Shown: positions 1 through 64,000, numbered from the stretch's first letter. The stretch is DNA of 64,000 nucleotides from Candidatus Bathyarchaeota archaeon (GCA_963806645.1 CAWDYQ010000003.1:44327-108326), one strand, 5' to 3'. Numbers and translations: made by a program. The notes: generated from the sequence alone by a model not told the origin.

Positions 1-2
1 TA

Positions 3-179
3 AATTTAACATTTTTTAGTATTGTAACAGTTTTTGGAGTATGGATAATTTTTCGTTCACAATCCAAATTAAAAATAATTAGAAAAAAGAAAATGACTAT
101 TAAAAGACGCATAAACGAAATAAGCAAAACCTCTAAAGAAATTTATGATCTTCTGTTTGATTATGCAGAAGATGATTAA
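3..179 (+). CDS. C-terminal end of an unidentified ORF entering from the left window edge (partial)
   Basis: Frame open from window edge to TAA 177-179; hydrophobic stretch FSIVTVFGVWIIF then charged tail; no motif recognised. Confidence 0.2.
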   Translation, partial: NLTFFSIVTVFGVWIIFRSQSKLKIIRKKKMTIKRRINEISKTSKEIYDLLFDYAEDD

Positions 180-269
180 TAACAAAAAGATGAAAAGAAA
201 AGCAAGTGTAGTTTGGTCGATAAAACTAAAGGAATTACAAGTTATAAACAGTCATACATCAAAAAGTTA

Positions 270-1406
270 TCATTGCTTCTTCATTGTGGTAACTCTTTCT
301 TTTGCAAGTATCATTGCTGCTTCTCTTAATTCAACGTTTTTTGTTAAGGCAGTTTCGATAACTTTTACCGTGTTTTGTCTGATTTTCCGTTGAACCAGTT
401 CAAGCATCCTTTTAGGATTATAGCCACGATACTCAGCGTATGATGATATTACTCCTCCTGCGTTTGCCAAAATGTCTGGAACAACCATTATTCCTCGATC
501 AGATAGAATATTCTCGATCTCGGGGCGCATAGGAAGGTTAGCCGCCTCAACTACAATTTTCGCTTTAACACGTTCTACATTCTCTTTAGTTATAACATCT
601 GGAAGAGCAGCAGGAACAAGAAAATCCACACCCAACTCAAAAAGATCCTTATTGTCAATTACTTTACCTGGACGATAATTAACCACAGAACCAGTCTTCG
701 ATTTTACATCTTGCAACTTTTCATAGTTTAGCCCCTCAGAATTATAGATGCAACCTGTAGAGTCAGAGACTGCAACTATCTTCACGTCAATCTGGCTAAA
801 GTACTCAGTTACGAAGGAGCCAACATTCCCGAATCCTTCTATTGCAGCTGTTGAATTGTCAATGTCCAAACCATCCAAATAATTTGCTGCGGTAAATGCA
901 GCTTGAACCACACCTAAAGCCGTGGACCCATACTCATGAGGAATACCACACTTTACACCCGGCTTAACACACAAATGAACAGGTTTTCCTGTTGTAGATT
1001 TCATAGAACCATTCTCTAAAGCAAAAGCAGCCATCTCTTTCTCGCCCGTATTAATGTCCGGCGCGGCCACATACAGGCTTGGACAAACCCGTTTTAAGGC
1101 TCGAGAAAAAGCTCTAACAATTTCCATCTTCTTCTCTTCAGACATTTGCTTTGGATCAGCAATTATACCAGATTTAGCACCTCCAAACGGAATCTTTGCG
1201 AGAGCACACTTCCAAGTCATTGTTCTGGCCAAACGGAAAACCTCTTGAATTGTTACAGTTGGCATCATTCTGATTCCGCCCTTACCTGGACCTAATGTTG
1301 TGTTATCTATGACCAGAATGCCTTTCATCCCAGTTTCTGGTTCATAAACCTGCAATATCTTCTCTGGACCCCACTCGTCAGCAAAATCGTTCACCTTGAC
1401 TTTCAC
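270..1406 (-). CDS. Glu/Leu/Phe/Val-family NAD(P)-dependent amino-acid dehydrogenase
   Basis: 378 aa; motifs LGPGKGGIRM and KIPFGGAKSGI (catalytic Lys region) plus Rossmann GFGNVG; short length looks more Leu/Val-DH-like than 420-aa GdhA. Confidence 0.9.
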   Translation of the reverse strand: MKVKVNDFADEWGPEKILQVYEPETGMKGILVIDNTTLGPGKGGIRMMPTVTIQEVFRLARTMTWKCALAKIPFGGAKSGIIADPKQMSEEKKMEIVRAFSRALKRVCPSLYVAAPDINTGEKEMAAFALENGSMKSTTGKPVHLCVKPGVKCGIPHEYGSTALGVVQAAFTAANYLDGLDIDNSTAAIEGFGNVGSFVTEYFSQIDVKIVAVSDSTGCIYNSEGLNYEKLQDVKSKTGSVVNYRPGKVIDNKDLFELGVDFLVPAALPDVITKENVERVKAKIVVEAANLPMRPEIENILSDRGIMVVPDILANAGGVISSYAEYRGYNPKRMLELVQRKIRQNTVKVIETALTKNVELREAAMILAKERVTTMKKQ

Positions 1407-1529
1407 TTAGTTACCCACCTAAAAGGTATGAAATCATACGAACCAGATATGTTGTTAAAAGTTTCTTCAACAAACCCGCAAAAAGACTTGCAAGAGTCAA
1501 CGAAATGCAAAACCAAAAACCAATTTAGT

Positions 1530-1916
1530 TTAGCCTCCAGTTTGAAGAAGAAGAATTGCCTTAGCGAGGTCTCCATCGCTCGATTCTAATGCTCGTTTAG
1601 CATCTTCCATGCTTTTTCCTGTCTGATCCGCAACAAGCTGCACATCCTCTTCAGCTATTGTTACTCCAGAATTTTGACCTTCTAAACCGCGTTCAATTAC
1701 TTCTCCGGTAACTTGGAAAATTTTTTGTCCACCCATATCAATAACGGCAACCTGAGCGTTTTGAACCACGATCTCTTTGCTGCTGGTTCGAAAAATGACT
1801 TCTTCTACCTCAGGCATTTCTCCCATGTTCATGCCCATTTTTTGCATCATTCTTTTTGCATTTCGTGGGTTCATTCTTTTTCGCATTTTCGTTTCCTTCC
1901 CATTATACTCAAACAA
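1530..1916 (-). CDS. nac: Nascent polypeptide-associated complex protein (archaeal NAC, NAC + UBA-like domains)
   Basis: NAC domain EVIFRTSSKEIVVQNAQVAVIDMGGQKIFQVTGE and C-terminal EDAKRALESSDGDLAKAILLL; true start probably an internal ATG (MRKRMNPRN). Confidence 0.9.
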   Translation of the reverse strand: MFEYNGKETKMRKRMNPRNAKRMMQKMGMNMGEMPEVEEVIFRTSSKEIVVQNAQVAVIDMGGQKIFQVTGEVIERGLEGQNSGVTIAEEDVQLVADQTGKSMEDAKRALESSDGDLAKAILLLQTGG

Positions 1917-1924
1917 TCATCTTC

Positions 1925-2428
1925 TTAACTTTTTTCCGCTACTCCATGACGAACACGAACAGCAACGCCCCTACTGAAAGCTTTCATTTCCATTCCCGAT
2001 AATAGAGCCCGCCCAATAGCTAAAACCTCATTTTTTCTGTTAACAACTATAACTTCCTCGTTAGGTCTTATTTCAGTATCAACATCATTCACATGCTTAG
2101 CAAAAACACTTCTTCCCCTTGACACAAAGGATTCTGCATCATCCTCAACTTTAACCCATAACCGAGGCGGATCAACTTCATGCATCATTCGTTTGGCTCC
2201 AGCAACAGTCAAAATAAATAGACCAGTGGTAGGTTGCAAAGTGGCTAACAATTCATCTCTCAAATGTATATGACGTATTTTTCCTGTATTTCTCGAGTAA
2301 AAAATTCTGACGTCATCTGGAAAAAATTTAGCGCCTACCCCCTTTCCGAACTGGTAATCAGCTATACTCCTAATCTTATGGAGAGCATCTGTGTTCATCA
2401 TTTTATCAACAAATTCCAATAGAATCAA
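1925..2428 (-). CDS. PUA-domain RNA-binding protein (pre-PUA + PUA, archaeosine-TGT C-terminal-like)
   Basis: 167 aa; C-terminal PUA-like pattern IRPNEEVIVVNRKNEVLAIGRALLSGMEMKAFSRGVAVRVRHG; 8 nt from nac, same strand. Confidence 0.7.
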   Translation of the reverse strand: MILLEFVDKMMNTDALHKIRSIADYQFGKGVGAKFFPDDVRIFYSRNTGKIRHIHLRDELLATLQPTTGLFILTVAGAKRMMHEVDPPRLWVKVEDDAESFVSRGRSVFAKHVNDVDTEIRPNEEVIVVNRKNEVLAIGRALLSGMEMKAFSRGVAVRVRHGVAEKS

Positions 2429-2535
2429 GATAAACCATTAAATCTTATTCTTTATGCAGATAAACCAAACGTTGAAAAGAGAAAACTTAAAGTTTCTTAT
2501 TTCAACCTATAACCTCTATTCAGGCGGAAAACCAA

Positions 2536-4335
2536 ATGGAAAGACTTCATCACAACGGTGTCCTAGTTCCAGCACGATACGAAGGAAAAGGACTGGCAGT
2601 TAAAATAAAGGGAAAAGAAACGAAGCTAACAACAGATCAGGAAGAGATGGCAGTAGCTTGGGCAAAAAAAGTGGGAACCCCATACGTTGAGGATAAAGTA
2701 TTCGCAAAAAACTTTCACAAAGATTTCTCAGAGAAATTAGGAATCATAGTTAAACCCGGAGATGTTGAATTCCAAGAAATAGTAAAACTGGTTGAAGAAG
2801 AACGTGAATATAAAAAGAGTCTTCCCAGAGAAGATAAAAAACTGTTAGCAGCTGAAAGAAAAGAAGCAAGAGAAGCAAACAAAGAAAAATACGGTCACGC
2901 CTTCGTGGATGGTGAAAAAATGGAGTTAGCCAACTACGTTGCAGAGCCCAGTTCCATTTTTATGGGTCGAGGACAGCATCCAATGCGGGGGAGCTGGAAA
3001 GAAGGACCAAAAAAAGAAGACATAATTTTGAATCTTTCACCTGACGCGCCAAGACCAGAAGGAAATTGGAATGAGATTGTTTGGGAGTCCGAGGCAATCT
3101 GGATTGCACGTTGGCAAGATAAGCTCAGCGGCAAAATGAAGTATGTATGGTTTTCTGATTCATGTAGTTTTAAGCAACAGAAAGAGATTGAAAAATTTAA
3201 CAAGGCAATGGAGTTTCGTGAAAAGCTACCGCAAGTAAAAAGACACATTTCAAAAAATCTTGAATCCGACGATCTAAAGCGCAGAAAAATTGCAACAGTT
3301 TGCTATCTTATCGACAAACTGAAGATCAGGGTTGGAGATGAAAAAGATCCTGATGAGGCAGATACTGTTGGTGCTTCAACATTAAGAAAGGAACATATTG
3401 AAATCAACGATGATGGAACTGTTTCATTCAATTTTTTGGGCAAAGATAGCGTGCCCCACATTTTTTCCACAAAACTTCCAGATCAGGTTATAAAGAATCT
3501 CAAGGAATTCTCGTCCAACTCGGACTCTGCTCTGTTTGAGGGGGTAGGTTCTAGTCAAGTTAGTGAATTTCTTGATGAAGTAATGAAGGGGTTATCAGCA
3601 AAGGTTTTTCGTACGTTGTATGCTTCTGATGCTGTAAAAAATAAGTTAGAAAAGACACCTGTTGAAGCTGAAAAGCCAGAATATGTCAAGAAGTATGTGG
3701 CTACCATGGCAAATCTTGAAGCCGCTAAAGTCTGTAACCATAAGCGTACTATATCGAAATCTTGGAAATCGTCTCTAGATAAGAAGAAGGAACGCCTCAA
3801 AGTTCTTGATAATCGGGGTAGGAATGCGCAGATCAAGATTAAACAGAAAATTAAGGATTGGACTAAGAAGCATGAAGAGCATTTGGCAAATCAGGAGACA
3901 CGGTTGTTAACCTATGAGGCAAAGTTGGAAGAGGTTAAACTGCAACTAGAAGAGAAAGAAAAAGAAGGCAAAGATGTTACTAACTTAAAGAAGAGTATTA
4001 AGCGGCAGCGTGAAGCAGTTACCCGCCAGAGGCAGCGCATTAAAGATATGAAGACTAAACAGGTTGAACGGATAGCCAAACTAAAGGAAAGCTTAGAAAA
4101 ACGCAAGCTACGCGATATTACTTCTTTGGAAAAAATGAAGCTGAAGATTACAGTTCAGGAAGAGACCCGCGACTATAATATTTCAACCTCCCTGAAGAGC
4201 TATGTTGACCCCAGAATATACTATGAATGGGGTAAACAGGTGGCGTACGACTGGAAACAGTATTACCCAAAGTCACTTCACAATAAATTTAGCTGGTTAG
4301 ATTGCCAAGATTACAATAAATTGGATAATTATTAA
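2536..4335 (+). CDS. top1: Eukaryote-type DNA topoisomerase IB
   Basis: 599 aa, colinear with eukaryotic Top1 core: YLIDKLKIRVGDEKDPDEADTVGASTLRKEHI, FNFLGKDSV, AKVFRT, CNHKR, long Lys/Glu coiled-coil linker, active-site STSLKSYVDPRIY. Confidence 0.93.
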   Translation: MERLHHNGVLVPARYEGKGLAVKIKGKETKLTTDQEEMAVAWAKKVGTPYVEDKVFAKNFHKDFSEKLGIIVKPGDVEFQEIVKLVEEEREYKKSLPREDKKLLAAERKEAREANKEKYGHAFVDGEKMELANYVAEPSSIFMGRGQHPMRGSWKEGPKKEDIILNLSPDAPRPEGNWNEIVWESEAIWIARWQDKLSGKMKYVWFSDSCSFKQQKEIEKFNKAMEFREKLPQVKRHISKNLESDDLKRRKIATVCYLIDKLKIRVGDEKDPDEADTVGASTLRKEHIEINDDGTVSFNFLGKDSVPHIFSTKLPDQVIKNLKEFSSNSDSALFEGVGSSQVSEFLDEVMKGLSAKVFRTLYASDAVKNKLEKTPVEAEKPEYVKKYVATMANLEAAKVCNHKRTISKSWKSSLDKKKERLKVLDNRGRNAQIKIKQKIKDWTKKHEEHLANQETRLLTYEAKLEEVKLQLEEKEKEGKDVTNLKKSIKRQREAVTRQRQRIKDMKTKQVERIAKLKESLEKRKLRDITSLEKMKLKITVQEETRDYNISTSLKSYVDPRIYYEWGKQVAYDWKQYYPKSLHNKFSWLDCQDYNKLDNY

Positions 4336-4409
4336 TTATTTTTTAATCGGAAGATAAATAGCCATAAAACCCAAACACAACTATCAATTATGGTGTAGGG
4401 GTTATACAT

Positions 4410-5939
4410 ATGGCAAATGATACGATCCTTAGCTCTGAGATGCGAGCAATAGAAACTAACGCAGAATACTATGGAGTTTCGTTGCTTCAACTTATGGAAT
4501 CTGCAGGAAGAAACGTTTCAGAAGAGATTGCTGCACGATTCAAACCAAAAAAAACTAAAGTGGCAATTTTTTGTGGTTCAGGAGGGAATGGGGGTGATGG
4601 TTTTGTTGCAGCTCGTTATTTAACTTGTTTGGGTTTCAAGGTAGAAGTAATACTTTCGACACGAGCTTCAAACATTACTCATGAATCAGCTAAGAAGAAC
4701 TGGACCGCCTTGCAACCTATCAAAAACACGATTCAGATAAGAGAAGTGAAGGATTCTGCGCTTATTCCTGATTTTGATGCAGATGTTATTGTGGATGCAC
4801 TGCTTGGAACGGGCTCAACAGGCAAACTGCGACCACCAATATTGCAATTGGTTCAAAAAATCAATTCGATGAACGCTTTCTGTATCTCTGTTGATGTTCC
4901 CACTGGAGTCAACTCGGATTCGGGTGAAATTTTAGGTGATGCTGTGAGAGCAGATTTGACCATCACATTTTACAAGTCTAAACCCGGACTCCTCAAAGCT
5001 AAGGAACATTCCGGGGAAATTTTGGTGAAGAATATAGGTTTGCCTTACGAGTTTGAGCAATTTGTTGGTCCAGGGGATGTGTCATTAGCGATTAAGCCTC
5101 GTAGTTCAGACGCACATAAGGGTGAATTTGGTAGGTTACTTGTGATTGGGGGAAGCAACATTTTTTCTGGTGCTCCCGCGTTAGCTGGAATGGCTGCTCT
5201 TCGTACAGGAGTGGATTTAGCTATAATTGCCGCTCCAGAAAAAACCGCCCATGTAATCTCTTCTATGTCTCCTTCGCTGATTTCAGTGAAATTGAAGGGA
5301 AAACACCTAAGCTCTAGCAATTTACCTGTTCTACAAAGCTATTTAGAATCTGCTAGTGGAGTTGTTTTAGGTCCTGGGTTAGGAATGCATAATGAAACAA
5401 AGGAGGCAGTTAGGGATATTATTGAACAACTAGAAGAAACAGGAACCCCTTTGCTGTTAGATGCTGATGGACTTAAAGCCTTTGCAGAATTTAAAAGACA
5501 AATTAAATGTCCCATGGTTTTGACTCCTCACTCAAGAGAGTATGAAATATTGGCTGGAAAAAAGCTTCCACAAAGTCAGAAGGAGAGAGCAGAGGAGATA
5601 AAAAAGATGGCAAAGAAAGTTGGGGGAACAATAGTTCTGAAAGGACCTGTAGATCTAATCTCTGATGGAACATCAGTTAAGTTCAATTTTACTGGAAATC
5701 CAGGAATGACTGTAGGCGGAACAGGCGATGTATTGTCTGGTGTTATTGGAGGTTTGATGGCCATGGGAGCCTCTCCTTTCAGGGCATGTACAGCAGGGAC
5801 TTTTATCAATGGTGCAGCAGGAGATTTTGTATATTCAGAAAAAGGTTATCATATCATTCCCACCGACCTTCTTGAATGGATTCCTCAGATTATGGATGAT
5901 CCAATGTGTCATTTGGAGGTGAGGATGAATCAGCTCTAG
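4410..5939 (+). CDS. nnr: Bifunctional NAD(P)H-hydrate repair enzyme (epimerase + ADP-dependent dehydratase)
   Basis: N-terminal YjeF_N (CGSGGNGGDG) fused to carbohydrate-kinase-like C-terminal domain (GGTGDVLSG). Confidence 0.9.
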   Translation: MANDTILSSEMRAIETNAEYYGVSLLQLMESAGRNVSEEIAARFKPKKTKVAIFCGSGGNGGDGFVAARYLTCLGFKVEVILSTRASNITHESAKKNWTALQPIKNTIQIREVKDSALIPDFDADVIVDALLGTGSTGKLRPPILQLVQKINSMNAFCISVDVPTGVNSDSGEILGDAVRADLTITFYKSKPGLLKAKEHSGEILVKNIGLPYEFEQFVGPGDVSLAIKPRSSDAHKGEFGRLLVIGGSNIFSGAPALAGMAALRTGVDLAIIAAPEKTAHVISSMSPSLISVKLKGKHLSSSNLPVLQSYLESASGVVLGPGLGMHNETKEAVRDIIEQLEETGTPLLLDADGLKAFAEFKRQIKCPMVLTPHSREYEILAGKKLPQSQKERAEEIKKMAKKVGGTIVLKGPVDLISDGTSVKFNFTGNPGMTVGGTGDVLSGVIGGLMAMGASPFRACTAGTFINGAAGDFVYSEKGYHIIPTDLLEWIPQIMDDPMCHLEVRMNQL

Positions 5940-5997
5940 AAGCATAGGAATAACGGTTTATCATGCTAAACAGTGTGACCCCAAAAAATGTAGTACA

Positions 5998-6447
5998 TTG
6001 AAGCTTAAACGCCACAACTTAGTTCGGGTGGTTCAAAGACCCAGAGAAATACCCCGAGGGGCAATTATCTTAGATCCGTTTACACAAAAAGCATTCTCTC
6101 CTGCAGATCTAGAACAATTGAAGAAAAGGGGATTATCTGCTTTAGACTGCAGTTGGGTACATGCAAAGGAAGTTTTTGACATTCAATCTCATTGGATTCC
6201 ACGTTGTTTACCTTATTTGGTGGCGGCTAACCCCGTAAATTATGGAAAACCGACCAAACTAAGCACAGTAGAAGCGTTAGCTGCATCACTATATATCGTA
6301 GGTTTCGTTGAACAAGCAGTAGAATTGTTATCCAAGTTTAAGTGGGGACCCCAATTCATAATATTGAATAAAGCGCTTTTGGAAGGTTATGCCCAGGCGA
6401 AAGATAGTACAGATGTAGTTAATGTGCAAAGAGAATTTATGAACTAA
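5998..6447 (+). CDS. tsr3: 16S rRNA aminocarboxypropyltransferase Tsr3 (N-terminus probably extends upstream, see findings)
   Basis: Tsr3/DUF367 pattern (LDCSW, NPVNYGKPTKLSTVEALAASLYIVG, KWGPQFIILN); the conserved QCDPKKC box is encoded in frame upstream of the listed TTG. Confidence 0.85.
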   Translation: MKLKRHNLVRVVQRPREIPRGAIILDPFTQKAFSPADLEQLKKRGLSALDCSWVHAKEVFDIQSHWIPRCLPYLVAANPVNYGKPTKLSTVEALAASLYIVGFVEQAVELLSKFKWGPQFIILNKALLEGYAQAKDSTDVVNVQREFMN

Positions 6448-6846
6448 AACTGCGCCGATAATTGAATTTTTTAAAAAGATCTAACTACTTGGACTAAGTT
6501 CACATAAGAAATGGCATTATCTAGATTCGAGATATGCGTTTAAAAACCATAGGTAGTGCACTAACAAAAAAGTGACCTAGCATAAACTTTGATAAATTTG
6601 TTTTATTTTCCTATTTTTTGATCATGTTTCTTCTTTTTTTGTTTGTTCTTTTTTGCTAATGAAGGCATCTTATCTAACCCTCCAGAATAGTCCTTATGAA
6701 TAATATCAATACAAAGCTGCATATATATTTGATAATTAAAAAGAAAAGGTTCTCCTAAATTAACCTGTTATTTTGCAGAATTAAGAAAGATTAAAAGTTA
6801 ATGCAACATTAGATTATTAGTAACAAATCTGTTTGGAGATAAAAAA

Positions 6847-7431
6847 ATGGATTTCAGCATTTTGATTAATAACGCTTATTACATCCTCATTTTGGGAGGA
6901 CTCGTAGCGACTTCATGGTTTATAGAAAAACTGGTAAAACCAGTTCCAGTTGTAGGAACACCCACAAGTATATTACTAAAAATACTCTCCTTTTTTGGAT
7001 TCTTCGCTGGAATCCTATTGATCATAACCGGCGCAGCGGCATGGCAAGCACAAAGCCCTAATCTCGACATGTACACCATTTACTTGCTAATCATCGCAGG
7101 CTTGGTTCTGATACTTAAACCAATCAAAGACTTCCCTTGGGCAGCCTTGTTGGGATTAATAGCCGGGGGTTTATGTGCAGGAGCAGTTTATTTCTTTCTT
7201 CCTTTGACTGGGCCTATTTTTGGAATTGCACCAATATGGATTTATGTTATAATATTTCTGATTCCAGCAGTAATAGTCTATATGGTTTTCAAGTTTATAG
7301 AAGATGTTATGAAGCTCATTGGAACAGTTCTAGCATCAAGACCTATCACACTTATCGTAGGATTTGTATGCATAGCTCAAGGTATACTATTGCTACTCGG
7401 TTATAACTTATTCACACTATTAATTTCTTAG
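6847..7431 (+). CDS. Polytopic membrane protein, unknown function
   Basis: 194 aa, about 6 hydrophobic helices, ATG with upstream GGAGAT. Confidence 0.6.
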   Translation: MDFSILINNAYYILILGGLVATSWFIEKLVKPVPVVGTPTSILLKILSFFGFFAGILLIITGAAAWQAQSPNLDMYTIYLLIIAGLVLILKPIKDFPWAALLGLIAGGLCAGAVYFFLPLTGPIFGIAPIWIYVIIFLIPAVIVYMVFKFIEDVMKLIGTVLASRPITLIVGFVCIAQGILLLLGYNLFTLLIS

Positions 7432-7478
7432 AAAGTAAAAAACGAAAAAAAGAAAAAGAGAAGAAAAAAGGGTCTCTT

Positions 7479-8780
7479 TTAGCCCTTAACACTTATTTCT
7501 TTGATTACTCCGGCAGCAACGGTGGTGCCCATGTCTCGGACTGCAAATCGTCCAAGTTCAGGGAAATCACTGTATGTTTCAACAGAGATTGGCTGAATGG
7601 GTTCAAATCTTACAACTGCACCGTCACCTGTCTTTAAGAAAGACGGATTCTGCTCTACAATTTGACCAGTTCTAGGGTCGAGTTTGGAGATTAGTTCTTT
7701 GAACCTAACTGAAACTTGACCAGTGTTTGAGTGCAATACTGGAGAGTATCCGGCAGCGATGGCTGTTGGGTGGTGGATTACGATTATTTGTCCGATGAAT
7801 TCTCTTGCTATGGTTGGGGGGTTGGCAACATGGCCTGCAACGTCTCCTCTGTGAACGTCTTTCTTTGAGATTCCTCTTACGTTGAATCCGATGTTGTCTC
7901 CTGGAAGCGCTTGTTTGACTTGAACATGATGGGTTTCTATGGATTTGACTTGTCCTTGAACTTTTGAAGGCATGAAGACAAGTGTATCTCCTTCTTTCAG
8001 AATACCTGTTTCGACTCTGCCTACTGGAACTGAACCGATTCCAGTGATTGTGTAAATGTCTTGAATAGGAACTCTCAAAGGTTTAGTGGTTGGTTTAGCT
8101 GGAACTTCCATTTCATCAAGTGCCTCAAATAGCGTTGGACCGTTATACCAAGGCATGTTTTCGCTCTTTTTAGCTAGATTGTCTCCAGTCCATCCGGAAG
8201 TGGGAACGAAATGTATCTTTGCTGGATTAAAGCCAGACATTCTCAAGATACGGGTCATTTCGTTCTTGATTTCATTGTACCTTTCTTCTTTCCAATCAAC
8301 TGAGGCGTCATCCATCTTGTTTATAGCAACAACAATCTGGTTAACTCCTAAAGTGTAGGCAAGAAATGCGTGTTCTCTTGTCTGTCCACCAGAACCAATT
8401 CCTGCTTCAAACTCTCCTCGTTTTGCAGAAACAAGAAGAATTGCAGCATCTGATTGGCTGGCACCAGTGATCATGTTTTTAACGAAGTCTCTGTGTCCTG
8501 GAGCATCAATAATTGTGAAGGCGTATTTTGGAGTTTCAAATTTCAGATAAGCAACATCTATTGTCATTCCTCGTTCGCGTTCTTCTTTGAGCTTGTCCAA
8601 GACCCAAGCAAACTTGAAGGTCTCCCTTCCTAGTTTCTTAGCTTCTTCTTCGTATGTCTTGGCAGTTCGTTCATCAACTGCTCCTGTTAGGGAGAAGAGG
8701 TGACCTACAGTTGTTGATTTTCCGTGGTCAATGTGTCCGATTACTACCAAGTTCAGATGGGGTTTTTCTGATTTGCTCAT
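7479..8780 (-). CDS. tuf: Translation elongation factor aEF-1alpha
   Basis: GHIDHGKST, DAPGHRDF, NKMD GTPase motifs; full-length 433 aa. Confidence 0.97.
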   Translation of the reverse strand: MSKSEKPHLNLVVIGHIDHGKSTTVGHLFSLTGAVDERTAKTYEEEAKKLGRETFKFAWVLDKLKEERERGMTIDVAYLKFETPKYAFTIIDAPGHRDFVKNMITGASQSDAAILLVSAKRGEFEAGIGSGGQTREHAFLAYTLGVNQIVVAINKMDDASVDWKEERYNEIKNEMTRILRMSGFNPAKIHFVPTSGWTGDNLAKKSENMPWYNGPTLFEALDEMEVPAKPTTKPLRVPIQDIYTITGIGSVPVGRVETGILKEGDTLVFMPSKVQGQVKSIETHHVQVKQALPGDNIGFNVRGISKKDVHRGDVAGHVANPPTIAREFIGQIIVIHHPTAIAAGYSPVLHSNTGQVSVRFKELISKLDPRTGQIVEQNPSFLKTGDGAVVRFEPIQPISVETYSDFPELGRFAVRDMGTTVAAGVIKEISVKG

Positions 8781-8934
8781 TACTTTTCGTTCTCCTTTAT
8801 TTTTTGTTTATCATTTACTCGTTATGTAGTATAATTCGTAGAGAGAACAGTTGGTTCAGTTATTTTAACTTTTTGAAGGAAAGCCAAAATATCAAAACAT
8901 CTTTTTCTCACACGATCAAGTTTGATTATTGTTC

Positions 8935-9501
8935 CTACCGTGAGGAACGTGCTATTCGCTCCATCTCGTTACGCTTTTTGACAGCATAACTTTTCACATC
9001 TTTCTTTGCGGCTAACTCCAACTCTTCGGCCAAGTACTCGTCCAAAGGTTTGGGATTACCGAAAGATTGTTTTCTTGCACCCTCAGAAAGAAAACGTAAA
9101 GCAAGATCTACTCTTCTTTGGGGTGAAATATCTACAGCCATGTGATAAGCAATGCCTCCGTAGCTGATGCGAGTAGTATCTTCACCAGGGGATGTATTCT
9201 CTACTGCTGTAACAAGAACTTGTATTGGGTTCTCTCCTGTACGTAAGTAAATGATTTCAAGTGCGTTTTTAACTAAGTTTATGGCTCGTGTCTTCTTTCC
9301 GGCGCTATTGCCAGGTCTCATAAGATTATTTATTAGCCGTTCAACTATGCTGATCTTTGCCTTGTGGAACTTTCCATGCTCATGTCGACCCATGCTGTGA
9401 GGAACAGACACCGGTTTAACAGAAATATATTGTTTGAGCCCTGGATCCTCTACCTGAATCCCTTCGAAGCTCCATTTTCCGAATAGTTTTATATCGTCCA
9501 T
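8935..9501 (-). CDS. rps7: 30S ribosomal protein S7 (uS7)
   Basis: uS7 signature regions (VERLINNLMRPG, KNALEII, VSPQRRVDLALR); start placed at ATG 9501 (MDDIKLFGKW) preceded by GGTGAT rather than the TTG at 9549. Confidence 0.93.
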   Translation of the reverse strand: MDDIKLFGKWSFEGIQVEDPGLKQYISVKPVSVPHSMGRHEHGKFHKAKISIVERLINNLMRPGNSAGKKTRAINLVKNALEIIYLRTGENPIQVLVTAVENTSPGEDTTRISYGGIAYHMAVDISPQRRVDLALRFLSEGARKQSFGNPKPLDEYLAEELELAAKKDVKSYAVKKRNEMERIARSSR

Positions 9502-9583
9502 ATTGCTCAAACGAATCACCTTGACAAAGTTTCTGGGTTCAGAAACCAATATTTAAGTGTTGTTTAGAGGTTAGTTCCGCTTT

Positions 9584-10024
9584 CTAGCGCATTGGTTTTT
9601 CTTTTCTGCCGAGAACTAACTCATTAAGGGAAACACCATTAACGGTTGAGACTTTCCATCGAACTCCGGGTAGGTCTCCCAAAGCTCCTCCACGAGATCC
9701 ACCGATTCCTTCGACTACAACTTCGTCATGTTCATCAACTACGTTCAACGCGCCGTCTCCGGGAAGAAAAGCAGTTATAACCCTTCCATTTTTGATAAGT
9801 TGAGTTCTAACACATTTTCTGATGGCACTGTTAGGCTGCTTGCTTTCAATTCCAACTTTTTCGAGTACAATTCCTTTGGCCATAGGAGCCCCTTTTAATG
9901 GATCAGATTTGATGTCTAATTTGAGCATTCGACGTTTGTAGTAGACGTCTTTCCATCTGAAGTGTTTTCGTTTTGCAAGTAGTTTTCTTGCAGCTAGTTC
10001 GCCTTTTGGTGCCTTGGAACCCAT
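9584..10024 (-). CDS. rps12: 30S ribosomal protein S12 (uS12)
   Basis: [30 protein letters not shown] motif; S12-S7-EF1alpha order. Confidence 0.95.
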
Positions 10025-10153
10025 GCTTTTCTGTCCTCTAACCTTTCTATTTCAGAGTTCTGATATTTAAACAGTCCAGATTAGCAGACTCCCATAAATA
10101 TGATTCGCAAAAAATGTTTGACCTACTTTTGTTTAGGGGTTGCCGTGGGAAAA

Positions 10154-10405
10154 TTAGATTGACTCTATTGTAAAATCTTCTTTAAGTAAGATATCATAAG
10201 GGGATTCTTTGTAGCAGATTATTGGTTTGGCGTTGATTATGATTTTTTCCCATAAATTGCGGTCTATATTGTATCTGAAATTATGTGTGTTCGGTTTTAG
10301 GAGACAACGATAACCTATGAAGCGTTCATTTTGGAATACAAGTCTCATTATATCTGTGCATTGAGGATCTGCGCAAGGAAGCGTCTCTCTCAGCATTTTA
10401 ATCAA
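10154..10405 (-). CDS. Hypothetical small protein
   Basis: 83-aa ORF, no recognisable motif. Confidence 0.35.
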   Translation of the reverse strand: MIKMLRETLPCADPQCTDIMRLVFQNERFIGYRCLLKPNTHNFRYNIDRNLWEKIIINAKPIICYKESPYDILLKEDFTIESI

Positions 10406-10485
10406 GTATATTAATATATAATAAACAAATAAATGTTATGAAAAAAATAAAACCAAACCATTATTAACAAGAAACATAAAATTGA

Positions 10486-11328
10486 TTAAATTCTTGACAA
10501 TATCGTTTTAGCGTTTGCAATAATTGATTCAAGTTTTTCGTAAGAAATTCCAGTTTGTTTTCTGAGCTCTGCTGAACTTTTATCAGTCAAGTGTTTTAAC
10601 AAGATTATTCTGTTTGAAATTAAGTTATGTCTAGTCTCAGTGTTTAATCCCTTTAGAAAGGTTATGGGATAGAGCTTCTTTTCTTCTATCATCTTTTCTA
10701 AGTCATGTTTCGCAGGTGAACCCCATCCAATGTGATCGATTCCTCTGCAGTTTGCATAGCGTTTGGCGTGTTCTGACAGTTTCGTGTTGCAAATAATCAT
10801 CGAGTAGTCTATTTTTAGGTTGTTTAAACCGAGTTCATATCCCTCAGTTACGTCTTCAAATACGGCTCTGGAGATTCGGCTTACGTCAAGACTTGTTCGG
10901 GTATGATAACTAAAATGGTGTTTGATTTCAACTAGACAGGTTTTTCCATTTTTTCTGGCAATCGCGTCAACTTCATGTTCTACACACTTGCCTTTCACGA
11001 TTTGGTTAGGGGTAACTTCGTAACCATGTTCGCTTAATAAAAGTTGAATATAATGTTCAAAATCAGGAGCAGGATTCAGAAGACTCAAAGCCTTTCTAAG
11101 GTCAATTTGATGTCTGAATACAGGTTTTTGTCTTCTTAAATGTTTAAAGATCATTTGAAGAATTTTTCTTGTTTCAATGCCCTCGTAAATCATTGCTTCG
11201 ACATTTTTAGTGACTGATTCAGCAACTGCACGGGTTGCACCCATCCTCAAACATGTATTAACAACTTTTTCTCGATTGAAAGGTTGTGTTGTTCCATCAG
11301 CTTTGGTTACATATACGACCAAAACCAT
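10486..11328 (-). CDS. ATP-cone domain fused to PD-(D/E)XK (Mrr-like) restriction-endonuclease-fold domain
   Basis: N-terminal ATP-cone (VTKADGTTQPFNREKVVNTCLRMG...ETRKILQMIFKHL); central nuclease motif HEVDAIARKNGKTCLVEIKHH. Confidence 0.75.
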   Translation of the reverse strand: MVLVVYVTKADGTTQPFNREKVVNTCLRMGATRAVAESVTKNVEAMIYEGIETRKILQMIFKHLRRQKPVFRHQIDLRKALSLLNPAPDFEHYIQLLLSEHGYEVTPNQIVKGKCVEHEVDAIARKNGKTCLVEIKHHFSYHTRTSLDVSRISRAVFEDVTEGYELGLNNLKIDYSMIICNTKLSEHAKRYANCRGIDHIGWGSPAKHDLEKMIEEKKLYPITFLKGLNTETRHNLISNRIILLKHLTDKSSAELRKQTGISYEKLESIIANAKTILSRI

Positions 11329-11566
11329 CTACCGAATGAGCATAGAGTTCTTGTCTGCTAAAAAGATAACCATTATTCGTGGAACACAATCGTGTTCTGA
11401 TCGATGATTGATAACTTTCTGATCGATCATTGTAGAAATATTGTAATCAAAGATATCTTGGGCGCGGGTAAGGCTCCAATTTTAAGTAGCTCAAGATGCT
11501 AAGCAATTTAAGTGCGTACAATATAGAATTGATGAGCGTTTTTGATAATAACTGTGTGAATGAGTA

Positions 11567-12562
11567 TTGAAGAGACTTGAAGTTACTGTAATAAAAAATC
11601 AAAAAGATAATGTTCAAAAAGTTTTCAAGAATTTGGAGTTATCATATGCCTACTCCACTATTAAGATAGAAAATAACGAATGTGGAAAATTCTCAAGTCT
11701 AATACCCGATAAGCTTGTCGATAAGACGATTGAAGAGATATTAAAAGGAATAGATTCGCGCATAAAGGAGAACACCATCAGCGTCTATAATGTTGAAGCT
11801 CATGTTTCCTCACATGTTGATCGAATAACCAAAAAACTGATTGCAGAAAGTCCTCCAGCCAACCCTTTTGAAAGATTAGTAGAAAATGCTGAAAAATTCA
11901 CAAACATTAACAAAGACATCATCATGATGGCACTGTTTGCTACTTTAATTGCACTTGCAGGTCTTTTTCTTGACAATGCAGTTACAGTAATTGGCGCAAT
12001 GTTGCTTTCCCCTCTACTTGGCCCTATCAATGCTTTTGCTGTAAACGCAAGCATAGGAAAAGTCAAAAAATTGGTTAGGATAGAAGTCGCAATTGTAATA
12101 CTTCTGATAGCAGTAATTGCTTTGTCGGCTTTTATAACCTTTATAGGGTCTTTTTTCTTTGATTTACCTGTTAGTTCGCAAATTGCAATTCGAAGTCAAA
12201 CGTCCTTGATTGATATTGGAATAGGACTGATCCTGGGTTTAGCTGGAGGTTTAGCTTTAGTATCTTCTGTGACCGAAATGTTAGTGGGAGTAGGAGTTGC
12301 AAGTGCTCTTTTGCCTCCAGCGGCAGTATCAGGAATAGGTTTAGCCCTAATGGACAGTGGACTATTTTCGGGTGCATTAATCTTAACGATTGTATATCTG
12401 GTTGGTTTAGAATTAGGATGTACACTAATGTTACGTGTAAAAGGTGTTCGTCCACGAAAGTTTTACCAACAAGCAGAAGCAAAAAAACACTCTGCCTATT
12501 TCATCATAACCTTTAGCATATTGCTGATATTACTTCTGATTATAGTATACTTGACAAGTTAG
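11567..12562 (+). CDS. DUF389-family membrane protein
   Basis: Soluble N-domain then hydrophobic domain with VIGAMLLSPLLGPI pattern typical of DUF389/TIGR00341. Confidence 0.7.
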   Translation: MKRLEVTVIKNQKDNVQKVFKNLELSYAYSTIKIENNECGKFSSLIPDKLVDKTIEEILKGIDSRIKENTISVYNVEAHVSSHVDRITKKLIAESPPANPFERLVENAEKFTNINKDIIMMALFATLIALAGLFLDNAVTVIGAMLLSPLLGPINAFAVNASIGKVKKLVRIEVAIVILLIAVIALSAFITFIGSFFFDLPVSSQIAIRSQTSLIDIGIGLILGLAGGLALVSSVTEMLVGVGVASALLPPAAVSGIGLALMDSGLFSGALILTIVYLVGLELGCTLMLRVKGVRPRKFYQQAEAKKHSAYFIITFSILLILLLIIVYLTS

Positions 12563-12693
12563 ACATGAAACTAATGATTAAAGCCAATTTAAAGAATTAT
12601 TGCGAGAGAGGTCGCGCTTTAATAATAAACAATTCTTGCTTATAATTTCGATCAAGGAAAATCTTAAGAGAGAACTCGTAGAAATGGTAGGTC

Positions 12694-13509
12694 ATGAGTT
12701 TTCAGGATTACGTCACCATGATTGGTGATTTTATTTTAGCCAATATTTCTGTATTGATTTTTTCAATTATCGCTATAGTCGCAGGATTCATTGCTTACAA
12801 GTTAATAGGGAAAGAAATCAAGAGGCTGCGAACTCAGAAAAAAATTGACGAAGGTCTATCATACACGCTTAATAGGATAATGAAATGGCTTATTGTTGCT
12901 GCGGTTCTTTCAGCAATTCTGGCTCAGTTAGGAGCAACAATTGGATTAATATCTGGATTATTGACCATTCTAGGCGGTACAGTGATAGGTTTTGCAGCCA
13001 TAAACACCCTTGGAAATGCGCTAGCGGGATTAATAGTTATGACAAGCCGACCTTTTAGCGTTGGAGACAGAATATTCTTCAATGAACAGTTTGCAGACGT
13101 TGTAGCAGTTGATTTAATCTATACAAAAATGTTAACGTTAGACAATGTTATAGTTTCTATTCCAAATCAAGAGTTACTAAAAACTGCAATCGATAATTTT
13201 GGAAAAAAACGTGTAATTAGAAGACATTGCAGTATAACTCCAGGCTTTGAATATAATAGCTCAGATGTTGAAAAGGCACTATTGGAAGCTGCAGGAAAAG
13301 TTAAACAAGTTTTGCAGGATCCTAAGCCATACGTTTGGATAACCAAATTTCAAAACTACGCAGTTGAATACACCCTTTATGTCTTTATCAATGACGTTAA
13401 AAAATTGCCAAGTATTGACGCTGAAATCTACAGAACAGTATTTGAAACATGCAAAGAACATAAAATAGACATTAGCACACCGTTACTTCTTAAACAGCTA
13501 AGAGAATAG
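12694..13509 (+). CDS. Small-conductance mechanosensitive channel (MscS family)
   Basis: 3 TM + GNALAGLIVMTSRPFSVGDRI pore/beta-domain signature. Confidence 0.85.
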   Translation: MSFQDYVTMIGDFILANISVLIFSIIAIVAGFIAYKLIGKEIKRLRTQKKIDEGLSYTLNRIMKWLIVAAVLSAILAQLGATIGLISGLLTILGGTVIGFAAINTLGNALAGLIVMTSRPFSVGDRIFFNEQFADVVAVDLIYTKMLTLDNVIVSIPNQELLKTAIDNFGKKRVIRRHCSITPGFEYNSSDVEKALLEAAGKVKQVLQDPKPYVWITKFQNYAVEYTLYVFINDVKKLPSIDAEIYRTVFETCKEHKIDISTPLLLKQLRE

Positions 13510-13639
13510 GAAAATGTTTTGCGTGTACATCCCAATGAACAATAGAAAGTTGTCTGTTTATGTTATTTATGGACAGCTTGCCTTATCTTAGCTGTATTAA
13601 AATAAAATTTAAAATAATGATTTTTATTGATGATGATCA

Positions 13640-14299
13640 ATGGACAAATATCCAAGTTGTATAAAAGAAGTAATTGACAAAAATCCTCGCAAGAAAAAGC
13701 AGATACTTGATTTCTTGGACCGATTTACGGTCATCGAAGATGTTCTTGTGGACAAGGAAATATTTAATCATTTTTTCAAATGCGTAGCCCCAGGATGTGG
13801 TTCATGTTGTTTTGCAGGCACATTGGTGACATTAGACGAAATAAATCGGATAAAACCTATTGTAGATGAATTAAAAGAATATCTCAGCGAATCTAAAATA
13901 CGTAGACTTAATACAATAAAAAATGAATTCTATACGAAATTTCCGATTGAAGGTTTTTTTAAGTTAAGAACATGGAACTCGTCTTGCATATTTCTAATGG
14001 AAGATAAAAGATGCGCAATTCATATGTATTGTCTGAATAATGATATTAATTGGATCAAATTCCATATCGATTTTTGTGTCACTTACCCTTTAAGAATTAG
14101 TAGAAAAAAGGACATTATACACATTGAGGAAGAATTAATCAACAAAGAATATGTGTATCCTTGTTTTAAAAGAAAAAATGAATTTAGCGAGAAGGACACA
14201 GAAACTCATTTAGTCTATTATATGAAGAATGTGATTGAAGATAGATTTGGAAAAAGTTTTTGGATTGCTCTAGAAAAAAAATACAAAAGAGAATGTTAA
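13640..14299 (+). CDS. YkgJ/UPF0153-type cysteine-cluster (Zn/Fe-chelating) protein
   Basis: CVAPGCGSCC and CIFLMEDKRCAIHMYC motifs. Confidence 0.6.
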   Translation: MDKYPSCIKEVIDKNPRKKKQILDFLDRFTVIEDVLVDKEIFNHFFKCVAPGCGSCCFAGTLVTLDEINRIKPIVDELKEYLSESKIRRLNTIKNEFYTKFPIEGFFKLRTWNSSCIFLMEDKRCAIHMYCLNNDINWIKFHIDFCVTYPLRISRKKDIIHIEEELINKEYVYPCFKRKNEFSEKDTETHLVYYMKNVIEDRFGKSFWIALEKKYKREC

Positions 14300-14562
14300 A
14301 TATGTTCAGTTTTCATATCAAATCAAGCTTGAAAAAGAATATTAATTATTTTTTCTTCTCTTTTTCTTTAACTAATTTTACGAGTTCTTCTTTTGATTGT
14401 CCTGTTTTTTTAGCAGGTCCCTTACTTACGCTTGCTCTTTTTGGTTTTGCAGCCAATTTTTTAACACCAACATTATTTATTCTATTTATTTTTAATATAA
14501 AATTTACGAAAAAAGAATATAGTTGGGTTTTTGGGAATAAACTTTAAGCCGATAATCAAATC

Positions 14563-16080
14563 TTACTTTAGATACACTAGCCTTCCTTCGACATTTCTTT
14601 TTATGTTTTGATGGTTACGAAGATATTCCTCTAAAACTTCTTTTGCTGAAGTGCTGATTAGCTTTGAGTTGCCTGGTTCAAAAAGTTCTTTTTGTGAAAT
14701 GTTGAGATTTGCTTCTGAATTGTTAGCATGGTATCCTTGAAGACAGATTTTGTATAATTCATTTTCTGAAACCGGTTTGCCATTGATAGTAATTGAGATA
14801 AGTTTGTGTTGACTGTCGCTGTATGTTGCTTGGACGTTACTGTTTACCTGGTAACATTCGCCTTCACTGTTTCTGTTTTCCAAACGCATAATATGTGAGA
14901 AAATTTTTTTAATGTTCTTTCCATTTATGGTGGACCTACGTAATACGTCATCAAAAGGGAAACAACTCAGTAAATCTCTAAGGGTGACCAATGGGCCCAT
15001 TTCTTTTATGCGAATAGAGCCACTTCCAATCAGCACTGTATCAGATTCTGCAACATCTGCAAAGGCATCTGCTATTAGATTTCCTAAAGATGTTTCAACT
15101 TCTCGTTTGGGGTGAGTGAGTTTTTGGGCAAATTTGCAGACAATTGTATTATATTTTCGGTTAATTGTATCCTGAAAAGATTGGATATATTCTTGAAGTT
15201 TAACATCTGGTTGGGCGAGACTTTCGTTGATTGGAATTAATTGCCAGCTATAGTCAATAATACTGTTTGTTTCGTCATCAACAATAATGTCAAAGCGACC
15301 AATTTGATCACTTCCAACTCCTGCTTGAGCAATTAATATATTGTTTTTTTTGGCCGGTTTATCCATTATTGTGTGAGAATGACCTCCAATTATTATGTCA
15401 ACACCCCATTCTGATTTTAAAAGATTAGCTAATTGAATGTCTGATTCAAAACCTATGTGGGTCAAAAGGATCGTTAAGTCTATGTCGTCATTTTTGTAAG
15501 CATTTAGAATTTTGCCCACTTCGCGGCTTGCATCTTCGAGTGTTACAAAACTACCAATAAGTTTATCCTGTTTAATGGAATCCATGACTTTTTCGGTAAT
15601 TATGCCTGTAAAAAGTATGTCAAATCCAGCTTTTTTTAAAATAAGATAAGGTTTCATCAACCGCTTGTTGTATTTCCTGATATACAAATTTGCATTTACA
15701 ATTGGAAAGTTTGCCATTTTTTCAAGAAATAGAAGATGTGGTAGGCCGTAATCGAACTCATGATTACCTAAAGCTACTACATCTGGAGCGAGGTAATTCA
15801 TTATCTCGATTGTTGAAATTCCTTTGTATTCAGAGTCAATTAGTGAACCTTGAACCATGTCTCCAGAGATGACATAGAATACATTTTCCTCTTCTTGTCG
15901 TACTTTGTTAATGTAACCGGATAATAGTGCTAGTCCACCAATTAATTTGCCTTCTTTGCCTTGAACTTCGGCTAGAAAGTCTCCATGCATATCGTTGGAG
16001 TGTAATATGGTAAATTTTTTGGTTTTGGTAAAATTTCTTTCCCCCTGTACCTCTATTATCACGATAAACAGTATAAACAA
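14563..16080 (-). CDS. Bifunctional metallophosphatase / 5'-nucleotidase (UshA-like)
   Basis: HSNDMHGDF, GDMVQGS, GNHEFDYG, GGHSH calcineurin-like motifs plus 5'-nucleotidase C-terminal domain. Confidence 0.85.
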   Translation of the reverse strand: MFILFIVIIEVQGERNFTKTKKFTILHSNDMHGDFLAEVQGKEGKLIGGLALLSGYINKVRQEEENVFYVISGDMVQGSLIDSEYKGISTIEIMNYLAPDVVALGNHEFDYGLPHLLFLEKMANFPIVNANLYIRKYNKRLMKPYLILKKAGFDILFTGIITEKVMDSIKQDKLIGSFVTLEDASREVGKILNAYKNDDIDLTILLTHIGFESDIQLANLLKSEWGVDIIIGGHSHTIMDKPAKKNNILIAQAGVGSDQIGRFDIIVDDETNSIIDYSWQLIPINESLAQPDVKLQEYIQSFQDTINRKYNTIVCKFAQKLTHPKREVETSLGNLIADAFADVAESDTVLIGSGSIRIKEMGPLVTLRDLLSCFPFDDVLRRSTINGKNIKKIFSHIMRLENRNSEGECYQVNSNVQATYSDSQHKLISITINGKPVSENELYKICLQGYHANNSEANLNISQKELFEPGNSKLISTSAKEVLEEYLRNHQNIKRNVEGRLVYLK

Positions 16081-16762
16081 AGTTACTATAAAAAGAATTC
16101 AAGAGGATTTTGTCAATATGAGATTTTTCTGTTCTTATGATTCAATTTTGAGGGGTAAAATCATTTCACAAAATTATCATAATGTCTAGACTGGATCTAA
16201 TTAACAATAAACATGCAATAGCTAATTCTCCTGAAGATTTAGAATAGTAGCAAGCCAAAAAGGCTAATAAGACTAATCAATATAGGGAAAACAAGCAGTT
16301 TGCTTTTCGTAGAGAGGCCGAACAGTAACAGACCGTTTTACCTTTTTCAAGAGTATTTCTGGCTTCAACACTAAAGTTACCATAAAAAAATCAAGTAGGA
16401 ATAGAAAATGAAAAAGAATATAAAAACCAAAAGAGAGACAGACAGCTCCACTAATCCAAACATTTGCCAATTTGTTGTAGAATATTACCTAAAAACAAAA
16501 GATAAAAATTAACCTCAAAAGATGAAACATATTTTTGCTAACTTTTTTACATATTTTTTTATTTCATTATTTGCTCTTTTTCATTGTTTCAATATTTTTT
16601 CCATATGCAGATTCAGGAATTATGAAAAAATGGTTATAAACCTAAAAATAGGCAAAAAAAAGGCTTTTTTTTAGATTTAGGACATTAATACTCCTTATTT
16701 TATTGGCTAAAGGTAATTATTCTGGTTATTGTGGTACCCAATATAAGAGGTGAATTATTTTG

Positions 16763-16825
16763 ATGTTTGAAGATGAAGAAGACTGGGAAGACTTTGACGA
16801 TGAAGACGAAGATGAGGATGACTAG
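16763..16825 (+). CDS. Candidate 20-aa hyper-acidic micro-protein MFEDEEDWEDFDDEDEDEDD
   Basis: ATG preceded by AAGAGGTGA (spacer about 9 nt) inside a 1.3-kb gene-poor spacer; 17 of 20 residues D/E. Confidence 0.3.
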   Translation: MFEDEEDWEDFDDEDEDEDD

Positions 16826-17346
16826 AAAAGTAGTGTTGAATTTCTAAATCCTTTGGAAAGAAAAGGATAGAAAAATGGTGATTTCTAGTTAAATTGGATT
16901 TTTTATATCATGTTTTTTTAGTATACAAAGATTAAAGGGAAGACAGCAGAGCCAACATATTACTTGTTGCTCGGACAGAGTAGAATTCAGACTCGTTGGG
17001 TCCAAGTAAAATTATTTTTTAGAAAAATAAAATGACCTGAAAGAAAACAGTTGATAATTATTGAGATAATAATTAATGAATACTAAGTATTCACTCAACT
17101 AAATCATTATAAGATAAACCATCAAATTCTCGGATTTATTATTTACATTCGGATTGCTGCTGAACCTGTCACTTCAAAGAACGGAAATTAAAAACAGCTA
17201 TTGAAAAGGAAACCAAGGAATTTTGGAACTTTTTGTAGTTTGATATAACAAGTGTAGGAAAATTTTAGATGTGTATACATGTTCAACATGAATACAGGTG
17301 GCAAAAATGGAGAAAAAGTTACCTATTCGAGTTTGGTGGGCATAAG

Positions 17347-17390
17347 TAATCCGCTAAATTAACGGATTATTAGTCTATTTTTTATTTTGT
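17347..17390 (+). terminator. Hairpin (taatccg-N9-cggatta) followed by T-tracts
   Basis: 7-bp inverted repeat 17347-17353/17363-17369 then tattttttatttt; directly after a 12-codon SD-preceded ORF (17307-17345). Confidence 0.3.
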
Positions 17391-17461
17391 TGTTTAATCG
17401 ATTTATTTTCCTTTTTTTAATGATTTAATTCTTCGATTGTTGACAAGTGATATCTTTCCTT

Positions 17462-18661
17462 TCATCTAGTCATTGCTCTCTTAAACAATGGTAATGCTAC
17501 AGCTGTCATAACGATCCCGAACACAATCAATATGGATAGTTCAAAGCTTATTGCTGGTATGTCGGCTCCAAGCACCATTACTTTTCTTAAGGCATCAGCG
17601 ACGTATGTCAGTGGTAGGAACCTTGAGATACCCTGCATGAACCATGGCATCTGCTCTACCGGGAAGAACACTCCGCTAAGGAACATCATCGGGAACATTA
17701 TTGTAGTCATCATCATAACGGCTGTTTCTTGGTCCTTCGCGAACGAGGTCAATACGACTCCTAAACCAACAAAGCTGAATACACCCAGCAGCAACAAAGC
17801 AAAAACTAATAGAATACTTCCATGTATAGTCACTCCAAACAAAATCATAGATAATACGAGTATAAGGACCCCTTGGAGTATTCCACGTGCCATCTGAGCA
17901 AAAGTTTTTCCAAGAATAACCGAAAGCCTGTTGATTGGAGCAACCATCATCCCATCCAAGGTACCGACTTCTCGTTCTTGAGAAATAGCTGCAGGCAAAC
18001 CTGTCATTACACTCATCATAACGGTCATTGCCATGATCCCTGGAGCAATAAAATCAAAATAGCTGAATTCGCCTTCAATGGATCCTTTGATTTGAACGTC
18101 ATATGGCTTTACAATTGCTAAGGCACTGTTTAGATCGATTCCCAATTCTTGTGCAATGTTTTGCTGAGCTAATGCAGTACCCATCTGCTCAAAGACTTGG
18201 TTCATTACAGCTTGTATCATTGCAGACATTTGTGGATTGGATTGATCTGTTACGAGTGTAATTGTTCCCTGCTGTCCATTCATGATGTTTTGTGTGAATT
18301 CGCTAGAGATTATTATGCCGCCTTCAGCATCTCCAGTTTGAATCATCTCACGTATATCATCAAGGTTTGAAGCATTAGTAAGTGTCATCATCCCAGTGTT
18401 CTCATTTATTGTGTTTAATGTCAGGATGAAAGTTGAGCTTAAACTGTAATCTCCGAATCCGGTATCCTCATTTACTAAGGCGATTGGAATATTGTTTAGA
18501 GAAGTTTCAGAAGGATAAATGAAACCAACCATCCCCATCATGAATATTGGCATCAGTATTAGCAGTACTAGTCCCATTCGGTTCCGGAACAACTCCATTA
18601 AGTCTTTCCAAGCAATCCGGAAACTATGCGAGATCATATTTTTTGCTCCCATCTTGATCAC
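17462..18661 (-). CDS. ABC-2 type transporter permease
   Basis: N-terminal TM, large extracytoplasmic loop, 5 C-terminal TM; overlaps upstream ATPase gene by 4 nt. Confidence 0.85.
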   Translation of the reverse strand: MIKMGAKNMISHSFRIAWKDLMELFRNRMGLVLLILMPIFMMGMVGFIYPSETSLNNIPIALVNEDTGFGDYSLSSTFILTLNTINENTGMMTLTNASNLDDIREMIQTGDAEGGIIISSEFTQNIMNGQQGTITLVTDQSNPQMSAMIQAVMNQVFEQMGTALAQQNIAQELGIDLNSALAIVKPYDVQIKGSIEGEFSYFDFIAPGIMAMTVMMSVMTGLPAAISQEREVGTLDGMMVAPINRLSVILGKTFAQMARGILQGVLILVLSMILFGVTIHGSILLVFALLLLGVFSFVGLGVVLTSFAKDQETAVMMMTTIMFPMMFLSGVFFPVEQMPWFMQGISRFLPLTYVADALRKVMVLGADIPAISFELSILIVFGIVMTAVALPLFKRAMTR

Positions 18662-19683
18662 CTTATCCTCCGTTGCGTTCCAAATCGTCTATGATTAGGC
18701 AAAGGAATCTTTTTGTCTGCTTTGTCGCGCATTGCCCTTCCAGTAATATGTAAGAAAACGTCTTCTAATGTAGGTTGAATGTTCTGCATCGAAACTATGT
18801 TTCCTTTCTTCGCGCGTATGGCATCTATAATGCTGTCAAAAGCACCATCACCGTGAGCATGAACCTTTAAATGACTAGTGTTTTCTTGCGAAACAGTCTC
18901 AACGCACTTAAGGTCTCTTACTGTCGCTATCAGTTCTGGTGTTAAATTAGCGATTTCCAAGATTAGGATAGTTGTATTTGCTCCAGAAATATCATTTTTC
19001 AGGTTAGTTGGTGTGTCAAGGGATGCAATTTTTCCATGGTCTATTATGCCTATTCGATCACAGAGGATGTCAGCCTCGTTCATCATGTGGGTGGTAAGTA
19101 TGATGGTGGTTTTGTTTTCTTGATTAATTTTTTTGATAAACTCTCTTACCTCAACAGTAGATTGAGGGTCCAAACCTAAGGTAGGCTCGTCTAAAAACAA
19201 TACTTCAGGCAAATTGAGTAAAGCTCTTACTACATTCATTCTTTGTTTCATTCCAGTTGAAAAAGTGCCAACTTTGGAGTCTTTCCATTGTGTGAGCTGA
19301 ACAAGCTCAAGAAGTTCATCAATCCTTTGACTGAGAGTTGATTTTGGGATGTTGTAAAGTTTTCCAAAAAATCTAAGGTTTTCTTTCGCTGTTAACCGGT
19401 CGTACATAATCATTTTTTCGGAAACCAGACCAATCAATTGCCTAACTTTATTGTCTTGCTTTACTATGTCATATCCACCGATTTTTGCAGATCCCTCTGT
19501 AGGTCTGGTTAATGTGGAAAGCATTCGAATAGTCGTCGTTTTCCCAGCACCATTTGGTCCAAGTAATCCGAAAATTTCGCTTTTTTTCACATCAAATGTA
19601 ATATGGTCTACAGCTGTGAATCCGTTGAACTTTTTTGTTAGGTTGTTAACTTCAATCATTGGTTTGCTTTCCAACAAATTCAC
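18658..19683 (-). CDS. ABC transporter ATP-binding protein (DrrA/CcmA-like, with C-terminal extension)
   Basis: Walker A GPNGAGKTT, signature STGMKQR, Walker B LFLDEPTLGLD. Confidence 0.92.
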   Translation of the reverse strand: MNLLESKPMIEVNNLTKKFNGFTAVDHITFDVKKSEIFGLLGPNGAGKTTTIRMLSTLTRPTEGSAKIGGYDIVKQDNKVRQLIGLVSEKMIMYDRLTAKENLRFFGKLYNIPKSTLSQRIDELLELVQLTQWKDSKVGTFSTGMKQRMNVVRALLNLPEVLFLDEPTLGLDPQSTVEVREFIKKINQENKTTIILTTHMMNEADILCDRIGIIDHGKIASLDTPTNLKNDISGANTTILILEIANLTPELIATVRDLKCVETVSQENTSHLKVHAHGDGAFDSIIDAIRAKKGNIVSMQNIQPTLEDVFLHITGRAMRDKADKKIPLPNHRRFGTQRRIR

Positions 19684-19750
19684 CTATACGATATGTTTTG
19701 TTGCAATATATCACACCAAAATATAAATATTACTTTTATATCAAAGGAGA

Positions 19751-20368
19751 ATGAAATTCATGCACTCTAAACACGAAGAAAAAACAGCTACTCAATGGAT
19801 TAAAGAGTCACAAAAAGGCTACATGCGCATAGCCTTCCTAATTTTATTAAGCAAAAGACCATGTCATGGATACGAAATGATGAAAGAGGTGAGAGAAAGA
19901 ACTGAAGGTTTCTGGAAACCTACAGCAGGAGGCGTTTATCCCATTCTTCAGAGCCTAGAAAAATCGGGATACATAAAAGGAGAATGGAGCCCACAAAAAA
20001 GAAAAAGAAAAATTTATCACATAAATGAATCGGGAAAACTCATTCTTGATCGAGCCTTACTTAAGCAAAACCAAATTGCTGAAAGCATGAATAGTCTGTT
20101 CAAAGACTATGCAAGAGAAGTGTTAGGTTTAGAAGCTAAAGCCTTGAAAATGCCCAAAATACCAAATCCTTTTTCTCCATTCCTTGAAAAAGGATCGGAA
20201 AATATGATTGAAGCTCTTGAGATGAAAAATAAACAAATCTTACATATGATAAAAATTTTGGAAAGTGAAAATGAAAAAATTATCAAACAATTAGCGAAGT
20301 TAAAAAAACAAAAAAATAAAACTAAACTTTCTGATTCGGAAAGAGAACCAACAGAGAAAGGGAATTGA
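19751..20368 (+). CDS. PadR-family transcriptional regulator with C-terminal coiled coil
   Basis: wHTH pattern LSKRPCHGYEMMKEV...GGVYPILQSLEKSGYIKGEW; divergent from the ABC operon. Confidence 0.85.
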   Translation: MKFMHSKHEEKTATQWIKESQKGYMRIAFLILLSKRPCHGYEMMKEVRERTEGFWKPTAGGVYPILQSLEKSGYIKGEWSPQKRKRKIYHINESGKLILDRALLKQNQIAESMNSLFKDYAREVLGLEAKALKMPKIPNPFSPFLEKGSENMIEALEMKNKQILHMIKILESENEKIIKQLAKLKKQKNKTKLSDSEREPTEKGN

Positions 20369-20393
20369 TTAAAAAAAGATTGAGTTGTATGAA

Positions 20394-20561
20394 ATGCCTT
20401 GGAAATTAATACATGTCAGGAAATCCGGTCGAAAACCTTTGAATGGTAGAAAATGTACAATTTGCGAAACCGAAATTAATGAAGAGCAAGCTTGGAGTAA
20501 TCGAAACAAACATCGTTCAAAATATATTTGTAAGATTTGCTTTCCTAAACTATGGATTTGA
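20394..20561 (+). CDS. Small zinc-ribbon protein (55 aa)
   Basis: MPWKLIHVRKSGRKPLNGRKCTICETEINEEQAWSNRNKHRSKYICKICFPKLWI; CxxC...CxxC; below ORF-track length cut-off. Confidence 0.4.
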   Translation: MPWKLIHVRKSGRKPLNGRKCTICETEINEEQAWSNRNKHRSKYICKICFPKLWI

Positions 20562-20625
20562 TTATGGTAGTATAAAAAGTAGAAAAATTTACTTGCTTAA
20601 ACATGATTCAAGCTAATATTATGAG

Positions 20626-22140
20626 CTATTTCTTGTTTTGTCGAATCAGATAAATAGCAACTGCTAGCTCGAGCATTGAGATTATACCCATGATTAAGAC
20701 TGCAAGAACATGACTAAAAGACACCAGATAAGTTATCGAATAGGCAGCTAAGGGTATAAGTAGGGTTGTGATGCCAATAACTAGTTTTTTTAAATCATGA
20801 ATTAAAGCAGATATTTTTCCTTTGGTTACAGTACTTAGAAAGAGCTGTATTTCAAAGACGCTTGCTGAAGCTACTGCCAATAAAATAAAAACAGGGATAA
20901 GTAACGTAAGAGGAGAAGTTAGAGGCTTTAACATTGCCATTACAAATAAAACTATTGGCACTGGAAGATAGGTCAACGTGGATATCAAAGTTTTAGAAAG
21001 TATTATTTGGTTAAGGCCTAAAGGCAAAGTTTTTGTATATTCTAGCCCGGCACCTTCCGAATTCAGCAATGCAAGGGGCATAAGCAAAACAAAGATTCCC
21101 CCCATAAAAGTTGAAACGAGCAAAGTGGAAGCCCGTAGCACCTCAAAGTTCACCAATAGAAAAGACATAATAACAGTTTCTAAAACAGGAAGGGCAAAAA
21201 AGAAGGCTGTTGCAGGATTTCTTGAAGAAATCTTCAAGTCTTTTATGACAAACCCAAACAAAGGTTTGCGTGTTTTGATTGAAAAATCCTTCGCCGTTAC
21301 CCTAGATAATTTTACATTTGTTCCATTCGATATTTGTTTCACTGTTTTTAAAATCCACTTTCCCGCAAATCCAGAAACTCCAACATATGTTATCAAAGAA
21401 ACTGCTGAAAACAATGTTGTAAACCCTGCAGCAATTGGATCACCTATGTTAGCGATAGTTATTCCAGCTGAGAATGGATGAAATAAACATAAGATCAGGG
21501 TAGATAATTGACTGGAATTAAAAAGGATTGACTCAAGAGAGGGCACAATGTAATATGGCAAGCTGATCAAGAGACTTACACCCATTAGTAGTGACCCCCA
21601 CATCAAAATGAAAAGTAAACGCAAAACAGTGTTGCCTCTTGATCTTCCTCCTCGAAACAAGTTTTTCGTAAAGACCCTTGAAAACCAAAGAGCAACAGCA
21701 ACAGCAAGTATTTCATTCATTATAGAAGCAACTAACATTATCAAAACAGCAATTGGAGACCCAGTATAGAAAGCCACCAAAGAAATTTGACTCACTATTG
21801 ACCCTACAACCATGTAATCTACAGACCTAACAAAAGAGAACAGGGTAATCAGGGAAAATTTATCCGGCTTAATTGGCAAAGTGGCCAGGAGAACTGAAGA
21901 TTCAGCGCTAATAAATGATGAAAGTGTCTGAATTGCATACAACGCTGTAAAACCAAATGTTACAGCCAAACTCAAAGAAATTGCGCTTGTTAAACCAATG
22001 ATTGGTGAACCAAAAAACTGTGCTGTGAAAGGAATAACTGCAGCCAATACATTGAATATTGCCACCATAAGTTTGTCCCATTTTGCTATTCTCAAAGCCT
22101 TTTTGGTGAGATCTAAATCGTTTTGTTGATCTGCTACCAT
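20626..22140 (-). CDS. Polytopic membrane protein, putative permease partner of the upstream ABC ATPase
   Basis: 504 aa, at least 12 hydrophobic helices, directly downstream of 22242-23066. Confidence 0.7.
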   Translation of the reverse strand: MVADQQNDLDLTKKALRIAKWDKLMVAIFNVLAAVIPFTAQFFGSPIIGLTSAISLSLAVTFGFTALYAIQTLSSFISAESSVLLATLPIKPDKFSLITLFSFVRSVDYMVVGSIVSQISLVAFYTGSPIAVLIMLVASIMNEILAVAVALWFSRVFTKNLFRGGRSRGNTVLRLLFILMWGSLLMGVSLLISLPYYIVPSLESILFNSSQLSTLILCLFHPFSAGITIANIGDPIAAGFTTLFSAVSLITYVGVSGFAGKWILKTVKQISNGTNVKLSRVTAKDFSIKTRKPLFGFVIKDLKISSRNPATAFFFALPVLETVIMSFLLVNFEVLRASTLLVSTFMGGIFVLLMPLALLNSEGAGLEYTKTLPLGLNQIILSKTLISTLTYLPVPIVLFVMAMLKPLTSPLTLLIPVFILLAVASASVFEIQLFLSTVTKGKISALIHDLKKLVIGITTLLIPLAAYSITYLVSFSHVLAVLIMGIISMLELAVAIYLIRQNKK

Positions 22141-22241
22141 AACGACCTCTACCGAAGCCGCCCCACCACATTCGACCTCTTTCCTCAGCTATTGAACGGT
22201 ACACTACTTCTTTGTACGGTTGTCGACTGAGCCGCCAAGCT

Positions 22242-23066
22242 TCAAGCAGTTTCATTCTTGAAGAATGCCTCCCCCAAGAGTCGAGTCTTGTCGAAAATCT
22301 CAGTTTCTTCGTTTGTTAATTTCAAGAAGACTTCTTCTAGTGTTTGACTTTTGTTTCCAGTTTTAGTTTTTAGTTGGTCAAGGGTTCCTTCAGCAATTAT
22401 TTTTCCTTGATAAATTATTCCGATTCTTGTACAGATGTGTTCAGCAACTTCCATTATGTGAGTAGAGAAAAGAACGGCTCCACCATTTTGTACATGTAAT
22501 AAGAGCAAGTCTTTGATTATGCGACTGGTTTTTGCATCAAGACCACTTAGGGGTTCATCTAAAAGGAGAAGGGGAGGTTGATGAATAAGAGAGGCAATCA
22601 GGGCTACCTTCTGTTTCATTCCTGTTGATAAAGTTGCTATTGGTGCGTCAAAATATTTTGCCATATCAAAGGCGTCACCTAGTTGGGTTATTACGCGGTT
22701 GACTGTTTCTTGGTCAATTTTTCGTATAGATGCTACAAACTCAAGAAAGTCGCGGGAAGAAAGGGAATCGTAGAGAATTGGTTTTTCGGCTACATAACCT
22801 ATTTTCGATTTAACGATTATAGAGTTGATTGTAGGGTCAAAACCTTCAACTTTAACGGTTCCTGAGGTTGGTTCAACCAATCCAATTATAGCCTTGATAG
22901 TTGTGGTTTTGCCTGCGCCATTTGGACCCAATAATCCATAAATTTCTCCAGGTAATACACTGAAGGTGAGTCCTGATAGGGCTTGAACTGAACCGAACTG
23001 CTTAGTAAGCTCACTGACTTCGATTAGAGATGTGGACATTCTAGGAAAAACACCTGTTTTTGGCAC
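22242..23066 (-). CDS. ABC transporter ATP-binding protein
   Basis: Walker A GPNGAGKTT, signature STGMKQK, Walker B LLLDEPLSGLD. Confidence 0.92.
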   Translation of the reverse strand: MPKTGVFPRMSTSLIEVSELTKQFGSVQALSGLTFSVLPGEIYGLLGPNGAGKTTTIKAIIGLVEPTSGTVKVEGFDPTINSIIVKSKIGYVAEKPILYDSLSSRDFLEFVASIRKIDQETVNRVITQLGDAFDMAKYFDAPIATLSTGMKQKVALIASLIHQPPLLLLDEPLSGLDAKTSRIIKDLLLLHVQNGGAVLFSTHIMEVAEHICTRIGIIYQGKIIAEGTLDQLKTKTGNKSQTLEEVFLKLTNEETEIFDKTRLLGEAFFKNETA

Positions 23067-23270
23067 ATAAACTGATTTGAGTGTGTGGTTGCTGAAAGTA
23101 ATGTTTTGTTAATCCAAAATTCAGATTACCAATTGTCAAGTATTAAGTTTGAATGTAAATTTACAGGCAGGAAAGTGTCAAAAGTTTTCACTTTGGTCTA
23201 GTTTGGATCAAATTAATGCTAGAAATAGCATCTCCCAAATAATCCCATTACTCTTCTATTGTAGAAGATC

Positions 23271-23390
23271 TTAGAAGCTGGCTACACCTTTTTTCTCTGA
23301 ATTATCGTACCATTTCCACATTTTTTCAATTGCATCTGTGGAGTATCCTCTTTTTTTAAGCATTTTACTAAAATCTTCTGAGATCTTCAT
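23271..23390 (-). CDS. 39-aa conserved small protein, ...WKWYDNSEKKGVASF family (copy 1)
   Basis: MKISEDFSKMLKKRGYSTDAIEKMWKWYDNSEKKGVASF; paralogue at 38846-38974 with similar DNA and identical C-terminus KKGVASF. Confidence 0.5.
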   Translation of the reverse strand: MKISEDFSKMLKKRGYSTDAIEKMWKWYDNSEKKGVASF

Positions 23391-23542
23391 TAATCTAACG
23401 TACATATATGCGCCTTAAAAATAGTTACTCACATAAAATCTATATTTGTATTCATGTTATACACAAATACACAAACCAAAAAAAGCAGTCAAATAATAAT
23501 ATTTTGTATGGTTGGCACAATTTTTTTATGTAAATCCACTAA

Positions 23543-23971
23543 ATGTATTATGGGGGTACAATTTTGGGCGTTTGTTCAACTTGTGGAAATGAAGAACAGG
23601 CAGCTAATCCAATGTTATGTAAAGTTTGTGGAAAAGAAGGTTGTAAAGACTGTATGACGTACTTGTTTAGTTTTTTCCAATATGGAATTGAACCTCAATT
23701 TCATGAAAAATGGTATTGCCATTCAAATGATTGCTATGAAGATTTTGCTAGAACGATGGAAGACAGTATCACAGTAGACATTTTTAATCAACAAAAATTT
23801 GGGATTGGGTTATTGAAGGGTGTGTTTCATAATGCCATAGAAAATATTGAGAATCAACCGTGGTTAAGAAGGAATGTTTCCAGTTCTTTATCGCTTGATG
23901 ATTTTCTATTTACAAATGGAAACCTAGATCTCGTTTCTAGAGTTGAAAAATGCGGGCGAGCATGTAAATAA
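23543..23971 (+). CDS. Cys-rich protein with N-terminal zinc ribbon
   Basis: CSTCGNEEQAANPMLCKVCGKEGCKDC. Confidence 0.5.
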   Translation: MYYGGTILGVCSTCGNEEQAANPMLCKVCGKEGCKDCMTYLFSFFQYGIEPQFHEKWYCHSNDCYEDFARTMEDSITVDIFNQQKFGIGLLKGVFHNAIENIENQPWLRRNVSSSLSLDDFLFTNGNLDLVSRVEKCGRACK

Positions 23972-24385
23972 AGAGGACTAAACTAGGTTTCACACATACT
24001 CGCTTGAAAGTTCCAGATTTTTAATACTGTTCTTTTAAAAAGATGAATGCTATAGAATAATGGTAAATACATCTTACACTGTTGTATTTATTGTGAGTTG
24101 GAATATTTGTTACAAAAATGTCCTTATTGCGGTGAACTAATTTTCTTCAGGGAAAAAGGTCACGCGAAAGAGGATAAATGTGAACTTAGAAAGAAGCTAC
24201 TATAGAAACGTGTGAATCCTTGAATTGGATTTTTGCGAAAAAAGCAGATGTAATTAATCTTTAGTTAATTTTTTTATGACACTAGCTAAGTCCCTTTCAC
24301 AAGGCTTAATCCAACGTTTCCAGCCAAACAATTTTTAAAAACTATTCTTCCTTTTGAGTCGGCATGATGTTTTTTGGTCAATTGA

Positions 24386-24784
24386 TTACAATAAGTCTAT
24401 AAGGTCCAAAATCGCATTTCGAAGTTTTTCTTGAGAAACAGTCCACTGTTCTAATTCATCCCAACTTTTGTCTGTGGCTCCGGTATAATCTTCTGTGGAA
24501 ATTTTGCTTTTTTCCTTTTGATTGGAATCCCATACTTGCGCACAATTCTTGGTTTGGTAAAATAAGTCAAGAATTCGTTTATTATAGGCTACAATTTCTT
24601 TAATTGTTGAGGGGTTGTCTTTTTTGGAATAATCTGCGATCAATAAAAGGCGTTCAAGATTGATCCAGTAGGTTTCTGCAGTTCCAAACCAATCGTGAAG
24701 GGAAGCAAAACAGTCTTTGTCTCCATAAAGCATCTCAAGTTCTTCGAGAACTTTTTCGTCTATAGCCCGCGTATAACCACCCAT
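24386..24784 (-). CDS. Hypothetical helical protein
   Basis: 132-aa ORF, last gene of a 3-gene same-strand cluster. Confidence 0.5.
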   Translation of the reverse strand: MGGYTRAIDEKVLEELEMLYGDKDCFASLHDWFGTAETYWINLERLLLIADYSKKDNPSTIKEIVAYNKRILDLFYQTKNCAQVWDSNQKEKSKISTEDYTGATDKSWDELEQWTVSQEKLRNAILDLIDLL

Positions 24785-24840
24785 TGTTTAGTTGTTACAG
24801 TGAAAAGGTTTTTTTGAACAGTGAGCAATTTGAAAATATT

Positions 24841-25218
24841 TCACCATTTTCGCTTTGTGTCAATCTTTTTTAAGAGTTTGTCAAGCATTTTGCCTTTTTC
24901 CAATAATTCTTGTTTTAAAATCGATTTTCCAATTGGACATAGTTCATCAACTATCATACCTTCATTTATCAGATATACAACAGGATAGATTTGGCAACCC
25001 TCTGGTCTATCCTCATATATTCGGCATTTCTTATCACTACGGTTGTAGAAAAAACAATACCCGTTAACATTCTTGAGCTGGGTTATATTATCATTCAGAA
25101 CCGTGAACTCTTCCAAGCAAAAGCCCTTCCCTTCTAATCTTTCGACATCATCTATAGAAAGCTCCATCATCGTTTCTTCACAACATAATCCACAATTTGA
25201 GCAACGCAAATTAACCAT
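24841..25218 (-). CDS. YkgJ/UPF0153-type cysteine-cluster protein
   Basis: CSNCGLCC ... GYCFFYNRSDKKCRIYEDRPEGCQIYP. Confidence 0.7.
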   Translation of the reverse strand: MVNLRCSNCGLCCEETMMELSIDDVERLEGKGFCLEEFTVLNDNITQLKNVNGYCFFYNRSDKKCRIYEDRPEGCQIYPVVYLINEGMIVDELCPIGKSILKQELLEKGKMLDKLLKKIDTKRKW

Positions 25219-25253
25219 CTCCTGACCAAAAAAGAATCCTTAGAAACCTGTTT

Positions 25254-25490
25254 TTAGCAACATTTGACGCATATTGCTGTCTGTGTAAGAGCAACTCCGT
25301 CTACGCTATCTATTCCTCTTGCAACCATCTCGCCAACATCATTAATATCTTCCACTTCGTAGGTTACCACAATATCAAAAGTTCCAGTAATAACACAAGC
25401 CGTTTTGACACCCTTTATTTTGCCTACATTTGCAACAACATCCAAAGTTCTGCCCTTCTCAGTGTTTACAAACACATATCCAGTAATCAT
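25254..25490 (-). CDS. Stand-alone Lrp/AsnC-type ligand-binding (RAM) domain protein
   Basis: 78 aa, beta-alpha-beta-beta-alpha-beta pattern YVFVNTEKG...VKTACVITGTFDIVV... Confidence 0.7.
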   Translation of the reverse strand: MITGYVFVNTEKGRTLDVVANVGKIKGVKTACVITGTFDIVVTYEVEDINDVGEMVARGIDSVDGVALTQTAICVKCC

Positions 25491-25715
25491 CTCGTAATCC
25501 CTCCATTCAAGTTCATATTTTTCACTTTACATTCTTTTAGTAGAATGGTCAAAATAAACGGCAAAAAAGAATTGGAAACCTTTTGCCCAACGTCTCTAAG
25601 AGAATCCTACGTAATAGATAGAACGTTGGGTCACTTAATAGTCTATAGGAAGAAAAAAATTGATCCCAAACTTGATACTAAGAAACCAAAATAAACCGCC
25701 AAAAAATGCCTAAAT

Positions 25716-27008
25716 CTACTGTAGGTCGCTAAGCTTTGTTATTGCCAAGGGGACAAGCATTTCTTCCTCATTTAATCCACCATGGTGACCAAGGAGACTA
25801 AGTCGTCTATCTTTAAAATGCTCAAACCAGATTGTTTCGTTTCTATACGGAAGAATCAAACAATTTCCAACCCTATCATAGAACTCAGTACTTACATTAC
25901 CTAGACCAAACAAGCCATTCTTTATTGCCTCTTTAGTTTCAACAATCTTAGCCTTGTTACCAATTTTTTTCTCAAGCAAATCCGTTGTCTCTGTTTGTTT
26001 TTCTTCTTTAACGTGAAGAAAGACGTCTCGTGCACTTCCAGTAGGAAAAATTCTTTTCCCACTCTTGCTTACCTGAAGGTTCTTTACTATCTCAGGAAAT
26101 TCGTTTAAATATGTTGTATTTTGGGGAACTATGTCTAAATTTCCATGATCTGATGTTATCAAAAGTAGCGTTTCTTTTGCTGTTTTATCGTCAATTTTTT
26201 GGACCAACTCTTTGTTCAACAGATGGGAGATAACGGACAACTCAGCGCCATACTCGTAGCTTTTTGGTCCATATTCATGAGATATTGTGTCCAGATTGCT
26301 TAGGTGCACAAAAAAGTATGCGGGACCCTTCTCTTTTTCTAAGGTTTTTCTTAAATTAACAATTAAATCTGATGATTTCAAGTTCGTTACAACTGTACTT
26401 CCGTCAAATAGTAGTGTAGCGTAGTTGCTGTATGCATATCCTGTGTAAATATGTACAAAAGTCTTGACTCCTTCTGTTCTTAATTTTTTCTGGATAGTGT
26501 TTCCATTAAACAAAAGCTTTGGGTCAAAGCCCTTATCTACAAGTTCATTTCGACGTTTAGACCCTAATGGATCAAAACTTAGAGTGCTGACTATTCTATC
26601 AACCTCTTTGAGGTAAAGATAATACTCAAAAAGCCCATGCTCTTGAGGAGTTAATCCAGTGTTTAATGTAGTAAGAGCATTAGTAGTTTGTGAGGGAAAA
26701 ACACTTGTTAATGGAAATATGTTGCCTTTTTCAGCCAAATTAGCTAAAAACTTAGATTCCTTATAGTAACGTAAAAACTGGTTATACCCAAAGCCATCTA
26801 AAACAAAAAGCACAACCTTGTTTACATCACCAGTCTCTGTGCTGACATCTATTGGAAGTTTTCTTTTGGTTTTAACATCAAACAGGTCTAGTACTGTTCC
26901 TGGAATATTTGAAATGCAGTTCTGCTCGTAGAATGGGTAAAGAAAGTCACCTTTGCTGCATTGTTTTCTAATTGAATCGCCATCTTCTTTGAATATCATG
27001 AATGTCAC
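25716..27008 (-). CDS. Alkaline-phosphatase-superfamily phosphodiesterase / nucleotide pyrophosphatase-like enzyme
   Basis: VLDGFGYNQ, SVFPSQTTNALTTLNTGLTPQEHG, SNLDTISHEYGP, TSDHGN, GHHGG metal/nucleophile motifs. Confidence 0.8.
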   Translation of the reverse strand: MTFMIFKEDGDSIRKQCSKGDFLYPFYEQNCISNIPGTVLDLFDVKTKRKLPIDVSTETGDVNKVVLFVLDGFGYNQFLRYYKESKFLANLAEKGNIFPLTSVFPSQTTNALTTLNTGLTPQEHGLFEYYLYLKEVDRIVSTLSFDPLGSKRRNELVDKGFDPKLLFNGNTIQKKLRTEGVKTFVHIYTGYAYSNYATLLFDGSTVVTNLKSSDLIVNLRKTLEKEKGPAYFFVHLSNLDTISHEYGPKSYEYGAELSVISHLLNKELVQKIDDKTAKETLLLITSDHGNLDIVPQNTTYLNEFPEIVKNLQVSKSGKRIFPTGSARDVFLHVKEEKQTETTDLLEKKIGNKAKIVETKEAIKNGLFGLGNVSTEFYDRVGNCLILPYRNETIWFEHFKDRRLSLLGHHGGLNEEEMLVPLAITKLSDLQ

Positions 27009-27167
27009 TTGAGTTGTGTAGAACTAAAATTAGTGATAATTAGACTATAAAAGACGTTTTATGTTTACAAGGTTACGTTACAGGTTCCTAAAAAACAATT
27101 TTAAAATTTTTTCTCAAACATGCATTCGATATCTCTAATGTGCATTTTTTGATATTTCATATAAATT

Positions 27168-27782
27168 TTAATCTTCTCGACCGCTTACTGGTGTAAGCCA
27201 AGCATCAGGACTTTGATACCTAAACACAGGATGATTAACGTCATCCTTTTTGTTATTGTTTTGAGCAATCTTTGATTTTATATCTTCTAAGAGTTCAATG
27301 TGTTCTTCAACTTGCTCAGCAATCTGAGTAATTTGAGTATTAAAGTCTTCTAGATGTATACCATAAATTTGGCTGATTTCTTTTTGCATAAAGAGAAAAG
27401 TCTTGGCTTGATTATACAAATACTGTGTCGAACCACCTTCGAGCTCTAAAGTTAATAAAATCTTAGAAAGTTCTTCTGCAGATATCTTTTTTTTCTTTTT
27501 GACTTGATCAATAAGAGACTCAGTAACTTTACATACTGGCCTTAGTTTCATTTTGCATTGTTCTGACTTTGCCTTTGAGGATCCAATTTGACCACTTAAT
27601 TCAATAAGAGCTTTAGACTGTTTCTCATTACCATATGAAAGTTTCAATAATTGACTCCTAACCTCTGTTAGAACCGTTTTATTTGCCAATTCCTCAAAGA
27701 GTTTGCTATTCTTCTTTTGCAAACTTCCTAAACAATAAAAAAGATTAGTAAAATCTTCAGAATTACCTTTTTCCAAAAGCAC
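27168..27782 (-). CDS. Hypothetical helical/coiled-coil protein
   Basis: 204-aa ORF, no motif recognised. Confidence 0.5.
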   Translation of the reverse strand: MLLEKGNSEDFTNLFYCLGSLQKKNSKLFEELANKTVLTEVRSQLLKLSYGNEKQSKALIELSGQIGSSKAKSEQCKMKLRPVCKVTESLIDQVKKKKKISAEELSKILLTLELEGGSTQYLYNQAKTFLFMQKEISQIYGIHLEDFNTQITQIAEQVEEHIELLEDIKSKIAQNNNKKDDVNHPVFRYQSPDAWLTPVSGRED

Positions 27783-27961
27783 GAAATCGCATCCAACTCT
27801 TATCTCAGAAAAATTTAGATAAATATCTTCTGAATTTCAAAAAAGAATTTCAAAACTAGTAGGTTATAATAACATATTGATTAGGCCTAAAGGGGGATAT
27901 TAAGATTGTAGAAGCAAATGATTGAATATTTTTTTATATTTAATGTGTCTCAGATGTATCT

Positions 27962-28300
27962 ATGAACTTGAAGATAATTTTGGGCGCGATTATAGTTGCT
28001 GTTCTTTTCTTTTTAGGAATTATTTTTGCATTCGCTTCGGTGTATGCGAGTTCAAGATTAATTGTTGCTGGTTTGTTTTTTGTTGTTGGTTTTGGAATCA
28101 TATATTACATTACCAGAAAGCCTAACGTTAGTATTCAAAGATTGGAGTTTTCTGGAAAGATGAAAGCTGTTGCATTGAAATGTCCAAATTGCTCAGCTTC
28201 TATTAATTCAAATATGATTAAGATTGTTTCCGGAGTGCCGTATGCTACTTGTGATTATTGTGGTCATACTTTTGAAGTGGTTGAGGAGCCAAAATGGTGA
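27962..28300 (+). CDS. Two-TM membrane protein with C-terminal C4 zinc ribbon
   Basis: CPNC...CDYC; stop overlaps start of next gene by 7 nt. Confidence 0.7.
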   Translation: MNLKIILGAIIVAVLFFLGIIFAFASVYASSRLIVAGLFFVVGFGIIYYITRKPNVSIQRLEFSGKMKAVALKCPNCSASINSNMIKIVSGVPYATCDYCGHTFEVVEEPKW

Positions 28301-29913
28301 AATTTTCTGCCTTTTTGGTTATAATTATTGTTGGGTTAACATGTATTTCATTTATTCCACAAGTTGATGCCCAAAGACAATATTTTTTTGGTCAGGAATG
28401 GGCGCAAGTTTGGATTAGACCAGATGGTTCTATTGATCTTTTTTACAATGTTAGCTTAACACTCGATTTTGGTCAGGAAATTAATTGGATAAGCATTGGT
28501 CAACCTAAAGGAGATTTCACCATTGGATCTGCTGAAGACCAGTTTGGGAACACATTAGAAACGTCTGATATCAGTTCCGGAAGTGACTACAAGGTTAGGG
28601 TTAACCTTGATTCTCCTTTACAAGCTGGACAAACAATTTGGTTTACTTTGCTTACGAATGTTGCTCACATGATTTACGTGGATGAAACTAATCCAGGAAA
28701 TGATGGAATGCAATTCACTTTGTCATGGTTTTCAGAAGTAGGTATTGAAGATGCACGAGTGCTTATTGTTTTGCCTCCTGGAATTGCTGAAAGTGAAGTT
28801 AAAACAGGTTCACTATTTTGGAATAACATCCAGTATGAGGATGATAGGTTAGCGGTTTATTGGGAAAAGCAAAATCTTTTGCCTGATGAAAGATTTTCAG
28901 TTGGAGTTTCTTATCCAAAACAAGAGGGATGGGCCTCTTTCACTGAGACCTCTGATGGTTTAGGGAGTTTTTGGCCTTTATTGGTGTTTGGAGTCGTTGG
29001 TGTAGTGTTTGTTTATGTATTTTTTATTTTTCGAAAGAAGCCTTACAAAAAACCCACAATGGGTATTGAATGCCTTGGAGTTGTTAGGGGTTTAACTGCT
29101 GTAGAGGCTTCTTATCTTTTGGATTTAAAACCACCACAGATTGTAACTGAGATTTTGTATAGTGTTCTAAAGAAAAGGGCGGTATGGGTTGAAAACACGT
29201 CTCCGTCTCTTAAGTTTAGGATATTAGAACCCTTTCTTAACAAGACGGGAACGACAGATAATCCATTGAGGTATTATGAGATTGATTTTCTTAACGCAAT
29301 TAAAGATGAAGGCTCTCTGGATGAAGAGAAACTTGCTTCAACAATTATGTTTGTTCAATCTACTGTAGAGGAAAAATTGAAAGGATATTGTAGACGGGAC
29401 ACAGTTGACTATTATCGAAAGATTGTGGAGAAAGCGTGGGGTCAGGTTGAAGCAGCTGGAACAGGAGAATTAACTTCCAAAGCTTATGATGAACAGTTAC
29501 TTTGGTTGTTTTTGGATCCAAAAGCTTCAGATCGAACTCAAACCGTTTTTAGCAACAGGGTTTTTGAGCCTGATCCGATTTGGTTTTGGTACTGGTATTC
29601 TTATAGGTATTATTCGCCAAATCCCACTTACAAACCCAATATTGGAATTCCATCTCAAGGGCAAAAGCCGCCTACAATTCCTGGTGCAGATTTTGCTAAT
29701 AATATAGCTACTGCGATAGAAAAGAGTGCTAATAATTTTGTTGTAAATATGGAAAAATTTGCTAATTCCATAGTTCCCATGGGACCAAAACAAAAATCAT
29801 CTAACCAGCCAGTGCAAAAAAAAGCCAAGTGTGTATGTGCATGTGCTACCTGTGCTTGTGCATGTGCTTGTGTTTCATGCGCCTGTGCATGTGCTGGAGG
29901 CGGAGTAGGATAA
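28294..29913 (+). CDS. DUF2207-like single-pass membrane protein with C-terminal (Cys-Ala)n tail
   Basis: Signal peptide, DUF2207-like N-domain (VWIRPDGSIDLFYNVSLTLDFGQEINWISIG...), TM FWPLLVFGVVGVVFVYVFFIF, tail CVCACATCACACACVSCACACAGGGVG. Confidence 0.8.
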   Translation: MVKFSAFLVIIIVGLTCISFIPQVDAQRQYFFGQEWAQVWIRPDGSIDLFYNVSLTLDFGQEINWISIGQPKGDFTIGSAEDQFGNTLETSDISSGSDYKVRVNLDSPLQAGQTIWFTLLTNVAHMIYVDETNPGNDGMQFTLSWFSEVGIEDARVLIVLPPGIAESEVKTGSLFWNNIQYEDDRLAVYWEKQNLLPDERFSVGVSYPKQEGWASFTETSDGLGSFWPLLVFGVVGVVFVYVFFIFRKKPYKKPTMGIECLGVVRGLTAVEASYLLDLKPPQIVTEILYSVLKKRAVWVENTSPSLKFRILEPFLNKTGTTDNPLRYYEIDFLNAIKDEGSLDEEKLASTIMFVQSTVEEKLKGYCRRDTVDYYRKIVEKAWGQVEAAGTGELTSKAYDEQLLWLFLDPKASDRTQTVFSNRVFEPDPIWFWYWYSYRYYSPNPTYKPNIGIPSQGQKPPTIPGADFANNIATAIEKSANNFVVNMEKFANSIVPMGPKQKSSNQPVQKKAKCVCACATCACACACVSCACACAGGGVG

Positions 29914-29926
29914 AGGAGATTTGATT

Positions 29927-30034
29927 ATGGGTTTTGTAAGTAAGATTTTTCGCAGATCAAAAATTCCTCAAGGAAGATTCACATATAGAGGTGAAGGCGA
30001 TTTTGCTAGGTTTAGCTCTTCAGCTTCGGGTTGA
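29927..30034 (+). CDS. 35-codon ORF with strong SD overlapping the rSAM start (separate peptide or frameshifted true N-terminus)
   Basis: GGAG 8 nt upstream of ATG; MGFVSKIFRRSKIPQGRFTYRGEGDFARFSSSASG. Confidence 0.3.
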   Translation: MGFVSKIFRRSKIPQGRFTYRGEGDFARFSSSASG

Positions 30035-31274
30035 ACCTGACGGTAATGGACTTTTGATTATTAATGCGAATACAGTTTTGTTCTTAAATGAGACATCTAC
30101 AGCTTATGCATATTATTTTATGCAGGGTTTGAGTACCGAAGAGGTTGTTTCCAAGATTAAAGGTATTTTTCGGGTTAAAGAAAGGCAGGCAAGGGCTGAT
30201 TACGAAAAGTTGGTTTATTCTGTAAGTACTTTGGCCCAGACTGAAGAAGTTGATCCTATATCTTTTCTCGATCTAAAGAAGATTGAGCCTTTTAGTCAGG
30301 AGTATTCTGCGCCTTTACGTGTTGATTTGTCGCTTACTTTTAGGTGTCAGAATAGTTGTGTTCATTGTTATGCTGGGGGATCGCATGAAACTGATGAGCT
30401 AACGACTAGTGAATGGAAAGAGGTTATTGATCGGCTTTATCAGGTTGGTGTTTTTATTTTAACGTTTACTGGTGGAGAACCAACTTTAAGGGAGGACTTG
30501 CCTGAGCTTCTTAGTTATGGACAGAATAAAGGTTTAGTGACAGGTCTCATTACTAATGGAAGAAACTTAACTGATAAGAAATATGTTCAGATTTTAGAGG
30601 AGTCTGGGCTTGATTTTGTTCAGGTAACTCTGGAGTCTCATAAGCCGAAAGTTCATGATTTGATGACAGGCATTAAAGGAAGTTGGAACGAAACAGTAGC
30701 AGGAATAAAGAATTTGATTCCAACAAAGATTTACACAACTACAAACTCGACTTTGAGTAATCATAATGCAAAGGATTTTCTTGATACTGTAGATTTTATT
30801 AAAGAATTAGGAGTTGCTGCTTTTGGATGTAACAGTTTGATTTATTCTGGAAAAGCAAAAGATGTTGTTGAAGATTTTGTTTTTCCTCTTGAAGATTTAA
30901 AGATTCTTTTGCCAAAAGTTCAGGATAAGGCAGCTAAATTGGGACTAAAGTTTTTGTGGTATACTCCAACCCAATACTGTAAGTTTAATCCAATTAAGCT
31001 TGGTTTGGGTATAAAATCTTGTTCAGCGGCAATGATTAACATGTGTGTTGGACCGAACGGGGATGTGTATCCTTGCCAGAGCTATTTTGAAAGTTTGGGT
31101 AATATCTTAAAGAGTGACTGGAAAAGCATCTGGAATAATCCTTTGGCTGTTAGAATTAGAAACAGAGAGTATGTAGAACCAAAATGTAAAGAATGTCCCC
31201 AATTGCAGATCTGCGGAGGAGGGTGTCCCCTTGAGCTACAAAACAAGAATCACATTTGCTCTCAAAGTGGATAA
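29991..31274 (+). CDS. Radical SAM / SPASM-domain peptide-maturase-like enzyme with N-terminal PqqD-like RRE
   Basis: RRE-like VEPDGNGLLIINANTVLFLNETSTAYAYYFMQGLSTEEVV; CQNSCVHC (Cx3Cx2C); SPASM NGDVYPC ... CKECPQLQICGGGC. Confidence 0.88.
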   Translation: MKAILLGLALQLRVEPDGNGLLIINANTVLFLNETSTAYAYYFMQGLSTEEVVSKIKGIFRVKERQARADYEKLVYSVSTLAQTEEVDPISFLDLKKIEPFSQEYSAPLRVDLSLTFRCQNSCVHCYAGGSHETDELTTSEWKEVIDRLYQVGVFILTFTGGEPTLREDLPELLSYGQNKGLVTGLITNGRNLTDKKYVQILEESGLDFVQVTLESHKPKVHDLMTGIKGSWNETVAGIKNLIPTKIYTTTNSTLSNHNAKDFLDTVDFIKELGVAAFGCNSLIYSGKAKDVVEDFVFPLEDLKILLPKVQDKAAKLGLKFLWYTPTQYCKFNPIKLGLGIKSCSAAMINMCVGPNGDVYPCQSYFESLGNILKSDWKSIWNNPLAVRIRNREYVEPKCKECPQLQICGGGCPLELQNKNHICSQSG

Positions 31275-31465
31275 ATAAAAGTGAGTAAATGTAGGATCTT
31301 CAAAAGTTTAACCTAGGTTTTAGATTTGTTCAAAGTAATATTTTAGAAGTTGAAGAACAGATTCTGGAAAATGATGGTCAACAACTTCTTTCAAAATATT
31401 TAGGTAACAGTTAATTTTCGTTGAAATCTAAGCACATCTTTTATTTTGTTGTATCTTAAGGAAGA

Positions 31466-32254
31466 TTGATTGAAGCCATGTTAATTTGGGAGAGGCAACT
31501 TGAAAAAATCAATTCTTTGCGTATGCAGATAGCTGAAAGAAAAGAGAAGAATGAAGGTTTGCTTCGGTTTGATCGTTGTACCATTAGAGCAAGTGATGTT
31601 GCTGGACAATACTATTGTGAGAAAAAGATTGAGTTGGAGTATCTTTATGGTGAAGTGGAAACTGAAACAAAAAATCAGGGAACACAGTGTCATGAAAATC
31701 TAGTTGAAGGCGCCGAAACAGTGGATCAGGAAGAGCTTTGGAAAACTATTTACGGTAAAGAACCTGTGTTGGCAATGGAATGGTTGCTCCTAGCAGATTA
31801 TAACGATATTATTTTGGCGGGTCAACCAGATTCAATATTGTTTGAAAATGGAGTTCCATTAGTTATTTTTGAGTATAAATTTTCAAGAAGTAAAAGAACT
31901 TATCCTAGTTATCATGTTCAAGCCGGATTTTATGGGCTTTTATTGAAGAATCTTGGATTTGACACCCAAAAACTATTTTACGCAATAGTTGTTGCCGACA
32001 GAAGAGCAAAACATGATCCCAAACTTAGAGACAATGTTTTAGAAATAGTAAAGAATAATGGACAAAAGAAGGCAATACTGCCTATTGAAAACGCTATAGT
32101 CTATATTAACGAGTTTGATGAACAAGAGGCCAAAGCAAGTCTTGACTGGGCAATTCATTTTTGGAAAAAACAAAGAGAAGCCATATCAACTAAAAACTCC
32201 AACAAATGCCGAGTCTGCGAATATGAACAAGAGTGTAAAAAACTGATTTTTTAA
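31466..32254 (+). CDS. Cas4-like PD-(D/E)XK nuclease with 4-Cys cluster (no CRISPR context)
   Basis: N-terminal Cys (QYYCEKK), D-x13-EYK (QPDSILFENGVPLVIFEYK), QAGFY, C-terminal CRVCEYEQEC (Cx2Cx5C). Confidence 0.75.
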   Translation: MIEAMLIWERQLEKINSLRMQIAERKEKNEGLLRFDRCTIRASDVAGQYYCEKKIELEYLYGEVETETKNQGTQCHENLVEGAETVDQEELWKTIYGKEPVLAMEWLLLADYNDIILAGQPDSILFENGVPLVIFEYKFSRSKRTYPSYHVQAGFYGLLLKNLGFDTQKLFYAIVVADRRAKHDPKLRDNVLEIVKNNGQKKAILPIENAIVYINEFDEQEAKASLDWAIHFWKKQREAISTKNSNKCRVCEYEQECKKLIF

Positions 32255-32355
32255 CTACAGTTACTTCACTGTATGTACATGTTATTTATGTCAAAACATT
32301 TTAAGACCAGCATCTAGATGTTCTAATCAAATTAATTGAATACCTAAGAACGCAA

Positions 32356-33006
32356 GTGGAGAATAAACCAATGAGCAAAACAATCTGGTTAATAATTCTA
32401 TGTATTGTGGCTTCTGTACTAACATGGTTTCTTGGCAGTGATCAAATAGTAGATTACCTTGTGTTTAGTGGAGAAAATTTATTAAAAGGAAGAGTTTGGA
32501 CCGTAATTACTGGTTTATTTCTCCATGCTGATCCAACTCATCTGATAGGTAACATGGTGTTCTTTTACATTTTTGGGAATACCATAGAAAAAGAGTTGGG
32601 AGATAAATGGGTCTTGATTCCCTTCTTTGTTGGAGGAGTGGCATCTTTTTTGTTGAGTACATTATTTTATGATCCCACAGTATCCATGGTTGGAGCTTCA
32701 GCGGCTATTTTCACTTTGACTGCAATCGTGATGCTTTTAAAGCCGCTACAATTCTCGTTCTATTTCTTGATGCCCCTCGGTTTGGTGGCGATTATTTATT
32801 TTTCATATAATCTGTTAGCAGCTCAGATGGGTATAGAAGGAAGTGTCTCATATATTGGGCATATAATCGGTTTTTCGATTGGTGTTCCTTTTGGAATAGC
32901 AAGTAGTAAAGATTGGCACAAAAATTTGCTTATAACTGCATTATTGTTTATGATCTATCTATTAGTGATCTGGATTGTATTACCAGCTATTGGAATTAAC
33001 ATTTAA
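32356..33006 (+). CDS. Rhomboid-family intramembrane serine protease
   Basis: 6 TM, HADPTHLIGNM, GASAAIF (GxSxx) and IGHIIGF catalytic His. Confidence 0.85.
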   Translation: MENKPMSKTIWLIILCIVASVLTWFLGSDQIVDYLVFSGENLLKGRVWTVITGLFLHADPTHLIGNMVFFYIFGNTIEKELGDKWVLIPFFVGGVASFLLSTLFYDPTVSMVGASAAIFTLTAIVMLLKPLQFSFYFLMPLGLVAIIYFSYNLLAAQMGIEGSVSYIGHIIGFSIGVPFGIASSKDWHKNLLITALLFMIYLLVIWIVLPAIGINI

Positions 33007-33093
33007 GTCTATTTAGGTTAATAAGAAAACATTGAACGCTAAAGCAGGTTGGTTTTTATTAATCGGAGTTTGGCATTAGGTTTACATGCCTAC

Positions 33094-33186
33094 TTAGGCA
33101 TCTTTTTTTTCTATTGCTTTTTTTAGATCCAACAAATAGCATTTAATACAATCGTGTGAGGGATCTGGACAAGTTGAATGGCACAT
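33094..33186 (-). CDS. 30-aa Cys-rich micro-protein
   Basis: MCHSTCPDPSHDCIKCYLLDLKKAIEKKDA with AAGGAG 8 nt upstream of ATG. Confidence 0.35.
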   Translation of the reverse strand: MCHSTCPDPSHDCIKCYLLDLKKAIEKKDA

Positions 33187-33376
33187 GTTCTTTACTCCTT
33201 ATTTAACAGAAATACGTTTTAGATTTTTTCGGTTATTTTAGTATCATTATGGTTTTTTACTGCCAAATAAGTGATTCGTAAAGGATTGTGTTTTTTGTTA
33301 ATAATAATCCAAATGTGGAGTTCACATAATTTAATAACAATGAGATTGACTATGGTTATGATTTAATAGATAATGA

Positions 33377-33673
33377 GTGAAAAATTTGTTATCAATCTTG
33401 GGATTGTTTGGGGCATTATTGGATTCCGGAGCGCTAATACCAGGAGCGGCTTTATGTCTTGGTTTATACATAGGATATATTTTATTATCAGCAAGAAATG
33501 TTGTCCCAATGACCAAAGATGAGATTGATTCACTTTGGAAATTTCACAAGCAATCAAAATGTTGTAAGGCTAAAACTTGGCATGAAATAACTAAGAAAAA
33601 GAAAGTAATCGGGTATGAATGTGAATGTGGTTTTAAGCAGATTCAGAAGAAGCCATTAATCAATGTAGGTTAG
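33377..33673 (+). CDS. Small membrane protein with C-terminal Cys-rich (zinc-binding) domain
   Basis: TM segment then KCCKAKTWH...YECECGF. Confidence 0.5.
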   Translation: MKNLLSILGLFGALLDSGALIPGAALCLGLYIGYILLSARNVVPMTKDEIDSLWKFHKQSKCCKAKTWHEITKKKKVIGYECECGFKQIQKKPLINVG

Positions 33674-33785
33674 ATATGTTTTTTTAATTGTTTACATTTA
33701 GAGTATATAAATAAAGAAGAAATAATCGTTTGGACTTGGGAATAAAAAATAAATGATTGTTCTTACTTCAAAAAATATTATATTT

Positions 33786-34256
33786 TTAGCTTCTTTTTCC
33801 ACTCATATGTTCTATGTCTATTCGTCCAATAGTTACTTTTTGAATTGATTGGTCGTTAATTTGTTTGTTAATGATTTTCTTCGGATCTTTTTCTAGTGAT
33901 TTAATTAATACGAGTAGTGCATGTTCTTTTTCAATTGCATCTTCTACAAAGGTCACCTTGCCTCTAAATTGTGTTGTAGAATATAGTTGATCACATTTAC
34001 CTTGAACGTATCCAAGGTCTTTGAGGGCTTGACCCCAGACTTGATTGTTTTCTTTAAGGAAATTGATTTTCTTTCCCTCTTCTGCGCAGTGAAAGTATAT
34101 GCAATTTTTTTCTTGATCATATCCATGACTAATAGTTACTAAATACGGTTCATCCTTCAAACACATAGCCAAAGTTACATAATGTGTTGTTTTGAGGTTT
34201 TCTTTCAACTCACGTAAATCTGTGAGTTCCTTATCTTTCCTTCTAAGTCCAGTCAA
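33786..34256 (-). CDS. Pyridoxamine 5'-phosphate oxidase-family (flavin-binding split-barrel) protein
   Basis: 156 aa; pattern HYVTLAMCLKDEPYLVTISHGYD...IYFHCAEEGKKINFL typical of Pyridox_ox_2. Confidence 0.7.
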   Translation of the reverse strand: MTGLRRKDKELTDLRELKENLKTTHYVTLAMCLKDEPYLVTISHGYDQEKNCIYFHCAEEGKKINFLKENNQVWGQALKDLGYVQGKCDQLYSTTQFRGKVTFVEDAIEKEHALLVLIKSLEKDPKKIINKQINDQSIQKVTIGRIDIEHMSGKRS

Positions 34257-34386
34257 CAGTTTCCCTCATGGATTGATTAATTTGATTTGCTAAATATTCC
34301 TTTTTTTGTTTTTAATGAATACAAAAAACATCCCATGCTCGGAAGGCCTAATAACAATATCAAAATATTGGGAAATCTTAAAAATT

Positions 34387-34956
34387 TCATGAAGGTCTAA
34401 TGTTTTTGATAGCTTTCTTTACTACCTCAACAATCCTTTTTCTTCTGGTCTCATCCTTTTTAGCACTCGTAACCCAATAAATATATTGGAATCTTGTTGA
34501 ATTTGAAAACTTATGAAAGTTCCTCCAAGCTAATTCATTTTTCTTTAAGGCTTCTGTTAGGTCGCTTGGAATTGTTGGTACTAATTGTGATGAGTAAGCT
34601 ATATCCCATTTTCCATTTTCTTTTGCAATTTTTATTGTTTTAAGCCCAGCTTCTGACATCTTTCCTGTGCGGATCATTTTTTCGGCAGTTTCCCTATTCT
34701 TTTTTGACCAAATGCTATTTTTTCTTCGGGGCGAGAATCTTTGACGAAATCTTTGGGAATCGATGCTTTGCATTTTGCTGTCTATCCAACCGTAGCAAAT
34801 TGCTTCTTCGACAGCGTCTAGGTAATTTAATCCTTTTCGTCCTGAGTTTTTCTTTTGAATAGTTACCCAGACTTCCTTTTCGGAAGAATGGTTTTCTTCA
34901 AGCCAGATGCGCCATTCGTTTTGGTCTTGGAACTCTTGATCAATTGATTGAGACAT
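34387..34956 (-). CDS. YdeI/OmpD-associated family protein
   Basis: CYGWIDSKMQSIDSQRFRQRFSPRRKNSIWS ... FQYIYWVTSAKKDETRRKRI. Confidence 0.75.
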   Translation of the reverse strand: MSQSIDQEFQDQNEWRIWLEENHSSEKEVWVTIQKKNSGRKGLNYLDAVEEAICYGWIDSKMQSIDSQRFRQRFSPRRKNSIWSKKNRETAEKMIRTGKMSEAGLKTIKIAKENGKWDIAYSSQLVPTIPSDLTEALKKNELAWRNFHKFSNSTRFQYIYWVTSAKKDETRRKRIVEVVKKAIKNIRPS

Positions 34957-35029
34957 ATCAAAAAAAGATGCTTAGAATAAGTTATAAAAACCATCCCATA
35001 TTTCGCCACGACGGTGTGGGTTTGACCGG

Positions 35030-35677
35030 TTAAACTAATGCTGGTTCGATTTCGCGAGCAGATGATGGTGTAAGAAATTTTTTTTCCGTTGATTCTTTTT
35101 TAGGAGACTCCAATTTTGAATATTTTTCTTCTTTAACACTAAAACTATTGAAATCTACTATATCTGGTAGTTCCTTTCGTGACTGTGTTTCCTCAAATTT
35201 CGGTACACCCAGCGGTAAAATCGATATTAACCGCCATTGATCAGGAACTTTTAGGATTTCTTTTATTTTTCTCTCGGCAGATTTTTTTTCATCATGCAAT
35301 GAAAAGACGCCTATCCAGCAGGTTCCTAATCCTATGCTTTGTGCAGCTAGAGCCATGTTTTGAGTTGCTGCTGCTCCATCTTCAATAAAATGAAATTGGT
35401 CTGTCTTCGAATTGACGCAAATTGCTATACAAATCGGGGCCTCTTTTACATTTAGGTGAGAAATTGTAGTTACTTTACTGCAGATTTTTTCTTTTATTGT
35501 TTCATCTTTGATTATAATAAACCTCCAAGGCTGAGTGTTTGCCCAAGAAGGTGCCCATCTTTCAGCGTCTAAGATTAAATTTAATTGTTCATCATTTATT
35601 GGAGTTGATTTGAATCTAAAATTACTTCTTCTTTCTCTTATTGTTTTAAGAACTTGATTATTCATAATTTCCCCCAA
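35030..35677 (-). CDS. Nitroreductase-family protein
   Basis: RRSNFRF, APSWANTQPWRFIII, AAQSIGLGTCWIG. Confidence 0.85.
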   Translation of the reverse strand: MGEIMNNQVLKTIRERRSNFRFKSTPINDEQLNLILDAERWAPSWANTQPWRFIIIKDETIKEKICSKVTTISHLNVKEAPICIAICVNSKTDQFHFIEDGAAATQNMALAAQSIGLGTCWIGVFSLHDEKKSAERKIKEILKVPDQWRLISILPLGVPKFEETQSRKELPDIVDFNSFSVKEEKYSKLESPKKESTEKKFLTPSSAREIEPALV

Positions 35678-35881
35678 AGTAACTATGCCATTTCTGGGAT
35701 AAAAAGAACGCTCTTTGAAAGTTGGACCTTTTGACTCTCTGTTTGGGTTTGGGTTTAAATTTTAAACCCCAACGTTAACCTACAAACATTCATTATTCAT
35801 AAAATTTGGTTAGATACGATCGATTCTTAAATATGCGTTGTCAATACTTAAACTCATAAATTAAAAGAGGCGCAAAAAGAA

Positions 35882-36859
35882 TTGTTAGAGCAGCTTGGAA
35901 TAATTGGAAATATTGCCGTTCTTTTTGCATCGTTGATTGTTCTAATTAGAGCTAGCAGCTTGACGATCACGAATTCAGTTAAACTAGCAAGCGTTACAGG
36001 ATTGGGAAAGACAAAAGTTGGGTTCCTGCTTGTTGCTTTTTCTACATCTTTGCCAGAACTTTTTGTTGCTATATTTGCTATTTTAGACCCACAAACAGTT
36101 GGTATTTCATTAGGTAACATTTTGGGTTCAAACATAATTAACATATGTTTAATTCTGGGAATCGGATTTCTTATTATGGCAATAAAATATCCTGAAAGCG
36201 CAGAATTTTTCACCAAAATGGCCAGAGATGAAGTTGGAAATCTAAATTTTGGCATCTTCGTTGCCGCGATAGTTCCATTGCTTTTGCTTTATCTTGGTTA
36301 TTCAAGTCAAATTCTTGGTTTTTTGCTTGTTGGACTTTTTGTTTATAATATGTATGAACTTGCCAAGAAAAGAGAAACTGTTGAACAAATTTCTGACACC
36401 GCAGAAAAATATGAGCGCGGAAAATATATTATCAAAACTCTTTTAGGCATAATAGGGGTTGTTGCAGCTTCCTTTTTCATTATTGAATCAGCGTCTTTTT
36501 TAGCTTTAAGTGTAGGTGTACCTCCAGTTATTATCGGAGCCACAGTAGTAGCTTTTGGAACTAGTTTTCCAGAACTTGTGACAAGTGTAGATTCTATCAG
36601 AAAAGGTTTCATTGATCTTGCGCTTGGAAATGTTATTGGAAGTTGCTTTATTAACATCACTTTAATTTTGGGATTAACTTTCATGTTTGCACCTATTGAG
36701 GTTAATATTGCAGCTTTTTCAGATTTGATACTTTTTTCATTGATTTCTAACATTGTATTTGGGTATATAATGCAGAATTCAAAGATAAGGATACGAGAAG
36801 GAATAACATTAATTGCAATTTACTCACTGTTTCTTGTGATTAGCTTCAGTCCAGGTTAA
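35882..36859 (+). CDS. Sodium/calcium exchanger (CaCA/YrbG) family membrane protein
   Basis: Two alpha-repeats: FSTSLPELFVAI and GTSFPELVTSV. Confidence 0.85.
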   Translation: MLEQLGIIGNIAVLFASLIVLIRASSLTITNSVKLASVTGLGKTKVGFLLVAFSTSLPELFVAIFAILDPQTVGISLGNILGSNIINICLILGIGFLIMAIKYPESAEFFTKMARDEVGNLNFGIFVAAIVPLLLLYLGYSSQILGFLLVGLFVYNMYELAKKRETVEQISDTAEKYERGKYIIKTLLGIIGVVAASFFIIESASFLALSVGVPPVIIGATVVAFGTSFPELVTSVDSIRKGFIDLALGNVIGSCFINITLILGLTFMFAPIEVNIAAFSDLILFSLISNIVFGYIMQNSKIRIREGITLIAIYSLFLVISFSPG

Positions 36860-37047
36860 TATTATCATTCTAAAAGAAGTTTAAAATAATTATTATTGTT
36901 TCAAATATAAGACAGCATCCAACATTCATAATACTCGTGGGCAAAAATTGTACTACGACTTTAAATAGTCCTATCAGAACGATTTAATTAGATAACTTGT
37001 TTGTTATTAAAGATTGAATGAAAAAATTGGAATCAGGGAGAATTTAA

Positions 37048-38688
37048 ATGGCATATTTAACTCAAACTCAAAGTGGACAACCTGTCCTCGTTTTAAAAGA
37101 AGGAACAACTCGAAATAGAGGAAAAGAGGCACAAAAAAACAATATTATGGCTGCTAAAATTATTGCCGAAGCAATAAGATCTACACTTGGACCACGCGGA
37201 ATGGACAAAATGATTGTAGACAGCCTAGGAGACATAACAATAACCAATGACGGAGCTGCAATACTTGATGAGATCGACGTCCAACATCCAGCAGCGAAAA
37301 TGATTGTTGAAGTCGCCAAAACCCAAGACGACATGGTTGGAGATGGAACAACAACTGCAGTAGTTCTAGCAGGAGAACTACTAAAAATGGCTGAAGAAAT
37401 GCTAGAACAGAACATTCACCCAACAGTAATTGTAGAAGGCTACCGGAAATCAGCCCAAAAAGCTCTAGAAATATTAGAAAAAATCAGCCAAACGGTGGAC
37501 CTGAATGATAAAGAAACACTTAAAAAAGTTGCAAAAACAGCAATGGGAAGCAAAGCAGTTGGAGCAGCGAAAGAACACTTTGCAGAAATCGCAGTTAAAG
37601 CAATTAACCAAATTGCTGAAAAAGCAGGAGACAAATGGGTTGTTGACATCGACAACGTCCAAATTGTAAAGAAAGAGGGAAAAAGCCTTCAAGACACCGA
37701 GCTAGTAAGTGGCATAATATTGGACAAAGAAGTTACTCAATCGGGTATGCCCAAAAGCGTGAAACAGGCTCAAATTGCGCTCATAGATACTGCATTAGAA
37801 GTTAAAAAAACCGAAGTCAGTGCTCAAATTAGAATTAACGACCCTGCTCAAATTACAGGTTTCTTAGATAAGGAAACGAACATGCTTAAGAAGATGGTTG
37901 AGAAAATCAAGAAAACAAAAGCTACAGTTTTGATTAGCCAGAAGAGTATAGATGATATGGCAAAATATTTCCTTGCAAAGGAAGGAATAATGGCAGTTAT
38001 TAGTGTAAAAGAGTCTGATATGAAAAAGCTTTCAAGAGCAACCGCTGGAAAAGTTGTTACAAACCTTGATGACATTAGACCGGAAGATATGGGATACGCT
38101 GAACTTGTCGAAGAACGAAAGATTGGCGACGACAAGATGGTCTTCGTAGAGGGTTGCAAGAATCCTAAATCGGTTTCGATTTTGATACGAGCTGGTTTAG
38201 GGCGAATGGTAGACGAAGCTGAACGTATTATGAATGACGTTTTGTCGGTTATTGCTGACATATATAAGAAAAATAAAGTTGTTGCTGGTGGTGGAGCTAC
38301 AGAAACAGAGATGGCTAAACAGCTGCGAGAATATGCTGTTCAGATCGGCGGTAGAGAACAATTGGCAGTTGAAGCTTTTGCGAAAGCGTTGGAAATAATT
38401 CCTAAAACATTAGCTGAAAATGCAGGCTTTGAACAAATCGATATCTTGGTTAATCTAAGAGCAGTTCATGAGAAAACCAAAGGCTATACTATGGGTGTTG
38501 ACGTTTTCACTGGCGATATTGTTGACATGTTCAAGAAAGGAGTCATCGAACCGTTAAACGTTAAAGAACAAGCAATTAAATCAGCTTCAGAAGCATCCAC
38601 TATGATTTTGAGAATTGACGATGTAATATCGGGCGGAAAGACTGGTGGTCCTCCTGGCGGTCCAGGTGGAATGCCTCCAGAATACTAA
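37048..38688 (+). CDS. ths: Thermosome subunit (group II chaperonin)
   Basis: 546 aa; [18 protein letters not shown]-like [25 protein letters not shown]-terminal GGMPPEY. Confidence 0.97.
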
Positions 38689-38701
38689 GAAGTCCAAGAA
38701 A

Positions 38702-38723
38702 AAAGGACGAACGCACGTCCTTT
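38702..38723 (+). terminator. Inverted repeat just after the thermosome stop
   Basis: aaaggacg-aacgca-cgtccttt, 8-bp stem. Confidence 0.3.
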
Positions 38724-38845
38724 GGGTAATAAAAATATCAATTACCTAAAGGCACAGGTAAACAAAAAGAAGAAAGCTTTATTGAAGCTACTACCTGTTG
38801 CCTGTTAGGGAATTTTCTTTTTTTATCTAAGTTTTTTTAGGGATC

Positions 38846-38974
38846 TTAAAAACTTGCTACACCTTTCTTATCCGTGTAATCGTACCATTTTAAAATCTCT
38901 TTAATTACTTCAAAAGAATAATTATTTTTAGAAAGAAGTTTGACGCAATCCTTTAGGTCTTCTCCTTCTTTCAT
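38846..38974 (-). CDS. 42-aa conserved small protein, ...LKWYDYTDKKGVASF family (copy 2)
   Basis: MKEGEDLKDCVKLLSKNNYSFEVIKEILKWYDYTDKKGVASF; paralogue of 23271-23390. Confidence 0.5.
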   Translation of the reverse strand: MKEGEDLKDCVKLLSKNNYSFEVIKEILKWYDYTDKKGVASF

Positions 38975-39343
38975 TTTCTTCGCCCAGTTTAAGTCTTACA
39001 TACAACTATTGATTTTTAGTTAATAACATATATTACTATTCTCGATATATTCGAAACATTGCTGAGAAAATCATCTTTTATATCCATAATTCCATTTTGG
39101 AAAAAAGAAACCATTGGTCTCCAAAAAAACACAGATTAATAGATAAATCGGGTACTTTGAGTAACTATTGTATCACAATTATAATATTGAATCACGCATA
39201 TTATTATCTATATGACAGATTCAGAAATTGATGGATTGCAAGGTCGAACCCTTAAAGTATAATTCTAGGATTAACGTATAAGTATAGAATCATTTTATAT
39301 TCCTCTGGTACAGCTATTAAAAGAAAATGTAAGGTGAATAGGA

Positions 39344-40720
39344 ATGTCGGGGGAATTCATGGAAAAGTACAAAGGCAGAGCCTGGATGAAACTTATGGAT
39401 AATCCACAGATTAAACAGTTTATTCTAGATTATCCAAATAAGACCACAAGAAAAACAGTACTTTCTCATTTGTATTATTTCTATAAAGAATCTAAGAAAC
39501 TGGATCCTAACTTTAGCCTAGATAAATTCGTAAAGATGGACCCCATTGAAGCACGTACTACAATATGGAATACTTGTATGTCGTATATTGACAGAGAGAA
39601 ATACAAAACTGCTGAGTCTCTAAAATCTTATTCCAAGTTACTATATGACACACTCAATGAAGGCTCTGGTAAAATTATCAAGTTTAAACGAATTATGAAG
39701 GTACCAAAAATTCGAACTAAAGCTGTAGAAGTACCAAAGCATGATCAAATATACAGGTTGGTGGATTCTTGCACACACTTGAAGCCTAAAGTAATGTTGT
39801 TGTTAAGTTATGTGTCTGGGCTTAAAGGTGAAGGCTTCATAAATCTTAGACTTAGTGATATTGAAGAAGCAATACAATTTAAAGAGAGCCTTAGACAAGA
39901 GTTTATCCAAGAAAGAAATAGAGCTTCAAGTCCTGAAGAAATCAAGGACTTAGATGATTTACTCAATAATTTTCCTTTAGTCATCAAAATTACAGCTGAA
40001 ATATACCCGAAAAGGTTTCGTAGTCAGTCTAACCAATGGTACCCAGCTTTAGTATCTAGTGACTGTCAAGAATTGTTGTTAAAGCACTATGACAGAGTTA
40101 AGAACATACCTGACCGTAAACTGTTATTCAAAACCAGAGAAAATACTCAATATAATCATGGATGTCTAAGCAAATTACTTAAAGAAAACATTTTAAAATT
40201 TGCTAAAGCCAACAATGGAGAATTATTTGACACTGCTCCATCACAGATACGTAAAGCATTCTATAACAGACTAATCTCTAAGGACGTTAAAGAAATCTAC
40301 CGAAGATATTTACAGGGTCACACTTTAGGAGTGCAAAGCCATTACTTTAGCTGGGAAGCACAGAAGAAAGATATTTTGTTACAATATGTAAGAGCTAACT
40401 TTGACCGAAAAGAGAACGGAGTATCTCAAGCAATTGATAAATTAAGAGAAGAAAAGGACTTAGAAATTGAACAACTTAAAAGACAACTAGAACAACAAAA
40501 AAATTACGTCAAGTCTGAAGAATTCACAAAAGCCATTGTAACAAAAGTTTTAGAGAGTAAAGATATTAATTTTGATATCCTTGACAAAGAACCACCTAAA
40601 ACAATTGAGGTAAAGATACCTATCGATTCAGGAAAAGAATTAGCAATATTACTTCAGCAAGGCTACGAGATTAAATCCAGGAATAACCAATATTTTGTCC
40701 TAGAGAAAGAGATTGAATAA
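39344..40720 (+). CDS. Tyrosine recombinase / integrase with long C-terminal coiled-coil extension
   Basis: 458 aa; box I-like SGLKGEGFINLRLSDI, box II-like IRKAFYNRL ... LQGHTLGVQSHY (candidate Tyr nucleophile); divergent. Confidence 0.7.
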   Translation: MSGEFMEKYKGRAWMKLMDNPQIKQFILDYPNKTTRKTVLSHLYYFYKESKKLDPNFSLDKFVKMDPIEARTTIWNTCMSYIDREKYKTAESLKSYSKLLYDTLNEGSGKIIKFKRIMKVPKIRTKAVEVPKHDQIYRLVDSCTHLKPKVMLLLSYVSGLKGEGFINLRLSDIEEAIQFKESLRQEFIQERNRASSPEEIKDLDDLLNNFPLVIKITAEIYPKRFRSQSNQWYPALVSSDCQELLLKHYDRVKNIPDRKLLFKTRENTQYNHGCLSKLLKENILKFAKANNGELFDTAPSQIRKAFYNRLISKDVKEIYRRYLQGHTLGVQSHYFSWEAQKKDILLQYVRANFDRKENGVSQAIDKLREEKDLEIEQLKRQLEQQKNYVKSEEFTKAIVTKVLESKDINFDILDKEPPKTIEVKIPIDSGKELAILLQQGYEIKSRNNQYFVLEKEIE

Positions 40721-41248
40721 ATCGGCAGTATTTACTAACTGCCAACACTCTTTTTACTAATCATTTTCTATCAGTGTAGACTTTAGTATATTTCTGGACA
40801 GACTTAGAGAAAATATCACTATGTTAGTCATGTAGAACTATTCTAAATTAGTTCTAGTTAACTTAGGCTAAAACATTGAACTATGAAATTAAAATTAACA
40901 GTTCCCAAGTTAATCTCAAGATATGCTGTTCCCATACTTGGATGTGAATTATTATTAAAATGAAACTATGCTTTGATATTATCTAGTTATTTATGAGAGA
41001 CAGTCTGTTGTTACTGTTTTCTGGTGAGAAAAATGAGGAAATCTAATGACAATAATTTGAATCTAAAAGAAGAAGGGGTTTGCTGAGGCTCATGCATGGG
41101 CACTATTAGGAGAAAAACAAATGAACCAATTCACATTCTACTATCGCTTTGGTAACATTCATTTTTCCCATGCTGGAGCTTTTTCAGTCCCCATTTTCTT
41201 TCGATTAATTTTTATTCCCAAAAAAAGAGGGAGGGAAATTGGTTTTGG

Positions 41249-43858
41249 TTATTTCTTCCTGAGTAACAGTATTACACAGAGAACTATTGCTACTGCTACG
41301 AGTATTACTAGGATAATATCAATTGTTGTGTATTCAGGTATTACTACAGGGTCAGTTTCTGGATATGCTGGCATCTGATTTACTACTGCTTGACCTATTT
41401 GTTCTGATGTTGGATTTGCTGGCAAGGAAGATACGACTCTATTAGCAACGTCTTGTGCTGAAGGACCTTGATATCCTGGATACGTTGGAATCGATATTTG
41501 TGCTGGTGCAGATTCAACAGTCAGATATGATAGGTCGTGTGAACCATAATAACCTGCTGAACCTTCAAAGGTAGCAATAATCATGTATGGTCCTTCTTTT
41601 TGAGGTATCCAAGAGTAAGTAAATTTGCCAGTTGCATCAGTTGTTGCTGTTCCAATCCAAGCATATTCGTGATCAGGATCAATAATTTCTATTTTGACAG
41701 GTACACCTTGAACAATAGCTGGTGGTGCAAACTGTTTGTAGACATAGAGCATCCATTCGCTCATTGATTCGTCTGCTACTGCTGGAACTCCATTCGGGAA
41801 TCTTGCTCGAATGGCATAATCTTCTGTGCCAGGTGATACATCAGTAACTCTTCCTTCGACTATGTTGTATTCTCCTTTCTTTATGACTCTTGGTTCGGCT
41901 GCTACAGTAATTGCACTTGGACCTTTACCAATAGCGTATATACGTTGATCGTATGTGTCCATGGTAGCGATTATGCTGTCTCCAATGATTCCTCGTCCTC
42001 CCCAGTCAGTTTGACGGAACAAACCATCTGCTCTCCAGACTTCGTCTCCCTCGTCTAATTCGATGCAGACGAATGCTCCACCTCGCGGTTTAGGATCAAC
42101 AGGAGAGTGCTCACTTGTGCCCAAGTACATCATATTGTCTGTAATGAATAATGGTCTGATATGCCATTGATTGGTCCACAAGACTTCGCTTAATTCATCT
42201 GGAGCTCTGTAAGTCCATAAGAGATTGCCTGTCTTGATATCATACGCATGCACTATTCCACTCATGCCTACTGAGAAGAACTTTCCATAACCAACAGCGC
42301 TTCGGCTTCCAAAAATGTCCAAATAATCTTGCGACGCAGTTGGACCCCAAATCAAGTTCCCGGTGTTGAGGCTGAAGCCATAATTTGTTCTGGTCTCTTT
42401 TGCCCATAATACGAAAACTTCGTCGTCAAAACTTGTAGATCTAACACTTAGGGTCATATCTCCTGGGGGTGGTTGCCATGATTTTTGCCACAGCAATGTT
42501 CCTTCTTGTCCAGGTGTTACACTGATACACCACATTTCCATGGGCATATCTTCTCTGCCATTACTAGTTGTACCCGAAGGCAGCGTACCCAATATTTTGT
42601 CCTCAAATGCGACATCACTGACGCTTCCAGGTAAGTCTGTTGGTATAGTTACATTCCATTCTATGCCTCCTGCTGCATCAAAGGTTCTTCCTTGTGGTCT
42701 CCAGCTGCCATCACCAGATCCACCACTAGTTTGGGGTTGAACAGTGCTACTTGAGTTCCATAAAGTCATCCAACCATCATTTAGGTCGAGAGTGTATCTG
42801 TAGATTTCACCTTTTGGACCATACATGGTAGTTCCTGAAGGTACGTTTTCTACTGTGTACACCCAATCTCCGCTGATCGGGTTAAATGCGTACCAAGTAC
42901 TGCCGGATGTTGCCCACAAGTATCCGAAAACGCCATGATAATTAAACGAGTCCCAGTAGAACGCTTGACCAAACGAAAGTCTTCGAGAAACTCCAGCGGG
43001 GTCTAGAAGGGGTCTTCTCCACATCTCTTCTCCAGTGTGTAGATTGACTGCGACAACTTCTTGGGTAGGCATACGAGATTCGTAGTTATTATAATAAAGT
43101 ACTCCAGCTAGGATTACTGAGCCACTAAATTTGCCTTCGTATGCGTCTCCACATTCATAGGCTTGAGGACCTAAAGTACCTCCTGCCAGACCACCTGTTA
43201 CCAGGGTTTTTGTCCACAATATGTGTGCAGTCTCTGGTGCATTATCATTGTAGGGAGCAAAATATTCATATGGTGTAGTTACCCAGTCTGCTGAAATTGT
43301 GTTCCATTCTCTAAGTTGTGCATCAATGGGTCGGTTCCAGTATTCTGTTGGAAGCGAGTGTCCTTGATAGTATTGCACTGGATCTTGTTGCACTATAACA
43401 TCGAGTATTTCACTGTCGCTAGCTTCATAATTTACAATTCCTGTAAACGTAACTCGACTAATTCCTCCTTCCCAATCATATGTTTGTTCAGGAAAGTGGG
43501 TTTGGAACTTGTATGTGCCGACCATTGTTGGTAGGTATATTGTGCCTGTTCCTCCTGTGGAGTCGGTTCGAAATGGCCCTAGAGTTTCGGTTTGGCCATC
43601 AGGTCTTGTGACAGTAACTGTTAGTCCTTCCCATCCGTGGTGGTAGAGTCGTAGAAAGTCTGTTATACCGACGTGTATGAGTACCTGTTGGTTAACTCCT
43701 ACAGGGTTTGGGATAGCCCCGATATAAGCATGGGTTGTTTTGCTGTATTCGATTTCTTGAGCTGTAGTTGTTGGAAAAGCTACAAGTAATGTAGTTGTTG
43801 CTAACATAATAATTGCTAGTATGGTAGTTATTTTTGTTTTAATATTTTCTTTTGTCAT
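41249..43858 (-). CDS. Large secreted, C-terminally membrane-anchored PQQ-like beta-propeller surface protein
   Basis: Signal peptide MTKENIKTKITTILAIIMLATTTLLVAFP, repeated G-hydrophobic-hydrophobic-Y/W propeller blades, Ig/PEGA-like C-domain, terminal TM + RKK; start moved to ATG 43858 (GAGGA upstream). Confidence 0.8.
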   Translation of the reverse strand: MTKENIKTKITTILAIIMLATTTLLVAFPTTTAQEIEYSKTTHAYIGAIPNPVGVNQQVLIHVGITDFLRLYHHGWEGLTVTVTRPDGQTETLGPFRTDSTGGTGTIYLPTMVGTYKFQTHFPEQTYDWEGGISRVTFTGIVNYEASDSEILDVIVQQDPVQYYQGHSLPTEYWNRPIDAQLREWNTISADWVTTPYEYFAPYNDNAPETAHILWTKTLVTGGLAGGTLGPQAYECGDAYEGKFSGSVILAGVLYYNNYESRMPTQEVVAVNLHTGEEMWRRPLLDPAGVSRRLSFGQAFYWDSFNYHGVFGYLWATSGSTWYAFNPISGDWVYTVENVPSGTTMYGPKGEIYRYTLDLNDGWMTLWNSSSTVQPQTSGGSGDGSWRPQGRTFDAAGGIEWNVTIPTDLPGSVSDVAFEDKILGTLPSGTTSNGREDMPMEMWCISVTPGQEGTLLWQKSWQPPPGDMTLSVRSTSFDDEVFVLWAKETRTNYGFSLNTGNLIWGPTASQDYLDIFGSRSAVGYGKFFSVGMSGIVHAYDIKTGNLLWTYRAPDELSEVLWTNQWHIRPLFITDNMMYLGTSEHSPVDPKPRGGAFVCIELDEGDEVWRADGLFRQTDWGGRGIIGDSIIATMDTYDQRIYAIGKGPSAITVAAEPRVIKKGEYNIVEGRVTDVSPGTEDYAIRARFPNGVPAVADESMSEWMLYVYKQFAPPAIVQGVPVKIEIIDPDHEYAWIGTATTDATGKFTYSWIPQKEGPYMIIATFEGSAGYYGSHDLSYLTVESAPAQISIPTYPGYQGPSAQDVANRVVSSLPANPTSEQIGQAVVNQMPAYPETDPVVIPEYTTIDIILVILVAVAIVLCVILLLRKK

Positions 43859-44428
43859 TTTTTTTATCCTCATAAGAGAATTTGTTTCCAAAGTTCTTTC
43901 TAGTGAAGATGTAGTATTTGAAATGAACGATTACAAAATATACCAAATGTATTCAATTGTATTCATTCACTTTTTTGAATATTCCAGAGATATAATATAA
44001 CAAAACTCATTAGCGTTAGGTTATGAGTTTAAATTATTATACGAAAATGAGCAGCGTAAGCTGAAGAACAGTAAAGATCAGATACAATGTATTTGCTATC
44101 ATTGAACTTGTTGAAAAATAGGAAAAGTGAATAACGAATAAAACGAAGTTATTCAGGCATGAAAAAATATATGCCGTTCTTCTTTTGAAAGAATAGTCAA
44201 GAGAAAAATTTAACATTAACTGATTATTAAAAAAATAAAATTACTCGATCCGACTCATCTACCAAAAAGTTGTTCTCAGAATTAGATTTGATTAAAAATT
44301 TTTTATTAATGTTACTTTCGTATAAACCAAAGAAGACAATAGAGTATTTGTGATAATGTCTTATATTATAAATCAAGTTTAAAATTAGAAATAATTATAT
44401 ATATTAAAACCTAATTATAAAATATAGA

Positions 44429-44686
44429 TTGATGATGACAGGTTTTGACTTAATTTCTGAAAAGATTCCAAAAGCTAAAAAATTGAAAAAGGGTTCAAAA
44501 TATGATGGCATAATAGAAGAATTCCTTAAAAGTCAAGACCTCACAGCTAAAGTACAACCCAGAGAAAAATTGCGAGCTTCGACAATTGCAGCAGGTATTA
44601 AGAATCGAATAGACGTGAAGAGATTAAAGAATAATATAGACGTGGTTGTAAGATCAGGAAAGGTCTATTTGAAGAAATTAAACTAA
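44429..44686 (+). CDS. Small Lys-rich protein (possible DNA-binding)
   Basis: 85-aa ORF flanked by long AT-rich spacers. Confidence 0.45.
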   Translation: MMMTGFDLISEKIPKAKKLKKGSKYDGIIEEFLKSQDLTAKVQPREKLRASTIAAGIKNRIDVKRLKNNIDVVVRSGKVYLKKLN

Positions 44687-44927
44687 CATCTTTTCATCAA
44701 AGTCAACGACTAGTCCTATTTCTGTAATTTTTTTTCTGTTCCGTTACTGGTAATTGTCGATCTTAACTTAGTTTTAATAATTAGATGTAAAAATTAGACT
44801 AAAAAGAAAGACATAAATAATATTATGCATATAATAACTTAATGGAAATTTGTATGTATAAAAATTATAATAAAAAATTAGGTTTAAAAGTTATTTTTGA
44901 AATTAATATTTCTAGAAGGGACACTAA

Positions 44928-45266
44928 TTGAAATTTTGTAATGAATGTGGAAATAGATTAAAAATTTTTAAGAAAAAAAATAAATTTGAATATTTCTTTA
45001 GATGCAAAAAATGTAAGATTAGCTTACAAATAACGGAAAAGGTTGTTATCATCAGATCTGTTCCTAGGAAAAATTGGGGAGAACACCGAATTCTTTTTTG
45101 TAATCTCCAAAAAATCAAACGTGAGAAGGGGGTCCATTTCAAGACACTAGAGGATAAACGTAGATATGCAAAACTATCTTTAGAAAAATGGCGTATTGCT
45201 ATTTCTCTTGATTTTATAGATACACCTAATTGGACTTTGGAAATGCTAAATGAGGCTTTGGCATGA
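44928..45266 (+). CDS. Zinc-ribbon protein
   Basis: CNECGNRL ... FRCKKCK; stop overlaps next start (ATGA). Confidence 0.55.
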   Translation: MKFCNECGNRLKIFKKKNKFEYFFRCKKCKISLQITEKVVIIRSVPRKNWGEHRILFCNLQKIKREKGVHFKTLEDKRRYAKLSLEKWRIAISLDFIDTPNWTLEMLNEALA

Positions 45267-46498
45267 ATTCAGAGGAATATCGAATTCTTTCACAACAAAT
45301 TCGAGAATGGTTAGAAAAAGACTTATGGGAGGAATCTGCTCCACCCGAATGTTCAGAATGTGGTGGAACCCTAATTTTTGTTCCAAAAACAGGGTATTAT
45401 ACATGTTGTGTTTGCGGCTTGGAACAAGATAGCTATGAAATAACGACACAGAAGCAGTTTTTTAATCAAAGGAAAAATGAAAAATTATTAAACCTTAAAC
45501 CAAAGCATGAAACAAGACTCAAAAGAGTTATGAGAAGAGTAAAGGCGATCCTAATCCAACTTTGTGTGATTTCAGATCTAACATATGAAGATGCTCAATA
45601 TTTTACAAAAAAAGTTACTTCATTAATTAGGGATTTTCGAAAGAAAGACATTATCAGGGGGGCAGGAAGAACAATTAAAAAAGTTGTTTTCGCCTTATTC
45701 TATCAAGTTATTTGGTCAGAAAGAATAAAATTACAAAAGCAGCTCTGTGTGGAGCTTGGAAAAACTCCTAAAGAAGAACTGGTAAAAGCATGGATTACAA
45801 ACAATGGAGAAGAACTTCGAAAAATAGATGATCAATCCATTGAAAGGTATGAAAGAATCAAGCCAATTCAACAAAAAATTGCTGAATTTAGAAAGGCTAT
45901 AGATCAGTTAGAAAAAAAATGTCCAAACTTACTCAATGAGACTCCCAAACAATTAGAGTATATCTTAAAAAAGTTTCAAATTCCATTTTATGACTTACAC
46001 ACGGTTGATCCTACACTTTATCGAACATTAGAGCCTGAACTTACTAATCTTTTCGATTTAGATTTTTTCAAAGGTGTTGAAATACAAAATTCTCTTGGCG
46101 AAACTGTTGTTGATAAAAGAAAGATACGGTATGAGGCAATAATTACTCACAAGCAGGGGGTTAACGCTATAAGTGCACAAATAATCCACAGTTTTCTTCA
46201 AAATCTTTCACATGAAGATTTGAATAAAAAACGCAAAGGTCTTTCTTGTGTTTGCACATACGTCGCAGCCTATCTAAAAGCAATTTTCATCATAAGCTTT
46301 TTCGAAAGATTGACTGGTTCAACAACAATCGGTGATAATAGATCACCTCCATTTCCAAAACCTCGAGAGAAGTGGATGCAATTTTTTGGAGTTAGTAAAG
46401 CAACATTTCAAAAACGACTCAACGAACTCGAAAAATGGAACCCTGAACTTATTAAATTGTTTAAATCGTGGGAAAAATTCCATTCTAAAGGTATTTAG
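45263..46498 (+). CDS. Divergent transcription factor B (TFB/TFIIB) homologue encoded on the element
   Basis: Zn ribbon CSECGGTLIFVPKTGYYTCCVCGLE; cyclin-repeat hallmarks IIRGAGRTIKKVVFALFYQVIW and FFGVSKATFQKRLNELEKW. Confidence 0.65.
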   Translation: MNSEEYRILSQQIREWLEKDLWEESAPPECSECGGTLIFVPKTGYYTCCVCGLEQDSYEITTQKQFFNQRKNEKLLNLKPKHETRLKRVMRRVKAILIQLCVISDLTYEDAQYFTKKVTSLIRDFRKKDIIRGAGRTIKKVVFALFYQVIWSERIKLQKQLCVELGKTPKEELVKAWITNNGEELRKIDDQSIERYERIKPIQQKIAEFRKAIDQLEKKCPNLLNETPKQLEYILKKFQIPFYDLHTVDPTLYRTLEPELTNLFDLDFFKGVEIQNSLGETVVDKRKIRYEAIITHKQGVNAISAQIIHSFLQNLSHEDLNKKRKGLSCVCTYVAAYLKAIFIISFFERLTGSTTIGDNRSPPFPKPREKWMQFFGVSKATFQKRLNELEKWNPELIKLFKSWEKFHSKGI

Positions 46499-46609
46499 TA
46501 AAATACAGTCTTTTTTTCTCTCTATTTAAAAAAATACGTCTTTTTTTTAATTTTTCTTTAGAATAAAAAACACCCAAAAACCGACTTATTATTTTGGAGT
46601 GACAAAAGA

Positions 46610-46828
46610 ATGACTAAAGAACTAAGAAACAACGTCTCTGACGTTATAAAGAATGCAGAGATCCCTATTGATGCTGAGAAGATAGCCCAAGAGCTAAACA
46701 TTGGATGGGGAACTGCTCTGAGATATGCCCTCGAATTGGTTATTTTGAATGAGATTCAGGGATTGAAAACATCCAAGTCATGGGTGTTTTGGAATAAACC
46801 AACAAACATTGGAGGTGTAATTTATTGA
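46610..46828 (+). CDS. Small winged-HTH protein
   Basis: IDAEKIAQELNIGWGTALRYALELV; stop overlaps Rep start. Confidence 0.55.
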   Translation: MTKELRNNVSDVIKNAEIPIDAEKIAQELNIGWGTALRYALELVILNEIQGLKTSKSWVFWNKPTNIGGVIY

Positions 46829-49188
46829 ATGAGAAATCTTTTGAAAATATAAAAGAATACGTTGAAGAATATTTGAAATTGGGTTTCTGTATTGTCCCTG
46901 CACATCGGGGAAAGAAACAACCAAAATTCAAATGGAGGAAATATCAGAAAGAGCACCCTAGTGAGAAGGAAATTCAAGGATGGTTCAAATCTGATGAAAG
47001 CTACAACATTGCTGTTTTGTGTGGAAAAGTAAGCGGTAATTTAGTTGTATTGGATTTTGATGATGCAAGCATTTATCCTAATTTCTTTAAAACTGAGGAA
47101 CTTGAAAAGGAAACAATAGTTGTTAAGACAGGGAGTGGAAAATATCATGTCTATTTGAGGACAAACAAAGCAGTTCCTAGCTTTCGGATTCCTGAATTAA
47201 AGTTAGAAGTCAGGTCGGAAGGAAATATTGTGATAGCTCCTCGCAGCAAACATCCTTCAGGGGGGATTTATGAATTTGTAAATCCTGAAATCAAAGAGAT
47301 TCTTTTAGTGGATGATTTGGAGAACGCAATATGGAAAAAAGCTGAGGAATTGGGTGTAAAATCTCCTCAAATGGTTTTAGATAAAAGCAGTGGTACTCAA
47401 GCAGATGTACCATATTTAGGTGAAGATCCCCCGTGCGTAAAGAAGTTATTATGTGGAGTTCAAGAAGGACTGCGTAATGAGGCTGCGATAAGATTAGCAT
47501 CTTATTACCTGAAATTTAGAAATGTAGAGGAAAAGCAGGTATTTCAGCGTCTTGAAAAATGGAATATCAAGAATAAACCAAAACTTGAGACTAGTGAGTT
47601 ACTGTCAATATTTGAAAGTGCAAAGGAGCTCCAGTATAGTTATGGCTGTAGATCAAATCAAGCATGGTGTGATGTAAACAGTTGTATTCTGAAGAAGAGG
47701 CAAATTGAACTATTGGAAGCACAAAAAGAGGCTGAAACAATTTTGTCATCAACGGACCTGATGACTGTTTTGAAACCACATTTAGACAACATATTGGCTG
47801 GTGAAGATGAGAATAAACAGTTAATGTTTGTACTTTTGTTAAGTGGGGTTTTGGATGACAGTAAACTAAAACAAATGCTTCTGGTGAAGGGTGAATCTGG
47901 TGCAGGCAAATCAACACTCATGAAGTTAGCAGATGTTTTTAAGACTAAAACAGTTGGTCGGTTCTCAAAACATGCTTTAGATCACAGCAATCTTGCAGAT
48001 TATCAGATATTAAGATTAAAAGAAATTGGGAAAATGGACCAGGAAGATCAAGGTGTTTCAACAATTAAATTTGTGTCAAGCGATGATGATGGGTATAACG
48101 CTGAGATTGTTAGTAGGGATGAAAAGGGAAAATTCAAAAACATACAGTGTAAAGTTCCAGCTATTACGTTGGTAACATCAACAACAAGAGTATCTATGGA
48201 CCCTCAATTTCAAAGACGCTGTTGGATATTAAATGCTGACGAAAGTAACCACCAAACTGAAAAAATTAGATTATGGAAAGTAAACAAAGAATTAGAGAGT
48301 GGATTGGAAAAACTAGGAATTTTAAAGAAAAACAGTTATGATACTAGTGTTAATGTTTTGAAATCTCTGTTGGAAAAACTTGAAAACGTATCATTGATTT
48401 TGATTTTTCCTGATTCCCTAACAAAGCTTCTCAAATCAAGTAAACTAAGGGTACGAGGAGATTATTCAAAGGTAATTAGTCTAGTGAAATTGTTTGCTTT
48501 CTTACATCAACGGACATTACCACAGGCAAAGGATAGCAATGGAAAAAAGGTTGTTTTTGTAACTCCAGAATGCGTTTTTGAAGCTCTAGAATTAGCCCAG
48601 AAACCATTCACTACAATGACAACCGATCTTGAAGAAAGACAAAGAAGGCTTATCCAAGTTTTAAGAGAAATGAAGATAGTTGAAGCAGATGATGACATTA
48701 ACACCTTAGCTAGAATTCAAATAGCGTCTAAATTGAATACTAGTGACAGAACAGTTCATAGACATCTAAAACAGTTATGCGATAAGGGTTACATGTCATC
48801 TTTTAAGGATAAACTGTCTAAAGGACACCCCTTAACCTTCATGCTTTTGTATGATTTGGATGTTATTGAAAGCAAACAAGCTGTTTCTTTTGACATTAAT
48901 GCTGCAGAGACAGAAAATGGCTCCAATTTCAAAAAGGAGATAAAAGAATGGTTAGATCAATATTCTGACAAAATAGTTCCATGGGAAGGGTGGACAATAC
49001 AGGGAATTAGGGATTCATTATTGGAAGGAAATGTTTCCTTCCGTAATGAGTTTTTGTCAAAAAAGCAAATGAAGGAAAAAACAGATTCTAATGAGGAAAT
49101 AAAGGGTATTTCTGTTGTTGCATCGGTTTTGTCAGAAGATGAGGCTTTGGAGTTAGATTCAAAATGTAAGGAGGGGAGTGGTGATTAA
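46825..49188 (+). CDS. Replication protein: prim-pol (archaeo-eukaryotic primase superfamily) + PriCT-like + P-loop helicase + C-terminal wHTH
   Basis: FCIVPAHRGKKQPKFKWRKYQ, LVVLDFDD, SGKYHVYL, EVRSEGNIVIAP (prim-pol); CVKKLLCGVQEGLRNEAAIRLASYY; Walker A GESGAGKST; pRN1 ORF904-like architecture. Confidence 0.85.
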   Translation: MNEKSFENIKEYVEEYLKLGFCIVPAHRGKKQPKFKWRKYQKEHPSEKEIQGWFKSDESYNIAVLCGKVSGNLVVLDFDDASIYPNFFKTEELEKETIVVKTGSGKYHVYLRTNKAVPSFRIPELKLEVRSEGNIVIAPRSKHPSGGIYEFVNPEIKEILLVDDLENAIWKKAEELGVKSPQMVLDKSSGTQADVPYLGEDPPCVKKLLCGVQEGLRNEAAIRLASYYLKFRNVEEKQVFQRLEKWNIKNKPKLETSELLSIFESAKELQYSYGCRSNQAWCDVNSCILKKRQIELLEAQKEAETILSSTDLMTVLKPHLDNILAGEDENKQLMFVLLLSGVLDDSKLKQMLLVKGESGAGKSTLMKLADVFKTKTVGRFSKHALDHSNLADYQILRLKEIGKMDQEDQGVSTIKFVSSDDDGYNAEIVSRDEKGKFKNIQCKVPAITLVTSTTRVSMDPQFQRRCWILNADESNHQTEKIRLWKVNKELESGLEKLGILKKNSYDTSVNVLKSLLEKLENVSLILIFPDSLTKLLKSSKLRVRGDYSKVISLVKLFAFLHQRTLPQAKDSNGKKVVFVTPECVFEALELAQKPFTTMTTDLEERQRRLIQVLREMKIVEADDDINTLARIQIASKLNTSDRTVHRHLKQLCDKGYMSSFKDKLSKGHPLTFMLLYDLDVIESKQAVSFDINAAETENGSNFKKEIKEWLDQYSDKIVPWEGWTIQGIRDSLLEGNVSFRNEFLSKKQMKEKTDSNEEIKGISVVASVLSEDEALELDSKCKEGSGD

Positions 49189-49459
49189 AATGGTATCAGC
49201 TACACTTTTGTTCAAATTAAATGCTGAAAAAGTTACAATTATCTGCAACATTCTTGAAAAAAAGTGGAAGTTTCAATGTTTCACTATTAGACAAAATAAA
49301 TTGGATTATTATTCCTTAATGTTATGGTCAATAGACAGTAAGAAAGTATTTTCCTTAATGAATATAATTAAGAAATATGGTGGTAAGATATTTTCTTATG
49401 AGCTAAAGGGGGAAGCTAATTATGGTCAAAGAATGCAGCATATGCACCTCAAACCATAG
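49178..49459 (+). CDS. Hypothetical element protein
   Basis: 93-aa ORF overlapping both neighbours in operon fashion. Confidence 0.4.
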   Translation: MVIKMVSATLLFKLNAEKVTIICNILEKKWKFQCFTIRQNKLDYYSLMLWSIDSKKVFSLMNIIKKYGGKIFSYELKGEANYGQRMQHMHLKP

Positions 49460-49859
49460 ACACTACATTGATTCTCTATTAAAGAAGGGAAAATCAGGGT
49501 ATGAAATCTCTGAGGTATTAAAAGAGAAGGAAGTTAGCATTTCTAAAAGCAGCATCTATAGACACAAAAAGAACTGTGTTGACCTGCCAAAAGAGAATTC
49601 TATCTATCAAATGCTTTACGAAACAGGTAATCAGAGATTAGCACGTGCCATTAAGAGAACACAAAAAATAATCAAAACATACAACTATTGCAAATGCAGT
49701 TCTGAAACTTCACGTAAATTGAGAAGAAGAGCTTTGGTTTGGGTATGCGGTCTCTGTGGAGGCTGGGTTCCCTACAACTTAGGATTAGTTCTTAAAAGAA
49801 GATTCAAACCTACTAAACCTAGACAATTCACGATAGTAGCAACAGGAAGAACCTATTAA
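49422..49859 (+). CDS. Zn-finger/HTH DNA-binding protein
   Basis: CSICTSNHRHYIDSLLKKGKSGYEISEVLKEKEVSISKSSIYRHKKNC then CGLCGGW. Confidence 0.5.
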   Translation: MVKECSICTSNHRHYIDSLLKKGKSGYEISEVLKEKEVSISKSSIYRHKKNCVDLPKENSIYQMLYETGNQRLARAIKRTQKIIKTYNYCKCSSETSRKLRRRALVWVCGLCGGWVPYNLGLVLKRRFKPTKPRQFTIVATGRTY

Positions 49860-49877
49860 GCAAGAGGGGGTGAAAAA

Positions 49878-50429
49878 ATGTCAAACGGATTGAGAAAGTA
49901 TGATGGTCCAGTAACTCCAAAAGGTTACGATATGCATGAAGTTCTTTCTGCCCTGCAAAAGGAAATTCGAAGAGGTAAAGAATATGAAGCAGTCTACTGG
50001 GCAAAAGAGCTTGAGAGTTTCAATCCTAAAGCATTATGGAACAGATTCAGAATAATAGCTTCAGAAGACATAGGGTTAGCTGACCCACTTGCTTCATTGA
50101 TTATTGATGTGCTTGAAAAACAGTATGATGATGCAGATGCCCGTAAGAGTGATTCCTCAAGACTATTCTTAGTTCATGCAGTTTTGTATTTAGCTAGGTC
50201 TCCCAAAAGCAGAATTGTAGATAATCTATTAGCAGTAGTCTACAATGATCAAAGAAGACTAGAAAGTCCTGACTACGCACTTGACATGCACACTTACAGA
50301 GGTAAAAAGATGGGTAGAGGCTTAGACCACTTCTTTACTGAAGGCGCTAAGCTGAGAAACCAAGCAATTGAAGACCCATATGAGAAGCAAGCCTTTGAAG
50401 CACTAAAAAAGAAATCTAAACTTAACTGA
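49878..50429 (+). CDS. Stand-alone MgsA/RarA C-terminal (MgsA_C) domain protein, no ATPase module
   Basis: YDMHEVLSALQKEIRRGKEYEAVYWAKEL...RIIASEDIGLADP...AVLYLARSPKS aligns with the RarA HYD.iSA.hKS.RGSD.dAAlYW...AsEDiGlADP...YLA.aPKS region. Confidence 0.75.
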   Translation: MSNGLRKYDGPVTPKGYDMHEVLSALQKEIRRGKEYEAVYWAKELESFNPKALWNRFRIIASEDIGLADPLASLIIDVLEKQYDDADARKSDSSRLFLVHAVLYLARSPKSRIVDNLLAVVYNDQRRLESPDYALDMHTYRGKKMGRGLDHFFTEGAKLRNQAIEDPYEKQAFEALKKKSKLN

Positions 50430-50625
50430 AAAGCAGGCAAGTGAATCTTCAACCTAGTGGAATTATTGAGTTAATCAAAAATAAACTCAATTCCTCCTCT
50501 TTTTTTGTTAATAGAATCAATGCTTTAATGAAAATTCTGTTAATAGAATAAATAAAATGACTGAAGAGGATCAGTTATCCCGAATATCCCACTGTAGACT
50601 GACAAATAACATAATGACAGTTTGT

Positions 50626-50946
50626 TTAGTTCAATATAGAGGGAAGTTCAGTAACATTTGAAATTACAAAATCAGGTTGAACATTTTGAAAGTTCTTATC
50701 TCCTTTAATCCCCACTGTTTTTATTCCAACAGTCTTTGCACCTTGAATGTCCTGCTCTAAAGAATCTCCAACATGAATGGTTTCATAGTTTTTTACTCCA
50801 AGGTTTTGTAGGGTAAAATGTAAGATTTCAGGATCAGGTTTTCTTAATCCTAAAAGCTCTAGATAAAACAACATGATCAAAATATTTGTTTTAATCAAAT
50901 TTTCGCTAAATCTCAGATGACTTATCTAATTCGTCACAATCTTCAT
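50626..50946 (-). pseudogene. HAD-superfamily hydrolase remnant (C-terminal third only)
   Basis: LGLRKPDPEI, HVGDSLEQDIQGAKTVG (HAD motifs III/IV) present; DxDxT motif I and the cap are absent; an upstream in-frame ATG (50944-50946) is followed by TAG at 50926-50928. Confidence 0.65.
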
Positions 50947-51018
50947 TTAGTCACATTCATTGTCCAAAATGTGGAAAAGTAATTACATTTTCACCTTAGT
51001 TTTTTAACACGTTAAAGT

Positions 51019-51039
51019 AAAAAAGAGGGTGAGTTTTAC
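51019..51039 (+). repeat. A6-GGGGAG-T4-GC type motif (A motif), copy
   Basis: aaaaaagagggtgagttttac. Confidence 0.4.
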
Positions 51040-51239
51040 TCCAAGGTCACAAGGAAGTATTATAGTGACTTTTTCCACTTTTTATGTAGACATAAGTTAC
51101 AGTTTGGGTTACTATTAATTAGAATTGAATAATTATGTTTTATTGGATGTTAATTGGTACGATTTATTGTGACTTAATAAACGTAGGAGTTCCCATGTAC
51201 ATGACAAACAATATTCTCTAAGTGATCTAATAAATAATT

Positions 51240-51542
51240 ATGAGTTCGGATGATGTTCGTGTCTATGTTCTGGTAGAGCTTCAACCTGGAAAAGAGGCTG
51301 ATTTCGGTAATGAAATCTTATCGAGTGGACTGGTATTAGATTCGAAAGTGGAACGGCTGGATTTTGTTCACGGTTTTTTTGACTTTATTATCGCACTAAA
51401 GGGAAAATTGAAAGAAATAGATCAGTTGATAATTAAGATGAGAAAATCTCCATATATACTCAAGACTCAAACGTTAATCTGTTTTGAAATGTTCACCTGG
51501 GATTGGGATAAAATAAAAAGCAAAATAAATGAAGAAAAATAA
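51240..51542 (+). CDS. Stand-alone Lrp/AsnC-type RAM-like domain protein
   Basis: VRVYVLVELQPGKEADF ... FVHGFFDFIIALKG pattern. Confidence 0.55.
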   Translation: MSSDDVRVYVLVELQPGKEADFGNEILSSGLVLDSKVERLDFVHGFFDFIIALKGKLKEIDQLIIKMRKSPYILKTQTLICFEMFTWDWDKIKSKINEEK

Positions 51543-51587
51543 AAGATAAAAAATGACCGCTAAATAGAAGAGTTATACCTTTTACCT

Positions 51588-51634
51588 AAAAAAGGGAGTT
51601 TTGCGAAAGTTTTTAGTTTCGGTTTGCTCTCTCC
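51588..51634 (+). repeat. A motif, long form, upstream of the RING-like gene
   Basis: aaaaaagggagttttgcgaaagtttttagtttcggtttgctctctcc. Confidence 0.55.
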
Positions 51635-51678
51635 ATTCCTTTTCCGTCTAATCAAAACCAAATTCCAAATGTAATTTA

Positions 51679-51870
51679 ATGAAATCTTATTTTATGAAAA
51701 GGATTGAAGGAACTATTCTGGTTGAATGTGATGTTTGCTGGAAAAAGGTTGATTGGACAAAAACTTGTGCATGTTGTGGTCATACAGTCTGCATAAAATG
51801 TTTCATGGCTGAAAGGCATATGTGTGCTGTTTGTGGAGGAAACTTTCATGAACTATTTCCAAGAAGATGA
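51679..51870 (+). CDS. RING-like C3HC4 mini-protein (63 aa)
   Basis: CDVC-x12-CGH-TV-CIKC-x7-CAVC fits C-x2-C-x(9-39)-C-x-H-x2-C-x2-C-x(4-48)-C-x2-C. Confidence 0.6.
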   Translation: MKSYFMKRIEGTILVECDVCWKKVDWTKTCACCGHTVCIKCFMAERHMCAVCGGNFHELFPRR

Positions 51871-51925
51871 TTTTGAAGGGCAAATTCTTTTAAAGAAAAT
51901 TTCGTTAATATTATTATAGATCAGA

Positions 51926-52567
51926 ATGAACAAAACAATACTTGTTTTGAGTTTGATATTAATTGCTGTCGGATTTTTTTTAATCATATATGATTCTTTT
52001 ACGTTATTTGGGATGACAGTTTACCCTTACTTTTGGTTTGGATTGATTATTGTTATAATTGGTTTTGTTACAGGTTTTATTTCTTTAGCAGTTGGAACCT
52101 CAGACTCAAAATTACAATACAAAGTTTCTCGAACTACGTATTTGAATGGTCTTCCTGAATATCCAGAAAAGTCAACTGGAACTCTGCTATTTGAAAATAA
52201 ACGCTTGAAATTTGTCAGTGAATCATCATCCTCTAAGATGAGGTTGGATATACCAGTTTCAATGGTTAAAAGCGTTAAATTTCTTAATTGCACAGAAGAA
52301 TCTAGTGAAAAATCTAATAATTCTAAATGTCTTACTATAGATTTTTACAGTAAATCATATAGACATCTGGTTTTGAATTTTGAGTTTGATAGTTCTTTAG
52401 AAAACGAAATCAAAGGTTGGATTAAATGGATTTATCCTGACGCCATTAAAGTTAGGGAGAAAGAAAATGAAAATCTGAATATTCTTAAAACAAGATTAGC
52501 TAAAGGAGAAATCACTAAAGAACAATATGAAGAAATGAAACGAGTCCTCGAAGGAAAAAAGAGTTAA
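51926..52567 (+). CDS. Two-TM membrane protein with PH-like middle domain and C-terminal SHOCT domain
   Basis: LKTRLAKGEITKEQYEEMKRVLEG = SHOCT pattern. Confidence 0.65.
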   Translation: MNKTILVLSLILIAVGFFLIIYDSFTLFGMTVYPYFWFGLIIVIIGFVTGFISLAVGTSDSKLQYKVSRTTYLNGLPEYPEKSTGTLLFENKRLKFVSESSSSKMRLDIPVSMVKSVKFLNCTEESSEKSNNSKCLTIDFYSKSYRHLVLNFEFDSSLENEIKGWIKWIYPDAIKVREKENENLNILKTRLAKGEITKEQYEEMKRVLEGKKS

Positions 52568-52651
52568 TGATTTACATAAGTAAATTATGGAGCATATCAA
52601 ATATCGAAATGCAATGCAACTCCAGTCTGATAAATAAACATCATTTTCAGG

Positions 52652-52678
52652 AAAAAAAAGGGGAGTTTTGCAAAAAAT
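52652..52678 (+). repeat. A motif, short form
   Basis: aaaaaaaaggggagttttgcaaaaaat. Confidence 0.45.
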
Positions 52679-52705
52679 CAAGTTTTTATATGCACAGCTG
52701 TTAGG

Positions 52706-53092
52706 TTATTGGTAACGTCCCCATTTAAAATCAGATAATCCAATTAATCCTTTAAATTCAACAATCAGTAATGAAAGCCAAAAGATTATTCCAGGAAAAA
52801 TAAAGAACATTTCATCAATCATTATATTTCCCAATCCAGTTGCTAACACAATAAATAGGAAATGAGAAAATCCAGAAATTACCTTAAAATCCGTCAATTT
52901 CTTCCGAATTTGGTCTTTAACATCTGAGAATGCAATCCAAAAATATACGAATAATGGTATAAATGAAAACAATAATAAGAGCTGATGGAATGTCTCTACC
53001 CCTTTCATTTTTTCAAGTAATTGGATTAACCAATTGCCATAAAAACCAATTAAAACACCCATGAATAACTCGCTTCTTTGAGTTCTTTTCAT
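52706..53092 (-). CDS. Small 4-TM membrane protein
   Basis: 128-aa hydrophobic ORF. Confidence 0.55.
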   Translation of the reverse strand: MKRTQRSELFMGVLIGFYGNWLIQLLEKMKGVETFHQLLLLFSFIPLFVYFWIAFSDVKDQIRKKLTDFKVISGFSHFLFIVLATGLGNIMIDEMFFIFPGIIFWLSLLIVEFKGLIGLSDFKWGRYQ

Positions 53093-53172
53093 TTTAATCC
53101 CTTCTTAATACTTAATTTGAGTGACTCAGAATAAAAAATTTGATATTTACGATATAGCCTGATATTCCTCTT

Positions 53173-53288
53173 AAAAAAAGGGGGTTATTGCAAGAAATTT
53201 TAGTTTCAGCTTGCTCTCTGCTTCAACATTGTCTATTTGAAAGCAAACCGTAAATCCGTTTTTCCTTACTTAGTTTCGGTGTCAAGTG
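53173..53288 (+). repeat. A motif, long form + conserved leader upstream of the 50-aa zinc-ribbon gene
   Basis: aaaaaaagggggttattgcaagaaattttagtttcagcttgctctctgcttcaacattgtctatttgaaagca...; about 75-80 percent identical to 63779-63894. Confidence 0.6.
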
Positions 53289-53441
53289 ATGGGATTCAGT
53301 ATTGTTTGCCATGAATGTGGATATGAACTGTATAACGGAAGAGACATGATCCTGCTCTATAAACTAAGAAGAGAAATAGACAACAGATGCCCAGGTTGCA
53401 AAAGAAAACTTTCGACTCCGACCATTAAGCATAAAAGTTGA
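53289..53441 (+). CDS. 50-aa C4 zinc-ribbon protein
   Basis: MGFSIVCHECGYELYNGRDMILLYKLRREIDNRCPGCKRKLSTPTIKHKS; truncated paralogue at 63895. Confidence 0.6.
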   Translation: MGFSIVCHECGYELYNGRDMILLYKLRREIDNRCPGCKRKLSTPTIKHKS

Positions 53442-53462
53442 AGACAAGGAGCTGAACCAAAT

Positions 53463-53573
53463 ATGGTCTACAGAAAACGTTTAGACGGTCCATGGATTTG
53501 CAGCTGGAACTGTGGTTTTGAAGATATGGACATTCAGAAAGTGGTTGACCACGAAAACAAAGGAGAACATTAA
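53463..53573 (+). CDS. 36-aa C2H2-spaced zinc-finger micro-protein
   Basis: MVYRKRLDGPWICSWNCGFEDMDIQKVVDHENKGEH; C-x3-C-x12-H-x5-H; AAGGAG upstream. Confidence 0.45.
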   Translation: MVYRKRLDGPWICSWNCGFEDMDIQKVVDHENKGEH

Positions 53574-53580
53574 GGACACA

Positions 53581-53605
53581 ATACCAAATTTTATTTATCA
53601 TTAAA
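53581..53605 (+). promoter_or_regulatory. G module, plus-strand copy upstream of 53634-54071
   Basis: ataccaaattttatttatcattaaa equals the reverse complement of the 60662-60686 region. Confidence 0.45.
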
Positions 53606-53633
53606 GACATTTCATAGAAATTAAGGGGAGAAT

Positions 53634-54071
53634 ATGGAACAAAATAATTATTCTTTGGATTTATTGTTAGTTGTTATTATAGTACTCAGTTTTGTAAGAG
53701 GTTTCATTGGAACATATTTTATCATTTTTTGGGATTTAGGTAATATTCAAAACTTTCAATTATATTCTCCAATTTTTTCTTTGATCGGTATAATCATTTA
53801 TCCTATTCTTGTTTTTGTTGTATTCTATCTGTTTGGTAAGAAATTTGATTTAAAGTCAAACCTTAAGTCATCTATTATCAGATTATTGATTGGAGCATAT
53901 GTAGGACATTTTTTGGCGTTCAATATTGTTCGTTTATTTAGTGAATATAGCAATTTTTGGTCCACCCTAATCAGCAGTACTGTTTCTTTGACATTTCTTA
54001 GTACATTTTTTACTGCATTCACAGCCTTGGCTATCGCATTCCTGAATAGCAATGAGAGTGAGATTCAATGA
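53634..54071 (+). CDS. Small 4-TM membrane protein
   Basis: 145-aa hydrophobic ORF, GGGGAG SD. Confidence 0.6.
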   Translation: MEQNNYSLDLLLVVIIVLSFVRGFIGTYFIIFWDLGNIQNFQLYSPIFSLIGIIIYPILVFVVFYLFGKKFDLKSNLKSSIIRLLIGAYVGHFLAFNIVRLFSEYSNFWSTLISSTVSLTFLSTFFTAFTALAIAFLNSNESEIQ

Positions 54072-54235
54072 AAAAACCAGAAACATACACCTGTCCTGAA
54101 TGTGGAAAAGAAATCCAGAATAATAAAAAGGTCTGTAAAGAGTGTGAAAAAAGACTTTTGCGGGAAAAGATTATTGCAGCAAACTATGATGCTATACGTG
54201 TAGGTAAAGGAAAGACAATTGGGGATATACTTTAA
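54068..54235 (+). CDS. 55-aa C4 zinc-ribbon protein, translationally coupled (ATGA overlap)
   Basis: MKKPETYTCPECGKEIQNNKKVCKECEKRLLREKIIAANYDAIRVGKGKTIGDIL. Confidence 0.55.
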   Translation: MKKPETYTCPECGKEIQNNKKVCKECEKRLLREKIIAANYDAIRVGKGKTIGDIL

Positions 54236-54280
54236 ACAAAATTTGGAAAAATAGTCTGCTCTTCACCATAATAGGTCTTG

Positions 54281-54576
54281 TTAGGTCTTAGTTTGTTTTT
54301 TGATTTGTTCTAAGCGTTCAAGTTCATCATATGATTTCTTGTTTAGAATATACTCGGTTGAATCATCTACCAACATGAAAAAATCATGTATAATTTCTAG
54401 TGCAAGTTTGTAATCATATCTAGCTCGGCGAGAAGTGACTAAGAATCGTTTTGCATCTGTTTCATTTTGTACTAATAAGAAAAGTAATCTTCTGATACTT
54501 AATTGTCTAACTTTTTTTATTTTCTCAGTAAAATTATTTAATCTAATATTAAAGAGCTGAGAATCCTTTCGACATA
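54281..54576 (-). pseudogene. Frameshifted small helical-protein gene
   Basis: ATG 54576 gives MSKGFSAL-stop; the adjacent frame continues FNIRLNNFTEKIKKVRQ...ELERLEQIKKQTKT to TAA 54281-54283; shift at a T-run. Confidence 0.4.
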
Positions 54577-54643
54577 CCCTGATTAGTTACTTGATTATTC
54601 CATGTATGTCGAAGAGCTGGAAGAGAATATTCAAGACAGAATG

Positions 54644-55798
54644 TTAAACGGTGAGTTCTTCATTCAAATTGAAATGAAAATCTTTCCAATAATATACAAA
54701 TGACTTTCCACAATAATGACATTGAAGTCTAATTTGATCTATATTTTTACTATTATAGACTCGATCAGATGAAGTGATTCTAATTCTTGAATGAAATTCT
54801 TTTCGACATTTCAAATTGTTACATTCTATGAATAATTCCCTATTTGTTGGTTTTTCAGGTTTTTTACCAAATTTTGAATTCCATTTTAGATAAAGAACAT
54901 TTCTTAAATGACGAAAATAAGCAATAATTCTTGAGATTGAAATTTGTTCTTCCTTTAACGGTTTAATGAAAAAGGGTATTACCAAAATGATCATTGAAAA
55001 ACAGAACATGTAAAACGAAACAAGTGCAGGATATGAACCAAAATTATTAATTAAACCATATAACGGAAGAATAACTGCGACAATAAAAGCTATTGTAATT
55101 CCAATGAAGGTTATTTGCAAGTAAGGAAACGCTCTTGAGAAGTTATAGGATTTCTTTGTTTGTCTAATTCGTTGAATTTCAAATAATACATCTTTTATTT
55201 TTGAAAAATTCTCAAAAAAACTTTCGACACCTCTTTTTGAAAGAAAAAACTTTGCTCCATGCCACGATTCTTCCCATTCATCAAGTATCTCTAAGAACCG
55301 TTCTTTTGAAAATTTCCAAATAGTTTCAATTTGCACGGAATAATTATACATTTGTTCATGCCATATTTCATATTCCTCTTCAGGGAGTTCAGCAATTCTA
55401 GAATCAATACCTGTAAATCTAGAAGAGAGAATGCTCCAAGTTAAAGAGGGTAATAGTTGTGTTATTTCCCTCAGTTTATCCATAACCACTTTACCCGTTT
55501 GTGAAATTTCTTCTCGTTTAAAATTGGATATATTAATGAATTTCATTAGATCTGAAGAGGCTTCATGCAACTTATGTAAATCAAAATTTCCTGCAAAAAA
55601 AGACACATCCCCAGGACTTCTTTCATAAATCAATAAAGAGATTTGATCTGCTAATTCCAATTTCTTTTCTCTAACTTGAGAATTTACCTCATCTTGTTTT
55701 TGTCTAAGATATACCATTAAGGCAATTATTAGACCTACAAACAAAGCCACGATAGTAGCTCCGACCTGTGCTAAACTCCCCCAATATGTTTCAATCAT
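54644..55798 (-). CDS. Membrane protein (N-terminal TM, helical middle domain, TM hairpin) with C-terminal zinc ribbon
   Basis: 384-aa intact ORF; CNNLKC ... CHYCGKSF. Confidence 0.6.
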   Translation of the reverse strand: MIETYWGSLAQVGATIVALFVGLIIALMVYLRQKQDEVNSQVREKKLELADQISLLIYERSPGDVSFFAGNFDLHKLHEASSDLMKFINISNFKREEISQTGKVVMDKLREITQLLPSLTWSILSSRFTGIDSRIAELPEEEYEIWHEQMYNYSVQIETIWKFSKERFLEILDEWEESWHGAKFFLSKRGVESFFENFSKIKDVLFEIQRIRQTKKSYNFSRAFPYLQITFIGITIAFIVAVILPLYGLINNFGSYPALVSFYMFCFSMIILVIPFFIKPLKEEQISISRIIAYFRHLRNVLYLKWNSKFGKKPEKPTNRELFIECNNLKCRKEFHSRIRITSSDRVYNSKNIDQIRLQCHYCGKSFVYYWKDFHFNLNEELTV

Positions 55799-55949
55799 AT
55801 CGACTCAGTTCTTCAATGTATCTGTTTTATCATATAATTTTTATCGAGGCGTCGAAATATTTGTTTTTATTATATAAAATCTGTCTTGGTCAAAATAAGC
55901 AAAAATTCTTTTAATTACATGTTTATAGTTGAAATGTGGGGGAGAAAGA

Positions 55950-56231
55950 ATGACGTTTCATATTTGGTTTTTCAACCCAAATCATAAACATCATCATTCT
56001 GCAATGGTCATTATTTGTTTTTGGATGGGAATAATTATGACATTTATTGGTATTGCTGGAATTAGTATTTCAGAAATTTTTGCTCTTACTTGTTTTATTC
56101 TAAGCGGTGTTTCTTTTTTTTCTGGATTTTATTATATCATAGATAAAAAAGGAAAAAAAACAGTCAAAAAATGTCCAGTAATAGCTCACAATAAGGGTAA
56201 ATGGTTACTTGCAAAACTCCCCTTTTTTTAA
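55950..56231 (+). CDS. Small membrane protein
   Basis: MTFHIWFFNPNHKHHHSAMVIICFWMG..., GGGGGAG SD upstream of ATG 55950; 3' end overlaps a repeat copy. Confidence 0.45.
   Translation: MTFHIWFFNPNHKHHHSAMVIICFWMGIIMTFIGIAGISISEIFALTCFILSGVSFFSGFYYIIDKKGKKTVKKCPVIAHNKGKWLLAKLPFF
56209..56229 (-). repeat. A motif, short form, inverted
   Basis: plus strand ttgcaaaactcccctttttt. Confidence 0.45.
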
Positions 56232-56280
56232 AAAAACAATAAAATTAATCTGTTCCATTTTTTCTTTTTATTATAGCAAA

Positions 56281-56384
56281 TTTTTAATCCAACTTATTCC
56301 CTAATAGTCTTTCAAGGGGGAGAAAGCAAGCACTAGGTTTTGTGATTCTTCTTCTTAAGAATACACTTTGGGGGAGGTGAAAAA
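56281..56384 (+). promoter_or_regulatory. Conserved promoter + about 75-nt purine/pyrimidine-patterned 5' leader (P module, copy 1)
   Basis: TTTTTAATCCAAC ... CAAGGGGGAGAAAG ... TTTTGT ... CTTCTTCTT ... GGGGGAGGTGAAAAA-ATG; same layout at 57814 and 63072. Confidence 0.65.
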
Positions 56385-56980
56385 ATGAAAAAGAAAGTTT
56401 TAGTGTCAGCATTAATCCTGCTTGCGATAATCATTCTAACTGATAGCCGCCAGTATATGCAGGAAAGGGAACAGACAAAAAAGACTTCAAGTTTACGTTT
56501 GTGGATACACCCTTCACTGCCATTACACCTGGTTTTAATACAGGCATGACAAGACATTCACATCTTCTCTTTTCTATAGGTGATAACGGTATTGTTACCT
56601 TGAATGTAGATGGAGAACAAGCTTTTCAATATGGAGTAAACCATGCAATCCCTTCTGATTTTACATTCCTCCAAGAATGGTATGGGGAAAGACACAAATT
56701 TCTCAATCAATTTGATCATTTAGACGAAGACTTTGCAAACATGCACTTTGTGTACACGCTTGATTTTGGAGCTGGTAATGTTATTACAGTTAGGGTGAAT
56801 GGCATAAACTATCGCACACAAACTGGTACCGATCGAGGACTTCCAACTTCTTGGGGTAACCTTGTTGGACATGGAACTGGGATATTCAAAGATATAAAAC
56901 TGCAAGGAACAGCTTACCATGATGAATTTGGAGTGATAACTCACGAGGGCACAATAATGGGATTCACAGGTTTTCCTTAG
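56385..56980 (+). pseudogene. Secreted small beta-rich protein (family member 1), signal peptide and mature part in different frames
   Basis: MKKKVLVSALILLAIIILTD in frame 0; ...PPVYAGKGTDKKDFKFTFVDTPF... to stop 56980 in frame -1. Confidence 0.55.
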
Positions 56981-57046
56981 ATTCAAATTCACAAATCAAC
57001 AAAGAACCTAGTTCCATAATCTCCTCTTTTTTTCTTGCCATCACAT

Positions 57047-57089
57047 AGTAACATCAGATTATCTCCTGTACAATGAAAGATTGTTTAGT
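57047..57089 (+). repeat. Post-gene repeat GTAACATCAGATTATCTCCTGTACAATGAAAGATTGTTTAGTT (F motif, copy 1)
   Basis: Related copies at 61524-61540 and 62224-62273, each just after a T-rich tract. Confidence 0.55.
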
Positions 57090-57334
57090 TAACAATACCA
57101 AGAGTACGAAGGTACTAGAGACTTAGAAATGAAATATTCAATATTTGGACTTTGTTTGTTGAGGATACTACATAGAACCAGCACCATTCTAGTTTAAGAT
57201 AGATTTCAACCTTAGACCCATCAACAAGTGGGTGGGTTTATGTACACCCAACCAAATTTTAAATAAAAATAAGGGACATCTTTCTTTTAGATTAGATCTG
57301 ATTCTGATTGAGCAATAAGAGGGAGGTGAAAAGT

Positions 57335-57711
57335 ATGAATAAAAAAATATTAGCAGTAACTTTTGCTTTAATTGTTTTTGTTTTTCCAATTAACTTTGTC
57401 AACGCAAAGGGAAGACTCTAACTTTGGAAGAATTAGCTGATAGTGGTGTTCGTTGGTATGAGATTGGCTTTACATATACAAAATCTGGTGGTCCTCCAAT
57501 TGATAGTATAGCTATAACTGTAACAAGCAATTTTGATGATTGGTATATTGATGAATACCCTGAAGACTGGAGTGTTCGTGATCGAACAGAAAATGCAATG
57601 GTTTACTATGCAGATAACAAAGAGTTTATGCTCAAAGGGAAGAGTGTTTTGACTTGGTGGTGGGGAATATACTTACCCGATTTTCCTCTAACGCTAACAT
57701 GGGAAGCATGA
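57335..57711 (+). pseudogene. Secreted small protein, signal peptide and mature part in different frames
   Basis: MNKKILAVTFALIVFVFPINFVNAKGRL-stop; the -1 frame continues KGKTLTLEELADSGVRWYEIGF... to 57711. Confidence 0.55.
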
Positions 57712-57813
57712 ATCATAAAGGAAAAGTAATCTTCAGCGCAATCTTAATCATTTACTCCAACATATAGACCGAAACAAAATCACACTCACCTTTTCTTTTT
57801 TTTCTATGGTAAT

Positions 57814-57915
57814 TTTTTAATCCAACATATTCAGAATATTATGGGTAAGGGGAAAGAGGGGGCAAACAGTTTGTCAAATCTTTTCTTCTAAAGAATATTA
57901 GGGGAGGTGAAAAGC
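57814..57915 (+). promoter_or_regulatory. P module, copy 2
   Basis: TTTTTAATCCAAC ... TAAGGGGAAAGAGGGGGC ... TTTGTC ... CTTTTCTTCT ... GGGGAGGTGAAAAGC-ATG. Confidence 0.65.
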
Positions 57916-58614
57916 ATGAATAAGAAAGTTACTGGAATATTTCTTTTGACTTACAGTAAATATCGTTGCTATTATGATTGCTCCGCATTCACCAAGAATT
58001 TTAATTTACCTGAAGGTGTAAATAGAATTTATAAAAGTGGGGGAGATGTGATTGTTGCTAGACCTGAAGGCTTTCCATTCTAAGTCTGTGGATCTTTGCT
58101 GTTAATCTAGAAGCTGGAGCTCATGGTCCTGGAGAGTCAATAGTTCTACAGATGCAAATCCCTTCAGGAGCGTGGATACCAATTGCACACATCACAACCA
58201 TTGCTGATTCAGTACCGTCCTTTCTGTAATGTGGAGCGGATTACCTGCAGCTAATAACATAATTTCGGTGCTAGATAGTGAGCTCGATGTAGATAGGCAT
58301 GGAAATAGAATAGACTGTCGAGTTGAATGCTCCAAAAGTTATTTCATTGATGTTTGGAGACGTGACTATACCTGCTTTCACTATGGAACTCAACAAAAGG
58401 TCCGGGGTTCAATTCACACAGATTTGATTCCTTTGGATTGGATACCCAGCGCTTCTGGTTACACTATTGAGAAAAATGATGGGGTTTAACGCAGAGGGAG
58501 CATTCACATGTGAAGCTTGGCACTATGCCTAGGAAGAGCAGATGACTGAAGGGTAAAAGGAACCATGCATGGAATCGAGACTTTTATTCCACCACCAACT
58601 TACAAAAATACTAA
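57916..58614 (+). pseudogene. Secreted-protein gene with multiple frameshifts
   Basis: Coherent peptide segments (LTVNIVAIMIAP; FTKNFNLPEGVNRIYKSGGDVIVARPEGFPF; LEAGAHGPGESIVLQMQIPSGAWIPIAHITTIADSVPSF; NIISVLDSELDVDRHGNRI...) are scattered over all three frames. Confidence 0.5.
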
Positions 58615-58909
58615 TAGAGCAGATCACTATTCCGCTCTCCTTCTTTTTCCTTTTTGTAAAATCAGGATATGACATTAAATCGTGAAATTCACTGTCTTGG
58701 GTATAACTGAGTATATTCTAAAAGTGTAGATTCTGATAATACAAATACTAATTATAATTTGAATTAAAATTTATTCAAAATTTAATCTATTTATTTTTTT
58801 AAATCCTTATATAGTCAGTAATGTATTATATATATAGGCATTTTCAGTAAGTTTAACTTCTTTTTTATAGTCTCTAAAAAAGACGAAAATTAATGTGTGG
58901 TGAAACAAA

Positions 58910-59940
58910 ATGAATAAAAAAATATTAGTTTCTATAATGATGGCTACTGTTTCAGCTGGTACGCCGTGCTAACTCCATTAGCTATAGCCAAACCTTGGCA
59001 TTTTCAAAAGAATAATGAGAAGTTTGTAGAATTTGGTGTAACTTTCAATTTTGATTTTGCTTATTCAATTATTGCTATATATACTGCTTTAGATGAAACA
59101 AAAATCCAACAAAGTCGATATTAGTTTTAATGAAATTCGCAACATGATTAAATTAGGGTGGGTGATGATAAAACCTATTATTACACCCCATGGTGCTGTA
59201 TGGAGCATCAGTGGAGATTGGGAATTCTTAGTTAACGGCGCTTATACTCACAAATACACAATCACCCAAACCGGAAATGCATTTACAGGTTCTGGAGCTC
59301 ATTAGCTTCTGGTCCAGTTACCTATTACGAGCTTGTCTCTGGGACCAATCAAATTAGTGGAGCTGTCATAATGGAAGCAGTTTACTACTCCTATTTAGGT
59401 TATTTATTCTTTAACTGGTTACACATTCACCGCTGACTTAAGAATTAACCCAATTGATTTTTCAATGGATGGAATTTTATCGAGCCAAAGTGATCTTCCG
59501 ATTGTATCCAACAACTTCTGCAACTTCGTAGATCTTTTGAGGGCAAAACGATTTCACATATTCAGGTGTTGCAACATTAACTGTGTTTAAGCCAATACTA
59601 CCATATGCCCCACTTTCAAACCTACCATTCTCATTGTTTTTAGCAGGTGAATTCCACCACTTCAGAGTAGATTACATGTATGATTTCGGAGAAGGTGACG
59701 GAGGAACTCACGGAACATGAACAGCTAGTCGGAACAATTACAGGAAATACACTATTCTTAAGCGGTGAAAAACCCATGTGGATTACAAGTCTTCAAGGCA
59801 CTGGCGATTTTGTGAAAAATGTTAACATAAAATCAACAGCAAGCGAAGCACCAAATCACAGCGAAGTTATCAGGATGGCCAGACATATGCCTAATTTAAA
59901 ATTTCAAGGTAAACGCAATTTTCCTTCTTTTTCTTATTGA
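58910..59940 (+). pseudogene. Secreted-protein family member with multiple frameshifts
   Basis: MNKKILVSIMMATVSAG then shifts; the late segment FRVDYMYDFGEGD...TSLQGTGDFVKNVNIKSTA resembles MHFVYTLDFGAGN...GHGTGIFKDIKLQGTA of 56385-56980. Confidence 0.5.
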
Positions 59941-60248
59941 TAAAAACAATAACATTATATTTGGATATGAAATTAAATAACGAGCATACTTAGAGATAAT
60001 TCTATAATGTAGTTCCACAATGCTTAAGTCTAAAATAACTTGTTAACGGTATGAAGCAAGGAAGCAAACTATTAGGAATGAAAGGAATGAACAACCCCCT
60101 TGCTCCATACCACTTTTCAGTTGTTTAGATCCTTAATTTCAAATTGTTAATCTAGAATCAGTATTCGAACATAGGTTATTTCATTTATTCATATTTTCAG
60201 TTTGCTTTACCTTTGAAAGATAAAACAAACATAGAACAGAGGAAATTA

Positions 60249-60602
60249 TCATAATAATTCCCAAAACATGTTTTCCTTCCAACTAACAGTAAATTCTAAA
60301 GCAATAACCGAGTGTTCTTTAAGACTTAGAACGGCTACGATAATAGTCCATAAAGACCAGATAATAATTAATGAAAAAGTAACATATGAAAATAGAATTT
60401 TTTTATTTTCTAATTTAATCACTCCAATAACCCAATAACAAAAGTAACAATTCCCAATAATCCAAAAAGTAACGATTGATAATTTTCCCACAATAAGATG
60501 TTGAAGGATTTGAAATAATGAATGAAAATAAGAAATATTTTTAACTGCAATCCAAAGTAAAAGATAGGAAGAGCAATATAACACTAATTCAATAAATTCC
60601 AA
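60249..60602 (-). CDS. Small 4-TM membrane protein
   Basis: 117-aa hydrophobic ORF. Confidence 0.5.
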   Translation of the reverse strand: MEFIELVLYCSSYLLLWIAVKNISYFHSLFQILQHLIVGKLSIVTFWIIGNCYFCYWVIGVIKLENKKILFSYVTFSLIIIWSLWTIIVAVLSLKEHSVIALEFTVSWKENMFWELL

Positions 60603-60656
60603 TATTCCAACAATTCTTACAGTGCTTACTATACTTACCTTAAATGTAAAGAAAGG

Positions 60657-60700
60657 TTTTTAATGATAAATAAAATTTGGTATGACAACCTGATTTCTTA
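60657..60700 (-). promoter_or_regulatory. Shared AT-rich promoter module (G module) for a minus-strand membrane-protein gene
   Basis: tttttaatgataaataaaatttggtatgacaacctgatttctta; about 85 percent identical to 62996-63040; reverse complement matches 53581-53605. Confidence 0.5.
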
Positions 60701-60795
60701 GAATAAGAATTAATTTTCTAGAACATTTCTCCAATTAATATTAAATGTAACATAAGATGAGTTTATGATGAGTTTATTTTCTGAACTTGCCATTT

Positions 60796-60858
60796 GGGGA
60801 AGAAACGAGACTAGTGTTTTGTTATTTTTTCTCAGATGATATACATCAGAGGAGGTCA
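60796..60858 (+). promoter_or_regulatory. P-module-like leader, partial copy
   Basis: GGGGAAGAAACGAGACTAGTGTTTTGTTATTTTTTCTCAGATGATATACATCAGAGGAGGTCA-ATG parallels 63110-63176. Confidence 0.5.
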
Positions 60859-61481
60859 ATGAATATTACAAATTTAAACAAACATTACCATGATAATTAT
60901 TTGTATGCTAATATATTCTGTTTTTAGTACAGTTATGAGTGTTATACACCAAGACCTGAGATAGGAAGTTCCTGACTTCAAAATGTAGATAATAACGAAT
61001 CTCTGATCCAATTGCTGTAACCTTTAGAATGAAACAATAGAAGTTACAATCCAACCAGTGAATCTTGAATGTGGCTGTTCTCCGGACGGTGTGAATGTTA
61101 GACAGTTTACCAGCAGTGAAGTAGCTAATACATTTGGATGTTTCAGGATGGCTTCACACAACAAAAAGTGGTGATATTAAAGGTGTATAGATCTTTTGAC
61201 TTCAGGTGTTGATGTGCTTGATGAAGAAACTGATGGATACAGACAGGTAACACTATTAATTCATAATACAGAGCTTTATGCCTGTGGATTCGTTGTAAGC
61301 TTTGGGATTACCTGGACCAATCACATATGTATTAGAAACGCTCTTTATCGTTAATCCTGGTACATTGGTGGCAAAGAACATCAATGTACAAGGTACTGAT
61401 ATCATATTAAGAGGAGAATTCTGCAGATATGATTATGATATCCTGGAATTATTAGATATCCACTATTTCATAACTACATAA
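60859..61481 (+). pseudogene. Secreted-protein family member with multiple frameshifts
   Basis: The hydrophobic h-region (MIIICMLIYSVFSTVMSV) is out of frame with ATG 60859; the C-terminal segment KNINVQGTDIILRGEF resembles KDIKLQGTAYHDEF of 56385-56980. Confidence 0.45.
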
Positions 61482-61523
61482 CTATAAACTAAAACTATCC
61501 CTTTCTTTTTTCTCCATAAAACA

Positions 61524-61540
61524 GTAACATCAGATTATTC
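61524..61540 (+). repeat. F motif, short copy
   Basis: GTAACATCAGATTATTC after a T-rich tract. Confidence 0.4.
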
Positions 61541-62223
61541 CATTTATCTAAAAAAAGTGGTAAATTACCTTTCACCTAAATTCTGGAATGTTTTATCACC
61601 ATGTAATACTATATTTAAGTAAATGTATCCTCTATGGTGCAAATGCATTGAAAATAGTGGCAGAATTGAATACTTAGTATCTACAGTTTCCAATTCTATT
61701 CTATATAAACAACCTGAAGTCCATTTGAAGCTTATAGGAAATAAGATTCCTCACCCGAAGATATTGATTCATTCACTGCAACCTTAAAGGGTGTGGAAGA
61801 TGCAGTTGATAAGAAAAGCTGTAATCTGTTGTTATGAGGTCAGCGTATCGTAACTTGGCTTACTATTTTAGCTTCGGTGACTGAATTTTTCACTGTTATG
61901 TTTAGGTAATATTCTTCGAATTGTACAGTCTGTTATGCAGAGGTCTTCCTTTGGGAAAGTGCTTACAGGTAATGAATTTAGAAATACTATTGGCAAGAAA
62001 CACCTGCAATTAACGAAAAAAGTAACTACACTAATACATATGGCTAATGTTCGGTTTATCGCCATCGTGACCTGTTTTATGGTCTTTCGTCTTTAGCACT
62101 TATAATTTTAACTAAGCAACAATATCAGTGCACCTTTTTGTCAATTGTTCGTTTCAACTTCCTGTTTTGAAGACTAAATGAGATATAGTATCAGAAATCC
62201 TTTTTTCTCTTTTTTATAGAAAA

Positions 62224-62273
62224 ATAACATCAGATGTTCTCTTGTACACTAAAAGATTGTGTATTGTTTAGCT
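62224..62273 (+). repeat. F motif, copy 2
   Basis: ATAACATCAGATGTTCTCTTGTACACTAAAAGATTGTGTATTGTTTAGCT. Confidence 0.55.
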
Positions 62274-62296
62274 AATCATTCTAAGATTACTGAGAA

Positions 62297-62970
62297 TCAA
62301 ACTTCATTTATTCTTTCTCTTATCAACCTCTCAACTTTTTGAGGATTACTTATTCCAGAAAAATGTGGATGGTTTTGGGTTTTACGGTATAACTTCCATT
62401 GTGGAACCATTTCATATTCTTTGGTTGCTGCATTATAAACACGCTTCAGCCGATTAGAATAAAATCCCGATTCATGTTCCGAATTACTAAAATAAGCATA
62501 TATTTTTGGAAGATAGGGATAATCCAAAGTTATTGGGTAAATGCTTTTTGTTCCTATTAGTCTATCCCAAAATCCTTTCTTCAAATAAACATCCTTGATT
62601 GAATCCAATTTTATAATGCTTGTATCAACTCCAGATAAACCATGTCCAAAATTATCCCAAAAACGACTGTTTTTACCAAAACCAGTAATAATTAAACGTC
62701 TATCGGTCAAAATGTATCGTGTATATTTATTTTTTCTTAAATAATGACGAAAGGGAATAATTACTATTAAAATTCCAAATCCACAAAAATCAAAGCGAAA
62801 AAGGATGAAAGCTCAGGAAGGTTAATCAGAAAAAGAAAAACTCCAATACTAAACAAGAAACCTGCAAAAAGAATAGATCCTATAGCAGGAAGAAAATAGA
62901 TATATTTGTTGGCTTTTCCTTTCCACACAATCTTTTCAAAAGGATCTAAAATTTCATTTAGATCAGACAT
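62297..62970 (-). pseudogene. Membrane bPH-domain (YdbT-like) protein split by one frameshift
   Basis: 62767-62970 gives N-terminus + TM1; the frame of 62297-62710 extends upstream as FCGFGILIVIIPFRHYLRKNKYTRYILTDRRLIITGFG; the junction is at a T5 run. Confidence 0.6.
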
Positions 62971-62995
62971 TTTTTCCCCTTAAATTCAACTAATG

Positions 62996-63040
62996 TTTTT
63001 AATAATAAATAAAATTTAGTATGATCATGCCTGATTTCTA
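62996..63040 (-). promoter_or_regulatory. G module, copy 2
   Basis: tttttaataataaataaaatttagtatgatcatgcctgatttcta. Confidence 0.5.
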
Positions 63041-63071
63041 AATTAACTATGGTCAGAATAAGCAAGACAAA

Positions 63072-63176
63072 TTTTTAATCCAACTTACACTAATACCATG
63101 TGCAAGGGGGAAGAGGGGGACAATCAGTTTTGTCTATCTTTCTCTAGAAGAAACAACACAAAGTGGAGGTGATAAA
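63072..63176 (+). promoter_or_regulatory. P module, copy 3
   Basis: TTTTTAATCCAAC ... CAAGGGGGAAGAGGGGGAC ... TTTTGTC ... CTTTCTCT ... GGAGGTGATAAA-ATG. Confidence 0.65.
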
Positions 63177-63620
63177 ATGAATAGAAAAACTTTGATAGCT
63201 ACGTTGATGCTTTTAGCAGTGTTGACATGTTCTTTTGTAGGAACTGTATTAGCTAGACCCTTTTTCAAAGATATATCTCTTGAAAAAGCTCACAGAATGA
63301 TAATGTCTAATGGACATCATGATCTTATTGTAATTGATTTAAGACCAACCAGTATGTATGCAGTTTCCCATATTCCAAGTGCAATTAATGTTCCCTTTGT
63401 TAGTTTACCTCCACCACCAAATTTTGCAGTTTTAAATGCTTGGATTTCAAGTCCTGAGGGGCAAAGTCATTTTAATGATAAAATAATTCTTCATTGCATT
63501 GCAGGAATAGGAAGTCCAATAGCAGCTCAAATCCTTATAGATGCAGGTTTTAAGAAAGTCAATAACATGGAAGGGGGCTTCAATGCATGGCTGGCTGCGG
63601 GGTATGAAACAGAATCATAG
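63177..63620 (+). CDS. Secreted single-domain rhodanese-like sulfurtransferase
   Basis: Signal peptide MNRKTLIATLMLLAVLTCSFVGTVLA; IDLRPTSMYAVSHIPSAINVP; active-site loop HCIAGIGS. Confidence 0.8.
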   Translation: MNRKTLIATLMLLAVLTCSFVGTVLARPFFKDISLEKAHRMIMSNGHHDLIVIDLRPTSMYAVSHIPSAINVPFVSLPPPPNFAVLNAWISSPEGQSHFNDKIILHCIAGIGSPIAAQILIDAGFKKVNNMEGGFNAWLAAGYETES

Positions 63621-63778
63621 AGAATAACTCATTCAAAAAATAAACATCAATTGTCTATTTTTTCCTCTTTTTCTTTTTTTGATTTTAAGTAGATACAGTA
63701 GGGAAACAGTTCGTTCAGAGTTTTCTTTCTGGATTCACCTCCCCTAAGTGACTCGGATGAATTGTTCCCTGCAAAAAC

Positions 63779-63894
63779 AAAAAAAAGAAAGTTTTGCGTA
63801 AATTTTAGTTTCAATTAACTCTCTGCTTTAACAGTGTCCTTTTGAAAGCAAAAGGTAAATTCTCTTTTTCTGACTATGTTTTGGTGTCAAAATA
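63779..63894 (+). repeat. A motif, long form + leader (second copy)
   Basis: aaaaaaaagaaagttttgcgtaaattttagtttcaattaactctctgctttaacagtgtccttttgaaagca... Confidence 0.6.
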
Positions 63895-63972
63895 ATGGGG
63901 TTTAGCATAGTTTGCAATGAATGTGGATACGAACTGTATAACGGAAGAAACATGATAATGAATGTTAAATAG
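63895..63972 (+). pseudogene. Truncated paralogue of the 53289 zinc-ribbon gene (25 codons)
   Basis: MGFSIVCNECGYELYNGRNMIMNVK-stop; the second CxxC is lost. Confidence 0.5.
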
Positions 63973-64000
63973 CAGTTTTTTTTAAAGCTAATCCCCAACC

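Follow-up and report, generated by a model that had tools for sequence, protein, structure and literature searches.

Radical-SAM/SPASM enzymes that depend on a RiPP recognition element (RRE) have, to our knowledge, been studied almost solely as makers of small secreted natural products, and the locus described here raises the question of what such an enzyme does when its neighbour is a large membrane protein ending in a Cys-rich tail. The window, a stretch of 64,000 nucleotides from a Candidatus Bathyarchaeota archaeon (GCA_963806645.1, CAWDYQ010000003.1:44327-108326), carries three ORFs on the same strand between positions 27962 and 31274, as first described. Bathyarchaeia are a widespread uncultured archaeal group and the carrier lineage of this cassette. 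Its features are listed below, with positions counted from the first letter of the window.

27962-28300, + strand: gene 1, encoding a 112-aa membrane protein; two TM helices within aa 1-52, then a C4 zinc ribbon on the cytoplasmic side (ORF, hydropathy, motif positions, homologues)
28181-28261, + strand: zinc ribbon CPNC...CDYC (sequence; weak Zn_ribbon_4 and MJ0042 matches; Cys pairs kept in distant loci)
28283-28297, + strand: C-terminal EEPKW and stop codon, invariant; may be a second substrate or serve in docking (identical across archaeal and 7-Cys-type loci)
28294-29913, + strand: gene 2, 539-aa type-I membrane protein (ORF; >1684 homologues; no Pfam/NCBIfam family)
28372-28953, + strand: extracellular beta-sandwich ectodomain, about aa 27-220 (AF2 pLDDT about 70-87; Foldseek)
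28969-29034, + strand: single TM helix, aa 226-247, followed by RKKPYKKP (hydropathy, about aa 221-249; AF2 helix 226-247)
29041-29667, + strand: conserved cytoplasmic domain with the winged-helix-like segment RGLTAVEASYLLD, helices and a W/Y-rich stretch, IWFWYWYSY (invariant or near-invariant columns in the A1 and A4 alignments)
29668-29778, + strand: conserved segment resembling a leader, aa 459-495, PTIPGADFANNIA...FAN; may dock on the RRE (PGADFANN conservation)
29830-29910, + strand: (Cys-Ala)n tail CVCACATCACACACVSCACACAGGGVG, proposed core/substrate (near-invariance in 120 homologues and 75 loci; purifying selection)
29927-31274, + strand: gene 3, RRE, radical-SAM and SPASM enzyme, 448 aa when frame-corrected (frameshift comparison; Pfam; PDB; Foldseek)
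30018-30248, + strand: PqqD-like RRE (profile match to TfuB1; Pfam PqqD; AF2 topology)
30345-30368, + strand: CxxxCxxC radical-SAM cluster motif, CQNSCVHC (ORF sequence, Pfam, motif positions)
31014-31271, + strand: SPASM domain (Pfam PF13186; Cys positions)

Gene content and domain organization

The overlapping or very short junctions claimed for the three genes by the initial annotation are borne out, as the stop of gene 1 overlaps the start of gene 2 by 7 nt (ATGGTGA) and gene 3 follows gene 2 after a 13-nt gap. The reading of gene 1 as a two-TM zinc-ribbon protein likewise stands: hydropathy gives one hydrophobic block over aa 1-52, the Cys pairs lie at aa 74-77 (CPNC) and 97-100 (CDYC), and Pfam and NCBIfam return weak Zn-ribbon matches only. 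Homologues of gene 1 precede the tail protein at about 70 Bathyarchaeia loci, plus distant loci. Its C-terminus, absent from the initial description, conforms to E[EDQ]P[KR]W-stop in 80 of 96 loci.

The 539-aa product of gene 2 agrees with its earlier outline (signal peptide, outside domain, one TM helix, cytoplasmic region and Cys tail) by ORF, hydropathy and AF2. Its N-terminus is hydrophobic over aa 1-27, with a signal peptide at aa 1-26, and given the RKKPYKKP that follows the TM helix, the positive-inside rule would place the C-terminal half in the cytoplasm. AF2 models this cytoplasmic half and the tail with low confidence. The ectodomain fold appears to resemble Ost1/ribophorin I, as the top Foldseek matches of the model are Ost1/ribophorin I (8pn9_E, 1e-11) and the N-domain of M1 aminopeptidases.

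Relationship to DUF2207, whose N-domain pattern had been attributed to the outside domain, could be upheld only in a much reduced form. DUF2207 proteins have a signal peptide and a beta-sandwich ectodomain, after which a TM segment leads to a cytoplasmic region whose end is Gly-rich and of low complexity, and in this overall layout DUF2207 (PF09972 N-domain, PF20990 C-domain) and the gene 2 protein are alike. However, a Pfam scan of the window's gene 2 protein gave no DUF2207 match even at E<=10, and the best fold match of its ectodomain is Ost1/ribophorin I. Among 80 diverse relatives, only three matched DUF2207 (best 5.5e-5) and four DUF2207_C (best 1.2e-4), all weakly, which suggests a remote kinship at most. 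DUF2207 as described, moreover, has neither a (Cys-Ala)n block nor a radical-SAM partner, whereas the gene 2 system has both.

The coordinates of gene 3 required correction, since the version given earlier lacked the 5' end. The ORF as it stands reads from a GTG at 29991, but homologues of 448 aa covering 100% of the frame-corrected sequence, together with other loci in which the "35-aa ORF" at 29927-30034 is in frame with the enzyme, place the start at the ATG at 29927, which is preceded by AGGAG. Related contigs from four metagenomes that cross 30007/30008 all lack one base (GCTAGG versus GCTGG or GCAGG), and no contig identical to the window across this position was found among the metagenome contigs. 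Judged against these relatives, one base at 30007/30008 is surplus in the window.

The radical-SAM cluster and SPASM end of the enzyme were both confirmed by Pfam (Radical_SAM, PF04055, 2.6e-23; SPASM, PF13186, 4.5e-11) and by Cys positions, with the Cx2Cx5Cx3C motif CKECPQLQICGGGC at 31185-31226 and further Cys upstream and downstream. The PqqD-like RRE also proved real. The N-domain profile matches the RRE of the lasso-peptide protein TfuB1 (6jx3_B, E=1.1e-5), Pfam PqqD is matched by 10 of 11 family N-domains (best 5.9e-7), although the window's own N-domain gave no PqqD match even at E<=10 in a single-sequence scan, and AF2 predicts beta strands followed by three helices, which fits the RRE topology. 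The enzyme combines three features of RRE-dependent radical-SAM/SPASM peptide maturases (radical-SAM motif and domain, SPASM domain, PqqD-like RRE). Conservation of the RRE from the archaeal to the 7-Cys type points to a peptide or protein ligand.

Among proteins of known structure, the best matches of the enzyme are SkfB (1.6e-18 by sequence, 3e-11 by full-length Foldseek) and, second, SuiB (1e-13 and 1e-10), with further fold matches to PqqE, CteB (5why) and anSME (4k39). Curated NCBIfam cutoffs were reached neither for thioether synthases (AlbA, 94 vs 850 bits; SkfB, 86 vs 300; StsB, 85 vs 625) nor for cofactor enzymes (AhbD, 145 vs 500; NirJ2, 141 vs 500; PqqE, 119 vs 381; MftC, 119 vs 265). 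The concern that the enzyme might fall inside a characterised cofactor or sulfatase-maturase clade thus found no support, the best score being the 145 bits for AhbD. By these matches, the enzyme resembles the RiPP maturases SkfB and SuiB without reaching any curated family.

Conservation of the cassette

The cassette is a conserved three-gene membrane module. Using loci collected via homologues of the membrane protein, we found the gene order kept at 72 of 72 Bathyarchaeia species loci, with the enzyme directly downstream of the membrane protein, and the same order was recovered when the look-up began with the enzyme. Identity across these loci is 59-77% for the enzyme versus 43-63% for the membrane protein. 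The distant occurrences comprise 7-9-Cys tail types, Methanoregula and one bacterial bin; here the membrane protein is just 23-35% identical, and of 17 informative loci 13 have the enzyme (36-51% identical). Two of these 13 depart from the usual layout, the Methanoregula locus (L075) having a reversed gene order and L094 intervening genes. The remaining four (L072, L083, L085 and L089) have no enzyme in the available flank, with one or both flanks incomplete, and no tail type demonstrably without the enzyme was found among the loci compared. The expectation, set beforehand, that CxCxC-tailed homologues travel with this radical-SAM clade is therefore upheld, and the opposite case, tails in loci lacking a radical-SAM neighbour, was encountered only at those incomplete flanks.

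Bacterial-type loci carry a second, catalytically dead enzyme paralogue with its own RRE, and Pfam PqqD scores above cutoff in one such paralogue. Two of the three cassette proteins lack a Pfam or NCBIfam family, yet they form hundreds of 50%-identity clusters; for gene 2, the >1684 homologues fall into 775 at E<=1e-3. Metagenomes of marsh, estuary and marine sediment gave the closest DNA matches to the window, and transcripts of both the tail protein and the enzyme were detected, weakly, in one metatranscriptome. The architecture was new to the initial annotation, and a limited literature search likewise found no published description of the system.

The (Cys-Ala)n tail

The tail spans aa 513-539, contains 10 Cys and ends in CACACAGGG. 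Over 75 loci its invariant positions are the 10 Cys, 7 Ala, V15, S16, G24 and G25, while its DNA occurs in 75 distinct versions that use every synonymous codon. Pairwise codon differences number 37334 synonymous versus 3446 non-synonymous, and the tail is under strong purifying selection at the protein level. As the DNA differs at every locus and the residues do not, an origin by chance or as a DNA-repeat artefact is ruled out.

Distant relatives have tail variants with 5-10 Cys. Ahead of the tail, the PGADFANN motif is common to archaeal and 7-Cys types, and the segment that contains it (aa 459-495) may be the docking site of the RRE. The candidate substrate region as a whole, aa 459-539, is fused to the membrane protein and strictly co-conserved with the enzyme.

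Proposed function

Building on the observed gene content, domain identities, conserved linkage and tail selection, we infer that the tail is the substrate and thioether formation the chemistry. Given that a maturase and a near-invariant Cys-Ala-tailed protein are paired across Bathyarchaeia and in distant relatives, RiPP-type chemistry otherwise seen on small antibiotic-like peptides probably has a full-size membrane protein as its target here. The substrate would be the last ~80 residues of the 539-aa type-I protein rather than a free peptide, with PTIPGADFANNIA...FAN acting as the leader that docks on the RRE. The enzyme would cleave SAM reductively, and the 5'-deoxyadenosyl radical would take hydrogen from the Ala, Gly, Val and Ser residues interleaved with the ten Cys, whose sulfurs would then be bonded to those carbons as sactionine-type thioethers. 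The product would be a compact cross-linked knob, possibly metal-binding, still attached to the membrane protein, which would work with the translationally coupled two-TM zinc-ribbon protein. Our leading reading, held at a little under even confidence, is modification of the tethered tail by the enzyme, most likely through thioether crosslinks of the kind that StsB makes.

Further observations weigh on this reading. Retention of the tail in Methanoregula, which has no separate EEPKW protein, counts for the tail as substrate, as do the conserved linkage and RRE and the fold match to SkfB, a thioether-forming maturase. The invariant EEPKW on the partner protein counts against it, as do the sub-cutoff scores for thioether-synthase models, the four loci with no enzyme in their incomplete flanks and the low confidence of the AF2 model for the cytoplasmic half and tail. 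A further point against is that in a hairpin with a two-residue turn, Cys would face Cys and not Ala, an arrangement as compatible with metal or disulfide sites as with thioethers.

Alternative explanations

The most serious alternative, although an unlikely one, is that the tail is an unmodified thiolate site (metallothionein-like Cu/Zn or Fe-S) and that the enzyme acts elsewhere, on a lipid, a cofactor or another protein, with the RRE merely docking it on the membrane complex. CxC repeats are a hallmark of metallothioneins and the pattern is visible in the tail, two-residue spacers would set Cys against Cys in a hairpin, and the best matches of the enzyme include BlsE, GDGT-MAS and AhbD/NirJ, which are not peptide-modifying enzymes. 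The module is also housekeeping-like and vertically inherited, unlike typical RiPP clusters. However, the positions between the Cys are almost invariantly Ala, which is atypical of metallothioneins, and the strict Ala/Gly spacing would be a better fit to acceptor or packing roles than to plain metal binding. A conserved RRE normally points to a peptide substrate, and the two structures that match best over the full length, SkfB and SuiB, are RiPP maturases with an RRE. Nor does the cassette hold another conserved gene to supply a different substrate: the sole candidate among small ORFs, the 35-aa ORF, is the N-terminus of the enzyme itself, so it offers no alternative precursor.

It is less probable again that the substrate is the EEPKW end of the zinc-ribbon protein, for example through a Lys-Trp carbon-carbon crosslink as in streptide (StrB/SuiB) or a crosslink between EEPKW and the tail, the Cys tail then having a separate role. 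EEPKW-stop is invariant from Bathyarchaeia to 7-Cys-type loci, even in loci without the gene overlap; SuiB, a Lys-Trp cyclase, is the second-best match in sequence and structure; alignments are obtained with the NCBIfam models for KxxxW cyclases and WgkB, extending over the N-domain in the KxxxW case; and the dead RRE-bearing paralogue in bacterial-type loci could mean two ligands. Against this, the Methanoregula locus keeps the tail and the enzyme with no separate EEPKW protein, K and W are adjacent, unlike in the known KxxxW or WGK motifs, and the KxxxW-cyclase and WgkB scores are far under their cutoffs. In Bathyarchaeia, moreover, gene 2 begins with MVK inside the overlap, and this constraint accounts for part of the KW-stop conservation.

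We consider it very improbable that the membrane protein is a giant precursor from which the modified tail is cleaved, to leave as a Cys-rich peptide by release or export. Long leader domains do occur in other RiPP classes, and the 7-Cys-type tail (...GGGGGG-CACACACAGCACACAGGGR) comes after a poly-Gly/Ser linker reminiscent of Gly-Gly leader cleavage sites, but the archaeal type has no Gly-Gly site ahead of the tail and no protease or transporter conserved in the cassette was found. In P0264, P0299 and L075 the Cys block is internal, with 25-90 further residues after it, the tail would be cytoplasmic by the predicted topology, and strict vertical conservation is unlike that of secreted peptides. 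Least probable of all is a hydrophobic membrane-embedded tail (a tail anchor or lipid-modified end) with the enzyme as a mere functional neighbour: the hydrophobic character of aa 511-539 by Kyte-Doolittle hydropathy, a low-confidence AF2 helix at 515-534 and the KKAK ahead of the tail would suit it, but the 7-Cys-type block, about 15-19 residues and flanked by poly-Gly, is too short and flexible for a TM helix, and the link to the RRE enzyme would be left unexplained.

Relation to known systems and significance

The closest counterparts to a thioether-crosslinked tail are the hairpin sactipeptides StsB/StsA and BlaB/BlaA, which contain nested Cys-to-alpha-carbon thioethers (Precord et al., 2023; PMC10288494). 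Like the cassette, these systems have a radical-SAM/SPASM enzyme and a PqqD-like RRE. Their core alternates Cys (CxCxC) and then offers small acceptors (GxGxG), to which the CACACAGGG end of the window's tail may be compared, and StsB builds a Cys2-Gly15, Cys4-Gly13 and Cys6-Gly11 ladder on a CxCxC-x4-GxGxG core (PMC10288494). The differences are considerable. StsA is a free short precursor, whereas the motif of the cassette sits on a 539-aa membrane protein and, unlike the StsA core, is divided into three blocks that together hold 10 Cys; the window's enzyme contains its RRE as a fused domain, but for StsB it is a separate protein, StsC; the window's enzyme scores far under the cutoff of the StsB model; and these systems belong to actinobacterial secondary metabolism, whereas the cassette is an archaeal core module that has been conserved.

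SkfB, the maturase of the sporulation killing factor, and SuiB/StrB, the Lys-Trp cyclase of streptide, resemble the enzyme in having a peptide-binding domain at the N-terminus, a radical-SAM barrel and, at the C-terminus, a domain for auxiliary clusters, but at about 20% identity, and their substrates are short secreted peptides, unlike the candidate here. SCIFF/CteB and other ranthipeptide systems employ radical-SAM/SPASM enzymes on Cys-rich C-terminal cores (SCIFF), and QhpD and the anaerobic sulfatase maturases act on whole proteins (the QhpC subunit and sulfatases). CteB and anSME are among the fold matches, but no curated model was reached, and we know of no (Cys-Ala)n or membrane-protein substrate for any of these enzymes.

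Taken in its broadest form, our proposal is that the RRE, radical-SAM and SPASM enzyme performs a housekeeping modification that builds a thioether ladder, or a thiolate/Fe-S site, on the tethered (Cys-Ala)n module of an Ost1/DUF2207-like protein, with the EEPKW of the zinc-ribbon partner maybe also modified or cross-linked to the tail; the module would belong to the core set of Bathyarchaeia, with variants in methanogens and bacteria. We put this composite forward somewhat more tentatively than the tail modification itself. Inheritance of the enzyme is vertical and its conservation exceeds that of the membrane-protein partner, a pattern that looks housekeeping rather than antibiotic. The module suggests that a recognition-plus-radical logic operates on a full-size membrane protein, and its tail is a compact, testable candidate substrate for which an established protocol, used for StsA, exists. 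What might emerge is a new crosslink or metal site carried by a protein, along with a role for the large DUF2207-like family whose members have tails of low complexity.

Organization of the cassette

An ORF check of the window recovered the three same-strand open reading frames of the initial annotation at the positions claimed. They form a cassette of a zinc-ribbon membrane protein, a membrane protein with a (Cys-Ala)n tail, and an enzyme that combines a PqqD-like RiPP recognition element (RRE) with radical-SAM and SPASM domains.

Features of the cassette in the window
27962-28300, + strand: gene 1, zinc-ribbon protein, 112 aa; two TM helices within a single hydrophobic block; zinc ribbon of the form CPNC...CDYC
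28283-28297, + strand: EEPKW end of gene 1, directly before its stop
28294-29913, + strand: gene 2, membrane protein, 539 aa; hydrophobic N-terminus followed by an ectodomain of about 190 aa
28372-28953, + strand: modelled ectodomain of gene 2
29824-29910, + strand: tail of gene 2
from the ATG at 29927, + strand: gene 3, enzyme; Pfam Radical_SAM (2.6e-23) and SPASM (4.5e-11), with the motifs CQNSCVHC and Cx2Cx5Cx3C
30000-30010: extra base within gene 3

The stop of gene 1 and the start of gene 2 overlap in the shared sequence ATGGTGA. The single TM helix of gene 2 (about residues 226-247) is followed by RKKPYKKP and a C-terminal half of about 290 aa, the last residues of which are CVCACATCACACACVSCACACAGGGVG. 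A 190-nt AT-rich spacer lies directly 3' of gene 3. The closest DNA matches to the window come from marsh and sediment metagenomes. Metatranscriptome matches comprise four 151-nt contigs of depth 2 from one marine sample, 90-99% identical, falling on the membrane-protein and enzyme genes (29268-29611 and 30122-30403); these are a weak hint that relatives of the window genes are transcribed, and are too weak to show an operon.

The start of the enzyme required correction. The ATG at 29927, located 13 bases past the gene 2 stop and behind AGGAG, opens a 35-aa frame (MGFVSKIFRRSKIPQGRFTYRGEGDFA...; 29927-30034) that overruns into a GTG-started enzyme ORF in a different frame. Given that the 35-aa peptide is in frame and continuous with the enzyme in other loci, it represents the enzyme N-terminus and was rejected as a precursor peptide. 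The frame-corrected enzyme has 448 aa, and homologues of 448 aa match 100% of its length. The gene is divided into the 35-aa and the GTG-started ORF by the extra base: the window reads GCTAGG where related contigs read GCTGG or GCAGG, and all contigs crossing the site, from four metagenomes, are one base shorter at 30007 or 30008. From this comparison, it looks as though the assembler joined two alleles at this point; the extra base may also be a genuine frameshift, since none of the related metagenome contigs that span the 30007/30008 site is identical to the window.

Conservation and types of the tail

Of the 120 best homologues, which reach down to 60% identity, 118 are full-length and all of these carry the same 10-Cys tail; the other two are fragments, one C-terminally truncated and without the tail, one N-terminally truncated and retaining it. 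Across 75 sequences (74 loci and the window), all 75 tail DNA sequences are distinct, although 10 Cys, 7 Ala, V15, S16, G24 and G25 are invariant. Every synonymous codon is in use, and pairwise comparison gave 37334 synonymous versus 3446 non-synonymous codon differences, which argues for selection on the protein rather than for a DNA repeat and led us to reject a microsatellite or an assembly artefact.

An exhaustive profile search extended the gene 2 family to 775 clusters at 50% identity, whose tails sort into related types, the archaeal 10-Cys type being one. The commonest is ...GGGG-CACACACAGCACACAGGGR, and further types include CACACACVSCACACACAGGGGCT and CACACAGCACACACAGGGR; in some members the Cys block is not terminal and 25-90 more residues follow. 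By Kyte-Doolittle the window tail reaches the hydrophobicity of a TM segment; AF2 renders it as a low-confidence helix.

The membrane protein and its ectodomain

Scans of the Pfam and NCBIfam libraries assigned neither the membrane protein nor its distant relatives to a family. The earlier designation as DUF2207-like reflects a remote relationship at most: the window protein has no Pfam match, and a weak match to DUF2207 or DUF2207_C occurs in 3-4 of 80 relatives. Searching the PDB sequences with the membrane-protein profile produced no significant match (ribophorin I, E=0.63). The ectodomain (model mbe984fc95276) is the sole part modelled confidently by AF2, and its fold resembles Ost1/ribophorin I, the best structural match, and the N-domain of M1 aminopeptidases. 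Ost1/ribophorin I is a subunit of the eukaryotic oligosaccharyltransferase, and the alignment with it continues across the TM helix and into the cytoplasmic part, where model confidence is low. Some family members of about 770-840 aa (P0269, P0293, P0301, P0326 and P0329) carry a duplicated ectodomain. Three others (P0272, P0278 and P0303) consist of the ectodomain only and end in a PEF-like motif with a hydrophobic anchor behind it, an arrangement resembling the sorting signals of archaeal surface proteins.

The RRE-radical SAM/SPASM enzyme

The enzyme falls below every curated NCBIfam cutoff, its top score being 145 bits for AhbD (cutoff 500), and this holds for the curated cofactor and sulfatase-maturase models too; the thioether synthase models AlbA, SkfB and StsB gave 85-94 bits against cutoffs of 300-850. 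Its best solved relatives by sequence are SkfB, SuiB, BlsE and PqqE, and an AF2 model (pLDDT 60) built for a close homologue matched SkfB and SuiB over the full length, followed by PqqE and CteB. The initial assignment of the N-terminal domain to the PqqD-like RREs was borne out by a family-profile match to the lasso-peptide RRE TfuB1 (1.1e-5); Pfam PqqD is matched by 10 of 11 family N-domains and, above cutoff, by a paralogue, and the modelled topology is beta strands followed by three helices (AF2). Among the PADLOC defence models, the enzyme produced generic viperin-core matches only, and neither the zinc-ribbon nor the membrane protein was matched.

Linkage of the three genes

A one-genome-per-species scan yielded 75 loci, 72 of them from Bathyarchaeia; in every one of these 72 the enzyme gene immediately follows that of the tail protein, and the zinc-ribbon gene is immediately upstream of the tail protein wherever the contig permits. 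An enzyme-seeded look-up recovered the same gene order. No further window gene is conserved alongside the cassette in the Bathyarchaeia loci compared; neighbouring phosphodiesterase, AsnC-like, Cas4-like, rhomboid and YkgJ-type genes were rejected as members on this ground. The last three encode a Cas4-like PD-(D/E)XK nuclease (31466-32254), a rhomboid protease (32356-33006) and a CxxCxxCC (YkgJ-type) zinc/iron-chelating protein (24841-25218). Across Bathyarchaeia loci the enzyme is 59-77% and the membrane protein 43-63% identical. As judged from sequence comparison, this conserved order and identity pattern is easier to reconcile with vertical inheritance of a housekeeping function than with an antibiotic cluster of patchy occurrence.

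A metagenome scan seeded with the 7-Cys tail type of distant relatives added 21 loci. Thirteen loci outside the Bathyarchaeia type (L075-L082, L092-L096) have the enzyme, 36-51% identical to that of the window. In most of them the enzyme follows the tail protein, with the zinc-ribbon gene upstream where the contig reaches; in L075 (Methanoregula) the enzyme is upstream of the tail protein, and two genes intervene in L094. The enzyme was not found in the available sequence of L072, L083, L085 and L089, where one or both flanks are incomplete, so that these loci do not count as tail proteins lacking an enzyme neighbour. Tail-bearing homologues thus travel with this enzyme clade, as had been anticipated, in the one direction covered by loci fetched via the membrane protein.

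Several distant loci show variations. Four loci of the 7-Cys type (L077, 4808-6190; L079, 5110-6324; L080, 11468-12895; L094, 2628-3974) contain an enzyme paralogue that retains the PqqD-like RRE (in L077 scoring above the Pfam PqqD cutoff) and has lost the CxxxCxxC and SPASM cysteines; the copies in L077 and L080 start with a membrane segment. This paralogue is a pseudo-enzyme and, judged from its domains, may act as a second subunit for recognition. Two tail proteins stand in tandem (1-423, 424-2319) in L083, a locus of the CACACAGCACACACAGGGR subtype; within this subtype, the downstream ORFs of L083 (2259-3086) and L085 (2378-3106) contain a SAM-dependent methyltransferase domain. At the same place L089 (1909-2817) has a similar ORF whose C-terminus is like theirs. 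These downstream ORFs occupy the usual enzyme position; upstream, the flanks are incomplete. The Methanoregula tail protein (L075, 4640-6145) carries two TFIIB-type zinc ribbons within its cytoplasmic part and 25 residues after the Cys block, and may represent a fusion with the zinc-ribbon partner.

Proposed function and alternatives

We propose that the RRE would dock onto the conserved segment preceding the tail, which contains PGADFANN in both the archaeal and 7-Cys types, and that the enzyme would next modify the (Cys-Ala)n block while still joined to the membrane protein. That the tail is the substrate is held tentatively, with confidence just short of even; that the modification consists specifically of thioethers is more doubtful. 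The closest chemical precedent is the hairpin sactipeptide pair StsB/StsA, linked to the window tail by the CxCxC pattern: StsB installs three nested thioethers, each joining a Cys to a Gly alpha-carbon, in a CxCxC-x4-GxGxG core, and the resulting hairpin is compact and resists proteases (PMC10288494). The strict Ala/Gly between and after the tail cysteines would fit small acceptor residues. It is rather unlikely that the tail stays unmodified as a metal or Fe-S site while the enzyme acts elsewhere.

A further alternative concerns the EEPKW-stop, which the initial annotation had missed. It ends every complete zinc-ribbon copy of both the archaeal and 7-Cys types, occurs in 80 of 96 loci (e.g., L076, L079-L081, L093 and L094), and is kept even where the zinc-ribbon gene does not overlap the next gene. 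EEPKW may serve for docking or be a second site of modification. Enzyme and tail are both retained in the Methanoregula locus, where EEPKW is absent, and this speaks for the tail as the shared partner; EEPKW as the substrate proper, or an inter-protein link, is improbable. Release of the tail as a cleaved peptide and its embedding in the membrane are both very improbable.

No description of this system was found in the family libraries or in the literature on the tail motif, DUF2207, Bathyarchaeota radical-SAM/RiPP systems and RRE with a membrane protein. The enzyme class is already known; what appears undescribed is the fusion of a substrate to a full-size membrane protein, together with the (Cys-Ala)n motif, the EEPKW partner and the behaviour of the cassette as core genes in Bathyarchaeia.
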